A stretch of 64,000 bases of DNA, from positions 81,591 through 145,590 of the forward strand of contig JAUIET010000011.1 of assembly GCA_030429735.1 (NCBI GenBank). Direction: 5' to 3'. Made by a program: the position numbers and the translations under genes. The notes beneath the pieces are model-generated. The model made no database searches and was not told the DNA's origin. It saw only the letters and a program-made list of their open reading frames with translations. This DNA is from Gammaproteobacteria bacterium. Lineage in GTDB: Bacteria > Pseudomonadota > Gammaproteobacteria > Pseudomonadales > JAUIET01. Positions 1-64,000 of this stretch are shown in pieces (positions within the stretch are counted from its first letter, which is position 1; the number at the start of each line of letters is the position of its first letter).

Positions 1-104
1 TTGCTGCGCGCGCCGTGGGAGACTCGATACCAAATGAAGGTTGCAACCTATCAGGCGTTGGAAACGCTGGGTAAACAGTAGCCGTACCCCTGAAAAAAGA
101 ACCA

Positions 105-1001
105 ATGGACAGAATAATGAAGGTATTCAAGGCGCTTTGTTCATTTTTTGTTGTCACGTCATTGATTGCATGTGGCTCGGCTCCGCGATCAACACTGGAA
201 GAGGTGGCAGACAATGGTGGGGTCGAAGAATTTCTCGGCAAGGCTTATACCGACGCGAAAGCGACAGTACAGACGCGCGATCTGGCCTCTATCAATGCTG
301 AACTCAGGCCACACGACCGAGTGTATAAACCGGATGAGAAAGGAAGATTCCCAACCGTATTGTTTTTTCACGGCTGCAGTGGTGCAACGCTGTCGCATGA
401 ACAAGACTGGGCCGAGTTTTACAACGGCATTGGCGTTGCGATGATCGCGGTTGATAGTTATTCGGGGCGCGGCATTGAGTGGGAGCAGGCCTGTGACATG
501 AAAGTAATGACTCCCTGGCAGCGCGCTGCCGATGTATTGGCCAGCATCGATTTTGCGAAACAACAGGCATTTGTAAATGCAGAGCACATTATATTAATGG
601 GCTTCTCTCATGGGGCCATCACTGTCTGGACAACACAGGTGTTCGCATCAACGAAAACGGCTCCACTGGGGTTGGATGCCTGGCCTGAAGACGTGATGAA
701 TGGCGTACAACTCAGTTTGCCATTTTACGGCAGCTGCATAGGACGTTGGACGGTTCCTGTAAAAACCATTGCCTTTCTTGCAGAGGATGATCGTTACATT
801 GATGAACAGTCCTGTATTGATTTTGCAAAGCAGAATTCCGATATGGCTGACTATTTCAGTTACAAGATTTTCCCTGGCGCTACTCACACCTTTGATCATT
901 CGCGACCCAATGCATCAAACGTTGAAGCGGGCTCTGTCTACGATGCAGGCGCGACATCGGAAGCGATGGCGATGATTGCGCAGGCTATTGCGGCTTTTTA
1001 G
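105..1001 (+). CDS. alpha/beta hydrolase, dienelactone-hydrolase-like, probable lipoprotein
   Basis: 298-aa ORF. The N-terminal signal has a lipobox-like LIAC|GS. FFHGCSG and GFSHG (G-x-S-x-G nucleophile elbow) motifs fit the alpha/beta hydrolase fold. Confidence 0.6.
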   Translation: MDRIMKVFKALCSFFVVTSLIACGSAPRSTLEEVADNGGVEEFLGKAYTDAKATVQTRDLASINAELRPHDRVYKPDEKGRFPTVLFFHGCSGATLSHEQDWAEFYNGIGVAMIAVDSYSGRGIEWEQACDMKVMTPWQRAADVLASIDFAKQQAFVNAEHIILMGFSHGAITVWTTQVFASTKTAPLGLDAWPEDVMNGVQLSLPFYGSCIGRWTVPVKTIAFLAEDDRYIDEQSCIDFAKQNSDMADYFSYKIFPGATHTFDHSRPNASNVEAGSVYDAGATSEAMAMIAQAIAAF

Positions 1002-1025
1002 CGACTGCTGGCCCGACCTGAGGCT

Positions 1026-2672
1026 CTACCTTTGGTCTTCCAAAATGATGCAGGCCGCTCTCTCCGCAAGCATGTAAACCGGTGCCTGTGTATTGCAGGA
1101 AGGCACGCTCGGAAATGTTGATGCATCCACTATCCGTAAACTCTTCAGGCCGTGCACCTGCAAGGTGTTGTCGACCACAGAGTCAACAGCCGACCTGCCC
1201 ATTTTACAGGTGCTGGTGGGGTGGAAGACCGTATCTGCACGAGCTCGGATGTCGTTAATCAAATCCTCATCGCTAGTGCAGTCTATACCTGGCAAAGTCT
1301 CCTCAGTGATCAGGGAAGACAAAGCATTGGTCTTTGACAAACAGCGCAAATATTTGGCACCTTCCAACAACTCCTTAAGATCTGCCGCGTCACTCAGGTA
1401 GTTAGGTTGTATTTTTGGGGCTGATTTCGGATCCGCCGAATCAATGTGAATAGAACCGCGACTTTTGGGGCGGCACTGCGATATGGACAGGAGCACGCCG
1501 GGAAAAGGGTCGGGCCGAGTGCTGCGTATTTTGCCGCCGGTGCTCACAGAATAGGTGAGGGGCGAGAAGTAAAGCTGCAAATTAGGTCGCTTCTGTGTGC
1601 TGTCACTCCGGTAAAAACCGCCAGCTTGATTGACGCCCAATGCCAAAGGGCCGCGGCGGGCAAACAGGTACTGTACACCGGCATAAAGTTTTCCCCACCA
1701 TGGGTACAGAACGTTATTCAGTGTAGGCTCCGCGCAGCGATAATAATGTGTATACGCCAGGTGATCCTGAAGATGCTGCCCTACGTTGCGGTTATCAAAC
1801 ACCGGCTTGATGCCCAAACGAGACAAGTGTTCGGCGCTGCCAACACCCGAGAGCTGTAACAACTGTGGCGAGTTAATAGTACCCGCGCTGAGTACTACGC
1901 TTCTGCGAGCATAGATCGTTCGCTGCGTGTTGTTTTTCTCAAACTCAACGCCAATCGCGCGCTGGTCCTGAAAAAGAACCTTGTGCGCCAGAGCATTGTT
2001 TACCAGGCGCAGGTTTTTTCTGGAACGTACCGGGTGTAAATAGGCGCGCGCGGCTGACATGCGACGCCCGGCTTTTGCGGTGATCTCGTAGTAGCCAACA
2101 CCTTCCTGATGCTCGCCATTGAAGTCGGATGTTCTTGGCAAACCCAGTTCCGTGGCGGCTTGAAGAAAACGCTCGCACAATGGGTGGTACGCCTGATGTA
2201 CATCGGCAATGTGCAACGGCCCATCTCCTCCCCTCAGGGAACTGCTGCCCCGCGAACTGCCTTCAAGCTTCAAATACCAGGGCAATACCTCATCCCAACT
2301 CCAGCCGTTTGCTCCTTGTGCCTGCCAGTCGTCATAATCTGAGGGCTGGCCGCGTGTATACACCATTGCATTGATGGCGCTCGAGCCGCCTAACACTTTG
2401 CCGCGTGGCCAAAAGCTTTTTCTATTGTTCAGCGCAATCGAGCCCTCGCTGTTATACATCCAGTTAAGCCGCGGGTTTTCAAATGTCTTGCCATAGCCCA
2501 GTGGCGTCTGAATCCAAAAACTGTTGTCTCGCCCTCCGGCTTCGATCACGCACACGGAGTAGCGACCGCATTCGCTGAGCCTATTCGCAAGCACACAGCC
2601 TGCAACACCTGCACCAACTACGACAAAATCGTAGTGTTCTGCCGTCGACGAAAAGTGACTGTTACTTCTCAT
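1026..2672 (-). CDS. GMC family FAD oxidoreductase (choline/alcohol dehydrogenase-like)
   Basis: 548 aa. The N-terminal DFVVVGAGVAGCVLANRLSE is an ADP-binding fold. The C-terminal HPTSTCKMG segment matches the GMC signature. Length is typical of BetA/AlkJ-like enzymes. Confidence 0.85.
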   Translation of the reverse strand: MRSNSHFSSTAEHYDFVVVGAGVAGCVLANRLSECGRYSVCVIEAGGRDNSFWIQTPLGYGKTFENPRLNWMYNSEGSIALNNRKSFWPRGKVLGGSSAINAMVYTRGQPSDYDDWQAQGANGWSWDEVLPWYLKLEGSSRGSSSLRGGDGPLHIADVHQAYHPLCERFLQAATELGLPRTSDFNGEHQEGVGYYEITAKAGRRMSAARAYLHPVRSRKNLRLVNNALAHKVLFQDQRAIGVEFEKNNTQRTIYARRSVVLSAGTINSPQLLQLSGVGSAEHLSRLGIKPVFDNRNVGQHLQDHLAYTHYYRCAEPTLNNVLYPWWGKLYAGVQYLFARRGPLALGVNQAGGFYRSDSTQKRPNLQLYFSPLTYSVSTGGKIRSTRPDPFPGVLLSISQCRPKSRGSIHIDSADPKSAPKIQPNYLSDAADLKELLEGAKYLRCLSKTNALSSLITEETLPGIDCTSDEDLINDIRARADTVFHPTSTCKMGRSAVDSVVDNTLQVHGLKSLRIVDASTFPSVPSCNTQAPVYMLAERAACIILEDQR

Positions 2673-2746
2673 ATTCCGTATTCAAGCCAGGCTGAAAGCG
2701 CGTATCCTAATGCATTGGCGATTTTGCACCTACTGAAAACTAAAAT

Positions 2747-4111
2747 ATGACGAAACATGTACAAGAGCCAGCCCGACATGTTCCGGTGATTGCTGATTTT
2801 GATGTGTTAGTCGTTGGCAGTGGTCCGGCCGGGCTGGCCGCTGCAATTGCGGCAGCACGTGCCGGTGCAAACACGGCCCTGCTGGAGCGGTACGGGTGCT
2901 TTGGCGGCAATATAACCCAGGTGGGAGTGGAAGGTTTTGCCTGGTACCGGCACGAAACAACGGTGGACAGCGAGGGAATCGGTATAGAGTTTGAGCAACG
3001 GGCCAAACAGCTGGGAGCGACCTTACCGGAACCACAATCCATCAGCGAGTCACTGGACGGCGAGGCGTTCAAGTACGTGGCGGATGAAATGGTGATGGAA
3101 GCAGGAGTAAGCCCGTTGCTGCACCGGCTGTTTGTGGCGCCAGTTCTGGACGATGGCGCGATTATTGGTGTGATCGTTGAGAGCAAATCGGGCCGTGAGG
3201 CTATCATGGCCAAGAGGATTATTGATGCCACTGGCGATGCCGATGTTGCCAGTCGAGCGGGTGCGCTTGTTTGCAAAGCACCTCGCGAAGATCTGATGGG
3301 CGCATCGGTTATGTTCTCCATGAGCGGCGTCAATAAGACCGAGTTTATTGAGCATATAAAAGCCGACCCGCAAACCTATAGTGACTGGGCCGGTGGAGAA
3401 TGGACGATTGAAACATCAGGGAAGGAAGATGATATGTTTTCGCCTTTTCTGCGCAAACCCTTTGAGCTGGCGATCAAGAGCGGACTGATACCCGAAACTC
3501 TGAATACCCTTTGCGGGACCTGGGGCAGTATTTCGGAGCAGGGCGATTTGAGCTACCTTAATCTGGTCCACCTTGCGAATGTTGACGGAACTGACGCGCA
3601 AGACCTTAGCCGAGCGGAGATCGAGGGGCGGCAGCAAGCCATGTTGGCTATCAAGGCGCTCAAACAGTTTACACCGGGCTGCAACAACGCGAAGCTTCGT
3701 AATTTTGGAATGACGTTGGGTATTCGCGAAACCCGGAAAATAGATGGTGTCTATAATATGACCGCCTCAGATGTTCGCGAACAAGCCCGGTTTGAGGACA
3801 GTATTGGCATATTTCCAGAGTTTATTGATGGCTATGGTATTTTGATCCTGCCAACCACAGGTCGCTATTTCCAGCTTCCTTATCGCGCGCTGTTGCCCAA
3901 AGGAGTTGAGCACCTGCTGGTCGCGGGCCGCAGCATTGGTGGCGACAAAGACTCCCACGCGGCCGTTCGAAACATGATGTGTTGCGCTGTTACCGGGCAG
4001 GGGGCCGGTGTTGCTGCCGCCCTATCCGTACAGCAGAATTGCTCGCTGAAAAACCTGGATGTTGCTCTGGTGCAGGCGGAATTACTCAGGCAGGGCGCGA
4101 GAATTCATTAG
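2747..4111 (+). CDS. FAD-dependent oxidoreductase (GxGxxG, FAD_oxidored-type)
   Basis: 454 aa. The N-terminus DVLVVGSGPAGLAAAIAAARAGANTALLERYGCFGGN is a dinucleotide-binding motif. Divergent from the GMC gene. Its 3' end overlaps the convergent MFS gene by 26 nt. Confidence 0.75.
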   Translation: MTKHVQEPARHVPVIADFDVLVVGSGPAGLAAAIAAARAGANTALLERYGCFGGNITQVGVEGFAWYRHETTVDSEGIGIEFEQRAKQLGATLPEPQSISESLDGEAFKYVADEMVMEAGVSPLLHRLFVAPVLDDGAIIGVIVESKSGREAIMAKRIIDATGDADVASRAGALVCKAPREDLMGASVMFSMSGVNKTEFIEHIKADPQTYSDWAGGEWTIETSGKEDDMFSPFLRKPFELAIKSGLIPETLNTLCGTWGSISEQGDLSYLNLVHLANVDGTDAQDLSRAEIEGRQQAMLAIKALKQFTPGCNNAKLRNFGMTLGIRETRKIDGVYNMTASDVREQARFEDSIGIFPEFIDGYGILILPTTGRYFQLPYRALLPKGVEHLLVAGRSIGGDKDSHAAVRNMMCCAVTGQGAGVAAALSVQQNCSLKNLDVALVQAELLRQGARIH

Positions 4112-5354
4112 TTGCCACTTTCTGCCGGTGACGCATCAGAGCCCACGTGGACAGTGCGCCCACGGCTGAAGCACAAGCAATGTACGCGAAAAATAACTGA
4201 TAGCCTTGGGTCATTGAGTAATTGCTCAGCAGGTAGCTGTTCACCTGCGGCACATACAGGTCGGGACTGTAGCCCACCACTGAGATAAGCCCTATTGCTG
4301 AACCAATAGCCGTTTTCGGAATAGGGCAATCCTCTAACAATGCCCATATTAGCCCGCGCAATGCGTAGGCAAGAATGCCGAAGGGTACAATAAACACCCA
4401 TAGCATCCAGGCATTGGCAGCGCTGGTTGGCATGGTTGCCAGAAAAGCGCACCCTGCTGCGCCGGCCACGAACGCAGTGCACATCATGCGGTCATTGCCA
4501 TAGCGGTCGCCCAGAAAGCCACCAACAATGCCGCCGATAGGCCGCATCCACAGTTTGGTGGTACCCAATGCCATCACCGCCGCCAGTGCCATGCCAAAAC
4601 CGCCATTTTCCGCAAAGCTGGGCAATTCAATGGTGGCCCAGAATATGTGATAAACAGCACTCAATATGATGCACAACAGCCAGACAGAGGGCAGCTTGAT
4701 AATTGCCATTATGTCTTTCAGGTTTGCGCCCGTTTTATAAGCCGCCGCGTCATCGTTGTTGTCTTTTGTGGCAAACATCATAACCACTGCTATGACGATG
4801 CACAGCACTGCGTAGACGATGATAACAGTCTGCATTCCGAACTCTTTGCTGATATACCATGCGAAAATCAATGAAGCGATGGTCATCAATATGGCTTCAA
4901 ATAAGCCCCGCGTTCCTTCAAGAACACCGAACATGCGGCCCTGCTCATGCTTACCCCCAAGCAAATTGGTTTGCTTCAACATGGCAGACCATAGAATACC
5001 TACGCCAATCACGCCCCAGAGCGCGTAGATAATGACCAGCGACTGATAGCTTGGAATGCTAGCGTACCAAAAATAGGTTGCAGAACTGCTGAGCAGGGCA
5101 ATAATCACCAGTTTCTTGGGCGCTACTTTGTCGGCGAGCCAGCCACCCGGCAGATAGCAGATCATGCACGACAAGGCGTAGGTTGAACTTAGATTGCCAA
5201 GCTGCGTTTCGGTAAGCTGAAACACATCAAGCAATGAAGACTTAAAGATCTGGCGCAGGTACGGCATGCTGTAGATCACAGACACGGCCAGCGCCAGCAT
5301 TAGCACCTGCACATAGTTCATCAGCCGCTGCTGATCTATCGCGTCGAATTTCAT
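4086..5354 (-). CDS. MFS transporter
   Basis: 422 aa and highly hydrophobic, with about 12 predicted membrane spans by eye. Its start overlaps the stop of the upstream dehydratase gene by 4 nt (5351-5354), which suggests an operon. Confidence 0.8.
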   Translation of the reverse strand: MKFDAIDQQRLMNYVQVLMLALAVSVIYSMPYLRQIFKSSLLDVFQLTETQLGNLSSTYALSCMICYLPGGWLADKVAPKKLVIIALLSSSATYFWYASIPSYQSLVIIYALWGVIGVGILWSAMLKQTNLLGGKHEQGRMFGVLEGTRGLFEAILMTIASLIFAWYISKEFGMQTVIIVYAVLCIVIAVVMMFATKDNNDDAAAYKTGANLKDIMAIIKLPSVWLLCIILSAVYHIFWATIELPSFAENGGFGMALAAVMALGTTKLWMRPIGGIVGGFLGDRYGNDRMMCTAFVAGAAGCAFLATMPTSAANAWMLWVFIVPFGILAYALRGLIWALLEDCPIPKTAIGSAIGLISVVGYSPDLYVPQVNSYLLSNYSMTQGYQLFFAYIACASAVGALSTWALMRHRQKVATNEFSRPA

Positions 5355-6535
5355 AACGGATACTCTGCCGGCTCCAGGTGTAAATGACTATCGGTGTAGG
5401 GGTGTTGCTCAGCAACGGATTCATTGAGAACCACACCGAGGCCAGGTGAGTCCGGTGGAATCACGTATCCTTCTTCCCATTGAATCGGCGTCTCCAACAG
5501 GTCGGCATAGAACCCGTCCATTTGCTTAATGGACTCCAGTATCAGGAAATTGGGACTGCAGGTGCTCAACTGAATATTTGCCGCTGCAACCACGGGGCCG
5601 CAGTACAAATGCGGCGCAATCTGTGCATAAAAGCTCTCCGCCATGCCCGCTATCTTCTTTGCTTCCAACAAGCCCCCGCAGCGGCCCAGGTTCATTTGTA
5701 AAATTGCAGCCGATCGGTCTTCAAGCACGCGGATGAAATCGTATTTACTGTTTAGACGCTCGCCGGTGGCGACAGGGATACGCGTGCCGGCAGCTACGGT
5801 GGCCATGGCACGGCTGTTTTCCGGTGGTGTGGGCTCTTCCAACCACAGTGGGTCGTAAGGTTCCAGGCGCCTGGCCAAGCGGATCGCGCCTGCCGGTGTC
5901 ATTTGCCCGTGGGTGCCTACCAGCAGATCGATTGAATCGCCAACGGCAGCCCGGAGCTGGCGGATGTATTGCTCACTCAGTGTCAAAGACGCCATAGAGA
6001 GTTGGCGTGGGTCCATGCACGAGTAGCCGCCGGTGGGGTCGAACTTCAGTGCAGTGAAACCTTGCTCTACATACTGCTCGGCTCTGGTGGCTGCCAGTTC
6101 AGGCGTGGTGTAAACGTCTTGTTTGTCGTCGGGTTCTGCGTAAATATACGTGTAGGTACGCAGCTTCTCATGCACTCTGCCGCCCAGCAATTGGTAAACG
6201 GGCTGCTGGCACGATTTACCTACAATATCCCAACACGCCATTTCGACCCCGCTAAGAATCGCACCCAGCGTTAAATCAGGGTGTTGCGTGTAAGCCGACG
6301 AGTACACTCGTCGCCATAGCGCTTCAATTTCAAAAGGGCTTTTGCCCTCTACATGGCGCTCGAACACGTCCTCAATCAGCGTTGCAACAGCCTGTGGGGA
6401 AAAGGGTGGGCTATACACCTCGCCAATGCCTTCCAGCCCACAGGCAGTGCCTAATTTGACGAAAATAAAGTAACGTCCGCCAACCCCCGGCTGCGGGTTG
6501 CCGACCACCCATGTTTTTAGATTTGTTATTTTCAA
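5351..6535 (-). CDS. enolase-superfamily dehydratase (mandelate racemase/muconate lactonizing family, D-galactonate-dehydratase-like)
   Basis: Motifs KITNLKTWVV, DLLVGTHG, LWLEEP and PVATGE fit the metal-binding residues of the MR/MLE family. The ORF track starts at 6598. A TTG at 6535 gives the family-typical N-terminus (M)KITNLK, so the shorter start is preferred. Confidence 0.8.
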   Translation of the reverse strand: MKITNLKTWVVGNPQPGVGGRYFIFVKLGTACGLEGIGEVYSPPFSPQAVATLIEDVFERHVEGKSPFEIEALWRRVYSSAYTQHPDLTLGAILSGVEMACWDIVGKSCQQPVYQLLGGRVHEKLRTYTYIYAEPDDKQDVYTTPELAATRAEQYVEQGFTALKFDPTGGYSCMDPRQLSMASLTLSEQYIRQLRAAVGDSIDLLVGTHGQMTPAGAIRLARRLEPYDPLWLEEPTPPENSRAMATVAAGTRIPVATGERLNSKYDFIRVLEDRSAAILQMNLGRCGGLLEAKKIAGMAESFYAQIAPHLYCGPVVAAANIQLSTCSPNFLILESIKQMDGFYADLLETPIQWEEGYVIPPDSPGLGVVLNESVAEQHPYTDSHLHLEPAEYPL

Positions 6536-6816
6536 TAAGGTCACCGCAGGGTGTTGATCGCAAGCATGCACATTACGGTGTTTCCGAGACGGGTGCAATT
6601 TCTATACGGCGAACATGAAGTGTTCAATGGCGCAAATATATTTAACCTGAACTATCCGGCTTATCTCATTGACACAGAAAAGATTTACCAGGATCGCTCA
6701 AAATAGCGGCACCAAATCCGGTATAAATTCTTATTTCTGATGTGTATTCTTGCCAGCTTGGGTCGGCCCATATTGCCGACCAATTGTTTTAAGAACCACA
6801 GAAAGCTATCTTTTTT

Positions 6817-8952
6817 ATGAGCCACCATAGGTCAGCTCCTAAGGCGCGAGCACGCCTTACTCGCACGCAACGCGGCAAATGCCCAGTGCATATTGTTGTG
6901 TATGCGCTGCTTGCGTCTATCGCATGCAGTGGTGCTGCGGCAGCGCAACAAGAATTCAAGCGCCCGGTTCATATTGCTCAAGCCGTTGATTTTTGGAGCC
7001 GGGTGTATTCGGAAATTGATACTCAGACTGGATTCATTCACGATCGGCGTGAGCCACAGCTTGTTTACGAAGTGTATCCTCTGGATGCCGGCGACACGCC
7101 GAGGCGACAGCAGCGTGATATTGATCGTCGGTTAAAACACTATCGCCAGGTTCTGTCCGACATGCTGGATAGGCCTCGCAGGCAATACGATGCGGAGCAG
7201 CTGCGTATTGCCGCACTGATGGGCGAGCAACAGCCGTCAACAGAACGTTTGCGAGCAGCGATAAGGCAGATACGTTTCCAGCGCGGGCAAGCGGACCGTT
7301 TTGCTGAAGGTATGGCGCGGCAGAAGCGTATGGGTAACGATGTTCGGCAGGTTTTGCATGAACACGGATTGCCCATTGAGATCAATGCATTGCCACACGT
7401 GGAGTCATCCTATAACCCTGGCGTGAAATCGCATGCAGGCGCATTGGGTTTATGGCAGATAATGCCGGCGACCGCCAGGCGTTACCTGACCGTAAACTCG
7501 AAACTGGATGAGCGATTGGATGTTCGCCGTTCAACCGATGCGGCCGCGCGACTGCTAAAGCATAACTATGGTGTGTTAAAAGACTGGTCTTTGGCAGTTA
7601 CTGCCTACAATCGAGGTCTGGCCGGTGTGCGGCGCGCCATTCGCGAAACCGGCAGCCGTGATATCGGCGTAATCAGCAGAGAGTATGAAGGGCGTGGCTT
7701 CGGGTTTGCCTCGCGCAACTTCTACGCAGCGTTCCTGGCCGCCCATGATGTATCGTCCGGGCACTATCCGCCACGTAATGCCCAGGCAGGCGATCAGTCC
7801 GACAATGCGGTACGCTTTGAACTGCGGCGATTCCTGCCATTCCATGAGATTGCACAGGAATTCTCGATTCCCGTACTCGCTTTGAAACGGGCTAATCCTG
7901 AGCTGACCACGCGATACTGGAATGCAGAAAAGTGGATTGAGCCCGAGTATCCACTACAGATACCAATACGCAAGAACGCGGAAACAGCGCTGGCTGCTTT
8001 GCGCAGTCTGGAAGCCTTGTCCGGTCAGGACAGGCAACAAGCGGATCGATTTTACCGAATCCAAAAGGGCGACAAATTGGCTCTGCTCGCCCGCGATTTG
8101 CAAACGGATATGTCGAAGTTAATGAATCTCAATGGCGTGAGTAGCGTGCACAGGATTTACGCTGGTCAAATTTTGCGTTTGCCCTCCGCCGAATTTGACC
8201 CATTGCTGAGGACTGAGGCGCCGCAACCCACCTATGCGAAATTGAATGTTCCAGCAGACGTGTTGCAACACCGCGTGCAAACTCCCCGTCGTGGACAACT
8301 GGTGTACGGAGTACTCAGGGATACAACCGCTTCGCGAGATGTTCTGCGTTATGCGTTTGAAGCAATGCGTCTGAGCACGCCTAACGCATGGGACGTTAGA
8401 GTGGCGTCGTCCATCAGCAGTTTGGCGGCAGTCCCAGAGAGCATTTCAGCCAATCAGTCCAGACAGGCAATAGCTGCTACAAACAATATGTTTGTCAGTG
8501 ATGAATCTGTGCTGGTCGCGGACCCGGCTGACTACCTTGTAGCAAACGATGGCAGCATTGAAATACAGGTTGGCGAAACCCTGGGCCATTATGCGCATTG
8601 GCTGAGTATTCGTTCTACGGATCTGAGACGTCTCAACAAGATGGGTAAGCGTCAGGCAGTGGTTGTTGGCCAGCGCATAAAGCTCAGCTTTGACGACGTG
8701 GACAGGCAAAGCTTTGAACGGTCGCGCCGTTTGCATCATGAACAATTGCAGCAGCGCTACTTCGCGCAGTACCGAATTACCGGTGTTCAAAGTCACCCAC
8801 TCAGTCAGGGTGACAACCTCTGGGAGCTGGCCACCAGTGAATACGGTATTCCTTTGTGGTTACTGCGTCAGTACAATCCGGACTTTGACTTTGGCAGCGT
8901 GTTAGCGCTCAATCAAGTACTGACTATACCCGTAGTCACGGTAAAATCCTGA
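6817..8952 (+). CDS. mltD: membrane-bound lytic murein transglycosylase with LysM domains (MltD-like)
   Basis: 711 aa. SLT catalytic region ESSYNPGVKSHAGALGLWQIMPATARRY. Several LysM-like repeats, e.g. YRIQKGDKLALLARDL...IYAGQILRLP and HPLSQGDNLWELATSEYGIPLWLLRQYNP. N-terminal signal/lipobox-like IACSG. Confidence 0.85.
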   Translation: MSHHRSAPKARARLTRTQRGKCPVHIVVYALLASIACSGAAAAQQEFKRPVHIAQAVDFWSRVYSEIDTQTGFIHDRREPQLVYEVYPLDAGDTPRRQQRDIDRRLKHYRQVLSDMLDRPRRQYDAEQLRIAALMGEQQPSTERLRAAIRQIRFQRGQADRFAEGMARQKRMGNDVRQVLHEHGLPIEINALPHVESSYNPGVKSHAGALGLWQIMPATARRYLTVNSKLDERLDVRRSTDAAARLLKHNYGVLKDWSLAVTAYNRGLAGVRRAIRETGSRDIGVISREYEGRGFGFASRNFYAAFLAAHDVSSGHYPPRNAQAGDQSDNAVRFELRRFLPFHEIAQEFSIPVLALKRANPELTTRYWNAEKWIEPEYPLQIPIRKNAETALAALRSLEALSGQDRQQADRFYRIQKGDKLALLARDLQTDMSKLMNLNGVSSVHRIYAGQILRLPSAEFDPLLRTEAPQPTYAKLNVPADVLQHRVQTPRRGQLVYGVLRDTTASRDVLRYAFEAMRLSTPNAWDVRVASSISSLAAVPESISANQSRQAIAATNNMFVSDESVLVADPADYLVANDGSIEIQVGETLGHYAHWLSIRSTDLRRLNKMGKRQAVVVGQRIKLSFDDVDRQSFERSRRLHHEQLQQRYFAQYRITGVQSHPLSQGDNLWELATSEYGIPLWLLRQYNPDFDFGSVLALNQVLTIPVVTVKS

Positions 8953-8967
8953 TTGCCACTGTCGCGT

Positions 8968-10175
8968 TTACGCGGCCCTGGTTCCCGGTTCGACGTAGAC
9001 GCCCACAACTGCGAGCACCACACTGACACAGGCGTAGCATGCACCCAATAAGGCCAGTAAATTGAAGCTAACGCCCAGATCCAGGCAAAGACCAATTATC
9101 ACCGGGGACAATGCAGAGGCGAGCACCATGATTGCCGACGTTGCAGACTTTATTGAACCAATGTTGGCAGTGCCGTAAAGCTCGGCGTAAAAAGGGCTCA
9201 ATGCGGTACCCAGCATACCGGTGCTGATTGACATCAGAATAAGAAAAGCACCGGCCGACCACGGTGCCGAGAAACTGGCCAGGAAAAACAGAGCGAAGGC
9301 CAATGGCAGGGGTAACCACGGCACAATACGCTCAGCGCCGAATGTATCGATGAGACGACCACAGAGCAGTGCGGCGACCATTGACGTTACGCCATACACG
9401 ATAAACCAGTTGCCCCAGTCCTGCAGCGACCACTGCTTGAACTCAACCAGCGCAATTTGATGAAAAATGAACCCCGTGAACAAAAGCGCGCCTGAAGAGG
9501 CTGCCGGTAAAAACAAGTAAAACCGTGCATCTCTCAACACCTCACTGCGGCTCCAGTCGGGTCTGGTATTGGGCTGATTCGCATGCTCGAGTGAGCGCAG
9601 GTATTGCGTGTGTCTGAACGTGTGACCACGTAACAAGAACATTACTAATGGTGCAAGGAAGACGATCAGAATGAGCGCCACGAACAGCAGTACTGACTGC
9701 CAGGAAAACAGCAGCATGGAAGCGATAACGATGGCCGGCAGCAATGCTTCACCGGCTCGATAGCCCATGCCGCTTAGCGCATTCGCGGTGCCGCGCTAAT
9801 ATACCTGACCATAGTTGTTCCGGCAGACATCACCATCAGCCCCTGGCCGAACTGTCGAAGCAGGAAAAACGCAACCAGCAATGTTAACACGTTGCTGCCG
9901 TAGGCCAGGGCGGCGCATCCGGTCGCGAGACCGGCAATCACAATTTGCGAAAAGACTCTTAGGTCGAGACGATCGATCAAGGTACCCGTCCAGACTACGG
10001 CTACCGCACTCAGTAGAGTAGCGGCCGAATAAACCGCACTGAATTCAGCGTGACTGAGGTTTAGGTGCTGACGCAAATCAGCGCTGAAATAGGCAATAAA
10101 AAAAGTCTGGCCAGGTGACGAGAACAGCGTCATCAAAAAGCCGAAAGCCAGCAATCGCCACTCTTTGCTTAACAT
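8968..10175 (-). pseudogene. MFS transporter interrupted by a frameshift (1-nt deletion near 9795)
   Basis: Two hydrophobic ORFs (9774-10175 and 8968-9768) are the N- and C-terminal parts of one MFS protein. The upstream frame ends ...TTMVRYISAAPRMR*. The -1 frame reads RGTANALSGMGYRAGEALLP, the conserved loop motif of this transporter type. Restoring one C in agc(c)gcggc would join them. Confidence 0.7.
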
Positions 10176-10184
10176 GCGAACTCA

Positions 10185-10477
10185 CTAGGGCAGCTCTGAA
10201 AAATACCCAATGCCTCTGCGCGGCCTGTAGCGTGCCGTGATGAGGCGCGTTCCGAAGGCCAGTGCTGGTCGCCTAAAGCGCCTACTGTTGGTGTCCCTGG
10301 CGAGGAGCGCAACGAAGTCACGGTGCGCTACAGGCCGCGCCCTCCGGGGCTTACAGGCGAATCCAGCCTTTTCGTTGCGAGTTTTTGGCGTACGGCCAGT
10401 ATGCCTGCAAACTCGCGCCTCAATGCTGGATTCGCCTGTATGCCAGAGGCATCGGGTATTTTTCAGAGCTGCCCTAG
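10185..10477. mobile_element. MITE-like non-autonomous element (293 bp incl. flanking TA; 31-bp TIRs, nested internal inverted repeats)
   Basis: Left end: ctaGGGCAGCTCTGAAAAATACCCAATGCCTCTG (10185-10218). Right end: CAGAGGCATCGGGTATTTTTCAGAGCTGCCCtag (10444-10477). TIR match is 30/31, and TA flanks both ends. Internal inverted repeats: GCGCGGCCTGTAGCG/CGCTACAGGCCGCGC, ACAGGCGAATCCAGC/GCTGGATTCGCCTGT and GCGAGTTT/AAACTCGC. There is no credible ORF. Confidence 0.65.
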
Positions 10478-10770
10478 ATGTTCCTGAGTAGATAAGAGTA
10501 GCTAAAGCCAGCCCAGGTACTGGCGCGCATAACGTGCCCGGGCTTTTCAATAAAGGTCTTATCCAGGAAGTCATTAACCTGGTTCCAGTCGTTAGAATAG
10601 TATGGGTGGCCCTTCAACGCGATTGGGTGCAGATAGTTATCTTCACGTTTGAGAACCTGCACTTGTATAACGCCATCGCGCAACTGCATTGCCAGCGCGT
10701 ATGTGTTTTCGGGGCTTATCCCCTCAATCGCATTGCGAACGCCCGAGATATCTTGGTCGGTAAATTGCAT
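10474..10770 (-). CDS. hypothetical protein (98 aa)
   Basis: ORF MQFTDQDISGVRNAIEGISPENTYALAMQL... has a non-repetitive, protein-like composition. Its stop codon TAG lies on the MITE terminal CTAG. No family was recognised. Confidence 0.45.
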   Translation of the reverse strand: MQFTDQDISGVRNAIEGISPENTYALAMQLRDGVIQVQVLKREDNYLHPIALKGHPYYSNDWNQVNDFLDKTFIEKPGHVMRASTWAGFSYSYLLRNI

Positions 10771-11054
10771 CGTTTAAGCCTGTGTTACCCAAAATCCAAA
10801 GTGCCGGGTAAACTGGGTTTTATCGCAGCTTACCAGAGGCCCATAAGGTTCCACGGAGGCGTGAGCCTCGAACAAAGCAGGTCTAAACAACGCCGCGCTG
10901 GCAACATCGGATGCTTTGAACTCCATCCAGCCATGATTATGCCATAGATAGAAGAGCCAAGGTGTGCAAACTCGACCATTGGAGTTTGTTGGCGACAGAC
11001 AGCGGTTTCCGGAGCGTGTGCTGGACGCTAAGTGCTAGCGGTAGTACCGTTCAT

Positions 11055-11801
11055 TCAGTCAGAACCGTCGCGGCGCACCATTGGGCTGAACAGTCCGTAT
11101 TTCCAGGACCGCATCGCCATCACCACCGTTACGCCGTGGCGCTCGCTCAGGCTGAGAGAAGCGTCTTCATTGTTCAACTCGTCAAACTCGCGGATTAAAC
11201 GCATTAGCTTGCGCTGGAATTCGGCATTGGAATTGTTGGACAGCATGCCGTTCAGAACAAGCAGCCGCTCACCGTCTCGATCAAACCGGGTGCGAAAGTA
11301 CTCCCTGCCAATTTTATCCTGAAAGAAGCGCTGGATAGGGCCGTTATCTCGCCATGCAAAATTAGGGGCAATCAGCAGCTTGATTCGATTTTTAGGCAGC
11401 AACTCAATGATTTTAAGCTTGTCGAGCAGCGCGAGTTTTTGAATGCAGTCAGTTTCGCTGATCTTGTAATAGCTGCAAATGTCTTCCAGCGTCCAGCGAT
11501 TTAATGCGCAGATGGTGACCAGTAACAACTCGAGGTCATCGGCGATCTGTTGCTCTTTTTCAACATCAAGTTGTTGCAGCAATGGCGAGCGTTCGTGCAT
11601 TTGCTGAACCAGGTCAGAAATTTCCATGCCCAGCATCGAGCAGGTTTGTTCCAACCGCTGCAAAGTGAAGCTATTGTCTGAAAACAGGCGTTTGACGCTG
11701 GCTTCGGACAATTGCAAGGTTTCAGCGACGTCTGCGTAGGTTTTACCATGCGCTTTTAGGGCTGATTTTAAGGTCTGAATAAGAGGTTTAACCTGAGCCA
11801 T
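11055..11801 (-). CDS. XRE-family helix-turn-helix transcriptional regulator with ~180-aa C-terminal domain
   Basis: HTH segment KTYADVAETLQLSEASVKRLFSDNSFTLQRLEQTCSMLGMEISDL. The ATG at 11801 (MAQVKPLIQTLK) is preferred because AAGGTG lies 8 nt upstream. The ORF-track start at 11924 adds an implausible N-terminal extension. Confidence 0.75.
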   Translation of the reverse strand: MAQVKPLIQTLKSALKAHGKTYADVAETLQLSEASVKRLFSDNSFTLQRLEQTCSMLGMEISDLVQQMHERSPLLQQLDVEKEQQIADDLELLLVTICALNRWTLEDICSYYKISETDCIQKLALLDKLKIIELLPKNRIKLLIAPNFAWRDNGPIQRFFQDKIGREYFRTRFDRDGERLLVLNGMLSNNSNAEFQRKLMRLIREFDELNNEDASLSLSERHGVTVVMAMRSWKYGLFSPMVRRDGSD

Positions 11802-11939
11802 GATAAGCACACCTTGATAGTTGGTATTATATTTTAATACTTTACGGTCAATGAAATGCAACTTGGCGATAAAAGGTTTTATTGTGTGTTCGTGCGCTTG
11901 ATACTGCTGCTTCACAGTAAGCATCAGGTAAAGCGATCA

Positions 11940-12287
11940 ATGACTCAGAATAAAAGCAATAACTCTGCAGAGAACACCCGCGCTGTTGTGCGCGCCGCAA
12001 TTCGAGATTGTAGATCGAGCAGTGTGCAAGCCCGCATTCGCAGGACACGCGTTGAGCGTAATATCGCGAACCTTCGCTACCAGCAGCGCTGGGCACGGGA
12101 TGCTGATGAGGCGAAGCGCATTGAAGCGAAATTGCTGCAGAACCTGCAACTCTGCGAAAGGGTGCTTAGAAACCTGGCTGACGCTGAAACGCAGCTACAA
12201 GCACTGTTAAAAATGGACAGAGAATTGCAGATAGGGATTCGAGCTGATTTGGTAGCGAGCGACGGTCTTCGGCCGGCTCTAAACTAA
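11940..12287 (+). CDS. hypothetical Arg-rich coiled-coil protein (115 aa)
   Basis: The ORF from the ATG at 11940 reads MTQNKSNNSAENTRAVVRAAIRD... It is divergent from the XRE regulator. Heptad-like, charged sequence. No family was recognised. Confidence 0.4.
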   Translation: MTQNKSNNSAENTRAVVRAAIRDCRSSSVQARIRRTRVERNIANLRYQQRWARDADEAKRIEAKLLQNLQLCERVLRNLADAETQLQALLKMDRELQIGIRADLVASDGLRPALN

Positions 12288-12677
12288 GTGCCAGCGTGAC
12301 TTCTACGAATTCACTTAAAATAACTGCTTTAAGCTCTTGTAATTAATGGTGAAAGGAGGCTAAATCGTACCTGCGGTATCTACGTAATCAGGATTAGCGG
12401 TTCAAAACAAGGTATTGGTGGTTATGGGGAGCATTTTTGGCTGGTATACTGGCTAAAAAATGCGCATAATCATAAAAAAGAAGCAGTCACCGAATTTAAG
12501 AACCGCAGTACTACGTCCACCTGGACACCGATTGGTGGGCGCAAGAGATTGTGGGAGAAAGAGCATGATGGAAGTTTTGGCCTATTTAGAGGTCGCTTTC
12601 TTTGTTGGGTCAGTAATTTACGTCGCATGGTATTGGTAGCCGGCGGTTACAAATAGCAGCGGAAGCAATATCCGGTG

Positions 12678-13475
12678 TTAGACGTCAACAACAAGCGCTC
12701 TAAGATACGCGTCTGCACATACCCCCCAGCCCTGCAGTAACGCGTCAATTGTAAACGCGTGCCCGATGGACACTTCCAGTAAATTGGGCAGATATCGAAA
12801 TTGAGTCAAATTGTCCAGATTGAGATCATGCCCGGCGTTTACGCCAAGACCACAGTTTGCCGCGCATTCGGCAGCAAGGCAGTACCGCTCAAATTCCCGA
12901 TTAGCCTTTCCGTCTTGGGCAAATGCCACAGCATAGGGGCCGGTATATAGTTCAATGCGATCTGCACCCAGGTCAGCCGCACGCTTGATCTGTTCAGGCT
13001 CCGGATCCATGAACAGGCTAACACGGCTGCCTGCCGCCTGGCAGCGATCGATATATTGTTTTAGCTCGCTATTGTCGTGCGTTAGGTCAAACCCATGATC
13101 TGACGTGAGTTGCTGTTGATCGTCGGGTACGAGGGTACATTGTGCAGCTTGAACAGATTCGATTAGCTCGATAAAGCCAGGGTAGTCGGCGACATCTGGC
13201 CGATTACTTTGCTGTGCACCGGCTGAGGGGTTACCTTCGATGTTAAATTCAATGCCGGCACTTTCTGCGCATAGGGCCGCAAGTGGTTTGATATCGCTTG
13301 CCCGTATATGGCGCTGATCGGGTCTGGGGTGAACCGTAATCCCATTGACACCTGAGTCAATGCTGCGTCGCGCAAAGTCGACCACATCGGGGCTGTTGCC
13401 CGCTCGCGAATTTCGAATCAGGGCTATTTTGTTTAGATTAACACTCAGTGCTATGTTAGCGATTGACTGCGTCAT
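12678..13475 (-). CDS. pdxJ: pyridoxine 5'-phosphate synthase
   Basis: LSVNLNKIALIRNSR, ITVHPRPDQRHI and IELYTGPYA motifs are characteristic of PdxJ. Confidence 0.9.
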   Translation of the reverse strand: MTQSIANIALSVNLNKIALIRNSRAGNSPDVVDFARRSIDSGVNGITVHPRPDQRHIRASDIKPLAALCAESAGIEFNIEGNPSAGAQQSNRPDVADYPGFIELIESVQAAQCTLVPDDQQQLTSDHGFDLTHDNSELKQYIDRCQAAGSRVSLFMDPEPEQIKRAADLGADRIELYTGPYAVAFAQDGKANREFERYCLAAECAANCGLGVNAGHDLNLDNLTQFRYLPNLLEVSIGHAFTIDALLQGWGVCADAYLRALVVDV

Positions 13476-14125
13476 TGAATGCGGTGAATGCTCTCAATGA
13501 TGATGTCCTGCTTCGGAACGTTTTCATACTCGGCAACGTCGTTCATCACGCGCTCGGTGTGCTGAATTGAAATGGTGTCGACCACATCCAAACCTTTCGT
13601 GACCTCACCAAACACCGCGTAGCCGGGTTCACCCAGTCGGTAATTGAGGCTAAAGTTCATTCGCACGTTGATAAAAAATTGTGCCGTGGCACTGTCAGGG
13701 TCGGAGGTGCGCGCCATCGCCAGTGTGCCGCGGTCGTTGCGAATTCGGTTTTTCGATTCGTTTTTAATCGGGTCGCGGGTTTCCCGTTCTATCATGCCAG
13801 GCAAGAAACCACCTCCCTGAATCATAAAACGCGGAATAACGCGGTGGAATACCGTGCCGTCGTAGTGGCCAGCATCCACGTAATCGAGGAAGTTCTTTAC
13901 CGTGATCGGCGCGCGTTGATCGTATAACTTTGCTGTGATATCACCATGACTGGTCTTGATCAGTACCTTTGTATTGGCACTCTTAGTGACACCGCCGGTT
14001 TCTTCCGCCGTTACGTACGCGCACAACAGCATAAATGAAAGGCAGGCCAACGCATGCTTGGTAAATCCTGCAAGGGTGCAAGGTTGTCGATAGCATCGTT
14101 CTATGCGCAAACAGCTCATGCCCAC
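13472..14125 (-). CDS. ppiA: peptidyl-prolyl cis-trans isomerase, cyclophilin type (periplasmic)
   Basis: KNFLDYVDAGHYDGTVFHRVIPRFMIQGGGF is the cyclophilin core. A signal-like N-terminus is present. The exact start is uncertain. Confidence 0.88.
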   Translation of the reverse strand: MGMSCLRIERCYRQPCTLAGFTKHALACLSFMLLCAYVTAEETGGVTKSANTKVLIKTSHGDITAKLYDQRAPITVKNFLDYVDAGHYDGTVFHRVIPRFMIQGGGFLPGMIERETRDPIKNESKNRIRNDRGTLAMARTSDPDSATAQFFINVRMNFSLNYRLGEPGYAVFGEVTKGLDVVDTISIQHTERVMNDVAEYENVPKQDIIIESIHRIQ

Positions 14126-14793
14126 TCATTACCTTTCTTTTTAGGGACAAGACGCGGAATCACCAAGGTTAGAATGACGCCTAATACAACAGCACCGGCA
14201 CCGTTAATAAACCATTCCTGATTGGAGCGCTGTTTCAATCGCTGATTATCCGCTTTGAGTACGTCAATGCTGTTCTTGTGGGCTTCATTTTCCTTGATCA
14301 GTGACTTGTTCTTTTGACTGGTCGCAATATGGTTCTTGGAGATCGATTCGATCTCGCTGAGCCGCTGACTGAGGCTCTCTTTCTCTTTGCTGAGAGTGGC
14401 CACTGTTTGCTCAAGCTCCTTGTTGGTATTGCGCAGTTCCAGTAGCTGCTTTTGCAGAGGCTGACTTTTCGACGTGAGCGCCTCGATGGTTTTTTGTGCT
14501 TCCGCCAGGCGGTCTTCGGCGATGGGTATGGCGCTCAGGTATTGCGACGGGATGTAGCCGTCACGACCGTCCGCCAGGCGAACATGCACAAACCCCTCTT
14601 CGTCATAGCGTTGAATGACCTCAAGGCGCGTGCCACTGACCAGGCCCTTGTGCATGATTGTGTGCCGAGAAGACGGGCCAGTGCGCAACGGTACGTAGAG
14701 TTTGTCATCAACCCAACCGACTTCCGCCAACGCCAGGTTGCTGAATTGAAGCAGAGCGCACGTCACAAGCGTACTCAATACTAATCGCTTCAT
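14116..14793 (-). CDS. SH3 domain protein (YgiM/TIGR04211-like): signal peptide, SH3b, coiled coil, C-terminal TM
   Basis: Signal peptide, then YVPLRTGPSSRHTIMHKGLVSGTRLEVI...GYIPSQYL (SH3b). This is followed by a long coiled coil and the C-terminal span WFINGAGAVVLGVILTLVI. Confidence 0.75.
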   Translation of the reverse strand: MKRLVLSTLVTCALLQFSNLALAEVGWVDDKLYVPLRTGPSSRHTIMHKGLVSGTRLEVIQRYDEEGFVHVRLADGRDGYIPSQYLSAIPIAEDRLAEAQKTIEALTSKSQPLQKQLLELRNTNKELEQTVATLSKEKESLSQRLSEIESISKNHIATSQKNKSLIKENEAHKNSIDVLKADNQRLKQRSNQEWFINGAGAVVLGVILTLVIPRLVPKKKGNEWA

Positions 14794-14928
14794 CGAGTTT
14801 TTCCTTCATTGCATGGGCACAAAGAGCGCCACCTGCTGAATACTTTAATGTAAAGCAGGATTGAAGGCTGTCAAATTGTGCACAGACCGCTTGCCAGGCA
14901 GACAGGAAAAATACCAAAAAATTGGCCC

Positions 14929-15531
14929 TTAAGGTTTTGGGCCACTGGTCTCTGTATCGTCTTGTTCGCTTAGGTGCGGGGCAATCAATACAGCGGTAAT
15001 AACCGTTAGCAATAAAGTGAATCCTATCGCGCTATAGAGCTTGTAGCTGACCCAGGTGGCTTCGCTGAACTGGTAAGCGACATAAATATTGAGTGCACCT
15101 ACAATAAGGAAATTGGCCGTCCACAACACATTTAAGCGTGACCATACGTGAGCGGGAAGGGCAATTTGATCGCCAAGCCCACGTTCAAGCAAGGTTTTTT
15201 TGCCCACCAGTGGAGCACCAATGAATAGCAGGGCCAATACCCAGTTAAAAACGGTCGGCTTCCATTGAATGAAGGCTTCGCTGCGGAAAAAAAGAGTGGC
15301 TGAGCCAAAAACCGCAACGGCGGCAAAAAGTATCCACAATCGTTTCTCAATATGCCCGGCTAGCGCGCGGGTCAGCAGCAGTTGCAGTGCGGTGGCGGCA
15401 ATTAAAATAGCGGTTGCGGAATAGATTCCATCGAAGGTGTACTCAAACCCTGCCAGATTAATGGTTTGTCCATCCATCTGGTAGCTTAAGAAGAACAAAA
15501 CAATGGGTATAAGCTCGGCAAACTGCTTCAT
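14929..15531 (-). CDS. yciB: intracellular septation protein A
   Basis: From the ATG at 15531: MKQFAELIPIVLFFLSYQ..., 200 aa and multi-pass, the typical YciB/IspZ N-terminus and size. The ORF-track start at 15723 is an upstream extension. Confidence 0.85.
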   Translation of the reverse strand: MKQFAELIPIVLFFLSYQMDGQTINLAGFEYTFDGIYSATAILIAATALQLLLTRALAGHIEKRLWILFAAVAVFGSATLFFRSEAFIQWKPTVFNWVLALLFIGAPLVGKKTLLERGLGDQIALPAHVWSRLNVLWTANFLIVGALNIYVAYQFSEATWVSYKLYSAIGFTLLLTVITAVLIAPHLSEQDDTETSGPKP

Positions 15532-15695
15532 GTTTTTGGAATAGACCTGTGTGACATAAATTGCGTGAGTGGATGAGCAGCGGCGTCCTGGTGCCGCTAT
15601 AATGCGCCGCGAACCGTGACCGCGAACATGTTGATACACCAGCGTCAATCTGCTCCGCTGCGCGAAGTTTAGCTCACTAAGCCAGATTATAGCGC

Positions 15696-16544
15696 GTGAA
15701 ATTCGATTTACATTTACACACAACCGCCTCAGACGGCAGTTTGACGCCTGAAGAATTGCTTGTTCGCGCTCAGCAATGCGGTATTGATGTGCTGGCGATT
15801 ACCGATCACGATACTGTAGCAGGGGTGAGCCAGGCGCAACAATTCCGGCAAACAAGCCCGGATACGCCGACATTGATTACGGGAATTGAGCTCAGCAGTC
15901 GATGGGGAAACCAGCCCGTGCATGTGGTGGGCTTGAATATGCAGATTGAGGACCGCAGGTTTCTGCAGTTTGTCGAAAATCAACAGCGGCTGCGAGCGCA
16001 GCGCAATGAAGTGATTCTGCAGCGCTTGGAAAAAATAGGCGTCACGTCAATTCGACAAGCACTTGATATTGAGAGTGATCAGTCGCTGGCCCAGCTCGGA
16101 CGGCCACAAATCGCGGACGCGTTGGTGGGGCTGGGCATAGTCAACAGTCGGCAGCGCGCCTTCAAACAATACCTTGGCGCAGGGAAGTCTGCCTCGGTGT
16201 CGGTTAAGTGGCCAGGTTTGGCCGATACTGTGGCTGTCATTAATCAGGCCGGCGGGGATGCAGTGCTTGCTCATCCACTGCATTATCGTCTGACGGGTAG
16301 CAAGCTCAACGCCTTGCTTAAAGCGCTGCTGGACTGCGGTGGTGCAGGTTTTGAGATTATTGGCAGTGGCCAGAGTACGGCACAGCGACAGCAACTCACC
16401 AGGCTCGCCCGCAAGTTTGGCGCACGTTGCAGTATCGGCAGCGATTTTCATAGCGATGAGGCACCTTGGCAGGCATTGGGTAAGCTGCCCGATTTACCAG
16501 AAGATTGCGTGCCGGTTTGGCAAAACTGGAGCCTGACAACATGA
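15696..16544 (+). CDS. trpH: PHP-domain phosphoesterase (TrpH/YciV, RNase AM family)
   Basis: MKFDLHLHTTASDGS and ITDHDT are PHP motifs. Conserved neighbourhood with yciB and yciO. Confidence 0.85.
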   Translation: MKFDLHLHTTASDGSLTPEELLVRAQQCGIDVLAITDHDTVAGVSQAQQFRQTSPDTPTLITGIELSSRWGNQPVHVVGLNMQIEDRRFLQFVENQQRLRAQRNEVILQRLEKIGVTSIRQALDIESDQSLAQLGRPQIADALVGLGIVNSRQRAFKQYLGAGKSASVSVKWPGLADTVAVINQAGGDAVLAHPLHYRLTGSKLNALLKALLDCGGAGFEIIGSGQSTAQRQQLTRLARKFGARCSIGSDFHSDEAPWQALGKLPDLPEDCVPVWQNWSLTT

Positions 16545-17164
16545 GCCAGTTTCTGCAAATCCACCCCGATAACCCTCAGGAAAGACTTATTCGCACGGCC
16601 GCAGATATTGTGCGTCGAGGTGGGGTGATCGCGTACCCGACAGATTCTGCCTATGCCTTGGGGTGTCATATCGGTGACAAGTCTGCATTGGCCAGAATTC
16701 GTGCCTTGCGTCAGCTGGATAAACACCATAATTTCACTCTGATGGTGCGAGATCTGTCCGAACTGGCGGTGTATGCCAAAGTTGAAAACAGCGTGTTTCG
16801 AACCCTAAAGTATTTAACGCCGGGCGCGTACACCTTTGTGCTGCCCGCCACCCGCGAAGTGCCGCGGCGATTAATGCACGCCAAGCGCAAAACAATAGGC
16901 TTGAGGGTGCCGGACAATGCAGTTGCGCAGGCACTTCTTGCTGAATTGGCCGAACCTTTGATGAGCGTTACGCTGATTATGCCGGGCGATGACGAGCCCT
17001 TGATCGACCCATACGAAATTCGTGATTTGATTGGTAACCAGCTCGACCTGGTCATCGATGGTGGCTACTGTGGTATGGAACCAACCACGGTTGTGGCCTT
17101 TGAGGCAGATGGCGCCCACGTGATACGACAGGGGAAGGGCGACAGCAGCGTGTTCGGTGCTTGA
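16541..17164 (+). CDS. yciO: YciO / Sua5-YrdC family (threonylcarbamoyl-AMP synthase-like)
   Basis: GGVIAYPTDSAYALGC and YTFVLPAT motifs. The ATG at 16541 overlaps the trpH stop (ATGA). Confidence 0.85.
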   Translation: MSQFLQIHPDNPQERLIRTAADIVRRGGVIAYPTDSAYALGCHIGDKSALARIRALRQLDKHHNFTLMVRDLSELAVYAKVENSVFRTLKYLTPGAYTFVLPATREVPRRLMHAKRKTIGLRVPDNAVAQALLAELAEPLMSVTLIMPGDDEPLIDPYEIRDLIGNQLDLVIDGGYCGMEPTTVVAFEADGAHVIRQGKGDSSVFGA

Positions 17165-17272
17165 TGTCGTACACGGCGGCGCTATTTTTTTGCTCTAGAG
17201 CCCGCCGGGCAATATCTTATAGCCCTCTCAGCACGTATAATTGCCGCCAGCAGCGATCCCTCTGGTGAAAAA

Positions 17273-18115
17273 GTGAGCGAAACGGCCATTAGCAACCCGC
17301 CTGAACAACCCGATACTGACACTGGTCAGCCAATACAGCAGGAAATGCCCTTCGCGATTATCAATGGTCAGGCGATCACCGAGATACCCGCCGATCTGTA
17401 TATTCCACCGCAGGCGCTTGCCATCATATTGGAGACGTTTGAGGGCCCGTTAGATCTGTTGCTGTATCTGATAAAGCGGCAAAATCTGGACATTCTCGCG
17501 CTTGATGTACTGGAAATCACCACTCAGTACATGACCTATGTAGAGATGATGGATGCCATGCAATTTGAGCTGGCGGCTGAATATCTGGTTATGGCGGCCA
17601 TGCTTGCGCAAATAAAATCGCGCATGTTACTGCCCAGAGTCACCAATGAAGAGGGCGAGGAAGAAGACCCACGTGCCGAGCTGGTGCGGCGTCTGCAGGA
17701 GTATGAACGCTTTAAAGAGGCGGCGGAGAACATCGATCAGCTGCCTCGTGAAGGCCGTGATTTTGTGGTGGTCAGTGCCGAGGCGCCGGAGTACGAGATT
17801 GAACGCCCACAACCCAGCGTGGAAATGAAAGAGCTGATGGTGGCGATGGCCGAGGTTCTGCGCAGGGCTGAAATGTATGAGCACCATCATGTGGTGCTTG
17901 AACCTTTGTCAACGCGAGAGAAAATGACCATGTTGCTTGAGCGCGTTGGGGATCAGCAGTTCGTCAGCTTTGCCTCGGTATTTGTTATCGAAGAGGGGCG
18001 CCTAGGTGTAGTGGTGACTTTCCTGGCAATGATGGAACTGCTAAAAGAAAAGTTGATCGACATTGTGCAGTCTGAAGCCTTTGGTCCGATTCATATCAGT
18101 GCTAAGGCAGCCTAA
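17273..18115 (+). CDS. scpA: segregation and condensation protein A
   Basis: FEGPLDLLLYLIKRQNLDI is the kleisin N-terminal motif. GTG start. Its stop (TAA, 18113-18115) overlaps the scpB start codon by 1 nt. Confidence 0.9.
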   Translation: MSETAISNPPEQPDTDTGQPIQQEMPFAIINGQAITEIPADLYIPPQALAIILETFEGPLDLLLYLIKRQNLDILALDVLEITTQYMTYVEMMDAMQFELAAEYLVMAAMLAQIKSRMLLPRVTNEEGEEEDPRAELVRRLQEYERFKEAAENIDQLPREGRDFVVVSAEAPEYEIERPQPSVEMKELMVAMAEVLRRAEMYEHHHVVLEPLSTREKMTMLLERVGDQQFVSFASVFVIEEGRLGVVVTFLAMMELLKEKLIDIVQSEAFGPIHISAKAA

Positions 18116-18924
18116 TGGAAACAAATGAACTGAAACTAATTCTTGAAGCCTCCCTGCTGGCCGCGGGCCGACCACTGAGCGTGCGTGAGCTGGGCAATTT
18201 GTTTGATCCTAAAGGCCGTCCGGACAATGCTCAGCTTCGTGCTGCGCTGCAGGAGCTGGCCGAAGACTGTGAAGAGCGTGCTTACGAACTGAAAGAGGTA
18301 GGCAGTGGTTTTCGGTTTCAGGTAAGGAGTCGTTTTGGCACTTGGGTAAGCAGGTTGTGGGAAGAAAAGCCACCACGTTACTCGCGGGCATTGCTCGAGA
18401 CGCTGGCTCTGATTGCCTATAAACAGCCCATTACGCGCGGTGAAGTAGAAGACGTGCGTGGTGTTGCGGTCAGCACCAATATCATTCGTACTTTGCTTGA
18501 GCGGCATTGGGTCAGGGTGGTTGGCCACCGAGACGTGCCTGGCAAGCCCGCTTTGTACGCAACCACCAAAGAATTTCTGGACTACTTCAATCTGAAAAAC
18601 CTGAATGAGTTACCTAATCTCGCAGACATCAAGGAAATTGCCCAGCTCAATCCGGAACTGGAACTGGAAGAGCCGGTGGAAGGCCGAAGTATAGAAATGC
18701 CGGTCGAAGAGGCAGAATCTGCCAATGATGAAGCGGCCGATGCGCACCTCAGCGAGGATGACGTGGACACAATTGTGTCGGAAGCGATTTCGGAAGCTGG
18801 TGATACGAACGCGATTGTGGAACAGGTAGAAGCGGTGATTAATCCCGTCCAGGATGAAGACAAGGTAGACGACGGCATGGATGCTATTGATCCGGATGCG
18901 GACTTTGGCTCGCTGCCAAACTGA
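18115..18924 (+). CDS. scpB: segregation and condensation protein B
   Basis: ILEASLLAAGRPLSV...ETLALIAYKQPITRGEVEDVRGV is the ScpB winged-helix pair. Acidic C-terminal tail. Confidence 0.9.
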   Translation: METNELKLILEASLLAAGRPLSVRELGNLFDPKGRPDNAQLRAALQELAEDCEERAYELKEVGSGFRFQVRSRFGTWVSRLWEEKPPRYSRALLETLALIAYKQPITRGEVEDVRGVAVSTNIIRTLLERHWVRVVGHRDVPGKPALYATTKEFLDYFNLKNLNELPNLADIKEIAQLNPELELEEPVEGRSIEMPVEEAESANDEAADAHLSEDDVDTIVSEAISEAGDTNAIVEQVEAVINPVQDEDKVDDGMDAIDPDADFGSLPN

Positions 18925-18933
18925 ACACGACTG

Positions 18934-19755
18934 ATGGATGAAAAGCTGCAAAAAGTTCTTGCACGGCGAGGGCTTGGTTCCCGGCGTGAAATTGAGCGCT
19001 GGATAGAGGCAGGTCGTCTTCGTGTCAATGGAAAAGTGGCTAGCCTGGGTGATCGCGTTAGTGACAAAGACACTATTCAGCTGGACGGTCGAACGCTTAA
19101 GCACAGCGCAGAAAGTGCAATCCCGAGAGTATTGCTTTATCACAAACCGCTGGGTGAAGTTTGTTCGCGCAAGGATGACGAAGGCCGGCCAACTGTGTTT
19201 GATCGTTTGCCGCGCCTGTCCGATCAGCGCTGGATAAGCGTTGGTCGCCTTGATGTGAACACCACGGGCTTGTTGCTGTTTACCACTGATGGTGAACTCG
19301 CCAACGCGTTAATGCACCCATCCTCAAAAATTGATCGGGAATACCTGGTGCGCGTGAATGGTGAGGTCGACGATTCTGCGCTGGATAATCTGTTACGTGG
19401 CGTTGAATTGGAAGATGGCCCCGCCCGGTTTACCGATATACAGGAAGGACGCGGGCGCGGTGATGGCAGTAATCGCTGGTTTTATGTGGCTCTAATGGAA
19501 GGCCGGAATCGTGAAGTGCGCCGATTATGGGAGTCTCAGGGCCTGAAGGTGAGTCGCTTGAAACGTGTCAGGTTTGGTAACGTGGTGATCCCTTCTTCTG
19601 TGAAGGCCGGCCAGTCGAAAGAGTTTGGTCCGGCCGATATTCGCGAGTTGTATGAACGGGTGCGTCTGCCTGTACCAGCTGCTATTCGCAGTAAACCACG
19701 CCCCGCGCGAGCGCGCAGCGGCTCCAGGAAGCCTGCGAATAAGCGCGCACGGTGA
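18934..19755 (+). CDS. rluB: 23S rRNA pseudouridine synthase B
   Basis: S4 domain (KLQKVLARRGLGSRREIERWI) plus the RsuA/RluB catalytic motif GRLDVNTTGLLLFTTDGELA. Basic C-terminal tail. Confidence 0.9.
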   Translation: MDEKLQKVLARRGLGSRREIERWIEAGRLRVNGKVASLGDRVSDKDTIQLDGRTLKHSAESAIPRVLLYHKPLGEVCSRKDDEGRPTVFDRLPRLSDQRWISVGRLDVNTTGLLLFTTDGELANALMHPSSKIDREYLVRVNGEVDDSALDNLLRGVELEDGPARFTDIQEGRGRGDGSNRWFYVALMEGRNREVRRLWESQGLKVSRLKRVRFGNVVIPSSVKAGQSKEFGPADIRELYERVRLPVPAAIRSKPRPARARSGSRKPANKRAR

Positions 19756-19789
19756 ACGAGGCGGTCAGGCATCCGCGACAGCTAATGAG

Positions 19790-20545
19790 CTAGCCCTCTT
19801 GTGCGCTCAGCGCCTGACCATTCACGTCAAGGCTGTCGTCGCTCATTAAATACAGATAAACCGGCATGATGTCTTCCGGCAATGGATTGTTTTCAGGCGC
19901 TTCACCAGGGTACGCAGACTGTCGCATTGCCGTACGTGTACCCCCTGGGTTGACGCTATTGACGCGTATGTTTGAGGTGTTTTCCATTTCATCGGCAAGC
20001 ACCTGCATTAAACCCTCGGTAGCAAATTTAGAGACGGCATACGCCCCCCAGTAGGCTCGGCCGCGGCGGCCAACGCCCGATGACGTAAACACGATTGAGG
20101 CAGAGTTCGCGGCTCTCAATAGTGGCAGCAAGGACTGGGTCATCAGCATCGCGCCATTCACGTTCACCTGTTGTACGTCTTGCCACACTGCGAATGTTTG
20201 ATGCTCTATCGGTTTGCGCTCACCCAGCAGCGAGGCGTTGTGGAGCAGCCCGTCCAGTTTGCCAAACTCTTTATCGATACTATTGGCGAACTCCTTGTAG
20301 GCTTGCGGTTCGTCGTTTTTTAAATCAAACACAATCAATGCTGGCTCGCGGCACGCAGCGGCAACCATGTCGTCGTAGGTTTGCTCCAGCGTTTCAGCAC
20401 GGCTGCCGGTTAATACTACGGTTGCGCCATGTTGGCCAAAAGCCATTGCGGCAGCCTTGCCAATGCCACTGCCGGCGCCGGTCACGAGAATGGTTTTGTC
20501 TTGCAGCGCATTTTTTGCTGCCTGGTACTCAAATATTTGCTTCAT
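19790..20545 (-). CDS. yciK: YciK-family short-chain dehydrogenase/reductase
   Basis: ILVTGAGSGIGKAAA (TGxxxGxG) and YAVSKFA (YxxxK). Position next to the HAD phosphatase and ubiG, as in Pseudomonas. Confidence 0.85.
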   Translation of the reverse strand: MKQIFEYQAAKNALQDKTILVTGAGSGIGKAAAMAFGQHGATVVLTGSRAETLEQTYDDMVAAACREPALIVFDLKNDEPQAYKEFANSIDKEFGKLDGLLHNASLLGERKPIEHQTFAVWQDVQQVNVNGAMLMTQSLLPLLRAANSASIVFTSSGVGRRGRAYWGAYAVSKFATEGLMQVLADEMENTSNIRVNSVNPGGTRTAMRQSAYPGEAPENNPLPEDIMPVYLYLMSDDSLDVNGQALSAQEG

Positions 20546-21213
20546 ACTTGGTAAAGGTTGCTGAGAATTGTGTACAGTTCGCGGCCATGATCGATGGTGT
20601 GATCTGCGTTCCAGGATTCGACTTCCGGCCGATTAGCCACATAGCCATAGGCCGCTGCCACGGTTTTCATGCCGGCATTTTTCCCCGCCTCTATATCGCG
20701 CTGGTGGTCACCCACGTACACGCAATTTGCCGGGTGTGCAGCAACACCTTTCGCGGCAAGATAGAGCGGCTCCGGATGAGGTTTGGTATGAGTAACGTCA
20801 TCCGGGCATACCAATACTGCTGCCTCTGGCTGTAACTTCATGCGACGCATTAAGGGTTCGGCGAAGCGTCTGGGTTTGTTAGTGACCACCCCCCATGGCA
20901 ATGCCGATTGTTGCAGCGCCGTTAAACTGTCCTGCAGTCCAGCAAATAGCCTGGTTTGTTGGCCCAGTACCGATTCGTAAATGTCCAACAGCTCTTCGCG
21001 CAGAGGTTCAAATTGCGGGCTTTGCTCGTCACAAGCAAATGCCAGCTTCACCAGTGCTCTGGCGCCATCCGAAACTGTATTTCGTATCGTGGTCGCGTTG
21101 GGTGGTTCAGTGTTGTGACGCAAACAGAGTGTCTCAAGTGTGAGCACAAAATCGTCTGCAGTATCGAGAAGAGTGCCGTCGAGATCAAAAAATACTGCTG
21201 CTTTGGCACGCAT
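20542..21213 (-). CDS. HAD-IA phosphatase (phosphoglycolate phosphatase / MupP-like)
   Basis: VFFDLDGTLLDT (DxDGT) and VYVGDHQRDIEAG motifs. The ubiG-downstream position matches the mupP/gph context. Confidence 0.8.
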   Translation of the reverse strand: MRAKAAVFFDLDGTLLDTADDFVLTLETLCLRHNTEPPNATTIRNTVSDGARALVKLAFACDEQSPQFEPLREELLDIYESVLGQQTRLFAGLQDSLTALQQSALPWGVVTNKPRRFAEPLMRRMKLQPEAAVLVCPDDVTHTKPHPEPLYLAAKGVAAHPANCVYVGDHQRDIEAGKNAGMKTVAAAYGYVANRPEVESWNADHTIDHGRELYTILSNLYQV

Positions 21214-21930
21214 TTAGTGAGCTGCTTTCAGGTGCATCAGGTAATTCACGTCAACATCCCGCCCCAGCGAGTACGACTTACGGATCGGGTTGTATGTCAT
21301 GCCGGTAATATCCTGCACAGCCAGGCCCGCTTGCCGAGACCAGGAACAGAGTTCCGATGGTTTTATGAACTTGCGATAGTCATGTGTGCCTTTCTTCAGC
21401 AGTTGCAACACGTATTCTGCACCGACTACTGCGAACAACCAGGCTTTAGGGTTGCGATTGATCGTGGACAAGAACAGATCACCGTCTTCTTTCAGCAGTT
21501 GGCTGCAAGCACTTATCACAGACGCAGGATCAGGAACATGCTCAAGCATTTCCAGGCAGGTCACTACATCGTACTGGCCGGCTTCTTGTTCAGCCAGCTG
21601 TTCGGCGGTGCACATCTGGTAATCCACATGCAAACCTGATTCCAACAGGTGCAAGCGGGCAACAGTCAGCGAAGCCTCGGCCATATCGATCGCTTTTACC
21701 TGGGCGCCTTCACGGGCTAGCGCCTCTGCCAGAATTCCACCACCGCAGCCAATATCGAGAACCTTGAGATTCTTGAGTCGTCGACGGCTGCTTATATACT
21801 CCAGCCGCAGTGGGTTGATTTCGTGGAGCGGTTTGAATTCGCTGCTGGTGTCCCACCAGCGACTCGCAAGCTGTTCAAACTTGTGCAGTTCAGCTGGCTC
21901 CAGATTAAGTTCGCTATTGGATTTGTTCAT
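21214..21930 (-). CDS. ubiG: bifunctional 3-demethylubiquinol / 2-polyprenyl-6-hydroxyphenol O-methyltransferase
   Basis: [11 protein letters not shown] and the SAM motif [13 protein letters not shown]. The ATG at 21930 (MNKSN...) overlaps the mtaD stop as ATGA and gives 238 aa, the typical size. The ORF-track start at 22101 runs into mtaD. Confidence 0.9.
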
Positions 21931-23276
21931 GCGCTTAGCGTTTTCCGCCATTGGTTTGCTTTTTCCCGTAGTGCGATGGTGTCCATGTGCAGCAGCTGGC
22001 CATCTTCCACACGCTTCTCGCCGGCTGTCCAGACATCGGTAATGTGCGAGTTCTGGGCGGTATACACCAGGTGTGATACAGGTTCGTACATGGGCAGGCA
22101 TTCGACGCGGTTAACATCTATGGCAAAAAAGTCCGCTTGTTTGCCTGCTTCAAGACTGCCAATCGCGTCTTCTCTGCCAATCGCGCGGGCGCCGTTTATG
22201 GTTGCCGCGCGTAATGCCTGGCTGGCGGTCACTGCGTCTGCCTTGCCGGCAACGGCTTTGGCCATAATTGCGCTAATGTTCATTTCAGACAACATGTTCA
22301 GGCTGTTATTGCTAGCTGCACCATCAGTGCCCAGGCCAACATTGACACCCGCCTCAAGCATATTGTGCATTCGGAACAGGCCGCTGGCCAACTTAAGATT
22401 GGAGCGTACGCAATGAATAACATGGGTGCCAGTAGCCGCCAGCAATTCAATATCGCTGTCACTTGCGTGAACCATGTGCGCGCATTGAAGCCTTGGTGAG
22501 GCCAGGCCAATGTCGTTGAGCAGCTCAAGTGGCCGTATTTTGTGCTCTTCAATAAATGCGCTGACTTCTTGCCGGGTTTCATGTGCGTGAATGTGAATAT
22601 TGGCATCCAGTTCGTTCGCAAGCGTCGCTACCCTCTCCAGAGTGGCTCTGCTGACCGTGTAGGGAGAGTGTGGCCCAAAGCATACGTTCGCAAAGCTGCT
22701 GTGCTTGAAGTCATCGATAACCTGCAGTCCTTTATCGATGTATTCTTCAGGCCCGCTGGCCCATGCTGTTTCAAGCTCCAGCACCGGGAAAGCGACTTGC
22801 GCGCGCATCCCATACTGATGCGCCAGCTTTGCGGTGATGTCGGGAAAAAAATACATGTCTGTGAAACAACTGGTGCCGCTTTTAAGCATCTCCGCGATGG
22901 CCAGGCGAACTCCGTCTTCGGCGAACTCTTCATCAACGTATTTGCTCTCGGTCGGCCAGATATGCTGCTCCAGCCAGGTCATCAGGGGTAGGTCATCGGC
23001 AAACCCGCGCAGCAGATTCATCGCGGCGTGATTGTGCCCATTGATAAACCCGGGGCACAGCAGATGGTCGGGCATGTCGATGATTTTGTCGGCTTGAAAC
23101 CGTTGCGCGCATTCTGCTTGTGGGCCGACACCGAGGATTACGCCATTCTTGACAGCCAGTGATGCATTCTGAAACACCGTGTCATTAGCGTCCACGGTCG
23201 CAATCCATCCGGCATTAACGATGAAATCCGCAGCGATCACGCGATTGGATGACAAGGTGTCAGTGTCTGATTTCAA
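21927..23276 (-). CDS. mtaD: amidohydrolase, 5-methylthioadenosine/S-adenosylhomocysteine deaminase-like (TRZ/ATZ family)
   Basis: [17 protein letters not shown] (HxH metal site), HAHET and GTDGAASNN motifs. Conserved position upstream of ubiG. Confidence 0.85.
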
Positions 23277-23389
23277 GGCGCCTGGGTCACTGTATTCGAG
23301 ATTGCGCAGAAGTATACCTGCAAAGCTCAGAGTCTGCGCTTTAAAGTGATTCTGGGAGAAGCAGGAGAGCGCATTATCGGGTCAGTGTG

Positions 23390-23398
23390 TGGTAGAAT
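23390..23398 (+). promoter_or_regulatory. candidate extended -10 element (TGgTAGAAT) upstream of gyrA
   Basis: The sequence tgGTAGAAT lies 70 nt upstream of the gyrA ATG. No convincing -35 is present, as is common for extended -10 promoters. By-eye call only. Confidence 0.3.
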
Positions 23399-23467
23399 AG
23401 CGGGTTAATCAGGCCGCATTCCGCGGACTAATAAATCTGAGTTTTCAGCAAGGAAATCTTTCCATTC

Positions 23468-26029
23468 ATGGCGGAACTAGCGAAAGAAGTAGTACCCGTA
23501 AATATCGAGGACGAGCTCAAGCAATCGTATCTTGATTACGCAATGAGCGTCATCGTGGGGCGCGCGCTGCCAGATGTGCGCGATGGCCTGAAACCTGTTC
23601 ACCGTCGCGTGTTGTTTGCGATGAATGTGCTCGGAAATGATTGGAATAAGGCGTACAAGAAGTCGGCACGTATTGTTGGTGACGTGATCGGTAAATACCA
23701 TCCTCATGGTGACAGTGCGGTCTACGACACCATCGTTCGCATGGCTCAACCATTCTCCCTTCGCTACATGCTGGTTGATGGGCAAGGTAACTTCGGTTCC
23801 ATGGACGGTGATTCCGCCGCTGCCATGCGTTATACCGAAATTCGAATGCAGAAGATTGCGCACGATCTGTTGGCTGACCTTGATAAAGAGACAGTGGATT
23901 TTGTTCCAAACTATGATGGTCAGGAGTTAATTCCTGAGGTTTTGCCGACCCGCATTCCAAATCTACTGGTCAATGGATCGTCAGGAATTGCGGTTGGTAT
24001 GGCAACCAATATTCCGCCTCACAATCTTAATGAAGTCATTGCCGCGTGTCTGGCGCTTATTGATAATCCTGACGCCAGCATCGATGAGCTTATGCAGCAC
24101 ATTCCGGGCCCGGATTTTCCGACTGGCGCTATTATCAATGGCCGCGCGGGCATTGTGTCTGCATACAAGACGGGCCGTGGCCGTATATATGTCCGTGCTC
24201 GAGCCAAGGTGGAAGTCAATGAAAAAACCAACCGCGAAACAATCATTGTTACTGAAATTCCGTACCAGCTCAATAAGGCGCGATTGATAGAAAAAATAGC
24301 CGAGCTGGTGAAAGACAAAAAGCTTGAAGGCATCAGTGAGCTGCGCGACGAGTCCGACAAGGACGGCGTGCGGGTAGTTATCGAACTGCGCAGAGGTGAA
24401 TCGGGCGAAGTTATCCTGAATAACCTGTATTCGCAAACACAACTGCAAACCGTGTTTGGCATTAACACGGTCGCGCTTGTCGATGGGCAGCCCAGGCTTC
24501 TCAATTTAAAAGAGTTGCTGGATGCGTTTATCAGGCATCGTCGCGAGGTGGTTACACGGCGAACAATCTATTTGCTTCGTAAAGCGCGCGAGCGGGCGCA
24601 TTTGCTTGAAGGATGGGCGGTCGCGTTGGCCAACATAGATGAGGTCATCGCACTGATCAAGGCGTCTCCGACCTCCGCAGAGGCACGGGCTAAATTGTTA
24701 GCGAAATCCTGGCCGCCTGGCGCGTCGGTGTTCGAAATGTTGGAACGTACTGGTGACCAATCGTCGCGCCCTGATGAATTGGCTGCTGAGCTTGGTCTTC
24801 GCGACGGCCAATACTATTTGTCTGAGCAACAGGCGCAGGCGATACTCGACTTGCGATTGCACCGCCTCACCGGTATGGAAACTGAGAAACTCCTGCAGGA
24901 ATACGGCGAAAAGCTGGAAGAGATTGGCGGCTACCTGGTCATACTGGGTGACACAGAGCGTCTTATGGGCGTGATTCGTGAAGAACTTGAACAGGTGCTC
25001 AAGGATTATGGCGATGAGCGCCGGACTGAAATTACCGAATCGGCACATGATTTAACAGCCGAAGATCTGATCGCGGAAGAGGACCGGGTGGTGACCTTGT
25101 CGCATCTTGGCTATGCGAAGACACAGTCGCTGGAAACCTACCAGGCCCAAAAGCGCGGCGGTAAAGGCAAGACCGCTACGGCTGTTAAGGACGAAGATTT
25201 CGTAGAGCACCTGCTGATAGCCAACACACACGATACCATTTTGTGTTTCAGTAACATGGGTAAAGTGTACTGGCTGAAAGTGTTTCATATCCCTCTTGGC
25301 AGCCGTACCTCGCGCGGCAGACCTATGGTCAATTTGTTGCCTCTGGAGGAGGGCGAACGCATTACCTCGATATTACCCGTCAACGAATATCGCGAAGACC
25401 ACTTCGTATTTATGGCTACATCAAACGGGGTTGTTAAAAAGACCGCGCTGACTAATTTTGCCAGACAACGCAGCGTAGGCTTGCGCGCGATAGAGCTTGA
25501 CGACGGTGATCATCTGGTGGGCACGGCCATTACTGATGGCAAGTCTGACATTATGCTGGCCAGTGACTCAGGCAAGGTGATTCGCTTCTCCGAGGAAGAT
25601 GTTCGACCGATGGGCAGAACGGCCCGTGGTGTCAGAGGCATGAAAATCAAAGCTGAGAATCAGGTGATCTCGCTGATGGTTCCGGACGATGACGCGCAAA
25701 TGTTATGCGTCAGCGTCAATGGCTATGGCAAGCGCACCGCAATCTCTGAATTTTCTGCGATTGGTCGTGGCGGGCAGGGTGTAATTGGTATCCAGCCCAG
25801 CGCAAGAAACGGCCGCATTGTAGGTGCGATTCAGGTCAATGACGACGATGAAATGATGTTGATCAGTGACCAGGGCATGTTGGTACGCACACGCGCTGGC
25901 GAGGTGTCTATCCAAGGTCGAAACACACAGGGCGTTCGTTTGATCAAGGTCAAGAGTGGCGAACACATTGTTGGCGTTGCCCGGGTTGAGGAACGCGAAG
26001 AAGATGACGCTGAAGGCGCGGAGGGTTAA
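23468..26029 (+). CDS. gyrA: DNA gyrase subunit A
   Basis: 853 aa. Active-site AAMRYTE and the quinolone-resistance-determining region (QRDR) [17 protein letters not shown] (Ser83/Asp87 in E. coli numbering, the susceptible-type residues). C-terminal beta-pinwheel repeats and an acidic tail. Confidence 0.98.
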
Positions 26030-26032
26030 GTA

Positions 26033-27115
26033 ATGGTGCAGCGTAAGTACAATTTTTGCGCCGGGCCCGCAGCGCTACCTGAACCAGTATTGGAGCAAGC
26101 GCAAGCCGAGTTGCTGGATTGGCAGGGCCGTGGGCTGTCTGTGATGGAAATGAGCCATCGCAGCAAGGAATTTATTGCAATTGCTGAGAAAGCGGAGGCA
26201 GATTTAAGAGAATTGCTGGCAGTTCCTGATGATTACGCAGTATTGTTCGTGCAAGGCGGTGCTACAGCACAGTTCTCCGCGGTACCGCTTAATTTGTTGC
26301 GAGGCTCTGCCAAAGCTGATTACTTGAACACCGGCCAGTGGTCCAAAAAGGCGATAGCCGAAGCGCGGCGATTTTGCGATGTAAATGTGGTTGCAAGCGC
26401 CGAAAATACTAATTTTTCAAGCATACCCGAACCGTCGGAGTGGCAAACTGACAACAACGCGGCTTATCTGCACTACACGCCTAACGAAACGATTGGTGGG
26501 GTAGAGTTTCATTGGTTACCCCGGGTTTCGACGCCGCTGGTTGCCGATATGTCATCTACTATTTTATCGCGCCCGATCGATGTATCGCAGTTTGGTTTGA
26601 TCTATGCCGGCGCCCAGAAAAACATTGGTCCTGCCGGTCTTACCTTGGTGATTGCCAAGCGAGAGCTGCTTGGCAATGCACATTCATTGACCCCCAGTAC
26701 TCTGAACTACCAGACCATTGACGATGGCAAGTCAATGCTCAATACGCCACCAACCTTTGCCTGGTACCTTGCGGGGCTGGTATTTGAATGGCTTAAAGAA
26801 GGGGGCGGGCTCGAAGCACAAGCGCATAGAAACCATCAAAAAGCCACAAGCCTGTACGGCTTTATTGATGGCAGCGATTTTTACGGCAATCCCGTTGAAC
26901 CGCAGAGCCGTTCGTGGATGAATGTTCCATTTACACTGGCTGATGCTGCATTGGACAAAACGTTTCTAACAGAGGCCGAAGAAAATGACCTGCTTAACCT
27001 TGCAGGGCATCGCTCAGTCGGCGGCATGCGCGCCAGTCTGTATAACGCTGTAAGCATGGAGGCAGTTGAGGCGCTAATGAGTTTCATGCGCGATTTTGAG
27101 CAGCGGCACGGATAG
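26033..27115 (+). CDS. serC: phosphoserine aminotransferase
   Basis: YNFCAGPAALPEPVL N-terminus, AGAQKNIGPAGLTLVI (PLP lysine) and GGMRASLYNA. Confidence 0.95.
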   Translation: MVQRKYNFCAGPAALPEPVLEQAQAELLDWQGRGLSVMEMSHRSKEFIAIAEKAEADLRELLAVPDDYAVLFVQGGATAQFSAVPLNLLRGSAKADYLNTGQWSKKAIAEARRFCDVNVVASAENTNFSSIPEPSEWQTDNNAAYLHYTPNETIGGVEFHWLPRVSTPLVADMSSTILSRPIDVSQFGLIYAGAQKNIGPAGLTLVIAKRELLGNAHSLTPSTLNYQTIDDGKSMLNTPPTFAWYLAGLVFEWLKEGGGLEAQAHRNHQKATSLYGFIDGSDFYGNPVEPQSRSWMNVPFTLADAALDKTFLTEAEENDLLNLAGHRSVGGMRASLYNAVSMEAVEALMSFMRDFEQRHG

Positions 27116-27119
27116 TCGC

Positions 27120-28235
27120 ATGGCCGAGGGTAAGTTGCCAACGTTGGCTGAGCTCAGAGTGCGCATCGATGCACTGGATGAAGAGCTTCAGGCGTTAATT
27201 GCCAAGCGCGCCGGCCTTGCTGAGCAGGTGGCTGCTGTAAAGCTGGCGGAATTGCATGCGACCGGGGGCTCTGAGTCTGAGGTTGAGTTTTATCGACCAG
27301 AGCGCGAAGCACAAGTGCTTGGCCGCGTGATCGAGAGGAATAATGGCCCGCTGGACGACGCCGTTATTGCGCACATCTTCAGAGAAATTATCTCAGCCTG
27401 CCTGGCCCTGGAAAAGCCTGTTGATGTGGCCTTTTTTGGTCCTGAAGGTACATACACACATCAGGCAGCGCTTAAACATTTTGGTCAATCGGCCGTGGTC
27501 AGCGCATATCCGTCAATATCTGCCGTGTTTACCCAGGTCGAGAACGGCTTGAGCAAATACGGCGTGGTACCGGTGGAAAATTCTACCGAAGGTATGGTCA
27601 CCCATACGCTTGATAACTTCGCGAAATCACCACTTAAAATTTGTGGTGAAGTCCAGTTGCGCATCCATTTGCAATTGCTGATCGGGCGCAATACAGATGT
27701 TAGCAGACTCAAATCAATTTGCGGCCATCAACAGGCTTTGGCCCAGTGCCAAACGTGGTTAGCTACGCACTGGCCCAATGTGGAGCACAAGGCAGTGAGC
27801 AGTAATGGCGCGGCCGCGCAAATGGCAGCGAGTGATCCAACAGTGGCTGCAGTGGCCAGCTCCATGGCGGCTGAACTGTATGACTTGAGCTGTGTGTCCT
27901 CCAATATTGAAGACCGTACAGACAACGCCACGCGTTTTCTGGTGGTTGCTGAAAAAGATGTGCCGCCCAGCGGCGACGACAAAACCTCTGTGATTGTCGC
28001 AACACGCAACAAACCAGGGGCGTTGTTTAAGCTGCTGGAACCGTTTGACCGTGAAGGCGTGATGCTAACGCGCATCGATACACGGCCGTCTCCGACTGAG
28101 GCATGGGCGTATCTGTTTTTCATTGAGTTTGAAGGCCATCAGACTGATCCAGTGGTAGCGGGCATATTGCGTGAGCTGGAAGAGCACTCTGTGATGGTCA
28201 AGGTATTAGGGTCCTACCCACGAGCGTTGTTTTGA
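27120..28235 (+). CDS. pheA: chorismate mutase / prephenate dehydratase (P-protein)
   Basis: CM domain LRVRIDALDEELQALIAKRA. PDT domain with NATRFLV. ACT domain with TRIDTRPS. The ATG at 27120 lies 4 nt after the serC stop. Confidence 0.95.
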   Translation: MAEGKLPTLAELRVRIDALDEELQALIAKRAGLAEQVAAVKLAELHATGGSESEVEFYRPEREAQVLGRVIERNNGPLDDAVIAHIFREIISACLALEKPVDVAFFGPEGTYTHQAALKHFGQSAVVSAYPSISAVFTQVENGLSKYGVVPVENSTEGMVTHTLDNFAKSPLKICGEVQLRIHLQLLIGRNTDVSRLKSICGHQQALAQCQTWLATHWPNVEHKAVSSNGAAAQMAASDPTVAAVASSMAAELYDLSCVSSNIEDRTDNATRFLVVAEKDVPPSGDDKTSVIVATRNKPGALFKLLEPFDREGVMLTRIDTRPSPTEAWAYLFFIEFEGHQTDPVVAGILRELEEHSVMVKVLGSYPRALF

Positions 28236-29125
28236 TGACCGCTGAAAGTGCGACTGAGAAATCACTGCTGGTTATTGGTCTTGGCATGATTGGCGGCTCA
28301 GTGCTTCGCTCAGCGCGAGCACATGGCAGTGCCGAGGTAATTCTTGGCTACGACAGCCGCGACGATGTAAACCTGCTGGCGTACGAGCAAGGAGTCGTTG
28401 ATAACAGGCCGGCAGCGCTGCAAGAATTGATCGCGCAGGCCAGCATGATTGTGTTAGCTGTGCCACCTATGACGTTTCCAGCCGTTTTCACAGAGCTGGC
28501 TTCAATCGGAGTTGCAGACGGTACGGTGTTAACCGACGTGGCCAGCGTGAAGGGTCCGGTGTTAGATGCCTGCCGGCAGTTTGCACCTGAGTTGCTGTCA
28601 GTTTTTTTGCCTGCACACCCAATCGCGGGTTCGGAGCAAAGTGGCTTGATGGCTTCCAAGGTTGATCTGTTCAAACAGAAAAAACTGATCCTGACACCGC
28701 ATGCTGATGTGAGTAACGCTGCTGCACACCGTGTGGCGAACTTCTGGGGTAGCCTGGACTGCTTGTTAGCAGAGCTTGAGCCGGATCTGCACGATGACTT
28801 GCTGGCATCCACCAGTCACTTGCCGCATGTATTAGCCTACGTGCTGGTCGACAGCTTGCTGCTACACCCGGAAACCGATCGGTTGTTTGAGTTTGCTGCT
28901 GGTGGCTTCCAGGACATTTCACGTACCGCATCAAGCGACCCAACCATGTGGCACGACGTTTTTTTCTCAAATAAAGAGTGTGTGCTGGCTGCCGTTGAGC
29001 AGTTTGAAAAGCGCCTCGCGCTGTTTAAGTCGATGGTGGAGAACGGCGAGTCTCAGCGATTATTTGACATGCTCAGCACCGCCAAGAAAGGCCGTGATAA
29101 CTACCTGGCCAAGTACCGCTCCTGA
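28232..29125 (+). CDS. tyrA: prephenate/arogenate dehydrogenase
   Basis: VIGLGMIGGS is a NAD(P)-binding motif, and PAHPIAGSE is present. Overlaps the pheA stop. It is separate from aroA here, not fused. Confidence 0.85.
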   Translation: MMTAESATEKSLLVIGLGMIGGSVLRSARAHGSAEVILGYDSRDDVNLLAYEQGVVDNRPAALQELIAQASMIVLAVPPMTFPAVFTELASIGVADGTVLTDVASVKGPVLDACRQFAPELLSVFLPAHPIAGSEQSGLMASKVDLFKQKKLILTPHADVSNAAAHRVANFWGSLDCLLAELEPDLHDDLLASTSHLPHVLAYVLVDSLLLHPETDRLFEFAAGGFQDISRTASSDPTMWHDVFFSNKECVLAAVEQFEKRLALFKSMVENGESQRLFDMLSTAKKGRDNYLAKYRS

Positions 29126-29156
29126 ATAAGCTAACTCAACGTAAGGATCTACCGAC

Positions 29157-30470
29157 ATGTTGTTTACGATAAATCCCGGTGGTGTACTCACTGGAACACT
29201 GCGGGTTCCTGGAGACAAATCGATTTCTCATCGCTCTGTTATGTTGGGTTCAATTGCTGAGGGCGTGACAGAGGTTGAGGGGTTTCTGCAGGGCGAAGAC
29301 AGCCTGGCCACGCTGCAGGCATTCCAGAGAATGGGAGTGCAAATAGATCGCGAAAGCAATGGTAAGTTGCGAATTCAGGGGCGCGGGTTGCGGGGGTTGC
29401 AGGACCCTGGCGTGGCGCTTGATTTAGGCAATTCCGGTACATCAATGCGTTTGCTTACTGGATTATTGGCGGGGCAATCATTTTCCAGCCGGTTGACCGG
29501 CGATGAGTCTCTGAACAGCCGCCCCATGAACCGTGTGGCACTGCCGCTTGGTGAGATGGGGGCGTCGATAGAAACATCGGGTAATGGGCGGCCACCGCTT
29601 TTGATACATGGCTCGAATGGTTTGCGCGGAATAGAGTACACCTTGCCGGTGGCCAGCGCGCAGATCAAATCAAGCCTGTTGCTGGCCGGGTTGTACGCTT
29701 CCGGGCACACCACAATCACTGAGCCTGCCCCAACCCGGGATCATACTGAGCGCATGTTGCGCTCTTTGGGCTATGAAGTGGAGACTGAGGCTCAGTCCGC
29801 AACTGCCAGCCGGATTACTGTTCGAGGAGGTGGCTCACTGACTGGTACCAAGCTGTCCGTGCCCGCCGACATTTCGTCTGCCGCTTTTTTTATGGTTGCA
29901 GCAAGCATAGTGCCGGGCAGCGAGCTGCTTTTACGCGACGTCGGCGTAAATCCAACGCGTACCGGTATTGTGCATATTTTGCGCGCTATGGGTGCAGACC
30001 TGAGCTTTGAAAATGAGCGCTTATGGGGCGCTGAGCCGGTAGCCGATATCAGGGTGCGCTATGCGCAGTTGCGGGGGATCGAAATTGATGAGCAGCTGGT
30101 TCCACTCGCGATAGATGAGTTTCCAGTCATTTTTATTGCGGCACTGGCCGCTGAAGGGGAGACCATTTTACGCGGGGCCCGTGAACTCAGGGTCAAGGAA
30201 AGCGATCGCATAGCGGTAATGGAAGAAGGTATCTTGTTACTGGGCGGCAAGGCAGAAGCCACGGATGATGGTATGAGCATTCACGGCAGTACTCTGACGG
30301 GAGGCCGGGTTGACAGCCACGGCGATCATCGGATTGCGATGGCGTTTGCGGTGGCTGGTTTGCTGGCAAGCGGGCCAGTTCACATTGCGGATTGCGACAA
30401 TGTGGCCACCAGCTTTCCGGGTTTTGCCGAGCTGTCGGCTAATGCAGGCATGAACATAACGGTGCAGTAA
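29157..30470 (+). CDS. aroA: 3-phosphoshikimate 1-carboxyvinyltransferase (EPSP synthase)
   Basis: PGDKSISHR, LGNSGTSMRLL and DHRIAMAFAVAGL motifs. Confidence 0.95.
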   Translation: MLFTINPGGVLTGTLRVPGDKSISHRSVMLGSIAEGVTEVEGFLQGEDSLATLQAFQRMGVQIDRESNGKLRIQGRGLRGLQDPGVALDLGNSGTSMRLLTGLLAGQSFSSRLTGDESLNSRPMNRVALPLGEMGASIETSGNGRPPLLIHGSNGLRGIEYTLPVASAQIKSSLLLAGLYASGHTTITEPAPTRDHTERMLRSLGYEVETEAQSATASRITVRGGGSLTGTKLSVPADISSAAFFMVAASIVPGSELLLRDVGVNPTRTGIVHILRAMGADLSFENERLWGAEPVADIRVRYAQLRGIEIDEQLVPLAIDEFPVIFIAALAAEGETILRGARELRVKESDRIAVMEEGILLLGGKAEATDDGMSIHGSTLTGGRVDSHGDHRIAMAFAVAGLLASGPVHIADCDNVATSFPGFAELSANAGMNITVQ

Positions 30471-31156
30471 TGAAAACCAACACGCCAGTGATCACTATTG
30501 ATGGCCCAAGTGGCACAGGTAAGGGTACTTTATCGCAGCTGCTGGCAAATAAGTTGCGGTGGCATCTGCTGGATAGCGGCGCCATGTACCGTGTATTGGC
30601 ATTGGCTGCACTGGACAGCGGTGTAGACCTCGACGATGAGTTGCAGTTGGCGCAGCTGGCACTTGAATTGGACATTAATTTCACACCCGATCAGCATACC
30701 GGTGTGCCCTCAATCCAGCTTGCAGGTGCTGAGGTAAGTGATCGCATAAGAGAGCATGAAATCAGCGAAGCCTCTTCCAGAGTCGCCGCGCACCCTGCCG
30801 TACGGACGGCACTGCTGGATTTGCAGCGTGCATTCCAACGGGAGCCTGGCCTGGTGGCAGATGGGCGAGACATGGGCTCCACGGTCTTTCCCCGAGCCAA
30901 TCTGAAAATTTTCCTGACCGCGAGCGCGGACGCTCGTGCACAAAGGCGTTATAAGCAGTTGAAAACAAAGGAAGATAGTGATAGTCTCCGCGCACTTCGT
31001 GAGGACCTCGATAAACGAGATCAACGCGACATGACTCGCGCAGCCTCACCGCTGCGCCCGGCAGACGACGCATTGATTATCGACAGCACAAACTTGTCGA
31101 TAGAACAGGTGTTTGATCGTTTGCTGGAAGCCGTTAAGCAGCATGGCTTGTGCTAG
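30470..31156 (+). CDS. cmk: cytidylate kinase
   Basis: ITIDGPSGTGKGT P-loop and DGRDMGTVVFP-like segment. Overlaps the aroA stop. Confidence 0.95.
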   Translation: MKTNTPVITIDGPSGTGKGTLSQLLANKLRWHLLDSGAMYRVLALAALDSGVDLDDELQLAQLALELDINFTPDQHTGVPSIQLAGAEVSDRIREHEISEASSRVAAHPAVRTALLDLQRAFQREPGLVADGRDMGSTVFPRANLKIFLTASADARAQRRYKQLKTKEDSDSLRALREDLDKRDQRDMTRAASPLRPADDALIIDSTNLSIEQVFDRLLEAVKQHGLC

Positions 31157-31278
31157 GGTCATAAAAGAAGGAAGTAATTGGGATCGCGCTGTTCCTTGTA
31201 GCCAGAGTGTCGATACCCTTATTAACTCACTAACCCCGCATCGGCTGGAAATGCGGCGCACTCAAAGAGACCATCCCT

Positions 31279-32955
31279 ATGAGCGAAAGCTTTGCTGAAC
31301 TTTTCGAAGAAAGTTTAAAAACCATTGAAATGAAACCCGGCGCCATTGTCACCGGCGTTGTTATCGATATAGATTCTGAATGGGTTACTGTCCACGCCGG
31401 ACTGAAATCCGAAGGTGTTATTCCACGTTCGCAGTTTGTCAGCGAAGGTGGTGAATTCTCGCTTGATATTGGCGACGAGGTGCAAGTTGCACTGGAATCC
31501 GTGGAAGACGGTTTTGGGGAAACCAAACTGTCGCGCGAGAAAGCCCGCAGAGCGGAAGCCTGGAAAGAGCTTGAATTGGCGTTTGATACAGAGGAGGTGG
31601 TCCGCGGTGTCATTAATGGCAAGGTTAAAGGCGGCTTCACGGTTGACGTTGGTGGCGTAAGAGCCTTTTTGCCAGGGTCACTGGTTGATTTGCGCCCGGT
31701 ACGCGAAACCACCCACCTGGAAGGCAAAGAGCTTGAGTTTAAAGTGATCAAGCTGGACCAGAAGCGCAATAACGTTGTTATTTCTCGCCGTGCGGTGATG
31801 GAAGTGGCCAATAGCGAAGAGCGCGAAGCCTTGCTCGCCAGCTTGCAGGAAGGTGCACCGGCTAAAGGTGTGGTTAAGAACCTTACCGACTATGGAGCCT
31901 TTGTTGACCTTGGTGGTATTGATGGCTTGCTGCACATTACCGATATGGCGTGGAAGCGCATCAAGCACCCAAGCGAAGTGGTTAATGTGGGTGATGAGAT
32001 CGACGTCAAGATTCTGAAGTTTGATCGTGAGCGCAATCGCGTGTCACTTGGTATGAAACAGCTGGGTGAAGATCCCTGGGTGGAAATCAAAAACCGTTAT
32101 CCAGAGAATAGCCGCGTCACCGCACGGGTCACCAACCTCACGGATTACGGGTGCTTTGCTGAGCTTGAAGAAGGTGTGGAAGGACTGGTTCACGTTTCAG
32201 AGATGGATTGGACCAACAAGAATGTACATCCTTCCAAACTGGTTCAGGTTGGCGACGAAGTAGAAGTCATGATTCTGGATATTGACGAAGAACGACGTCG
32301 TATTTCTCTGGGCATGAAACAATGTCAGCAGAACCCTTGGGACGCGTTCGGATCGCAGTTCAGCAAAGGCGACAAAATCAAGGGCAGCATCAAGTCAATC
32401 ACCGACTTCGGTATCTTTATTGGCCTGGACGGTAATATTGATGGTCTGGTGCACCTGTCTGATATTTCCTGGCACGAAGAAGGCGAAGAAGCGGTACGCC
32501 GTTTCTCCAAGGGCGATGAACTGGAAACCGTTATTCTGGCGATCGACCCTGAGCGTGAGCGAATCTCACTGGGTGTGAAGCAATTGGAAAACGATCCGTT
32601 CTCCAGCTTTCTAACTGCCAATGACAAAGGGTCAGTGGTAATGGGTGTTGTCAAAGAAGTTGACGCGAAAGCGGCAACCCTGACCCTGGCTGAAGACGTT
32701 GAAGGCGTGTTGAAGGCGTCTGAAATCAGCCGCGATAAGGTTGAAGATGCTCGTAATGTGATCAATGTTGGTGATGAAATTGAAGTTAAAATCATCAATG
32801 TTGACCGCAAGGGTCGCATAGTGAACCTCTCGATCAAGGCGAAAGAGTTTGAGGAAGAGAAACAGGCGATTCGCGATCACAAGGAAACTCAGCCTGATGA
32901 GTCTGCACCAACAACCTTGGGCGATTTGATTAAAGCCAAAATGGATCGGCAATAA
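31279..32955 (+). CDS. rpsA: 30S ribosomal protein S1
   Basis: 558 aa with six S1 repeats (e.g. [26 protein letters not shown]). N-terminus [13 protein letters not shown]. Confidence 0.98.
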
Positions 32956-32967
32956 TCAAACCGGATT

Positions 32968-33004
32968 CCGGCTTGGCGCGAAGGTCAAGCCGGTTTCTGC
33001 TTTT
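32968..33004 (+). terminator. rho-independent terminator after rpsA
   Basis: CCGGCTTG (32968-75) pairs with CAAGCCGG (32986-93) across a 10-nt loop. A T-rich tail tttctgctttt follows. Confidence 0.55.
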
Positions 33005-33104
33005 AATGCCAAGGTATTGATTTTAAAATGTTTTGGACGCAAGATCGAATCTGATCTATAGTATCTCTACACCCTACAGGGCTTCCAGTTCCAATATAAA
33101 ACCA

Positions 33105-33401
33105 ATGACCAAGTCAGAGCTGATTGAACATATCGCAGCGGCGCAGACCCAACTGTCGCCCAAAGACGTTGAGCTTGCGGTGAAGACAGTCATTGAACAA
33201 ATGTGCCAAACTCTTGCCGCAGGCGATCGAATAGAAATTCGCGGTTTTGGCAGTTTTTCCCTGCATTACCGCGAGCCGAGATTAGGGCGCAACCCAAAAA
33301 CGGGTGAGAAAGTGGAGCTGGCAGGCAAGAGCGTGCCGCACTTTAAACCTGGCAAAGAGTTGCGAGAGCGAGTCAACGAAAGCTTGAAGCGCTATCCCTG
33401 A
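33105..33401 (+). CDS. ihfB: integration host factor subunit beta
   Basis: From the ATG at 33105: [11 protein letters not shown]...[31 protein letters not shown]. This gives 98 aa. Confidence 0.95.
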
Positions 33402-33530
33402 AGTCCAGGCAGGGCGTCCGTTCCCCTGTCTGCGTTTCCCAATATTTACGTTTAGAATAGCCAATTCTGCTGCACAGCGGCTGACGGTCCTGCGATAATT
33501 GCGCTGTGGTTTTTCAGACGGGGATTTTTC

Positions 33531-33815
33531 ATGCTTAGAATTATTAACATTTTATTGCTAATTGTTCTGGCTGTATCAGCAACTGCATTTGCTCTTCAAA
33601 ACACCAGCCCGGCAACGCTGGATTTGTTTTTTACGCAAGTGGAGGACGTGTCAGTGGGGGCGATAGCCTTGGCGTCGTTTGCAACGGGCGGTTTGTTCGG
33701 GCTGCTTGCCGGCTGCGCTGTCTGGTTTCGCCTGAAGCGTGCTGAGCGTGCGGCAAAACGAAAACTGGCTCAGTCTGAAAAAGAGCTGGACAGTTTGCGC
33801 TCCAACGTGGCCTAG
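33531..33815 (+). CDS. lapA: lipopolysaccharide assembly protein LapA (DUF1049)
   Basis: 94 aa with two TM spans and a basic/coiled C-terminus. Located immediately upstream of lapB, the conserved arrangement. Confidence 0.7.
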   Translation: MLRIINILLLIVLAVSATAFALQNTSPATLDLFFTQVEDVSVGAIALASFATGGLFGLLAGCAVWFRLKRAERAAKRKLAQSEKELDSLRSNVA

Positions 33816-33844
33816 TGTGCTTGCAGCGAGCTCTTGGCAATAGC

Positions 33845-33872
33845 CCTTGCTCCTTGCTCCTTGCTCCTTGCT
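33845..33872. repeat. perfect heptanucleotide microsatellite (CCTTGCT)x4
   Basis: Four uninterrupted copies were counted at 33845-33872 in the lapA-lapB spacer, 24 nt upstream of the lapB ATG. Confidence 0.9.
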
Positions 33873-33895
33873 GCGCCAGCGCCTCCGTAGACTGA

Positions 33896-35071
33896 ATGCC
33901 TGAACCTATTCTATTTGCATTTCTGTTTGTCGCCGTAGTCATTGGCTGGCTGCTCGGGCGCTGGACAGCGAACCGAAAGCAGCGCTCCGATCTTGTCAAT
34001 CAACGACTGAGGCAACCGTACATTACCGGTCTCAATTTTCTGTTGAACGATCAGCCCGATGGCGCGATCGACGCTTTCATAGCGTCCCTGGAAGTGAACA
34101 GCGAAACGATGGAGACTCATCTTGCGATCGGCAATTTGTCCAGACGACGCGGTGAAACAGATCGGGCGATACGAGTGCACCAGAATCTGTTGGCGAGGCC
34201 TTCCCTAAGCCGCGAACAGCGTCAAAAAGTGCAGTTTGAGTTGGCACTTGACTACACGAAAGCGGGCTGGCTGGACAGAGCCGAGCGTATTCTCAAAGAG
34301 TTGATTGGCCAGGCCACGTTGCCTGATCGAGCAAAAGTGTTGGCAACGCTGATCGATATTTATCAGCAAGAGCAGGAATGGGCGCTTGCCCTGCCGCTGG
34401 CTCAAAAATACATTTCATTGACCAATGAAGAACAAGCCGAGCAGATGGCGATTGCTGCTTCGCACTATTGTTGCGAGATCGCTGAAGTCGCAATTGCCGA
34501 ACAACGTTTCCACGACGCCGAGAAAAGCGCGCGTCAGGCGCTGCAATTGTCGGCCAAAAATGCGCGAGCCTCGATGCTCAAGGCACAAGCTCAGCTTGGT
34601 CTGGGACGCGAGCGTCGTGCGCTTTCTTCGCTGAAAAAAATGGCCGAGGCGTCGCCTGATAAATTGATTGAGGCGATGCCATTGTTGCAACAAATCTTCA
34701 CCAGTAGAGGTGATGAGGCCGGTGCGCTGGATTTTTTGCAACAATTTGCTGCCAGCGATGGCAGTGGAACGTTGTCATCATTGCTTTTCGAACAAATACG
34801 GAAACACAAAGGCGACGAGAGGGCTCTGCAATACCTGCAGAGCAATCAATATGCACAGGCAACTCTGACTGAGTTACTGCAAGTGCTGAAAATAGAGACC
34901 AGCAAACTCGAAGGAATCGATTCTGCAAGCCTCGACAAGATTGTCGAATGTTTGTTGAAGGAAGAGCAGCAGCGCTGGACTTATCGCTGCAGACAATGCG
35001 GCTTTGGCGGCAATCAATTGCACTGGTTGTGCCCTGGCTGTAAAACCTGGGGTACCGTTAGCAGGGTTTGA
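33896..35071 (+). CDS. lapB: lipopolysaccharide assembly protein LapB (YciM)
   Basis: N-terminal TM segment, TPR repeats, and a C-terminal rubredoxin-like CRQCGFGGNQLHWLCPGCKTWGT. Confidence 0.9.
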   Translation: MPEPILFAFLFVAVVIGWLLGRWTANRKQRSDLVNQRLRQPYITGLNFLLNDQPDGAIDAFIASLEVNSETMETHLAIGNLSRRRGETDRAIRVHQNLLARPSLSREQRQKVQFELALDYTKAGWLDRAERILKELIGQATLPDRAKVLATLIDIYQQEQEWALALPLAQKYISLTNEEQAEQMAIAASHYCCEIAEVAIAEQRFHDAEKSARQALQLSAKNARASMLKAQAQLGLGRERRALSSLKKMAEASPDKLIEAMPLLQQIFTSRGDEAGALDFLQQFAASDGSGTLSSLLFEQIRKHKGDERALQYLQSNQYAQATLTELLQVLKIETSKLEGIDSASLDKIVECLLKEEQQRWTYRCRQCGFGGNQLHWLCPGCKTWGTVSRV

Positions 35072-35227
35072 CTGCTAGCGCGAGTCTATTCACGAACCTG
35101 CTAAACATGTGCATTTCTCGCACAGCTTGCAGATATTTCTCACATTTCTGCGCAATAACTGTGTTAGTTTATTGATGTGCAGGAAGCACGTATTGACTAT
35201 AAAACCGGTTTCAAAAGGAGATGAGCC

Positions 35228-35566
35228 ATGTTTTTACAATCACAACAAACACCTATTTCAACACTGATTAACCACGGCTGCCGCTTAGCGGCATTGCTTG
35301 GCGTGTTGGCATTGAACCCCGTTCTGGCCAATGCTGAAGCAGGCGCCAAGTCGACAGTGGCAGAGCGCCAAACTGCTGAGGTCAATGTGAACACAGCCGC
35401 CGCGGAAACGCTGGCTCAGCTGAATGGCATTGGTTTGGCAAAAGCCAAAGCGATTGTCGACTATCGTGAAAAGTTCGGCCGTTTTCGTACTTTGGAGGAT
35501 TTGCTTGCCGTTGAAGGTATTGGCAAAGCAACCTTGGCGAAGAACCGCAGTCGTATACGCATGTAG
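35228..35566 (+). CDS. ComEA-family helix-hairpin-helix DNA-binding protein
   Basis: Signal peptide, then VNVNTAAAETLAQLNGIGLAKAKAIVDYREKFGRFRTLEDLLAVEGIG. Confidence 0.8.
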   Translation: MFLQSQQTPISTLINHGCRLAALLGVLALNPVLANAEAGAKSTVAERQTAEVNVNTAAAETLAQLNGIGLAKAKAIVDYREKFGRFRTLEDLLAVEGIGKATLAKNRSRIRM

Positions 35567-35705
35567 TGTCCCGCTGTCGCTATGGCGACACCTGTGATGC
35601 GTTGCAGCGGGTGTATTCTCGCTGTGGCGCTATTATTCCCAAGGTAATACTGATTCAAACTTGTTAGGCTACGCGGCAGGCATAAATTTTAATCCGCTTA
35701 ACAAG

Positions 35706-36629
35706 ATGTCCTCCATTCAGACCATACTACTCACTGGCAGTGACGGATTTATTGGCTTGCATGTGGCACCGGCATTGCAGGCGGCCGGTTACACAGTTAT
35801 GCACTCCATGTTGCGTGCCGAGCGCTTTTCTGAAGAGCAATGCATGACCGAGCTGCAAGGTGTTGATGCAGTTGTTAATCTGGTTGGATTGGCCCATTCT
35901 AATCCCCGCAGAGTTCAGGAACATGATTACCGGCAAGTGAATGCAGAATTCCCCACACACCTGGGTTGCTGCGCGCTGGCCTCGGGTGTGCAACGCTTTG
36001 TGCATGTGAGCTCTGTTAAAGCCGTGCATTATCAGCCCGCGTTGGCGCCGAATGATGAGGCCAACAATGTGCCGGCACAGGACATCTACGGCGCCAGCAA
36101 GTACGCTGGTGAACAAAATCTGCTTCAGCTCGACTGGCGCGCGTCACAATGCGTAGTGCTAAGGCCAAGCCTCGTTTACGGCACTGGCGTAAAGGCGAAC
36201 ATGCGGTCATTATTGCGAGCATCACGCTCACGGCTTTGCCCTGAGTTGCTCGATACCGGCCCACGATCAATGTTGAATGTGAATAACTTTTGCAGTGCTT
36301 TGATGACCGTGTTGGCGGCCGAGCAGATCAAAGAACAGTTGTACATCATTACCGACAGTAATAGTTTGACCGTGGCTGATATTCAGAAAGCAACTCGCAG
36401 AGCAATGATGCGCGAGAGCGCGACTTGGCAGCTTTCGGCAGCCACCATTTCTGCGTTGCTTGGCGCGCTGAAGGTACTTCCTGATGCGTGGTTGAGCCCT
36501 GTTAGTAAGCCGTTTTCGAAGTTAACTGAGTCAGAATTGTATACGGCAAGGCGGTTTGAACAAGAGTTCAATTGGGTGGCCAGGCATGGCATTGATGATG
36601 CTATGCCAGACATGCTGGAGGCTCTGTAG
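35706..36629 (+). CDS. NAD-dependent epimerase/dehydratase family protein (WbpK/WbpV-like nucleotide-sugar reductase/epimerase)
   Basis: From the ATG at 35706: ILLTGSDGFIGLHV (GxxGxxG) and YGASKYAGE (YxxxK). Position immediately upstream of the wbpL/wbpM-like genes. Confidence 0.78.
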   Translation: MSSIQTILLTGSDGFIGLHVAPALQAAGYTVMHSMLRAERFSEEQCMTELQGVDAVVNLVGLAHSNPRRVQEHDYRQVNAEFPTHLGCCALASGVQRFVHVSSVKAVHYQPALAPNDEANNVPAQDIYGASKYAGEQNLLQLDWRASQCVVLRPSLVYGTGVKANMRSLLRASRSRLCPELLDTGPRSMLNVNNFCSALMTVLAAEQIKEQLYIITDSNSLTVADIQKATRRAMMRESATWQLSAATISALLGALKVLPDAWLSPVSKPFSKLTESELYTARRFEQEFNWVARHGIDDAMPDMLEAL

Positions 36630-36653
36630 ATCATGGTCAACAGGGCGCACTGA

Positions 36654-37649
36654 ATGACTGAATTGTTGCTAATGTTGCTTTGCGTGTTCTTGCTCAGCCA
36701 TTGCTTGCTGAGTATCTACAGGCGGCTGGCACTGCGCAGGCATTGGCTTGATGTACCCAACGCACGCAGTTCCCATGCAGTGCCCGTGCCGGGTGGCGCC
36801 GGCCTATGCCTGGCAATTGCCTTTCTTTTTGCGTCGGTGTACCTGTTCATTGAAGGTCAAATGCCTGCACCGATACTGTGGCTGCACAGCTTATCGCTAA
36901 TGATGGCATTGACCGGCTGGTTAGACGACCGTCTTGCGTTATCACGGCGACTGCGGGCAATTATTTATCTGCTATGCGCTGTGTTGTTTGTTCGCTTCGG
37001 CACCTTGGAATCAGTGACATTGCTACTTTTGTGTCTGGCCCTTTTTCTATTTGCGTTCGTCAATGCGTTTAATTTTATGGATGGCATTGATGGTATTGCG
37101 GCGGCCCAGGTGTTGTTTTTCGCACTTGCATTTCAGTGTGTTGCGGCTGGCGATCTTGATTCCGGGCTGCGGTTAACCTTGGGTCTTATGGCGACGCTTG
37201 CCGCAGCATTTCTATTCTGGAACTGGTCACCTGCTCGCGTTTTTTTAGGCGATTCCGGGAGCCTGTTCTTTGGTTTTCTGTTGGCTGGCAGTGCGGTTTA
37301 CGCAGACCGTGCAGAGATAGTTCCGATTCTTTCAAGCTCAATCTTACTCGCGGTGTTTATCGCTGACAGCGCAGTAACCTTGCTTGCAAGACTGATCGGT
37401 GGTGAACGCATTCAAGATGCGCACCGTACCCATCTTTATCAATTACTGGCCCAGCATTGGGGAAGCCATAGTCGCGTGGTGCTTGTGTATTCAGTGGTTA
37501 ATATTACCGTTTTGCTGCCGATTGCTCTGCTTTCACAGGCTCATCCAACGTGGGCAGCTATACTGTGTGCAGTGACCTATGCGATTCTCTGTGCAATTGT
37601 CTGGTTTTACCGCAGTCATTTATTGCCTTCCTCGGCAGAGAAAATATAA
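36654..37649 (+). CDS. glycosyltransferase family 4, undecaprenyl-phosphate HexNAc-1-phosphate transferase (WbpL/WecA-like)
   Basis: Polytopic membrane protein with NAFNFMDGIDG and FLGDSGS motifs. Confidence 0.85.
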   Translation: MTELLLMLLCVFLLSHCLLSIYRRLALRRHWLDVPNARSSHAVPVPGGAGLCLAIAFLFASVYLFIEGQMPAPILWLHSLSLMMALTGWLDDRLALSRRLRAIIYLLCAVLFVRFGTLESVTLLLLCLALFLFAFVNAFNFMDGIDGIAAAQVLFFALAFQCVAAGDLDSGLRLTLGLMATLAAAFLFWNWSPARVFLGDSGSLFFGFLLAGSAVYADRAEIVPILSSSILLAVFIADSAVTLLARLIGGERIQDAHRTHLYQLLAQHWGSHSRVVLVYSVVNITVLLPIALLSQAHPTWAAILCAVTYAILCAIVWFYRSHLLPSSAEKI

Positions 37650-37694
37650 TGCACGGTTGACTGGCTCTATCAGGCTCAGGAAGGCCGAGATGCT

Positions 37695-39719
37695 ATGCAA
37701 ATAAGAAGGCGTATCCACCGCCTGGTGGATTATTTTTCCCCCATCGACAAAGCGGCTGAGTTACCTCGTAACGTTAAGCAGACGTTGATGTTACTGGTCG
37801 ACTTGCTGTGCATTCCTCTTGCCATCTGGATATCCGTGGCATTGCGCTGGGGCAGCACAGAGTTTCCGATCGGTCCAATGGCCTATCTCGCCGTGGGCCT
37901 GACCATTGCAATCAGTGCTGCCTTGTTTTTACGGCTGGGTCTGTATCGCGCAGTGATACGCTTTATGGGCCATCAGGCCATTATGGCTGTTCTGAAAGCC
38001 GTTACTGTTTCAGCGCTCGTATTCAGCGTATTGAATTATACGATGGATACCAGCTTACCGCGTTCTACTCCGCTGCTGTACTGGGCCATTTGTGTGTTGC
38101 TGATTGGTGGCTCACGTTTGGGCATCCGGGCTTTCTATCAGTACAAACTGAAGAGCATGGCCGACAAAGTAGTGATCTATGGGGCCGGCGCATCCGGGCG
38201 GCAATTGCTGACTGCGTTGCTGCACAGTGATGAATATCATCCGGTGTGTTTTATAGATGATGACCCGCGTTTGCAGGGTACGGTGATCAACGGGGTGACT
38301 GTCGCCGGGCCGGAACGCCTGGCCCAGTTGGTGAATCACCACGAAGTCAGCCAGGTATTGCTTGCGATGCCGTCAGTAGCACGCGAATACCGACGCGATG
38401 TTATCAATCGCCTGGTCGGCTTGGCGGTACATGTAAAAACCATACCGAATTTTGCCAGCCTGATTCAGGGCAGGGCATCGATCGCCGAAATACAGGATAT
38501 TGATATTGAGGATTTGCTTGGGCGTGACCCGGTGCCCCCGCATCCCGAATTGATTGATCAATGTGTGGAAAGCAAAGTGGTGCTGGTGACCGGAGCGGGA
38601 GGTTCGATTGGCGCTGAATTATGCCGGCAAATAATCAACCATAAACCAAAAGAACTGGTTTTGTTTGAAGCCTCTGAGTTTGCGCTGTACCAGATAGAGC
38701 AAGAGCTGAGGCAAAGCCTGATGGCCCTGAAAGTGCCCTGCAAACTAACCCCTCTATTGGGCTCGGTGAAAGACAAAAAACTCATTCAGCGCGTGATGAA
38801 TGTTTGCGAAGTGCAAACGGTGTATCACGCGGCCGCGCACAAGCATGTGCCTGTGGTTGAATACAATGTTGCCGAGGGCGTTGCCAATAATGTGTTTGGC
38901 ACGGTAAATACGGCTCTGGCGGCCGTGAATGCACACGTAGAGCGTTTTGTGTTGGTGTCTACCGATAAAGCGGTTAGACCAACCAATATCATGGGGGCGT
39001 CCAAGCGGCTGGCCGAAATTGTGTTGCAAGGGCTGGCGCAGAAGCCAGGTAACACCAATTTCAGTATGGTTCGTTTTGGCAATGTGCTGGGTTCTTCTGG
39101 GTCGGTTGTGCCACTGTTTAGGGATCAAATCAATTCGGGTGGCCCTGTCACAGTGACACACACCGAAATCATTCGTTACTTTATGACCATCCCGGAAGCA
39201 GCACAGTTGGTGCTGCAGTCCGGGGCGTTGGCTCGCGGAGGCGATGTTTTTGTGCTGGATATGGGCGAGCCTGTACGAATTGTGGATCTTGCCCGGCGAA
39301 TGATTCGATTGATGGGGTTTGAAATAAAAGATGAAAACAACCCCTACGGCGATATCGAGATTAAGGTTACCGGTTTGCGCCCGGGTGAGAAACTCTATGA
39401 GGAACTGCTGGTTGGTAATAATGTGAGTGGTACTGGCCACCCCATGATTATGTGCGCCGAGGAAGAGTTTCCCGACTACGATGTTGTACAGCAGTATCTT
39501 ATCAGCCTGGAAGCGGCGTGCAGTGAAGGTGACTGTGACAGCATCCGGGCGATTCTGGTCGAGCTGGTGAATGGATTTGTCAGCAAAGGCCCCGTGGCGG
39601 ACTATCTTTGGGAGCGCATGGCGCCTACGCAAAGTGGGAAAACAATATCACCCAGAGTGGATGAGTCGCCAAAGGTGAAGCCTTTGTTTCCAGAGAAAAC
39701 CAATACACGTTCAAGTTAA
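37695..39719 (+). CDS. polysaccharide biosynthesis protein, membrane-anchored UDP-GlcNAc 4,6-dehydratase (WbpM/CapD/PglF family)
   Basis: 674 aa. N-terminal TM helices, VLVTGAGGSIGAEL, YHAAAHKHVP and VSTDKAV motifs. Confidence 0.9.
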   Translation: MQIRRRIHRLVDYFSPIDKAAELPRNVKQTLMLLVDLLCIPLAIWISVALRWGSTEFPIGPMAYLAVGLTIAISAALFLRLGLYRAVIRFMGHQAIMAVLKAVTVSALVFSVLNYTMDTSLPRSTPLLYWAICVLLIGGSRLGIRAFYQYKLKSMADKVVIYGAGASGRQLLTALLHSDEYHPVCFIDDDPRLQGTVINGVTVAGPERLAQLVNHHEVSQVLLAMPSVAREYRRDVINRLVGLAVHVKTIPNFASLIQGRASIAEIQDIDIEDLLGRDPVPPHPELIDQCVESKVVLVTGAGGSIGAELCRQIINHKPKELVLFEASEFALYQIEQELRQSLMALKVPCKLTPLLGSVKDKKLIQRVMNVCEVQTVYHAAAHKHVPVVEYNVAEGVANNVFGTVNTALAAVNAHVERFVLVSTDKAVRPTNIMGASKRLAEIVLQGLAQKPGNTNFSMVRFGNVLGSSGSVVPLFRDQINSGGPVTVTHTEIIRYFMTIPEAAQLVLQSGALARGGDVFVLDMGEPVRIVDLARRMIRLMGFEIKDENNPYGDIEIKVTGLRPGEKLYEELLVGNNVSGTGHPMIMCAEEEFPDYDVVQQYLISLEAACSEGDCDSIRAILVELVNGFVSKGPVADYLWERMAPTQSGKTISPRVDESPKVKPLFPEKTNTRSS

Positions 39720-39737
39720 GCGTTCAGGAATCTATTT

Positions 39738-40706
39738 ATGGCATACTACGATGTTTTCAACGGCGATGCGGACGGTATCTGTGCACTGATTCAGCTAAGA
39801 CATGCTCAGCCCAGAGACAGCACTATTGTGACCGGTGTAAAGCGCGACATCGCCTTGCTGAAAAGCATTGACGTTGAAAGCGGTGATCGTGTCACTGTGT
39901 TAGATATCTCGATGGATAAAAACAAAGTTGATCTGCAGCGAATTCTGGAGGCTGGCGCTGATGTTTTTTACTGTGATCACCATTTCGCCGGTGATATACC
40001 AGAGGCGCATAACCTGCAGGCACTTATAAACACAGCCGCTGACACATGCACCAGCTTGCTGATCAATGGGCATTTGAAGGGTGCCTATGCAGAGTGGGCT
40101 GTTACGGCCGCGTTTGGTGACAACCTCAAGGCCAGTGCTCAGTCACTTGCGCGTCAAACGTCGCTGAGTGAAGAGAAGGTAAAAAAGCTTGAAAACCTGG
40201 GTACCTACATCAATTACAACGGTTATGGTGCGTCACTGGATGATTTGCATTTTACGCCACATGATCTTTACCAGCTGATGCGGCCCTTTACCAATCCGCT
40301 GGACTTTATCGATCAGGAGGCCGAGGCTTTTCAAAAACTGGAAGCGGGCTATCTGGACGATATGACATCGGCCAGATCGGTTGAGTACGATCACGCAGAC
40401 AAACACTCCGCAGTACTGACCTTTCCAAATGAAGCCTGGGCCAGGCGCGTGAGCGGTGTGTTCAGCAATGATCTTGCTAACGAACACCCTGACCGCGCAC
40501 ACGCGGTACTGACGGTGAAATCGAATGGAAACTATCTGGTCAGTGTGCGTGCCCCGCTCAACAACAAAACTGGCGCAGATGAATTGTGCATGCAATTCCC
40601 GACCGGTGGTGGACGCAAAGCGGCGGCCGGTATTAATGATCTACCGGCTGATCTGCTAGGTGATTTTGTTAGCGCATTGGGGCAACGGTACGCCAATGAA
40701 TCCTGA
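39738..40706 (+). CDS. DHH/DHHA1-family phosphoesterase-like protein
   Basis: FNGDADGICAL (DxD), YCDHHF (DHH) and C-terminal GGGRKAAAG (DHHA1 GGGH-like) motifs. 322 aa. Confidence 0.65.
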   Translation: MAYYDVFNGDADGICALIQLRHAQPRDSTIVTGVKRDIALLKSIDVESGDRVTVLDISMDKNKVDLQRILEAGADVFYCDHHFAGDIPEAHNLQALINTAADTCTSLLINGHLKGAYAEWAVTAAFGDNLKASAQSLARQTSLSEEKVKKLENLGTYINYNGYGASLDDLHFTPHDLYQLMRPFTNPLDFIDQEAEAFQKLEAGYLDDMTSARSVEYDHADKHSAVLTFPNEAWARRVSGVFSNDLANEHPDRAHAVLTVKSNGNYLVSVRAPLNNKTGADELCMQFPTGGGRKAAAGINDLPADLLGDFVSALGQRYANES

Positions 40707-42273
40707 AAGTTGTAAGGCTTGGCAAACGCTGGATGCCTTGGCTGCAAAGCGAGGCCGCATTGACACATTGTTGCGCACCGAGCCCGATCGCGCCAGGCAA
40801 TTCACCTTCGAACAGTGTGGATTGCGGCTGGATGTCAGCAAGACCGCAATCACTGCAGAAAGTATGCGTTGCCTGGTTCAATTGGCCAGAGAAACTGGCG
40901 TTGCCGAGCGCATGAATGCGATGCGTACAGGCGAGGCAATCAACACCACTGAAAACCGCGCTGTTTTGCATATTGCCCTGCGTGATCTTGATGGTCACCT
41001 GGTGACTGACTATGGAATTGACAAGCATAAGGCTGTGTTGGCGCAACTGTCACGCATGCGCGAGCTGTCAGACGATATCCGTAGCGGTCAGTGGCGCGGT
41101 TTTTCCGGAAAACGAATACGTCATGTGGTCAATATCGGAATTGGCGGGTCGGATCTTGGCCCAAAAATGGTCTGTGAAGCACTCAGGCACATGCACTCTT
41201 CGGAGTTGACAGTTCATTTTGCCAGCACCATTGATGAAACGCATTTACCCAATATTCTGCGCGAGCTGGACCCGGAAGAAACGCTGTTTTCTATTTCGAG
41301 TAAGACATTCACTACTCAGGAAACCATGTATAACGCTCGCAATGCGCGGCAATGGGTTCTGGATCATTTCTCAAACAGCGATGCCATTGCCAGCCACTTC
41401 ATTGCGGTTAGCAGTAATACAGAAGCTGCGGTTGCATTCGGAATTCGCGAGCAAAATCTCTTGTCGTTCTGGGAGTGGGTGGGTGGCCGCTATTCGCTGT
41501 GGTCAACCATCGGTTTTCCGATCTGTGCCGCCATAGGGTACGCTCAGTTTGAAGAATTGCTGCGTGGTGCCCACGCACTGGATGCTCATTTTTTTACGGC
41601 CGAATTTGAAGAAAATTTGCCGGTCTTATTGGCTTTGTGCGGCTTGTGGCACAATAATTTTTGTCATCACCATAGCCTGGGCGTTATTCCTTACAACGAC
41701 GCGCTAGGTCTATTGCCAATGTATTTGCAGCAACTCGATATGGAAAGCAATGGCAAATCTGTGCGGCTGGATGGTGAGACCGTAACCTACGCAACAGGCC
41801 CGGTTGTGTGGGGGCAAAGTGGTTCCAACGGACAGCATGCATTTTTTCAGTTATTGCACCAGGGTACGGATGTGATCCCATTGGAGTTTGTTTTTGCGGT
41901 AAATCGCGACACCAGCAATCCGGAGCAGCACCGCGCTTTACTTGGCAACATGCTGGCTCAATCGAATGCCTTAATGCGCGGTGAGGAAGCCGATGCCGAG
42001 CATAGACACCTGCACTACGCAGGTGACAAACCCAGTATTAGCATCGCGCTTGACCAGCTGACGCCCTCAAGATTGGGAGCACTGATTGCCTTGTACGAAC
42101 ACAAAGTATTTGTGCAAGGCGCTGTCTGGAACATAAATTCCTTTGATCAGTGGGGAGTGCAGCTGGGCAAGCGTCTTGCTAACCAAATAGGCACGGATTT
42201 TTCGCGCCCCAATACCGACATGGATACTTCAACCCAAGCTACTATCGCCTGGATACATGATCAATTGAGCTGA
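40696..42273 (+). CDS. pgi: glucose-6-phosphate isomerase
   Basis: From the ATG at 40696 (MNPESCKAW). Motifs GIGGSDLGPKM, SKTFTTQET, GGRYSLWS and NGQHAFFQL. Overlaps the DHH gene stop by 11 nt. Confidence 0.95.
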   Translation: MNPESCKAWQTLDALAAKRGRIDTLLRTEPDRARQFTFEQCGLRLDVSKTAITAESMRCLVQLARETGVAERMNAMRTGEAINTTENRAVLHIALRDLDGHLVTDYGIDKHKAVLAQLSRMRELSDDIRSGQWRGFSGKRIRHVVNIGIGGSDLGPKMVCEALRHMHSSELTVHFASTIDETHLPNILRELDPEETLFSISSKTFTTQETMYNARNARQWVLDHFSNSDAIASHFIAVSSNTEAAVAFGIREQNLLSFWEWVGGRYSLWSTIGFPICAAIGYAQFEELLRGAHALDAHFFTAEFEENLPVLLALCGLWHNNFCHHHSLGVIPYNDALGLLPMYLQQLDMESNGKSVRLDGETVTYATGPVVWGQSGSNGQHAFFQLLHQGTDVIPLEFVFAVNRDTSNPEQHRALLGNMLAQSNALMRGEEADAEHRHLHYAGDKPSISIALDQLTPSRLGALIALYEHKVFVQGAVWNINSFDQWGVQLGKRLANQIGTDFSRPNTDMDTSTQATIAWIHDQLS

Positions 42274-42299
42274 GACGCGGGCTAGCCATGGCAGCAGCA

Positions 42300-42491
42300 T
42301 CAGCGCTGGGTGTTTTTGGGTATGCCTTGATTTAGCTGCTCGCCAACGTATTTAAACAGCGGATCAATTGGCCCCCCCGCGATCTGTTCTTGTTGTTCCA
42401 GGCGATTCTGCGCGACCAGTTGCTTCCATACGGCGTCGCTAAATTCCAATTTTTGCAGAAAACGCTGGAACGCAACTTCGTGTTGGTCCAT
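42300..42491 (-). CDS. hypothetical small protein (63 aa)
   Basis: The ORF MDQHEVAFQRFLQKLEFSDAVWKQLVAQNRLEQQEQ... fills the pgi/lpxL gap and has a protein-like composition. No family was recognised. Confidence 0.3.
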   Translation of the reverse strand: MDQHEVAFQRFLQKLEFSDAVWKQLVAQNRLEQQEQIAGGPIDPLFKYVGEQLNQGIPKNTQR

Positions 42492-42664
42492 GTCGTTCTC
42501 CGACTTAGTGTGAGTTATGTCTCATTTCTAAGCGTAGCCAAGACAGACGGATAATGTGTAAAACTTTGTGAAAACGTCAGGTTGAGCAAAATGTGTACAG
42601 ATGCTTGCGGTGCCGTGCCGCTTATCGAAGCTGATCAGGCGCGTACTAAAGTGACTACTCTCTT

Positions 42665-43606
42665 TTATTGCCTGTAAATGGCGCCGCGTTCCTGATTGGG
42701 CTGAGTCTTGAAACGCCGGTGAAACCAATAATATTGAGTTGGTTCAATTCTGATGGCTGTTTCAATGAGTTGGTTGACGGCGGTGGCATCGGCAATATCA
42801 TCGCCGGACGGGAAATTCTCAAGTGGACCGGTGATGGTAACGATGTAGCCGGAATCATCGGCTTTACGCCGCTGGCCGTACAACAGCACCGGGGCGCCCG
42901 TGATGCGCGCCAAGGTAGCGGTTGCAGTGATTGTCGATGCATTTTGTGAGAAAAAAGGCGCGTAAACGCTGTTGTTTTCACCCTCATCCTGGTCCGGACC
43001 ATACCAGACTATTTCGCCGCGCCGAACCGCCTTTATCAGCTCTCTTGGTTGCGTCTTTTTTATGTGCGCATCAGCATGTCTGTCCCGTCCTGCGAGCATG
43101 GTGGCATTGAACAGAGGGTTTCTTTGTGGCCGGTAGACAGCAGAATAGGAGAAATGGTTTGAGCCAATCGCAGCGCCAATATCCAGTGTTGAAAAGTGTG
43201 CACCCAGCAGCAGAACGCCTTTACCTTGCTGTTTCGCAGCCAGCAGCTTATCCAGGCCTTCTATCTCTGAGATCGACTTTATGCGCTCGTGACTGCTCCA
43301 CCATGCCATGCCTGTTTCAATAAGGCCGGCACCAAAATTTTTGAATACCTCTTTACAGAAGCGCTGCTTTTCTTCTTCGTTTAGCTCTGGAAAACACAGA
43401 TCGATGTTTACCTGTGTAACGTGCTTGCGTTTGCTGGGCAGCCTGTAAAGCAGGCTGCCTACGGCTTTGCCAATGCGAACATTGAGAGGGAAGGGCAAAG
43501 CACTCAAGCCACGCAATAGCAGCAATGCCAGCGCTAATGGCCAGTTCGAAGGTTTTCCGAGTTCTTTGGCAACTGTGGTTGATTGCTCGGGTTGTGTATC
43601 AGACAA
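42665..43606 (-). CDS. lpxL: lipid A biosynthesis lauroyl/myristoyl acyltransferase
   Basis: 313 aa. N-terminal membrane anchor. GAHFSTLD (HX4D acyltransferase motif). Overall LpxL/HtrB-like layout. Confidence 0.85.
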   Translation of the reverse strand: MSDTQPEQSTTVAKELGKPSNWPLALALLLLRGLSALPFPLNVRIGKAVGSLLYRLPSKRKHVTQVNIDLCFPELNEEEKQRFCKEVFKNFGAGLIETGMAWWSSHERIKSISEIEGLDKLLAAKQQGKGVLLLGAHFSTLDIGAAIGSNHFSYSAVYRPQRNPLFNATMLAGRDRHADAHIKKTQPRELIKAVRRGEIVWYGPDQDEGENNSVYAPFFSQNASTITATATLARITGAPVLLYGQRRKADDSGYIVTITGPLENFPSGDDIADATAVNQLIETAIRIEPTQYYWFHRRFKTQPNQERGAIYRQ

Positions 43607-43651
43607 GTTTTGGCGTGCCTTGAACTATGGCGGTGCGGTTGAGGGAGGTGT

Positions 43652-44074
43652 TCAATTGTCACCTGCGAACATTGCAAATACTTGCTCACCGGTCATGTCT
43701 GTCGTTTTTTCACTGAATGAGTAATAACCTGGCTTCTCATCGATAAAGACCTGATGGTCAAGTATTAGATCGTCAGCATCAAATAGACCCGCTGGCATGA
43801 TGTACTGCCCCGCTTGTTTCAGCCGCCAGAAAAGATGGCTACCGCATCGTGAACAAAATCCACGGTCTGCCCATTCAGATGAGTCGAACACTGAAATAGA
43901 CTGCTCGCCACCAAAAACAACATCGGCACCGCAATCAACCGCCAACAGCGGTCCACCACCCCATTTTCGACACATTGCGCAATGGCAAGCGCCTACGCCA
44001 TGGTCCATTGCATTGGCGGTGAAAGTGACCGCCTTACAAAGGCAGCTGCCTGTGGTTTTACTGGTCTTGCTCAT
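43652..44074 (-). CDS. GFA (glutathione-dependent formaldehyde-activating / CENP-V) family protein
   Basis: Zinc-binding Cys pattern: GSCLCKAVTF, GACHCAMCRKWGGGP and FCSRCGSHLF. Confidence 0.85.
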   Translation of the reverse strand: MSKTSKTTGSCLCKAVTFTANAMDHGVGACHCAMCRKWGGGPLLAVDCGADVVFGGEQSISVFDSSEWADRGFCSRCGSHLFWRLKQAGQYIMPAGLFDADDLILDHQVFIDEKPGYYSFSEKTTDMTGEQVFAMFAGDN

Positions 44075-44274
44075 GTTGGCTCACTATCTGTTGGGTGGGC
44101 GTACCATAGCGAACAATAAGCGCGTGTGGAAGAGCTTGCGTTGTTTAGTTGGCGTTCGACGAGGCCATGGTGGAAAGGTCCACAAGGATTCTGCATATTT
44201 GCTGCCTTGCCAGCGGCAAATTAGTGTTGTAAACAATAGATTCCCAGCGCAAACGACTATGCAAGTGAGGCCAA

Positions 44275-44976
44275 ATGACAACGCGTAAGACGGTTAGCAG
44301 GGCAGAGTGGTTGGCTGCCCGGAAAGAATTCATGCAAAGAGAAAAGGCGTTTACTCGCGAGCGCGATGCCCTTAGCAGTGCACGCCGCGAGCTGCCCCGC
44401 TGGCAGGTTGACAAGGCTTACGAGTTGACAGGTGAAGGCGGCACCCGCACGCTGGCGGACCTGTTTGATGGCTGCTCCCAGCTTATCGTGCAGCACTTTA
44501 TGTTTGGCCCAGATTGGCAGGACGGCTGCCCAAGTTGTTCGTTTTGGGCTGACGGTTATAACGGCACGATCGCCCACCTGAATGCGCGAGACATCAATAT
44601 GGTTGCAGTATCCAATGCGCCACTGCAAAGTCTGCAAACCTATAAACAACGGATGGGTTGGACGTTCCCATGGTATTCAAGTATGGGCACCGATTTTAAC
44701 TACGATTTTGCGGTGTCGTTTACCGCAGAGCAGCTTGAACGTGAGGATAATAACTACAACTTCGGCACCCAGCGATTCAACGGCCAGGAAGCGCCGGGCA
44801 TGAGCGTGTTTGAGCGAGATTCGAATGGCGCGGTGTTTCACACCTATTCTGCATATTCCCGGGGGCTGGATATGTTTAATGCTACTTACCATTACATGGA
44901 TGCAGTGCCGAAGGGGCGGGATGAGGATGGGTTGCCGTTTACTATGGCCTGGTTGCGCAGGCGTGATTCTTATTAG
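44275..44976 (+). CDS. DUF899 thioredoxin-like family protein
   Basis: N-terminus WLAARKEFMQREKAFTRERDALSSARRELP and the CPSCSFWAD motif. 233 aa, typical of DUF899. Confidence 0.8.
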   Translation: MTTRKTVSRAEWLAARKEFMQREKAFTRERDALSSARRELPRWQVDKAYELTGEGGTRTLADLFDGCSQLIVQHFMFGPDWQDGCPSCSFWADGYNGTIAHLNARDINMVAVSNAPLQSLQTYKQRMGWTFPWYSSMGTDFNYDFAVSFTAEQLEREDNNYNFGTQRFNGQEAPGMSVFERDSNGAVFHTYSAYSRGLDMFNATYHYMDAVPKGRDEDGLPFTMAWLRRRDSY

Positions 44977-45034
44977 GTGACTGTTAATCATTGCGCAAAC
45001 GCACGCGTTCACTGCCTTTGGCAGCTCATACTAT

Positions 45035-45095
45035 CGGCGGAGCCAAATACGAAAAAAGGCCGCTAGTGCGACCTTTTTTCGTATTTGGCTCCGCC
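45035..45095. terminator. long perfect hairpin / bidirectional rho-independent terminator overlapping the 3' end of tRNA-Asn
   Basis: GGCGGAGCCAAATACGAAAAAAGG (45035-58) pairs with CCTTTTTTCGTATTTGGCTCCGCC (45072-95). The inner CGC/GCG pair extends the stem. A/T6 runs on both arms give T-tracts in either orientation. Confidence 0.6.
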
Positions 45096-45161
45096 TGCTG
45101 GGCTCGAACCAGCGACCCAATGATTAACAGTCATTTGCTCTACCAACTGAGCTAAGGCGGA
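45086..45161 (-). tRNA. tRNA-Asn (anticodon GTT)
   Basis: The reverse complement folds by hand into a cloverleaf: TCCGCCT-TA-GCTC-AGTTGGTA-GAGC-A-AATGA-CTGTTAA-TCATT-GGGTC-GCTGG-TTCGAGC-CCAGC-AGGCGGA-G-CCA. 76 nt. Confidence 0.9.
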
Positions 45162-45326
45162 ATAAACTGTGCCTGGGCACCGCTTTGGTGGGCGGGCCTG
45201 GAACCTTTCTCGGTTTCGCGGCGTCGAACTGTGTTCGAGGGCGCGTATGTTAATAACGCTCGTGAACAAGGTCAATAGATATTATTATGGTCGATTTCCC
45301 GAAATACGACGAGTTTCATCGCTTCC

Positions 45327-47348
45327 ATGTCCAAGCCACTTAAGGTACACGCTAAATTCGAGCCCGCTGGTGACCAGCCCAAGGCCATCGAGCAGCTGGT
45401 GGCCGGTATAGAGTCGGGTTTGTTGGGTCAGGTATTGCTTGGTGTGACCGGCTCTGGCAAGACGTTTACTATCGCGCATGTGATCGAGCGTATACAGCGC
45501 CCGGCAGTGATTATGGCGCCCAACAAGACGCTGGCCGCGCAATTGTATGGCGAGTTCAAGGAGTTTTTTCCAGACAACGCGGTTGAGTACTTCGTATCCT
45601 ACTATGACTACTACCAGCCAGAAGCCTACGTACCATCCTCTGATACATTTATCGACAAAGACGCTTCGGTCAATGAACACATCGAGCAGATGCGGTTGTC
45701 GGCTACCAAGGCGCTTATAGAGCGGCCAGATGCGATTGTGGTGGCCACTGTGTCAGCCATTTACGGTCTTGGCGAGCCAGATGCGTATTTAAAGATGGTC
45801 ATGCATCTGGACCGTGGTGACCAGGTTGACCAGCGGTATATTCTGCGTCGTCTTGCAGAGCTTCAGTACACCCGCAATGATGTTGATTTTTTTCGGGGCA
45901 ACTACCGTGTTCGTGGGGATGTGATCGATATATTCCCGGCCGATTCCGAGCATGAAGCCATCCGAATCGAACTGTTTGATGAGGAAATTGAGAGCATTTC
46001 ACGCTTTGACCCCTTAACAGGTCATGTGATCGACAAGTTGCCCAGGGTCACTGTTTTCCCGAAAACCCATTATGTGACGCCTCGTGAGCAACTTTTGGAC
46101 GCCGTAGGCGATATCGAAGAAGAGCTGAAAGATCGGCTGGAGCAACTACGCAGCAACGACAAGCTGGTGGAAGCGCAGCGGCTAGAGCAGCGCACCCGGT
46201 ACGACCTGGAGATGATTCGGGAGTTGGGTTATTGCCAGGGTATTGAAAATTACTCGCGGTACTTGTCCGGTCGTGCGCCGGGTGAACCCCCGCCCACCTT
46301 GTTTGATTACCTGCCAGCTAATGCTCTGGTGGTGGTGGACGAATCCCACGTCAGTGTGCCGCAGATTGGAGGTATGTATAAGGGCGACCGGTCTCGCAAG
46401 GAAACCCTGGTCGAGTATGGCTTCCGTTTGCCATCCGCCCTGGACAATCGGCCGATGCGCTTTGATGAATGGGAGCGGGCGATCCCGCAGGTGATTTTTG
46501 TGTCTGCCACGCCGCGCGATTACGAGATGGAGAAGTCTGGCCAGGTTGTCGAGCAGGTGGTTCGCCCCACCGGGCTGACCGATCCGGAGATCGAGGTGCG
46601 TCCGGCTGCTACGCAGGTTGATGACTTGCTCAGTGAAATTGGTGTGCATGTGGCCAAAGAGGGCAGGGTGCTGGTGACTGTGCTGACCAAGCGCATGGCT
46701 GAAGACTTGACCGAATACCTCAACGAGCATGGCGTGCGAGTGAAATACTTGCACTCTGATATTGATACCGTGGAAAGAGTCGAGATCATTCGCGACCTGC
46801 GTCTCGGTGAGTTTGATGTGCTGGTGGGCATCAACCTGCTGCGCGAAGGGCTGGACATGCCCGAGGTATCGCTAATAGCGATCCTCGATGCAGATAAAGA
46901 GGGGTTTCTTCGTTCAGAATCGTCATTGGTGCAAACCATAGGCCGCGCCGCGCGGAACCTGGACGGTAAGGCGATTTTGTACGCTGATCAAATGACCGGT
47001 TCAATGGAGCGCGCAATCCGTGAAACTGATCGTCGGCGTGCCACGCAAGTGGCGTTTAATGAAGAGCACGGCATTGTGCCCAAAGGCGTAAGCAAAAGCG
47101 TTCAGGATATTCTCGAGGTGAGTTACGCACCTGGCAAAGGTAAGGGTAAACGCAACGCCAAGCAGAAAGGGCGCTTTGACGATGTTCTGATTGAGGGAAT
47201 TGATCTGGATAACCCGAGGAAGATGGCGGCGACGCTTAAGAAACTTGAAAAGAAAATGTTCCAGCACGCCAAAGATTTGGAGTTTGAGCAGGCTGCCGCA
47301 GTGCGCGATCAAATTGATGTGTTGAAAAATCAACAGTTTAAACACTAA
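45327..47348 (+). CDS. uvrB: excinuclease ABC subunit B
   Basis: [10 protein letters not shown] Walker A motif, helicase motifs, and the C-terminal UVR domain [13 protein letters not shown]. Confidence 0.98.
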
Positions 47349-47554
47349 AACCGGCTGGCGCGATTGGCCGTTTGCTTATAATATACGCGCCCGAAGTGCT
47401 TACCGTTCAATAGCCGGGTAAGACCTCTATTCTGATACAGGAGGTATCAGCAACACCCGAGCTACCGCGAGGGAGTTGGAAACAAGAGAAAAATCGCATT
47501 TTTCTCAACGCGTTTCTCGCAGAAAGTCAGGACGACTTTTTGCGGATAAACAGT

Positions 47555-47631
47555 ACGACCGTAGCTCAGTTGGTTAGAGCACCACCTTGACATGGTGGGG
47601 GTCGGTGGTTCGAATCCACTCGGTCGTACCA
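47555..47631 (+). tRNA. tRNA-Val (anticodon GAC)
   Basis: Cloverleaf: ACGACCG-TA-GCTC-AGTTGGTTA-GAGC-A-CCACC-TTGACAT-GGTGG-GGGTC-GGTGG-TTCGAAT-CCACT-CGGTCGT-A-CCA. The body is nearly identical to the E. coli tRNA-Val(GAC) as recalled. It lies 90 nt upstream of thrS. Confidence 0.9.
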
Positions 47632-47721
47632 ACTTACTGCGAAGCAGGAATTGTCCTGTATTAAGTCCATACCAAATGATCACGTGGCCTCTCGTATTGG
47701 TCACCACTGAGGAGTCTTATT

Positions 47722-49647
47722 ATGCCTACCATTACACTGCCCGACGGAAGCCAGCGTTCGTTTGAAAATCCGGTTACGGTACTGCAGGTGGCCGAAGACA
47801 TCGGCCCGGGGCTTGCGAAAGCAACCATCGCCGGTGTGGTTGATGGTGCGCTGCGCGATGCCTGCGATCTGATCGAAACCGACGCCGAGGTGCGCCTGCT
47901 AACCGCAAAAGACCCGGAAGGCGTGGACATTATTCGTCACTCTTGCGCTCATTTGATTGGTCATGCCGTAAAGCAATTGTACCCAGATGCCAAAATGGTG
48001 ATCGGCCCGGTGATCGAAGACGGCTTTTATTATGATATAGCCACTGACCACCCTTTCACGCCAGACGACCTTGAAAAAATTGAAACGCGCATGAAGGAGC
48101 TGATTGAGCAAGACTACGACGTGGTGAAGAGAATGACACCGCGGGCGGAGGTGATCGATACGTTTCAGCAACGAGGCGAAGAGTACAAGCTGCGCCTGGT
48201 GGACGACATGCCAGACGAGCAGGCCATGGGGCTTTACCATCATCAGGAATACGTGGATATGTGTGTTGGGCCGCATGTTCCAAACACACGCTTTCTGAAA
48301 CATTTTAAGTTAACCAAGCTGGCGGGCGCGTATTGGCGAGGTGACTCCCAAAACGAAATGCTGCAGCGTGTGTACGGCACGGCCTGGGCCGATAAAAAGC
48401 AGCTGAAACAATATCTTCAACGTCAAGAAGAAGCAGAAAAACGCGACCACCGAAAAATCGGTCGCAAGCTGGATCTGTTTCATACGCAGGAAGAAGCGCC
48501 TGGAATGGTGTTTTGGCATCCTCGTGGGTGGGCGATCTATCAGGCGGTTGAGCAATACATGCGCCAGCAGCAGGAAGCGCACGGGTATCAGGAAATTCGC
48601 ACCCCCCAGTTGCTGGACTTCTCTCTCTGGGAGAGGTCAGGGCATGCGGCTAAATTCTCGGACGATATGTTCGCACTGCAGTCGGAAGAACGGCAATACG
48701 CCATCAAGCCAATGAACTGTCCCTGCCATGTGCAAGTGTTTAACCAGGGGCTGAAAAGCTACCGTGATTTGCCGCTGCGGCTTGCCGAATTTGGTTCCTG
48801 CCACCGCAATGAACCATCCGGCTCCCTGCACGGCCTGATGCGGGTTCGCGGCTTTGTGCAAGATGATGCCCACATTTTCTGTGCCGAACAGAGTATTCAG
48901 GAAGAGGTGGCCAAATTTATCGATTTCCTGCATGCGGTGTATCTGGACTTTGGTTTTACCGAAGTCATTTATCGACTGTCCACGCGCCCGGAAAAACGAG
49001 TAGGTTCAGACGAAGTCTGGGACCGGTCGGAAGAGGCTCTGGCCAAAGCGCTCGACAGCAAAGACTTACCCTGGGAGTTGCTGCCAGGCGAGGGCGCGTT
49101 TTACGGGCCAAAAATTGAGTTTTCACTGAAAGACAGCATTGGTCGGGTATGGCAGTGCGGCACGATTCAGGTGGATTTCTCAACCGCGGAGCGTCTGGAT
49201 GCGCAGTACGTGGCCGAAGATGGCAGCCGAAAAGTACCGGTTATGCTGCACCGCGCTATACTGGGTTCTTTCGAGCGCTTTATCGGCATGCTGATCGAAA
49301 ATTACGAGGGCGCGTTTCCACCGTGGTTGGCACCCGTTCAGGCCGTTATCCTCAATATTACGGACAAGCACGCCGAATATGCCCGGAAAGTGGAAGAAAC
49401 CTTGAAAAATAAAGGATTTAGGGTCGAATCTGACTTGAGAAACGAGAAGATCGGCTTTAAAATCCGCGAGCACACAATGCAGAGAGTTCCCTACCTGCTG
49501 GTAGTAGGTGATAAGGAGCTTGAAACGAATTCAGTGGCCGTACGCACCCGTCAGGGCGATGATGATGGAGCAATGCCCTTAGAGGCTTTCATCGAACGCC
49601 TGGAAATGGACGTGGCGCGTCGCGGTCGTATTGCGTTGTCAACCTGA
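47722..49647 (+). CDS. thrS: threonyl-tRNA synthetase
   Basis: 641 aa. TGS domain N-terminus [10 protein letters not shown]. Class II motifs such as [13 protein letters not shown]. Confidence 0.98.
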
Positions 49648-49691
49648 AAGCATTGGTTCAGGTGGCAGCGGTTTGCTAAAGGAGCAAGAGT

Positions 49692-50228
49692 ATTAAGCAA
49701 GATTCAAAAGGAGCCTCAAAGAAAGCTCTGATTAATGATCAGATTGAGGCCGACCTGGTCCGGTTGATAAGCGCCGATGGCGAACAACTTGGAATTCTTT
49801 CATTGGCAGACGCTCAGGCTAAAGCTGATGAAGACAAAATGGACCTGGTGCTCATGGCGGCCGATGCGAATCCGCCAGTGTGCAAGATAATGGATTACGG
49901 CAAACACGTGTTTGAGCTGAAGAAGCAAAAAGCCGCTGCCAAGAAAAAGCAGAAAATTACGCACGTAAAAGAGATTAAGTTTCGACCAGGGACGGAAGAA
50001 GGGGATTATCAGGTAAAACTACGCAACCTGATACGTTTCCTTGAATCGGGCGATAAAGCCAAGGTAACTGTGCGGTTCCGAGGGCGCGAAATGGCGCATC
50101 AGGAAATTGGTATAGACCTGCTGAAACGGATTGAGGCAGACCTTGCAGAGTATGGCAATGTTGAGCAATTTCCAAAGATGGAAGGCCGACAATTGCATAT
50201 GGTGATTGCGCCCCTAAAGAGAAAGTAA
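49692..50228 (+). CDS. infC: translation initiation factor IF-3 (ATT start codon)
   Basis: The frame is open upstream of the ORF-track start (49764). An in-frame ATT at 49692 is preceded by AAGGAG (49678-83). It adds [34 protein letters not shown], matching the IF-3 N-terminal domain. The non-canonical start is the known autoregulatory feature. Confidence 0.88.
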
Positions 50229-50331
50229 GCCAGCCACAGCAGTTGCAGGTTTTACTTATTACTTAAACCTGTCGGTTTACCCGTGCGCCGTTGAAGCGGT
50301 TGCCAGGCCCGGCACAAATGCGAGTTTTATC

Positions 50332-50526
50332 ATGTCAAAACTGAAAGTACACTCCGGAGCGGCCAAACGCTTCAAAAAATGTGCCTCGGGTTACAAGCGC
50401 AAGCATGCTAACAAGAGCCACATCCTGACCAAGATGACCACCAAGCGAAAACGTCAACTTCGCGGAACAGAGCTGGTTGATAAGGCTGATAAGCCCTTAA
50501 TCGACAAGATGCTGCGCGCCAAATAG
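50332..50526 (+). CDS. rpmI: 50S ribosomal protein L35
   Basis: [16 protein letters not shown]... 64 aa and very basic. Confidence 0.95.
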
Positions 50527-50557
50527 GCGATCACCCAGCGTATTTGTTCAGTGTGGT

Positions 50558-50583
50558 CGGGTGCTGCCCGCACCCGCATTTTC
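50558..50583 (+). terminator. stem-loop with T-tract between rpmI and rplT (attenuator/terminator-like)
   Basis: CGGGTGC (50558-64), loop tgccc, GCACCCG (50570-76), then cattttc. Confidence 0.4.
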
Positions 50584-50652
50584 AAAGAAAATGACAGCAT
50601 ATTGAAAATCGCATTTTCGATGTGCGTGTAGACAAACAGTCAGGAGTAAATC

Positions 50653-51021
50653 ATGCCACGAGTAAAGAGAGGCGTTACGGCGAACCGTCGTCACAAGAAA
50701 GTATTAAAGCAAGCCAAAGGTTATAAAGGTGCACGCAGTCGCATTTACCGCGTGGCCAAACAGGCCGTTATCAAAGCAGGTCAATATCAGTACAGAGACC
50801 GCCGGCAGCGTAAGCGTCAGTTTCGTGCCCTGTGGATCACCCGTATTAACGCGGCAGCTCGTGAAAACGGCTTGACCTACAGCCGTCTGATCAATGGCTT
50901 GAACCGTGCCGGTATTGAGCTTGACCGCAAAGTCATGGCAGACATGGCTGTGAACGACAAGGAAGGTTTTGCAGTATTGGCCAATACCGCAAAAGAAGCG
51001 TTAGAAGCAGCTGCCGCCTAG
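50653..51021 (+). CDS. rplT: 50S ribosomal protein L20
   Basis: [24 protein letters not shown]... Confidence 0.95.
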
Positions 51022-51053
51022 GCAGTTGGTCTGGCGTCCGCCCGTGATGTTGA

Positions 51054-52088
<1,035 letters not shown>

Positions 52089-52100
52089 GCGGGCGACCAC

Positions 52101-54491
52101 ATGAAAATTAGCCTGAATTGGTTGCGCGAGTGGGTTAATCCGGACGTGTCGGTCGAGGAGTTGGCTGAGCAGCTCACCATGGCAGGCCTGGAAATTGATG
52201 GTGTTCAAGATCTGGGAACGCATCTGGGTGGTGTTGTTGTTGGGCATATTGTTAGTGCAGAGCCGCACCCGGACGCCGACAAACTTCAAGTCTGCGGTGT
52301 CGATTTTGGCGGCAAGCACGCTCAAATTGTTTGCGGTGCGCCGAACGCGCGCGTTGGGTTGAAGGCGCCATTGGCCACGATTGGTGCAGAATTGCCACCG
52401 AAGGACGGCGGTAAGCCGTTCAAAATCAAGAAAGCAAAACTCCGCGGTGTGGAGTCGCAAGGTATGTTGTGTGCGCAGGATGAGTTAGGCTTGGGCGAAG
52501 ACCATGATGGTTTGTGGGAATTACCTGACAACGCTGTTGTCGGTCAGCCTTTGGCGGAGTTTCTTGGCCTGCCCGATACTGTTCTTGAGGTTGACTTAAC
52601 CCCAAACCGGAGCGACTGTTTGTCTGTATCCGGGGTAGCGCGGGAAGTGGGAGTGATCAACCGGCTGCCCGTGTCGGAGCCCGAGATTGCGGCAGTGGCC
52701 GCGACCACCAATAAGAGTTTCCCGGTCAGGATAACGGCCAGCGCTGACTGCCCACGGTACCTTGGCCGGGTGATCAGTAATGTTGATTTGAGCGTTCCCA
52801 CACCCTCATGGATGGCTGAGCGACTGCACAGAGCAGGCATGCGCAGTATCGACCCTGCAGTCGATGTAACCAATTACGTGATGCTGGAATTAGGGCAGCC
52901 AATGCATGCGTTTGATCTTGATGCCCTGAGCGGTCAAATTACAGTGCGTCTCGCCGAGGCGGGTGAGTCTCTTACCCTTTTAGACGGGTCCGAGATAAGC
53001 CTGGACGAGCGTTGCCTGCTGATCACAGACGACAACAAGCCTTTGGCCCTGGCCGGCATCATGGGCGGTATGGGTAGCGGCGTTAAATCCGGTACTCGAC
53101 ACTTAATGCTGGAAGCTGCGCATTTCACCCCGGAAAAGATAGCCGGCCGCGCTCGCCACTATGGCTTGCATACAGAATCCTCACATCGCTTCGAGCGTGG
53201 CGTTGACCCTGAGTTGCCGCGCAAAGCGATGGAGCGTGCCACGCAGCTGCTGATGGATATCGTAGGCGGCGAAGCAGGCCCGGTGACCGAAGCTTTTGAG
53301 GCAGATAAGCTCAGGGCGCCAGCTGAGATTCCGTTGCGCAGAGGGCAAATTAAACGCCTGCTGGGCTTTGAATTGCCGGATCACCAGGTAGAAGACATAT
53401 TGTGCCGCTTGGGTATTGCGCTGCAAGCACGCGATGACGGATGGCTGGCCACGGCGCCAAGCGCCCGATTTGACTTGCAACTCGAAGCAGACCTGCTGGA
53501 AGAGCTGGCCCGCATCTATGGCTATAACGCGCTGCCAACCAGCCATTTAAAGCACGCCGGTGCGCTGGCTCCTAGCGCTGAGGGGAAGATAGCTTTGTCC
53601 AGCTTACGGCGTCAATTATGCGCTTTGGAGTATCAGGAAGCGGTCACCTACAGCTTTATTGACCCTGAATTGCATCAACAGTTTTACGGCAGTGATCCTG
53701 TCGTGCCGCTGCGTAATCCAATATCCAGCGAAATGTCCTGGATGCGCACCAGCTTGCTGCCCGGTTTGGTGGATGCTTTGGCCTACAACATAAACAGGCA
53801 GCACAGTCGGGTTCGTTTGTTTGAAACCGGGCAGTGCTTCATTCAGTCTGATGATCAGTTGAATCAGGTTCAGAAATTGGGTGCTGTTGTTTGCGGCTCA
53901 CGTTTGGCCGAGCGTTGGTCGCATGAGAAAACAGCCGTTGATTTCTATGATCTGAAAGGTGATGTCGAGTCGCTGTTCGGTCTGGGGGCACGCGAGGACC
54001 TGCTGACGTTTGCGGCGTCTGAACATAAGGCAATGCACCCTGGTCAATGTGCGAGCATTGAGTTCAATAACGTGATAATCGGGCATGTCGGTGCACTGCA
54101 TCCGCGACTCTCTGCGAGCTTAGAGCTACCGGAGAGTGTGTTGTTGTTCGAGATTGGCCTTGAACCTTTACTTGAGGGAAGGCTTCCAAGTTACCAAAAA
54201 ATATCGAAATTTCCGGAAGTGCGCCGAGATTTGGCTATGCTTATAGATCAATCACTCAGCGTTTCCCAGATAGCCTCTGTGGTGCGTGAAACGGCGGGTC
54301 CGAATTTGACCGATCTTATAGTGTTCGATGTGTACGCAGGTAAAGGCATACCGGAAGGGCAAAAAAGTTTGGGTCTGGGCTTGACCTTGCAAGACCATTC
54401 ACGCACTCTATCGATTGAGGACATAAGCAGTTGCCTCAGCCGAATCGTGGCGAAATTAGAAAAAGAATTTGGGGCGTCATTAAGGAATTGA
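52101..54491 (+). CDS. pheT: phenylalanyl-tRNA synthetase beta subunit
   Basis: 796 aa. N-terminus [12 protein letters not shown], a tRNA-binding domain, and a B3/4, B5, FDX-ACB layout. Confidence 0.97.
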
Positions 54492-54493
54492 GC

Positions 54494-54802
54494 ATGTCGT
54501 CGCGAGCATTAACCAAAGCCGATATGGCAGAGCGGCTGTACGAGGAACTTGGGCTGAACAAGCGTGAAGCCAAAGAGATCGTAGAGCTGTTTTTCGAAGA
54601 AATTCGAAATTCGCTAGAACATAATGAACACGTAAAGCTGTCCGGTTTCGGAAATTTTGATCTGCGGGACAAGTCTGAACGCCCGGGTCGAAACCCTAAA
54701 ACCGGGCAGGAAATTCCAATTTCAGCGCGTCGGGTGGTTACTTTCCGCCCCGGCCAGAAGTTGAAAGCCAGAGTAGAGGCGTATGCTGGAACCAAGCCAT
54801 AA
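54494..54802 (+). CDS. ihfA: integration host factor subunit alpha
   Basis: From the ATG at 54494: [32 protein letters not shown]...[26 protein letters not shown]. Confidence 0.95.
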
Positions 54803-55139
54803 CGACGAACTACCGGTAATACCGGGTAAGCGTTATTTCACAATTGGAGAAGTCAGCGAACTCTGCAATGTAAAACCACACGTATTGCGCTACTGGGAAC
54901 AAGAGTTTCCGCAACTCAAGCCGGTAAAGCGTCGGGGTAATCGCCGATACTACCAACGGCAAGACGTAATAATGATCCGCCAGATCAGAAGCCTGTTGTA
55001 CGATCAGGGCTTCACCATCGGCGGCGCTCGCCAGCGAATGTCCGGCGATGAAGCGAAAGAAGATAAGAGCCAATACCTCCAATTGATTCGTCAGATGATC
55101 AATGAGCTGGAAGACGTTCTCGGCGTGCTGAAGTCCTAA
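54783..55139 (+). CDS. MerR-family transcriptional regulator
   Basis: [40 protein letters not shown] is a MerR HTH. The position after ihfA matches the conserved Pseudomonas-type arrangement. Confidence 0.8.
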
Positions 55140-55484
55140 ACGATATCCATTTTCCTCAACCTCTGTACAGTTTGAAGTTTACCCCCTAATTATCTGATTC
55201 CAGAGGCAAAGTAGCTCAATAGTGCTGTGCTGCACTGCGCTGTTGATGTCTTGTATCGCCGGCCCAAAATCACGTCGTTATATGGGGGTAGCGGGAATGG
55301 ATTATTCGCATTCAATAGTTGTTAGCTTTGCTGAATTTTTGCGTCTATCGGTTGACAGAAATTGCCTCATCAGCCAGTCTACGCACCCTTCGAATCAAAG
55401 CAAAAAAGTGCCTTCGCACCTGTGTGTTTTGAATCGAATTTACTCTAGATGTTCGTCACTTCTTACTGAGAGCATCATGATATT

Positions 55485-55561
55485 CGGGGCGTAGCGCAGC
55501 TTGGTAGCGCACCACACTGGGGGTGTGGTGGTCGCAGGTTCAAATCCTGCCGTCCCGACCA
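55485..55561 (+). tRNA. tRNA-Pro (anticodon GGG)
   Basis: Cloverleaf: CGGGGCG-TA-GCGC-AGCTTGGTA-GCGC-A-CCACA-CTGGGGG-TGTGG-TGGTC-GCAGG-TTCAAAT-CCTGC-CGTCCCG-A-CCA. 77 nt. Confidence 0.9.
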
Positions 55562-55570
55562 ATTTTTGAC

Positions 55571-56154
55571 GGTCTGTTCTGGTCTATCAGGTTATTCAGC
55601 TTCAGTAGAATTGCATCTCCGGGGTTGGACGGCGGATTGCCGGTCCGCAAGCACAGCTTGCGGCCGTTCGCGCCTCGCGAAGCGGTGCTTCACGTTTCGC
55701 GTTGCGAAACCGGCGCTCACCCTGCCGTCCCACTTCGATGAGAGTTGGGGGCTGCTGCTATTTTCTAGTGGTCCGCTCCGGTTTATCAGGTTATTCAGCT
55801 TCAGTAGAATTGCATCTCCGGGGTTGGACGGCGGATTGCCGGTCCGCAGGCACAGCTTGCGGCCGTTCGCGCCTCGCGAAGCGGTGCTTCACGTTTCGCG
55901 TTGCGAAACCGGCGCTCACCCTGCCGTCCCACTTCGATGAGAGTTGGGGGCTGCTGCTATTTTCTAGCGGTCCGCTCCGGTTTATCAGGTTATTCAGCTT
56001 TAGTAGAATTGCATCTCCGGGGTTGGATGGCGGATTGCCGGTCCGCAAGCACAGCTTGCGGCCGTTCGCGCCTCGCGAAGCGGTACTTCACGTTTCGCGT
56101 TGCGAAACCGGCGCTCACCCTGCCGTCCCACTTCGATGAGAGTTGGGGGGCTGC
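55571..56154 (+). repeat. tandem array of ~2.9 copies of a 199-bp unit just downstream of tRNA-Pro (candidate structured ncRNA modules)
   Basis: The landmark gttattcagc recurs at 55591, 55790 and 55989, so the period is 199. Only 5 substitutions were seen between copies. Each unit ends with cctgccgtccca, which copies the tRNA-Pro 3' segment cctgccgtccc. Confidence 0.9.
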
Positions 56155-56237
56155 ATCGGCTGAGTGAAATCGTGGATCTTGCTGAAATGGTTGTGGTATT
56201 TTGACTGTGAAAATGTAGCGGCGGGGCGAGTAAAACG

Positions 56238-56630
56238 GTGAGTGACGTTGTGGCGTGTTGGCGGTGTGGGGCTGTTCTGCAAAATCTTATCTTGCCTCTG
56301 TCGCGACGTGAAGAATGTTCTGCATGTGCGGCCGATCAGCATGTTTGCAAGATGTGCGAGTACTTTGAAGCCAATACTATTGTGCAGTGCACGGAGGAGC
56401 GCGCTGAACCGCCTGGCGATAAGGAAGCGGCCAATTTCTGTGACTACTTTTCTCTGAACAAGGCGGGCGCTACTGCCACTCATTCAGCGGAACGCGCCCG
56501 ACAACAGCTCGATGAGTTATTCGGTGGTGCCGTCGGTTCGCTCGCTGAACACGAGCCCACAGATCCCGATCCCGGTAGCGCGAATGCATTTGATGCGGAG
56601 GCCGAGCTTAGAAAATTATTTGACGACTAG
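56238..56630 (+). CDS. hypothetical Cys-rich (zinc-ribbon-like) protein with acidic C-terminus
   Basis: GTG start. Cys pairs: CWRCG...CSAC...CKMCEYF...C...C. 130 aa. No family was recognised. Confidence 0.5.
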   Translation: MSDVVACWRCGAVLQNLILPLSRREECSACAADQHVCKMCEYFEANTIVQCTEERAEPPGDKEAANFCDYFSLNKAGATATHSAERARQQLDELFGGAVGSLAEHEPTDPDPGSANAFDAEAELRKLFDD

Positions 56631-56730
56631 TCCAGCGGGCAACACGCGATTACCGAGTGCTTTTGACTGGGCTCATTGGATTGGTCAGTATCCGGGGTAT
56701 ATACTGATGGCCGCGTAAGTGGAGTGACGT

Positions 56731-57735
56731 ATGTCTAGGTTCAAAGTAGGGTTGCTTGGTGGTGGTTCCTGGGGAACGACAGTGGCATCACTTGTGGCGC
56801 GCAATGCCCCGGTAACTTTGTGGGCACGTGATTCGAACACGGTAGCCGAAATTAATGAGCAGCATACTAATTCAAAGTATCTTCCCGACGCGCAGCTGCC
56901 AACGGCGTTGACAGCGACTAGTGATATCGCCGAGGCGGTAGGCAACACCGACGTCGTGATTATGGGCATACCGTCGCACAACTTTCGCAGCGTGATGCAG
57001 CAGGTGGCAGACAATATTCGCCCCTGGGTTCCCATTATCAGCTTAACCAAAGGTCTTGAACTGGATACGCGCATGCGCATGACTGAGATCATGCATGAGG
57101 TTGCACCCGGGCATCCTGTGGGTGTGTTGAGTGGACCGAATCTTGCGCGGGAGATCATGGCCGGCAAGGCCGCCGCAAGCGTGATTGCAATGGAAGACGC
57201 CATTATCGTAAGAGAACTGCAATCGCTGTTCAGTAGCGGATTGTTTCGTGTTTATACCAACGAAGACGTGGTTGGATGCGAGTTGGGTGGTGTGTTGAAA
57301 AACATCATTGCCATTGCTGTAGGCATGGGCGACGGACAAGGTGCGGGAGACAATACCCGTTCCGCATTAATCACCCGTGGGCTCGCAGAGGTAACTCGCC
57401 TGGGGGTTGCTTTGGGAGGCAAGGCTGAGACCTTCGCGGGGCTTGCCGGCATGGGTGACATGATTGCAACCTGCACCAGCCCGCAAAGTCGTAATCGCCA
57501 TGTGGGTGTTGAGCTTGGCAAAGGCCGAAAAATGCAGGAGATCATCGATGAGATGGTAATGGTTGCTGAAGGGGCGAAGAGCGCGCCTGCCGTTATTTCA
57601 TTGGCCGAAGAACACGGGATTGAAATGCCCATAGCGCAAGATGTCTATCGTGTTTTACAGGGTGAATCCACGGCCAGTCGCGCTTATCGTGGTTTACTCA
57701 GGGTTTCTCCCGGCGCAGAATCCGAACCCGGCTAG
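56731..57735 (+). CDS. gpsA: NAD(P)H-dependent glycerol-3-phosphate dehydrogenase
   Basis: VGLLGGGSWGTTVA, GPNLAREI and LKNIIAIAVGM motifs. Confidence 0.95.
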   Translation: MSRFKVGLLGGGSWGTTVASLVARNAPVTLWARDSNTVAEINEQHTNSKYLPDAQLPTALTATSDIAEAVGNTDVVIMGIPSHNFRSVMQQVADNIRPWVPIISLTKGLELDTRMRMTEIMHEVAPGHPVGVLSGPNLAREIMAGKAAASVIAMEDAIIVRELQSLFSSGLFRVYTNEDVVGCELGGVLKNIIAIAVGMGDGQGAGDNTRSALITRGLAEVTRLGVALGGKAETFAGLAGMGDMIATCTSPQSRNRHVGVELGKGRKMQEIIDEMVMVAEGAKSAPAVISLAEEHGIEMPIAQDVYRVLQGESTASRAYRGLLRVSPGAESEPG

Positions 57736-57741
57736 CCATTG

Positions 57742-58575
57742 CTAAGTGCTTTTCTCCGCTCTTTGCCGATACTTCTCTTTATTCTTCCGGCCAATTTCGT
57801 ACAAGCGTTTGCGGCTACCCCGGCGTAGTTTTGGAAACAGATAACTAAGCGTTGTTAATCTGCCACTCGCGGCCGGCATCGCAATTTCAATGGCTTCGCC
57901 CCTTGCCAACTGCACTATGGCATCGGCCACTTGCTCCGCAGTGCTCATGGGCTGTGAATACACAATGTCTTCAACCTGGTCGATCTCGTCCATTATGAAA
58001 CCAGTGTCAATAGGTCCGGGTGACACCACGCCAACGGCAATATTGTGTTCCAGCAGTTCATCTGCCAGGCCATACGTAAACGACCGAAGACCGGCTTTGG
58101 TTGCAGCGTAGGTTGCGGCTCCTTGCATAGGGGTTCGCCCGGCCAGCGAACCAACATTAACAATCGCTGCTTCATCTGCCTTCTTCAGATGTGGCAGTGC
58201 AGCAGCTGTAAGGAACAGCGGTGCCCGCAAATTAATATCAACCATGGCGGCCAGGTCTTCGCCTGTTCTGTCTTCCACATTGCCCCTGCGATGGGTGCCT
58301 GCGTTGTTCACAAGGCAGTTAATGCCACCGAATTCGCTTACTGTTTTTTCAATCAGCTCTTTACAGCGTTGTTCGTCCGCTACGTCCATGGCAAAAGTGC
58401 TCACGCGTGTGATGGCGTCAAGCTCCCCGGCAATGTCATCCAATGCCTCACGTCCCCTGGCTGCAAGCATCAGGTGTGCTCCCAGCTTGGCGAATGCGCG
58501 TGCTGTGGCCGCGCCCACTCCCGCGGATGCGCCTGTAATGATGATCGTTTTGTTACTAAAGTCTTTTATAGCCAT
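57742..58575 (-). CDS. SDR-family oxidoreductase
   Basis: IIITGASAGVGAATA (TGxxxGxG), NNAG and YAATKAG (YxxxK) motifs. Confidence 0.85.
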   Translation of the reverse strand: MAIKDFSNKTIIITGASAGVGAATARAFAKLGAHLMLAARGREALDDIAGELDAITRVSTFAMDVADEQRCKELIEKTVSEFGGINCLVNNAGTHRRGNVEDRTGEDLAAMVDINLRAPLFLTAAALPHLKKADEAAIVNVGSLAGRTPMQGAATYAATKAGLRSFTYGLADELLEHNIAVGVVSPGPIDTGFIMDEIDQVEDIVYSQPMSTAEQVADAIVQLARGEAIEIAMPAASGRLTTLSYLFPKLRRGSRKRLYEIGRKNKEKYRQRAEKST

Positions 58576-58581
58576 TGCTAA

Positions 58582-59667
58582 TTACACCAGTTCGATTATT
58601 TGCCCTTCATGTGGCGCGCTGCACCCACTGCACACGGCTTCATAAATTGCGTTTAGGCCACTTAGATTTCTGTGCCGACTGAGTGTCAACCAGTCACCGC
58701 TGCGCCGGATCGCAGACTGCACAAAACCGGAAGATCTTCGTTCAAATTCATCAGCACCCCATTCAGCAGCGCGCTTTTGAATATGACCCGGTGCAAAGAA
58801 GAACTCGCTGCGCTCGGTGATTATCTTTTCGTTGGTGGACGCCCGATCCCAATGCGTAAGACCCACATTGACAGTGAATTTCATATTCTCACCCAGCTGT
58901 TCGTGAAGTGTGCCCAGCAATTCACTATTGCCCGACATGTCAACGATTGTGGTTGGCGTGCTGCTGTCAATACTCGTCAAACTGTTGTAATCGTATACTC
59001 TATCAAATACCCCTAGTTCAGACACAAAGGTCTGGTTTCTGGCAGACGTTAGCCCTATGGTCGGCGGAGTATCTGCAGTATCTTTCAGCGCATAGCCTAA
59101 ACCGATACTGGTTTTGCTGGAGGCGCTGAGAATTAGGATTTGCCTGGCCCCATACCAATCGTTGTCGAGCAGCGCATCACCCAGACAATAACCGGTGGCG
59201 TAAAGTGGCCACAACAACATTCGTTCGGAGTCTATTGATGGGTCGTAGTCAGCTTCGTTATTGACGCGGCGATATCGATTATAAGTGGGTGGCAATTCCG
59301 CGCGATGTGCAGACGCATCCATTAATGCATCTGCTGTTACTTTGCCCGGGGTTAACTTCAGCTCTGAGGCCGGCGGGAAATAACCGAATAATTTTTCACC
59401 AACCGGTACATCCTGATGCTTGGATTGCGTTACTTCTGCAAAACCCCAAACCGGAATAATGCCCCAGTCCTGTGCATTGTCTCCATGCGGCGGGAAAAAC
59501 TGCCAGTAGCCGATCATGTCGGCCGCTACTGCGTAAGTGATATTGTTTGCAGTGAACGCAAACTTAGTGACGTTTACAACCACTTCTCCGTGTTCTGCCG
59601 TCAGAGGCGGAACATCTACGATTCGAGTCTTTGTATAGTCATCTTTTCGTGTCTGAAATTCGGCCAT
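58582..59667 (-). CDS. DUF2855-family protein
   Basis: 361 aa. The segment FAFTANNITYAVAADMIGYWQFFP matches my recollection of DUF2855. There is a 6-nt gap to the downstream SDR gene, suggesting an operon. Confidence 0.6.
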   Translation of the reverse strand: MAEFQTRKDDYTKTRIVDVPPLTAEHGEVVVNVTKFAFTANNITYAVAADMIGYWQFFPPHGDNAQDWGIIPVWGFAEVTQSKHQDVPVGEKLFGYFPPASELKLTPGKVTADALMDASAHRAELPPTYNRYRRVNNEADYDPSIDSERMLLWPLYATGYCLGDALLDNDWYGARQILILSASSKTSIGLGYALKDTADTPPTIGLTSARNQTFVSELGVFDRVYDYNSLTSIDSSTPTTIVDMSGNSELLGTLHEQLGENMKFTVNVGLTHWDRASTNEKIITERSEFFFAPGHIQKRAAEWGADEFERRSSGFVQSAIRRSGDWLTLSRHRNLSGLNAIYEAVCSGCSAPHEGQIIELV

Positions 59668-59881
59668 CTTACTTGCTCCAGGTGGGCTTACTTTGCAATG
59701 GCTGCCACTTTATCAACAAATAGCCTGCTGGTGGCAGTGCTTTCACTCATAGATTTGCGAACAGTTTTGCGCATTACCGCTCTATTTCATGCACACATCG
59801 CCCGCAACTCGCGTTATATTGCGGCAGTGGCACTTTTGTGGCTACGGTGAACCTGTTTGACGGAAAGGAACGTACCAACAC

Positions 59882-61162
59882 ATGAACAAGCATGAGCTTT
59901 TAGCGCGGCGCCACAAAGCTCTTGGCTCGCATTCCCCGCTGTTTTATGAAGAACCACTTCACCTGGTAAAAGGGCAGGGCGTTTGGGTATGGGATGCCAG
60001 TGGCAAGCGTTACCTGGATGTGTATAACAACGTGCCCCATGTAGGTCACTGTCATCCGCGAGTGGTTGAGGCTCTGTGTTCGCAGGCCTCAGTGCTGAAT
60101 ACACATACTCGCTATCTTCATGAAAACATTGTCAACTACGCCGAGCGACTGACGTCGCTGTTTGACAGTTCGCTGGCTACCGCTATGTTTGCCTGCACTG
60201 GCAGTGAAGCCAATGAGCAGGCACTGCGCATGGCCAGGCATCACACCGGTAAACAGGGCATTATCGTGACCGACAGTGCCTACCATGGCAATACCGAAGC
60301 GGTGTCCGAGCTGGGTACCGAGTTTATGCCGGACGCTGTAACCACCAAACGCGTTAAGGGCATACCCATACCAGATTCATACAAGGGTGTTGAGGGTGTT
60401 GCCCCAGAAGATCTAGCAGACCACTACGCCACTTGCGTGAAGCTTGCTATCGAAGAGTTTGAAGAGGAAGGCATTGGCTTTGCGGGTCTATTGTTGTGCC
60501 CGGAGTTCGCGAACGAAGGTCTGGTGAACGTGCCGCCTGGGTTTATGGAAAAAGCAGTTACGCATGTGCATCAGGCGGGCGGCTTGTTTATTGCCGATGA
60601 GGTTCAGGGTGGTTTTGGTCGTACCGGGTACCACTGGTGGTCACATCAGGGCGAAAACGTAGTGCCCGATATTGTCACACTGGGCAAACCCATGGGCAAT
60701 GGCCACCCCTTGTCCGGCGTGATTGTGCGGGCAGATTTACTCGATGAGTTTGGCCAGTGGAGCATGTACTTTAACACCTTCGCAGGTAATCCTGTGTCCT
60801 GCGCTGTCGGCATGGCAGTACTTGATGTGCTTGAAGAAGAGCAGCTGTTACAGAATTCAGTACAAACAGGGGCAATTGTTGCGCAAGGCCTGCGCAAGCT
60901 GCAAAACCGCCACGAGATTATTGGTGACGTGCGTGATAAAGGCCTGTTTTTTGCTATGGAACTGGTTGAAGACCGCAACAGCAAAGCCCCGCTTGCGGGT
61001 GTTGCCGGGCGTATTATTAACATGATGTGTAAGAAGGGTGTGTTAATCAGCAAAATCGGTCGCAACGACAACATTCTAAAAATGCGACCCCCTATGCCGT
61101 TTAACAAAGACAACGCAGAACAGTTGCTCCAGGCATTGGATGAGTGCTTTTCGGCGTTGTAG
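59882..61162 (+). CDS. class-III aminotransferase-fold PLP enzyme, AGXT2L/phospho-lyase-like
   Basis: YLDVYNNVPHVGHCHPRVVEA, TGSEANEQALRMAR, ADEVQGGFGRTG and TLGKPMGNGHP (PLP lysine) motifs. Confidence 0.88.
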   Translation: MNKHELLARRHKALGSHSPLFYEEPLHLVKGQGVWVWDASGKRYLDVYNNVPHVGHCHPRVVEALCSQASVLNTHTRYLHENIVNYAERLTSLFDSSLATAMFACTGSEANEQALRMARHHTGKQGIIVTDSAYHGNTEAVSELGTEFMPDAVTTKRVKGIPIPDSYKGVEGVAPEDLADHYATCVKLAIEEFEEEGIGFAGLLLCPEFANEGLVNVPPGFMEKAVTHVHQAGGLFIADEVQGGFGRTGYHWWSHQGENVVPDIVTLGKPMGNGHPLSGVIVRADLLDEFGQWSMYFNTFAGNPVSCAVGMAVLDVLEEEQLLQNSVQTGAIVAQGLRKLQNRHEIIGDVRDKGLFFAMELVEDRNSKAPLAGVAGRIINMMCKKGVLISKIGRNDNILKMRPPMPFNKDNAEQLLQALDECFSAL

Positions 61163-61191
61163 TTGCGTTGCAGTGTATAGAGGAGAACCAA

Positions 61192-62214
61192 GTGACTGAT
61201 TTCTATCGAATGGATGATGCAGGGCAAGCCGAAGCGATGGCTGATCTTGCTCGCTCAGCGCTGGTGAATTGGGGCCTGCAAGATAGCGCACTTGAGCTGA
61301 TCAAGTATCGCGAGAATGCAGTGTTCAAGCTGACCACAACAGCGGGCGTTCGTTATGCACTTCGTATTCATCGTTATGCCTACCATAGCGACGATGAGCT
61401 GCGTTCGGAGTTGCAGTGGATGGCAGCGCTTGCGCAAAGTGGAATATCGGTTCCTACGCTGGTTCCCACCACCGATGGAGAACCATTCGCTGTTGTTAAC
61501 GCAGGTGCGGTTCCAGAACCTCGGCAAATTGATCTTTTCGAATGGGTGGATGGCGAGCAACTTGGCTCAGTGGAACAGGGCGTGAGTGATCGCTCTGCGG
61601 TGAAGCACAATTACCGAACAATTGGGCGTTTGATGGCCAGGCTGCATAATCAAGCCGCCAATTGGGCGATACCAATCGGGTTTGAGCGGCATTCATGGGA
61701 TGTTGAAGGTTTAGTCGGTGATCAGCCTTTCTGGGGACGGTTCTGGGAAATGCAGGCATTAACTGCTGACGAACGAACGCTTATAAATAACGCAAGGGAA
61801 CGGGTGAGAAAAGATCTCAGCGCATATCAGTCCGAGCCCGCCAATAGGGAACGATACAGTATTATTCATGCGGACTGCGTGGCGGAAAATGTGATGGTTG
61901 AGAATGATCAGATCCGCCTTATTGACTTTGATGACGCTGGTTTTGGCTGGCACTTGTTTGATTTGGCCACTGCTCTGTACTTTGAAATGGATGAAGACCA
62001 CTTTGAGCAAGCGCGCGACGCTTTAATCGATGGTTACCGGGAACATCGCGCATTACCCGAACAGCAAGTTCAGCAGTTGCCGCTGTTTTTTCTGGCGCGC
62101 AGCTTTACTTATCTGGGATGGGTGCACACGCGTGCTGAGACTCAAACCGCAAAAGAGCTCACACCTGATCTCATCACTATGGCCTGTAAACGTGCCAGCG
62201 AATACATGGTTTAG
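61192..62214 (+). CDS. APH/homoserine-kinase-type-II-fold phosphotransferase
   Basis: GTG at 61192 follows GAGGAG. Brenner motif IIHADCVAENVMV and the metal-binding LIDFDDAG are present. Confidence 0.8.
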   Translation: MTDFYRMDDAGQAEAMADLARSALVNWGLQDSALELIKYRENAVFKLTTTAGVRYALRIHRYAYHSDDELRSELQWMAALAQSGISVPTLVPTTDGEPFAVVNAGAVPEPRQIDLFEWVDGEQLGSVEQGVSDRSAVKHNYRTIGRLMARLHNQAANWAIPIGFERHSWDVEGLVGDQPFWGRFWEMQALTADERTLINNARERVRKDLSAYQSEPANRERYSIIHADCVAENVMVENDQIRLIDFDDAGFGWHLFDLATALYFEMDEDHFEQARDALIDGYREHRALPEQQVQQLPLFFLARSFTYLGWVHTRAETQTAKELTPDLITMACKRASEYMV

Positions 62215-62221
62215 CCCGCAT

Positions 62222-63409
62222 ATGATCTCGATGAAAAAAACAGTGTTGGCGTTAGTTATGATGTTGATTGTGGCATGCAGCCCAATGACCACCGAGCAAC
62301 AGCGTGCTGATGATGTCTCTGCATTGGGTGGCAAGCCGGCCAACGCGATCTTGTTTCTGCAAGGTCAACAACAGATACGTGCATTTCGCAACTCGTCGGT
62401 GTTGGCGCCCACCCGCAAAATAGCGGCGTCTGAATCACCTCTGGCATTGCCACGGTCTGAGCGAGCGCTGGGAAGCGTCAGCATTGAGTACCAAGGCGGA
62501 CAAGTAAGTCTGGAAGACTATCTGTCTGAGCAGCGTGTCGCCGGTTTGATCGCAATTAAAAACGGTGAGGTAATGCTGGAACGCTATCGGCTCGGCAACA
62601 ATGCAGACTCAAAATGGATTTCCTTCTCGGTCGCGAAAAGCGTTGTTTCTTTGCTGATAGGCGCTGCTGTAAAAGATGGTTACATCAACAGCCTGGATCA
62701 AAAAGTAACGGATTATCTGCCACAGCTAAAAGGCTCGGGGTATGAGCAGTCGACGATAAAGCAGCTTCTTCAGATGGCCTCCGGTGTCGCATGGAATGAA
62801 GACTACGCCGACCCAAAGTCAGACGTTGCGGACGCGAACTATGAGACACTCGCATTGTACGAGCATCTGCGACGTAAACCGGTGTCCGCACCCGCCGGGA
62901 CACTGTTCAATTACAACACAGCCGAAACCAATCTAGCCGGTACTCTGCTGCGTTCCGCGATTGGCAATAATCTCGCGACCTATCTGCAGCATAAAATTTG
63001 GCAGCCTTTTGGCATGGAAAGTGACGCGTACTGGCAGTTAACTGAACAGGGGGGCGGCGAGTTCGGTGGTTGTTGCATCAATGCAACCTTGCGCGACTAC
63101 GCACGTATTGGCCTGTTTGCGCTTGGCGAGGGCAGGTTGGCGGATGGTAGTTCAGTATTGCCAGCCAATTGGATGTCAGAGTCTACTTCGCCTTCTCCGG
63201 CTTTTAACGGCTATGGCTACTTTTGGTGGCTGGAAGGCGACGGCAGTTATCAGGCTTCTGGCATTTTTGGCCAGGGCATTTATATTAACCCGGCCACATC
63301 CACTGTTATCGCGATCCACAGCGCCTGGCCAGAAGCCGACAGCGAGCAACGTTGGGGGCTGTTAACTTCAGTATTCAAGGCCATTGATGCAGCGATGGAC
63401 ATTGACTGA
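62222..63409 (+). CDS. serine hydrolase, beta-lactamase-related (class C / esterase family), lipoprotein
   Basis: Starts at 62222 or 62231 (MKKTVLALVMMLIVAC lipobox). S-x-x-K nucleophile FSVAKSV. The ORF-track start at 62030 overlaps the kinase gene and is rejected. Confidence 0.85.
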   Translation: MISMKKTVLALVMMLIVACSPMTTEQQRADDVSALGGKPANAILFLQGQQQIRAFRNSSVLAPTRKIAASESPLALPRSERALGSVSIEYQGGQVSLEDYLSEQRVAGLIAIKNGEVMLERYRLGNNADSKWISFSVAKSVVSLLIGAAVKDGYINSLDQKVTDYLPQLKGSGYEQSTIKQLLQMASGVAWNEDYADPKSDVADANYETLALYEHLRRKPVSAPAGTLFNYNTAETNLAGTLLRSAIGNNLATYLQHKIWQPFGMESDAYWQLTEQGGGEFGGCCINATLRDYARIGLFALGEGRLADGSSVLPANWMSESTSPSPAFNGYGYFWWLEGDGSYQASGIFGQGIYINPATSTVIAIHSAWPEADSEQRWGLLTSVFKAIDAAMDID

Positions 63410-63536
63410 ATCATTGAGTAACACGTTTCTTCACTTTGATTTTGCCAGCGTACCCGATACGAGCGGTGTGTCAGACTTAAAACGAATTGACAAGAAGTGA
63501 ACTGAATTGGCACGATGATTGTATCGTGTTTGTCTA

Positions 63537-63602
63537 CCCAGACCCAGACCCAGACCCAGACCCAGACCCAGACCCAGACCCAGACCCAGACCCAGACCCA
63601 GA
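63537..63602. repeat. perfect hexanucleotide microsatellite (CCCAGA)x11
   Basis: Eleven uninterrupted copies were counted at 63537-63602, in the 318-bp spacer between the hydrolase gene and a small membrane-protein ORF. Confidence 0.95.
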
Positions 63603-63727
63603 GAGGGCTGCTGAATCGGGACACCAGTGTTGGCTTTACATCGTTGTAGCAAACTTAAACGCCTGGGGACGGAGTATAGGATGCTAGCACAACGCCAGTA
63701 ATCGAAGAACAGAGGAGGAATTGCGCA

Positions 63728-63943
63728 GTGATCAGAATGACCTTGTTTTTAATAGTATTCTTATTCGCGGCTGGACTGGTTGGGTTGATGGGGATGTTAG
63801 CGAGTGGGTCAATGCTTGTCTGGGCGGCAGTCGTCGTGAGCACTGCATTGTTGATTATTTATCTGTTCGCCATTCGCGGGCGTATGCAGTCGCTCAATCG
63901 TCGCCGCCAAAAGGTCGAGGAGCAACCCCCGAAAGTTGGCTGA
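63728..63943 (+). CDS. hypothetical small two-TM membrane protein (71 aa)
   Basis: GTG start. Two hydrophobic spans (LFLIVFLFAAGLVGLMGML and MLVWAAVVVSTALLIIYLF) are followed by a basic tail RGRMQSLNRRRQK. Confidence 0.4.
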   Translation: MIRMTLFLIVFLFAAGLVGLMGMLASGSMLVWAAVVVSTALLIIYLFAIRGRMQSLNRRRQKVEEQPPKVG

Positions 63944-64000
63944 GTGAGTTCTAGCGCCACGTGCGAGCAAAGTTGACAGTATCGCTCATTTTCTATCGCC

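Follow-up and report, generated by a model that had tools for sequence, protein, structure and literature searches.

A CTAG-flanked MITE at the stop codon of a small ORF upstream of a split MFS gene in an uncultured marine gammaproteobacterium

The 64,000-nucleotide stretch of DNA analysed here (the window; JAUIET010000011.1:81591-145590) belongs to an uncultured marine gammaproteobacterium. Its PdxJ protein has a best match of 79% identity in the collection searched, and the named relatives are MAGs labelled Pseudomonadales, Spongiibacteraceae, Porticoccaceae, SAR92 and BD1-7. The minus strand carries a 98-aa ORF and, downstream of it, an MFS transporter gene that is split into two ORFs, and a non-coding element lies between them (Table 1). 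As stated in the original prediction, this element lies at the TAG that terminates the 98-aa ORF and parts that ORF from the MFS gene, the minus-strand junction reading AAC ATC TAG, followed by the element and then by TGA GTT CGC ATG. The upstream ORF keeps its stop codon, and the MFS ATG at position 10175 lies 9 nt from the left CTAG and ~290 nt from the upstream stop.

Table 1. Features at the insertion site, with positions counted from the first nucleotide of the window.
Feature	Position	Strand	Remarks
MFS transporter gene, split	8968-10175	-	ORFs of 133 aa and 266 aa; 7-nt deletion at ~9789-9795
Left CTAG	10185-10188	.	4-bp target duplication (IS5 reading), or c plus TA duplication plus first G of the element (IS630 reading)
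MITE body, TA reading	10188-10474		287 bp
MITE body, non-coding	10189-10473	.	285 bp if the duplication is 4 bp
Left terminal inverted repeat	10188-10218	+	GGGCAGCTCTGAAAAATACCCAATGCCTCTG
Internal hairpin A	10218-10340		arms 10218-10240 and 10318-10340, 23 nt, 91% complementary
Internal hairpin B	10348-10444		arms 10348-10370 and 10422-10444, 23 nt, 91% complementary
Right terminal inverted repeat	10444-10474	-	30/31 complementary to the left repeat; G replaces A at position 22
Right CTAG, second target copy	10474-10477		minus-strand TAG terminates the 98-aa ORF
98-aa ORF	10474-10770	-	no Pfam match

The two ends of the element read ...cacTA/GGGCAGCTCTGAAAAATACCCAATGCCTCTG...CAGAGGCATCGGGTATTTTTCAGAGCTGCCC/TAgat... 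in the window (slashes mark the borders), which is the cacTA/GGGCAG...CTGCCC/TAgat arrangement described at first, and the 31-nt terminal inverted repeats, matching at 30 of 31 positions, were confirmed. With the flanking CTA and TAG included, a repeat finder reports an inverted repeat of 34 nt that is 97% complementary (10185-10218 paired with 10444-10477). The 21-nt end GGGCAGCTCTGAAAAATACCC occurs at exactly two sites in the 64-kb window when up to three mismatches are allowed, and at none in 100 shuffles. The length was originally given as 289 bp and is 287 bp if TA is duplicated or 285 bp if CTAG is duplicated. The interior has no credible ORF, as had been noted: no ORF fully within the element exceeds 31 aa, the overlapping ORFs (129, 84 and 54 aa) are not retained in the other copies described below, and the longest internal ORFs across the copies are 31-47 aa, none of them conserved between copies.

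The interior had been described as three nested inverted repeats. However, hairpins A and B stand side by side within the terminal stem, and the structure is a three-way junction rather than a nested series. The predicted fold of the minus-strand RNA has an energy of -184.8 kcal/mol, compared with a shuffle mean of -106.9 ± 4.7 (z = -16.5; 0 of 200 shuffles). No promoter-like site was found in the element, and no classical terminator was found in it on the strand of the 98-aa and MFS genes; the lone terminator-like match (10440-10452) is on the plus strand, opposite both genes, and the count is near the shuffle expectation. A search of Rfam returned no family for the element, either over positions 9000-12000 with E-values of 1 or below accepted or over the entire window at the gathering score. 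The sole Rfam matches in the window are three tRNA genes (45089-45161, 47555-47628 and 55485-55558), which are unrelated to the element.

Homologues of the 98-aa protein are 77-85% identical to it and 100 aa long, and in several uncultured relatives the small ORF follows an HTH_26 regulator and directly precedes the MFS gene. Three such loci (L010, L011 and L012) consist of PdxJ, the HTH_26 regulator, the small ORF, the MFS gene (408-413 aa) and SLT/LysM, and at a fourth (L013) the small ORF is followed by a downstream ORF; all four are without the element. Nucleotide homology between L010 and the window is broken exactly at 10176-10496. A fifth locus (L014) comes from a closer relative, whose 98-aa protein falls in the same 90% cluster; here the ORF ends AAT ATA TAG at the same codon, and the element is again missing. 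The TAG stop shared by the window and L014 corresponds to a Gln codon in the 100-aa forms. As L014 has TAG at this codon without the element, the stop codon predates the insertion.

If the insertion was simple, the junction before it would have read ...AACATCTAGTGAGTTCGCATG..., and the reconstruction offered at first, TAGTGAGTTCGCATG with a 9-nt spacer, would be sound for an event of that kind. The comparison with orthologous loci agrees with the original prediction in that relatives without the element exist, but the exact uninterrupted junction was absent from them, the empty-site relatives being only 70-77% identical to the window in DNA and including no exact empty allele. The closest sequences, those with an identical 98-aa protein, all contain the insertion. 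The description of the two genes as a formerly coupled pair holds in part: they are adjacent and on the same strand in the relatives, but the gap from the stop codon to the downstream ATG in L010-L013 is 27-33 nt, not 9 nt, and the protein there is 100 aa long.

Further copies were sought by searching one genome per species with the exact 21-mer end; the pattern used in the genome scan started with GGG and was biased against ends at targets finishing in A. Seven were found, at unrelated loci on four contigs of the MAG 'Gammaproteobacteria bacterium Co_bin.231', which was the sole other organism recovered. None of these loci is the window locus, and the flanking genes differ. All eight copies, including a partial one (L005), show cTA/GGGCAG on the left, and the Co_bin.231 copies are bounded by cTA/GGGCAG...CTGCCC/TAg, with TA at both ends in every case. 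Four of the Co_bin.231 copies are 265 bp long and mutually 97.7-99.2% identical. The window copy, in which the loop of hairpin A is 22 nt longer through an insertion not present in Co_bin.231, is 80% identical to these four overall, and the terminal 31 nt are 93-100% identical. The ends are thus far better conserved than the interior, as recognition by a transposase predicts.

Contigs from the Logan assemblies that carry an identical 98-aa ORF were found for samples ERR3428547 and SRR33397860. These contigs, and the ERR3428547 contig with a fragment of the MFS gene, all end 24-26 nt inside the terminal repeat. Other copies of the repeat in the source genome would be expected to cause breaks at this point, and the contig ends thus point indirectly to further copies in the source organism. 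The element is present in multiple copies at unrelated loci, its ends are conserved, its CTAG flanks are constant, it has no coding capacity and it is absent from orthologous loci. It is a MITE, as was originally predicted. As such, it is a non-autonomous DNA transposon of a small family in uncultured marine gammaproteobacteria.

The remaining Co_bin.231 copies are a 161-bp variant, a 178-bp variant and a 36-nt end fragment. The 161-bp variant (L002:3914-4074) contains hairpin A only, is bordered at left and right by the A-type end (CCCAATGCC), and forms a near-perfect palindrome, and the 178-bp variant (L001:2301-2478) is a full copy minus most of hairpin A. The family is modular, and the full-length form may be a chimera of two simpler elements. 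The fragment (L005:7819-7863, contig JAUIHW010000002.1) is a B-side end piece (GGCAG...GGCTTCC) with CTAG on both sides. Provided that the two 8-kb tiles are contiguous, it lies ~250 nt upstream of the full L003 copy. This fragment may be the remnant of a deletion or a micro-copy that arose from a pseudo-end inside the element (GGAAGC, read on the opposite strand). Hairpin A of the Co_bin.231 copies also contains a CTAG (GTGGCTAGGCG) that is missing from the window copy.

A search for an autonomous element with matching ends gave none in the 64-kb window, in one genome per species (exact 21-mer), or in JGI metagenomes, viral contigs or plasmids. Three matches to a 20-mer in the JGI metagenomes, one and the same unrelated coding sequence, were set aside as chance, as were matches of the 39-nt end to plasmids, which were found only at E = 2-6. 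None of nine 17-mer matches in viral contigs had CTAG flanks or extended similarity, and BLAST of the whole 293-bp region against plasmids gave no match. MAGs often lose insertion sequences in assembly.

The original prediction assigned the element to the IS630/Tc1-mariner type because of its TA flanks. However, X-c-TA-(GGGCAG...CTGCCC)-TA-g-Y and X-CTAG-(GGCAG...CTGCC)-CTAG-Y are the same string and have the same empty site. As CTAG is palindromic, the flanks cannot separate a 2-bp duplication of TA from a 4-bp duplication of CTAG, and each of the eight copies, although consistent with CTAG/GGCAG...CTGCC/CTAG, would have the same sequence after a duplication of TA. All eight are at CTAG, and none was seen at TTAG, CTAA or TTAA.

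The ends of the element were compared with those of known insertion sequences in both registers. Read from GGCAG, the end (GGCAGCTCTGAAAAATAC) matches the ISPsy2 end at 15 of 18 positions and the P. stutzeri MITE end at 15 of 18, the MITEPsy1 end at 14 of 18, and the ends of IS5 and a Burkholderia IS5-like element at 10-12 of 18. Read from GGGCAG, it matches IS5-group ends at only 5-8 of 18 positions. In the TA register, 3 of 18 positions match the ends of IS630, which is present in pSS_046 as two copies of the form cTA/AATAGCTGCGC...GCGCAGCTATT/TAg; this comparison covers only the prototype of a diverse family. The binomial chance of 15 matches in 18 is 3e-7 at a match rate of 0.25 and 4e-5 at a generous rate of 0.35. 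The likeness to IS5-group ends spans 15-18 nt only, the interior being unlike that of MITEPsy1.

MITEPsy1, whose end is GGAAGGTCTGAAAAAGCC, has been mobilised experimentally with a 4-nt duplication at the target 'CTAG or YTAA', and is thought to derive from ISPsy2; the end of its homologue in P. stutzeri and gammaproteobacterium HdN1 is GGAAGCTCTGAAAAAGCC (PMC3189936). Copies of ISPsy2 on plasmids were sampled with the transposase query from the supplement of that paper. The ISPsy2 end GGAAACTCTGAAAAAGAC (primer at element position 1) was verified on two plasmids; the left end reads cCTAG/GGAAAC on plasmid L029, and a clean TTAG...TTAG duplication is present on plasmid LT969519. A Burkholderia IS5-family element reads CTAA/GGAAACTCTGCACAA...CATCC/CTAG. 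When E. coli IS5 InsH was the tblastn query against plasmids, IS5 and ISKpn26 saturated the matches, which were useless for assessing end diversity.

As judged by these end sequences, an IS5-group (ISPsy2-like) source of the transposase, with a 4-bp duplication of CTAG, is probably to be preferred over IS630. This preference is a qualified one, since the searches yielded neither a partner element nor a copy at a non-palindromic target. An IS5-family, IS5-group transposase acting in trans would have pasted the element into a CTAG target, and staggered cuts would have duplicated four bases to give CTAG/GGCAG...CTGCC/CTAG.

The alternative, in which the element is an IS630/Tc1-mariner-type MITE of 287 bp that starts at GGGCAG and only the TA of CTAG is duplicated, appears unlikely but has several features on its side. 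The cTA/.../TAg flanks of all eight copies follow the pattern of IS630 in pSS_046 (cTA/AATAGC...GCTATT/TAg), and terminal repeats of 31 nt are within the usual range of the IS630 family. IS5-group elements make a 4-bp duplication at YTAR, and strict specificity for CTAG fits IS630 better than this looser target. The same pattern is found in the literature, with IS630 inserting into the TA of CTAG according to the title of Tenzen and Ohtsubo (1991), as cited in PMC2170065. Against this stand the match of 3 of 18 positions in the TA register as opposed to 15 of 18 to ISPsy2 in the CTAG register, a comparison with the IS630 prototype, and the result that neither the window nor one genome per species, JGI metagenomes or viral contigs yielded an IS630-family transposase with matching ends.

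The closest known system is MITEPsy1/ISPsy2 of P. syringae (IS5 family, IS5 group). MITEPsy1 and the window element are both of the non-coding MITE type with terminal inverted repeats and insertion at CTAG, and the ends start GG.AG.TCTGAAAAA. However, the window element is 285 bp long, whereas MITEPsy1 is 100 bp, and their interiors are unrelated. The terminal repeats are 31 nt compared with 18 nt, two internal hairpins are present here, the window family is seen at CTAG only and not at YTAA, and its host belongs to an uncultured marine lineage. As the likeness is confined to the terminal nucleotides and BLAST of the 293-bp region against plasmids gave no match, the element does not belong to the MITEPsy1 family itself. 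A MITEPsy1-like sequence of 99 nt, which shares 83% identity with that of P. stutzeri, was observed unannotated in at least 770 PLSDB plasmids, the hosts being mostly Klebsiella, Citrobacter, Escherichia and Pseudomonas (for example NZ_CP022275.1:84304-84402).

IS630 of Shigella sonnei and the MITEs derived from it resemble the window element in the CTAG target and in the cTA/element/TAg flanks, but the end of the window element is unrelated to that of IS630 (TA register). Elements of this kind are mobilised in trans if they have no transposase gene. Correia elements (Neisseria), ERIC/IRU (enterobacteria) and RUP (Streptococcus pneumoniae) are likewise small, intergenic, hairpin-forming repeats that are present in multiple copies without a transposase of their own and are co-transcribed with neighbouring genes. 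The window element appears to have no sequence similarity to them and matches no Rfam family, its ends differ, and it forms a three-way junction rather than a single hairpin.

Five of the seven complete copies directly adjoin the end of an ORF that uses the TAG of the flanking CTAG as its stop codon, a pattern that is new in this analysis. These ORFs are 98 aa in the window, 326 aa at L001 (luciferase-like monooxygenase), 163 aa at L002 (full-length acetolactate synthase small subunit), 438 aa at L003 and 317 aa at L007. The tetranucleotide CTAG is itself ~six-fold under-represented, with 74 sites in the 120 kb formed by the window (1-64000) and L001-L007 where ~469 are expected. Elements account for 21 of the 74, and the 53 free sites comprise 30 in genes, 16 that are intergenic and seven at stop codons, so that stop codons make up 7 of the 23 free sites at which an insertion would be tolerated. 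The probability of at least five of seven insertions at stop codons is 7e-4 relative to all sites and 0.03 relative to the tolerated sites, values that come from seven copies and crude ORF-based gene models. A literature search combining CTAG, stop codon and MITE returned only an unrelated paper on CTAG methylation in haloarchaea.

TAG is read within CTAG on both strands and would be regenerated by the duplication, and an insertion at a C-TAG stop would therefore spare the upstream protein and survive. Depletion of CTAG together with selection against insertions within genes can explain why five of seven copies are at stop codons, and regeneration of TAG followed by survival is the simplest explanation of the excess. 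The numbers leave room for a weak additional preference for stop codons or for selective retention there.

Selective retention would take on a further meaning if the MITE has been co-opted, the RNA of the three-way junction being kept past stop codons as a 3' or intercistronic module that stabilises the mRNA, serves as an RNase III processing site or uncouples genes. Such roles have been reported for ERIC, REP and Correia elements. This appears improbable for the present family. The excess at stop codons over the tolerated free sites is what co-option would predict, and the structure is conserved: a consensus three-way junction of 99 pairs was obtained from the alignment of the five full-length copies, in which four pairs are compensatory (changed on both sides yet still paired) and most of the others are invariant. 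This pairing pattern fits upkeep of the hairpins, although with only two diverged lineages it would say little about a function of the RNA, and palindromes stay paired without selection on RNA. Moreover, the sample is small and the gene models crude, purifying selection alone may give the enrichment, the 98-99% identity of the Co_bin.231 copies argues for recent spread rather than long retention, and the downstream gene at the window locus is broken, not regulated. If co-option were true, the CTAG target and the regenerated TAG would amount to a built-in means of delivering the module to the ends of genes that stay undamaged.

A native structured intergenic regulatory RNA or REP-like host element that is not mobile is largely refuted and very improbable: the fold is very strong, and the three-way junction is kept between the window and Co_bin.231 despite 20% divergence and with the compensatory pairs noted above, but the element is absent from all five related loci examined, copies are found beside unrelated genes at seven unrelated loci, the ends are much better conserved than the interior, and neither an Rfam match nor a promoter-like or classical terminator-like site on the gene strand was found.

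Returning to the favoured interpretation, a MITE mobilised by an IS5-group transposase, the insertion has moved the 98-aa gene and the MFS gene apart by ~290 bp of sequence that pairs strongly with itself. Expression of the downstream gene was likely weakened, both by the loss of close translational linkage and by long double-stranded RNA in the transcript. The original prediction held further that the element replaces the ribosome-binding region of the MFS gene; the relatives have no obvious Shine-Dalgarno sequence close to the MFS ATG, and this part is therefore unsupported. The frameshift in the MFS gene, also reported at first, is real. It is due to a 7-nt deletion relative to three orthologues, which is the single lesion in a gene that is otherwise 74-83% identical to the intact orthologues. 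A separate Logan assembly shows this frameshift as well (contig ERR3428547_21420), and it is reported for two samples, and its recurrence in a Logan contig makes an assembler artefact unlikely. We infer that the long double-stranded RNA and the lost proximity would reduce MFS expression, and the inactivating frameshift may have come after this loss of expression.

The anatomy and the history of the locus set out in the original prediction are largely right, and its superfamily assignment is probably wrong. The element is a genuine but ordinary MITE of a known kind, and the points to carry forward are the stop-codon pattern and the ambiguity between TA and CTAG. With the palindromic target CTAG, assignment to a superfamily needs the end sequences or the transposase, as the flanks do not suffice. 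The family was previously undescribed, occurs in poorly sampled marine gammaproteobacterial MAGs, and has ends at which short-read assemblies break. With CTAG as its target, the transposon lands for the most part on TAG stop codons, as in five of the seven complete copies, and the stop is regenerated on insertion; hairpin-forming DNA is thereby brought between the genes of an operon at little cost to the gene upstream.

Follow-up and report, generated by a model that had tools for sequence, protein, structure and literature searches.

A probable rtT-type tRNA-linked repeat array of new sequence downstream of tRNA-Pro(GGG) in uncultured Pseudomonadales

What does a tandem repeat do when it starts directly behind a tRNA gene and closes each of its units with a copy of that tRNA's own 3' end? 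Such a locus lies in the stretch of DNA analysed here, 64 kb in length (hereafter, the window) and derived from an uncultured marine-type gammaproteobacterium, in which 199-bp units follow the gene for tRNA-Pro(GGG). tRNA-linked repeats (TLRs) were first described in E. coli in 1978 (PMC8144298; the class goes back to Egan & Landy 1978 and Rudd 1999). [quoted passage not shown] TLRs are transcribed and processed, the repeat has been proposed to direct RNase E cleavage, and a function has been established in E. coli for RrA/B/F only (PMC8144298). We conclude, with a probability of roughly 0.6, that the array in the window is an rtT-type TLR array, a new sequence family on tRNA-Pro(GGG) whose units would be excised by tRNA-processing enzymes.

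Tandem Repeats Finder recovered a 199-bp period with 2.9 copies between 55570 and 56154 (96% matches, 0 indels), downstream of a tRNA-Pro(GGG) gene identified by ARAGORN and Rfam. This agrees with the first-pass annotation, which had described a 199-bp unit repeated about 2.9 times behind this tRNA and a landmark, gttattcagc, that we found at the same positions (55591, 55790 and 55989). Every unit ends, as had also been noted, in 11 nt copied from the tRNA 3' end: the 11-mer CCTGCCGTCCC, made up of the T-stem 3' strand and most of the acceptor 3' strand, occurs on the + strand exactly four times, at 55546 in the tRNA and at 55721, 55920 and 56119 in the units. The source of the copied segment is CCTGCCGTCCCGACCA, the last 16 nt of tRNA-Pro(GGG). 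Each unit consists of an unstructured, AU-rich linker of ~65 nt and then a GC-rich structured core of ~105-110 nt. No intrinsic terminator was found between tRNA and units, either in the window, as previously stated, or in the two related genomes described below (3/3 genomes). The genomic setting is a conserved block pheS-pheT-ihfA-merR, with a small Cys-rich ORF and gpsA beyond the array. The features are listed here, with P1 standing for the closing helix of the core and H1 and H2 for two of its hairpins.

55485-55561, + strand: tRNA-Pro(GGG) gene (ARAGORN; Rfam tRNA, 64 bits)
55562-55626, + strand: linker 1, which is the tRNA trailer; AU-rich, ~65 nt, without intrinsic terminator
55627-55731, + strand: core 1, ending in the tRNA-derived CCTGCCGTCCC (55721-55731); from folding, alignment and pair counts
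55732-55760, + strand: window-specific segment acttcgatgagagttgggggctgctgcta, from alignment; recurs at 55931-55959 and partly at 56130-56150
55761-55825, + strand: linker 2, with a promoter-like TTATCA-16-TAGAAT at 55783-55810
55826-55930, + strand: core 2, carrying A>G at 55849 (G.U pair in H1)
55960-56024, + strand: linker 3, with a promoter-like site at 55982-56009
56025-56129, + strand: core 3, carrying C>T at 56028 (U.G pair in P1) and G>A at 56085 (C.A mismatch in H2)
56130-56155, + strand: array end, where unit homology stops at ~56150-56154

Position-by-position comparison of the units recovered the five differences already reported (55769/55968, 55849, 56001, 56028 and 56085). These had been taken to be the only ones, and eight further differences were found, all of them in 55562-55584, the 23 nt that open unit 1; this part of the tRNA trailer is ~75% like the later units, that is, a more diverged form of the inter-unit sequence. 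Three of the five substitutions lie in stems, rather than two as counted before, since G>A at 56085 sits in H2. The window copies are 96-97% identical to one another, and their duplication or homogenisation is therefore recent.

We then looked at related copies, using an anchored DNA pattern scanned across 185,579 species genomes. It matched two records, both of them Pseudomonadales MAGs and both solely at the tRNA-Pro locus. In SGMAG-17 (SG17; L012), tRNA-Pro(GGG) is followed by two tandem 175-bp units (2.1 copies), and SGMAG-84 (SG84; L002 = L011) carries one unit and ~40 nt of a diverged second linker (~1.3 copies). With the window (2.9 copies), this gives three genomes in which the units follow tRNA-Pro(GGG) at a distance of 0-10 nt and in its orientation, so that the variation in copy number and the constant linkage for which the first-pass annotation proposed a check were both found (3/3 linked). 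The genes downstream of the units are different in all three, which indicates that the unit travels with the tRNA and not with a neighbouring gene.

The relatives also clarified the period and the unit ends. In each of the three genomes, CCTGCC in the tRNA is followed by its next copy at a spacing of 175 nt. The last bases of SG17 unit 1 and of the SG84 unit are CCTGCCGTCCCGACCAA(T/A)TT, an exact copy of 19-20 nt of the tRNA 3' end that covers the discriminator A, the CCA and the first trailer bases. In the alignment, a window segment of 24-29 nt stands in place of GACCAA after each core, and the window period is for this reason 199 instead of 175. In the window units, just 11 nt (CCTGCCGTCCC) still match the tRNA end and the ACCA of the mimic is gone; the mimic is thus weakest in the window genome. 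To judge from these sequences, the window copies derive from units of the kind seen in the relatives, with a TLR-type end; their processing may differ, or they may be in the course of being lost. Core and flanks tell discordant stories: between the window and SG17 the core is 92% identical and ihfA and merR 82-83%, and between the window and SG84 the core is 81% identical and ihfA and merR 88-91%. This pattern could reflect horizontal movement or birth-and-death of units.

Outgroup loci, of lower PheT identity, were reached by exact-protein look-ups, in a sample in which most Logan contigs end inside tRNA-Pro and leave the trailer uncovered. Among them, L038 has no units, and a canonical intrinsic terminator stands immediately behind its tRNA; in L034 the tRNA is followed by an opposing gene; in L001 an integrase and prophage genes come straight after tRNA-Pro(GGG), and L036 has an N-terminal integrase fragment in the same position, plus IS66. 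In L037, 12 nt that perfectly complement the tRNA 3' strand lie 30 nt downstream, and a decayed CCTCCCGTCCGA lies at 185 nt from the tRNA copy; a 14-nt string is common to this locus and the SG17 linker, and apart from this string and the tRNA-complementary segment nothing is shared. A covariance model built from the cores did not detect this locus, and its TLR-like arrangement is a possible degenerate relative.

Between genomes the linkers are unalignable (for linker 1, length is kept and sequence is not) whereas the ~105-nt GC-rich cores are 81-92% identical; selection therefore acts on the core. Its fold is organised by the closing helix, in which a 5' segment, GGGACGGCGG, pairs over 9-12 bp with CCUGCCGUCCC, the copy of the tRNA T-stem/acceptor 3' strand, and which encloses three triloop hairpins; in the relatives, CCUGCCGUCCC is followed by GACCA. 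Three hairpins and a closing helix with a tRNA-derived strand had been proposed from the window alone, and both appear in the folds and in the alignment. The term cloverleaf-like, applied earlier to this RNA, does not fit, as the interior consists of triloop hairpins and draws no tRNA model match. A GTTCGAA-like motif was seen in the H1-H2 junction; it is not conserved in the window and is no copy of the tRNA-Pro T-loop.

We tested this structure on six cores from three independent lineages, aligned without internal gaps. The model comprised P1 (9 bp, 55627-35 with 55722-30), H1 (55645-63, extended by three pairs, 55641-43 with 55664-66) and P3 (55670-74 with 55712-16), the latter enclosing H2 (55677-93) and H3 (55694-710). 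Over the 39 pairs tested, 95.7% of cells were standard pairs. Both sides had changed with pairing kept at five pairs, compared with 0-1 in controls in which the partner was slid by 1-3 columns, and none of 500 shuffles reached this value; all four hairpin covariations come from SG84, and with three lineages only the statistics are thin. The helices are preserved in these homologues. The earlier GCCG (55639-42)/CGGC (55711-14) pairing competes with P3, which has covariation support; the whole structure has four both-side-changed pairs with the former and five with P3. A consensus from RNAalifold that fuses H2 and H3 into one long helix was rejected, being broken in SG84, and the separate, covarying H2 and H3 were kept together with the P3 helix of the RNAalifold consensus.

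Folding energies led to the same shape. Separate folds of each lineage gave z = -4.2 to -4.5, and against dinucleotide shuffles, the comparison suggested beforehand, the 199-nt unit reached z = -2.6 and the core z = -3.8 to -4.5. SG17 and SG84 units have a 12-bp closing helix with the discriminator A inside it and a 4-nt CCA(A) tail, and in the window the closing helix is kept and the tail is not. The 12 bp of the SG17 closing helix equal the length of the tRNA acceptor/T-stem stack, and its 5' strand, UGGGACG, agrees with the tRNA 5' acceptor strand, CGGGGCG, at 5/7 positions. On these models, the closing helix seems to imitate a tRNA in its coaxial acceptor/T-stem stack and its NCCA tail.

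The strand of the RNA had previously been deduced from substitutions that create G.U pairs, supposedly tolerated on the + strand only. This argument fails because G.U and C.A events balance: over all copies, stem transitions amount to 3-4 G.U vs 3 C.A, and 56085 itself produces a C.A in H2. The minus strand folds nearly as well (z = -3.0). The + orientation rests on the constant tRNA-strand linkage and on one fixed mid-helix G.U in P1.

The closest known counterpart is rtT (RF00391; gene rttR) of the E. coli tyrT locus, of which the array had been called an independently evolved analogue. In the tyrT sequence, which we fetched, the repeat period is 178 bp with ~3.1 copies, and the Rfam RtT model, run as a positive control, gave four matches of 133-138 bits. 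In the window, by contrast with this control, the same model gave no match at gathering score or E<=10, no Rfam family other than tRNA was found at either level, and the covariance model of our own cores found no match in the E. coli tyrT locus. Since there is no covariance-model match in either direction, the array is an analogue rather than a member of RtT, and linkage, copy-number change, covariation and closing-helix design all agree with that description.

The likeness to rtT is one of design. Tandem units follow directly after the tRNA (3.1 copies of 178 bp in E. coli and 1.3-2.9 copies of 175-199 bp here), the tRNA 3' end is repeated at the close of every unit, and a closing helix joins a unit-internal 5' segment to the tRNA-derived T-stem/acceptor 3' strand. 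In the RtT consensus, 5' GGGGAAGGA pairs with the tRNA-Tyr-derived AUCCUUCCCC, with hairpins inside and a single-stranded CCACCACCA tail; internal hairpins and a single-stranded CCA-containing tail recur here in the relatives SG17 and SG84, and the window has the helix without the tail. Core length is ~110-116 nt in both, and the period 178 vs 175. The differences are just as plain. There is no similarity of sequence in either direction; rtT belongs to tRNA-Tyr in Enterobacterales, and the present array to tRNA-Pro(GGG) in uncultured Pseudomonadales/Cellvibrionales-like MAGs; 9 nt are single-stranded in rtT, while here the helix spans nearly the whole acceptor strand and leaves only (G)ACCA; and the interior here is made of three triloop hairpins, with window copies that lack ACCA.

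Set against the definition of TLRs, the units of all three genomes lie directly downstream of tRNA-Pro(GGG) in the same orientation, and 2.9, 2.1 and ~1.3 copies fall within the one to five units per locus. The 3'-end identity to the tRNA reaches 19-20 nt in SG17 and SG84, and falls short of 18-19 bp in the window (11 nt). Two further groups of RNAs are informative. The E. coli TLRs in general, among them the RrA/RrB/RrF sRNAs encoded after 5S rRNA, share with the array a stable-RNA operon, a 3' end that repeats the 3' end of the upstream RNA and one to five copies per locus, and it has been proposed that they take over the signal by which RNase E processes that upstream RNA; RrA/B/F lie between two terminators, carry GGA motifs and bind Hfq and CsrA (PMC8144298). 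The 3'ETS RNAs, such as 3'ETS-leuZ, are likewise by-products of tRNA precursors that persist as functional RNAs (PMC8144298), but they are single and non-repeated, have no tRNA-end mimic, and act as sRNA sponges, as shown experimentally.

How such units might be produced can be sketched from these comparisons. We infer as most likely that the element is transcribed together with the tRNA and released by tRNA-processing nucleases. As no terminator separates tRNA and units, transcription from the tRNA-Pro promoter would read through into the array. The tRNA-end mimic and the AU-rich linker behind it would present the signals that guide tRNA 3' maturation, and the tRNA-maturing enzymes would cut the transcript at each mimic; RNase E is a candidate for cleavage within the AU-rich linker that follows the CCA-like end, alongside 3' exonucleases and, on the 5' side of the helix, possibly RNase P. 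One structured RNA of ~110-175 nt would result per unit, presumably stable and in an amount that tracks tRNA transcription. Unequal recombination between units would change the copy number (1 to 3).

An unlikely alternative, compatible with the TLR reading and less explanatory, is that the units work at the level of DNA or transcription, the GC-rich hairpin cluster serving the strongly transcribed tRNA gene as a pause site, a Rho-dependent termination zone or an insulator, and the RNA itself having no function. Transcription of tyrT terminates Rho-dependently within its repeat region. At the present locus, intrinsic terminators are missing where units are present, L038 has one and no units, and the hairpins fold on both strands, all of which would suit such a role. 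It leaves unexplained, however, why tRNA 3' sequence should stand at each unit end with its complement ~90 nt upstream, and why the long-range helices P1 and P3 should be conserved.

It is likewise improbable that the copies of the tRNA end are attL/attR-type repeats, and the array a set of integration scars or a miniature cis-mobilizable element, left when an integrative element entered the 3' end of tRNA-Pro and its short remnant, or a non-autonomous passenger, was duplicated by tandem accretion. Direct repeats of a tRNA 3' end that flank a segment are the classic signature of integration, and the units are bounded in just this way. tRNA-Pro(GGG) is moreover an integration hot spot in this clade, used as attachment site in the relatives L001 (integrase, prophage) and L036 (integrase fragment, IS66); the genes downstream differ in every genome, and core similarity is discordant with the flanking genes. 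Yet in none of the three unit-bearing genomes was a recombinase, integrase or other mobile gene found near the units, and a 175-bp unit is far too small for autonomy. Nothing similar turned up in mobile-element collections: metagenome and viral (IMG/VR) scans with core anchors gave chance matches only, none homologous and none tRNA-linked; a structure-agnostic pattern of a tRNA end plus its complement found none in viral contigs; and blastn in distant mode gave no match in INPHARED phages and PLSDB plasmids. The region of the tRNA T-loop that would form the overlap is not kept in the units, compensatory changes maintain the hairpins of a covarying core, an att site has no use for a 5' strand that complements the tRNA end, and the same design in E. 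coli rtT belongs to a transcribed, processed RNA. A unit dispersed beside integrase or transposase genes, which the first-pass annotation had named as an alternative, was checked as well, and neither dispersal nor adjoining mobile genes were found. A REP-like dispersed repeat was rejected too: the 64-kb window holds no other copies of the unit at a second site, and the 185,579-genome scan matched the tRNA-Pro locus only, in two MAGs.

Less probable still is that the units are functionless pseudo-tRNAs, that is, decaying duplicates of tRNA-Pro. Their 3' 11-20 nt are identical to the tRNA and the SG17 5' strand shares those 5/7 positions with it, but ARAGORN and the Rfam tRNA model (RF00005) find the genuine tRNA only, even at E<=10, the interior is without similarity to tRNA, and it is better conserved than the linkers and shows compensatory changes, the opposite of neutral decay.

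Small protein-coding genes in the repeats, comparable to tpr, the 29-aa ORF annotated inside E. coli rtT, can be virtually dismissed, as the first-pass annotation had anticipated: long ORFs do cross the units on both strands, but their frame shifts from unit to unit because both periods, 199 and 175, are 3n+1, there was no Pfam match, a spurious 145-aa ORF found no homologue among 5.8 billion proteins, and between the window and SG84 the 20 nt changes, mostly non-synonymous, translate in the best frame into ~12 amino-acid changes in 34 codons.

Returning to the rtT-type TLR array, its 5' strand is equally complementary to the 3' strand of the genuine tRNA, and in L037 the minimum-energy fold of tRNA plus trailer pairs the tRNA 3' strand with the complementary segment. 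On account of this complementarity, the 5' strand of the module could conceivably, though this is unlikely, act as a cis anti-acceptor switch that tunes the maturation of tRNA-Pro(GGG). A wider and likewise unlikely proposal is that TLR modules are a general, convergent device that borrows the acceptor/T-stem identity of the upstream tRNA for excision, and perhaps for CCA repair or protection, by the tRNA maturation machinery; if this were true, the dose of a stable RNA would report transcription of the tRNA operon.

The array by itself reveals no new mechanism. It provides a second TLR-type family, unrelated in sequence to that of E. coli and built to the same design, with a paired tRNA-end copy, internal hairpins, a period of ~175-178 nt and variable copy number. 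That it occurs on a different tRNA and in a lineage far from E. coli speaks for selection on the design itself and against an enterobacterial accident, and attention falls on the tRNA-end mimic as the functional core and conserved principle of these repeats. The covariation, the natural loss of ACCA and the copy-number variants would give a comparative handle on the role of TLRs.

The other two tRNA genes of the window, tRNA-Asn(GTT) and tRNA-Val(GAC), are followed by no copy of their own 3' end within 2 kb downstream; the tRNA-linked repeat (TLR) arrangement, in which units end in a copy of the 3' end of the upstream tRNA, is specific to tRNA-Pro within the window. The tRNA-Pro(GGG) gene is an integration site in this clade, and in two contigs (L001 and L036) integrase sequences lie 3' of it.

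Features of the tRNA-Pro region in the window and in contigs of relatives (L002, SGMAG-84)
Window 45086-45161 and 47555-47631: tRNA-Asn(GTT) and tRNA-Val(GAC), the other two tRNA genes
Window 55140-55330, compared with L001 10650-11681 and L002 3147-4178: interval between merR and tRNA-Pro
Window 55330-55484, L001 11696-11859 and L002 4194-4357: conserved stretch 5' of tRNA-Pro
Window 55783-55810 (unit 2) and 55982-56009 (unit 3): promoter-like TTATCA-16-TAGAAT, just 5' of the core
Window 56238-56630: 130-aa Cys-rich ORF (CxxC...CxxC...CxxC), starting 80 nt 3' of the array
L001 11937-20309: integrase and prophage-like genes, starting ~60 nt 3' of tRNA-Pro
L036 9410-12650: Arm-DNA-binding integrase fragment and IS66 genes, 3' of tRNA-Pro

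Upstream of tRNA-Pro, a stretch of ~150 nt containing a perfect TTGACA was 80–84% conserved in relatives belonging to the 83% PheT group. Within it, the putative promoter is separated from the tRNA gene by a long inverted repeat, ttcgaatcaaagc...gttttgaatcgaa (~55391-55440). SGMAG-17 and more distant relatives had a short, different upstream region with GGTATCATACGCG. The adjoining merR/tRNA-Pro interval of several relatives with identical IhfA (L001-L005, L007 and L009) holds a gene for a fatty-acid hydroxylase, encoded on the opposite strand, which the window and SGMAG-17 lack.

Promoter-like sites in the array region were within chance expectation (three observed vs 2.2 in shuffles); unit 1 has CTATCA in place of TTATCA at the equivalent position, and TTATCA-16-TAGAAT was not present in the linkers of relatives. 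The Cys-rich ORF beyond the array had no Pfam match and was not found 3' of the units in SGMAG-17 or SGMAG-84.

Most short-read (Logan) contigs of the clade (L003, L004, L005, L006, L009 and L031-L033) stop inside or right after tRNA-Pro. Since these breaks fit a downstream repeat or variable region that assemblers cannot resolve, unit copy numbers in MAGs, including the 2.9 of the window, may be under- or mis-assembled.

The outgroup contig L037 possibly holds a degenerate fourth member (3380-3566), with a segment, TTGGGACGGCAG (3408-3420), that is perfectly complementary to the tRNA 3' strand over 12 nt and pairs with the tRNA itself in the minimum-energy fold, a decayed tRNA-end copy, CCTCCCGTCCGA (3549-3560), and a string, TCGTTGTTCTTTGG, in common with the SGMAG-17 linker.

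Finally, core identity (window 55627-55731 vs L012 6710-6814 in SGMAG-17 and L002 4501-4605 in SGMAG-84) was out of step with the flanking genes. Between window and SGMAG-17, the core was 92% identical, against 82–83% for merR/ihfA DNA and 71% for PheT protein, whereas between window and SGMAG-84 it was 81% identical, against 88–91% and 83%, respectively. This discordance could stem from birth-and-death of units, from horizontal exchange, or from SGMAG-84 having changed faster while preserving the structure.
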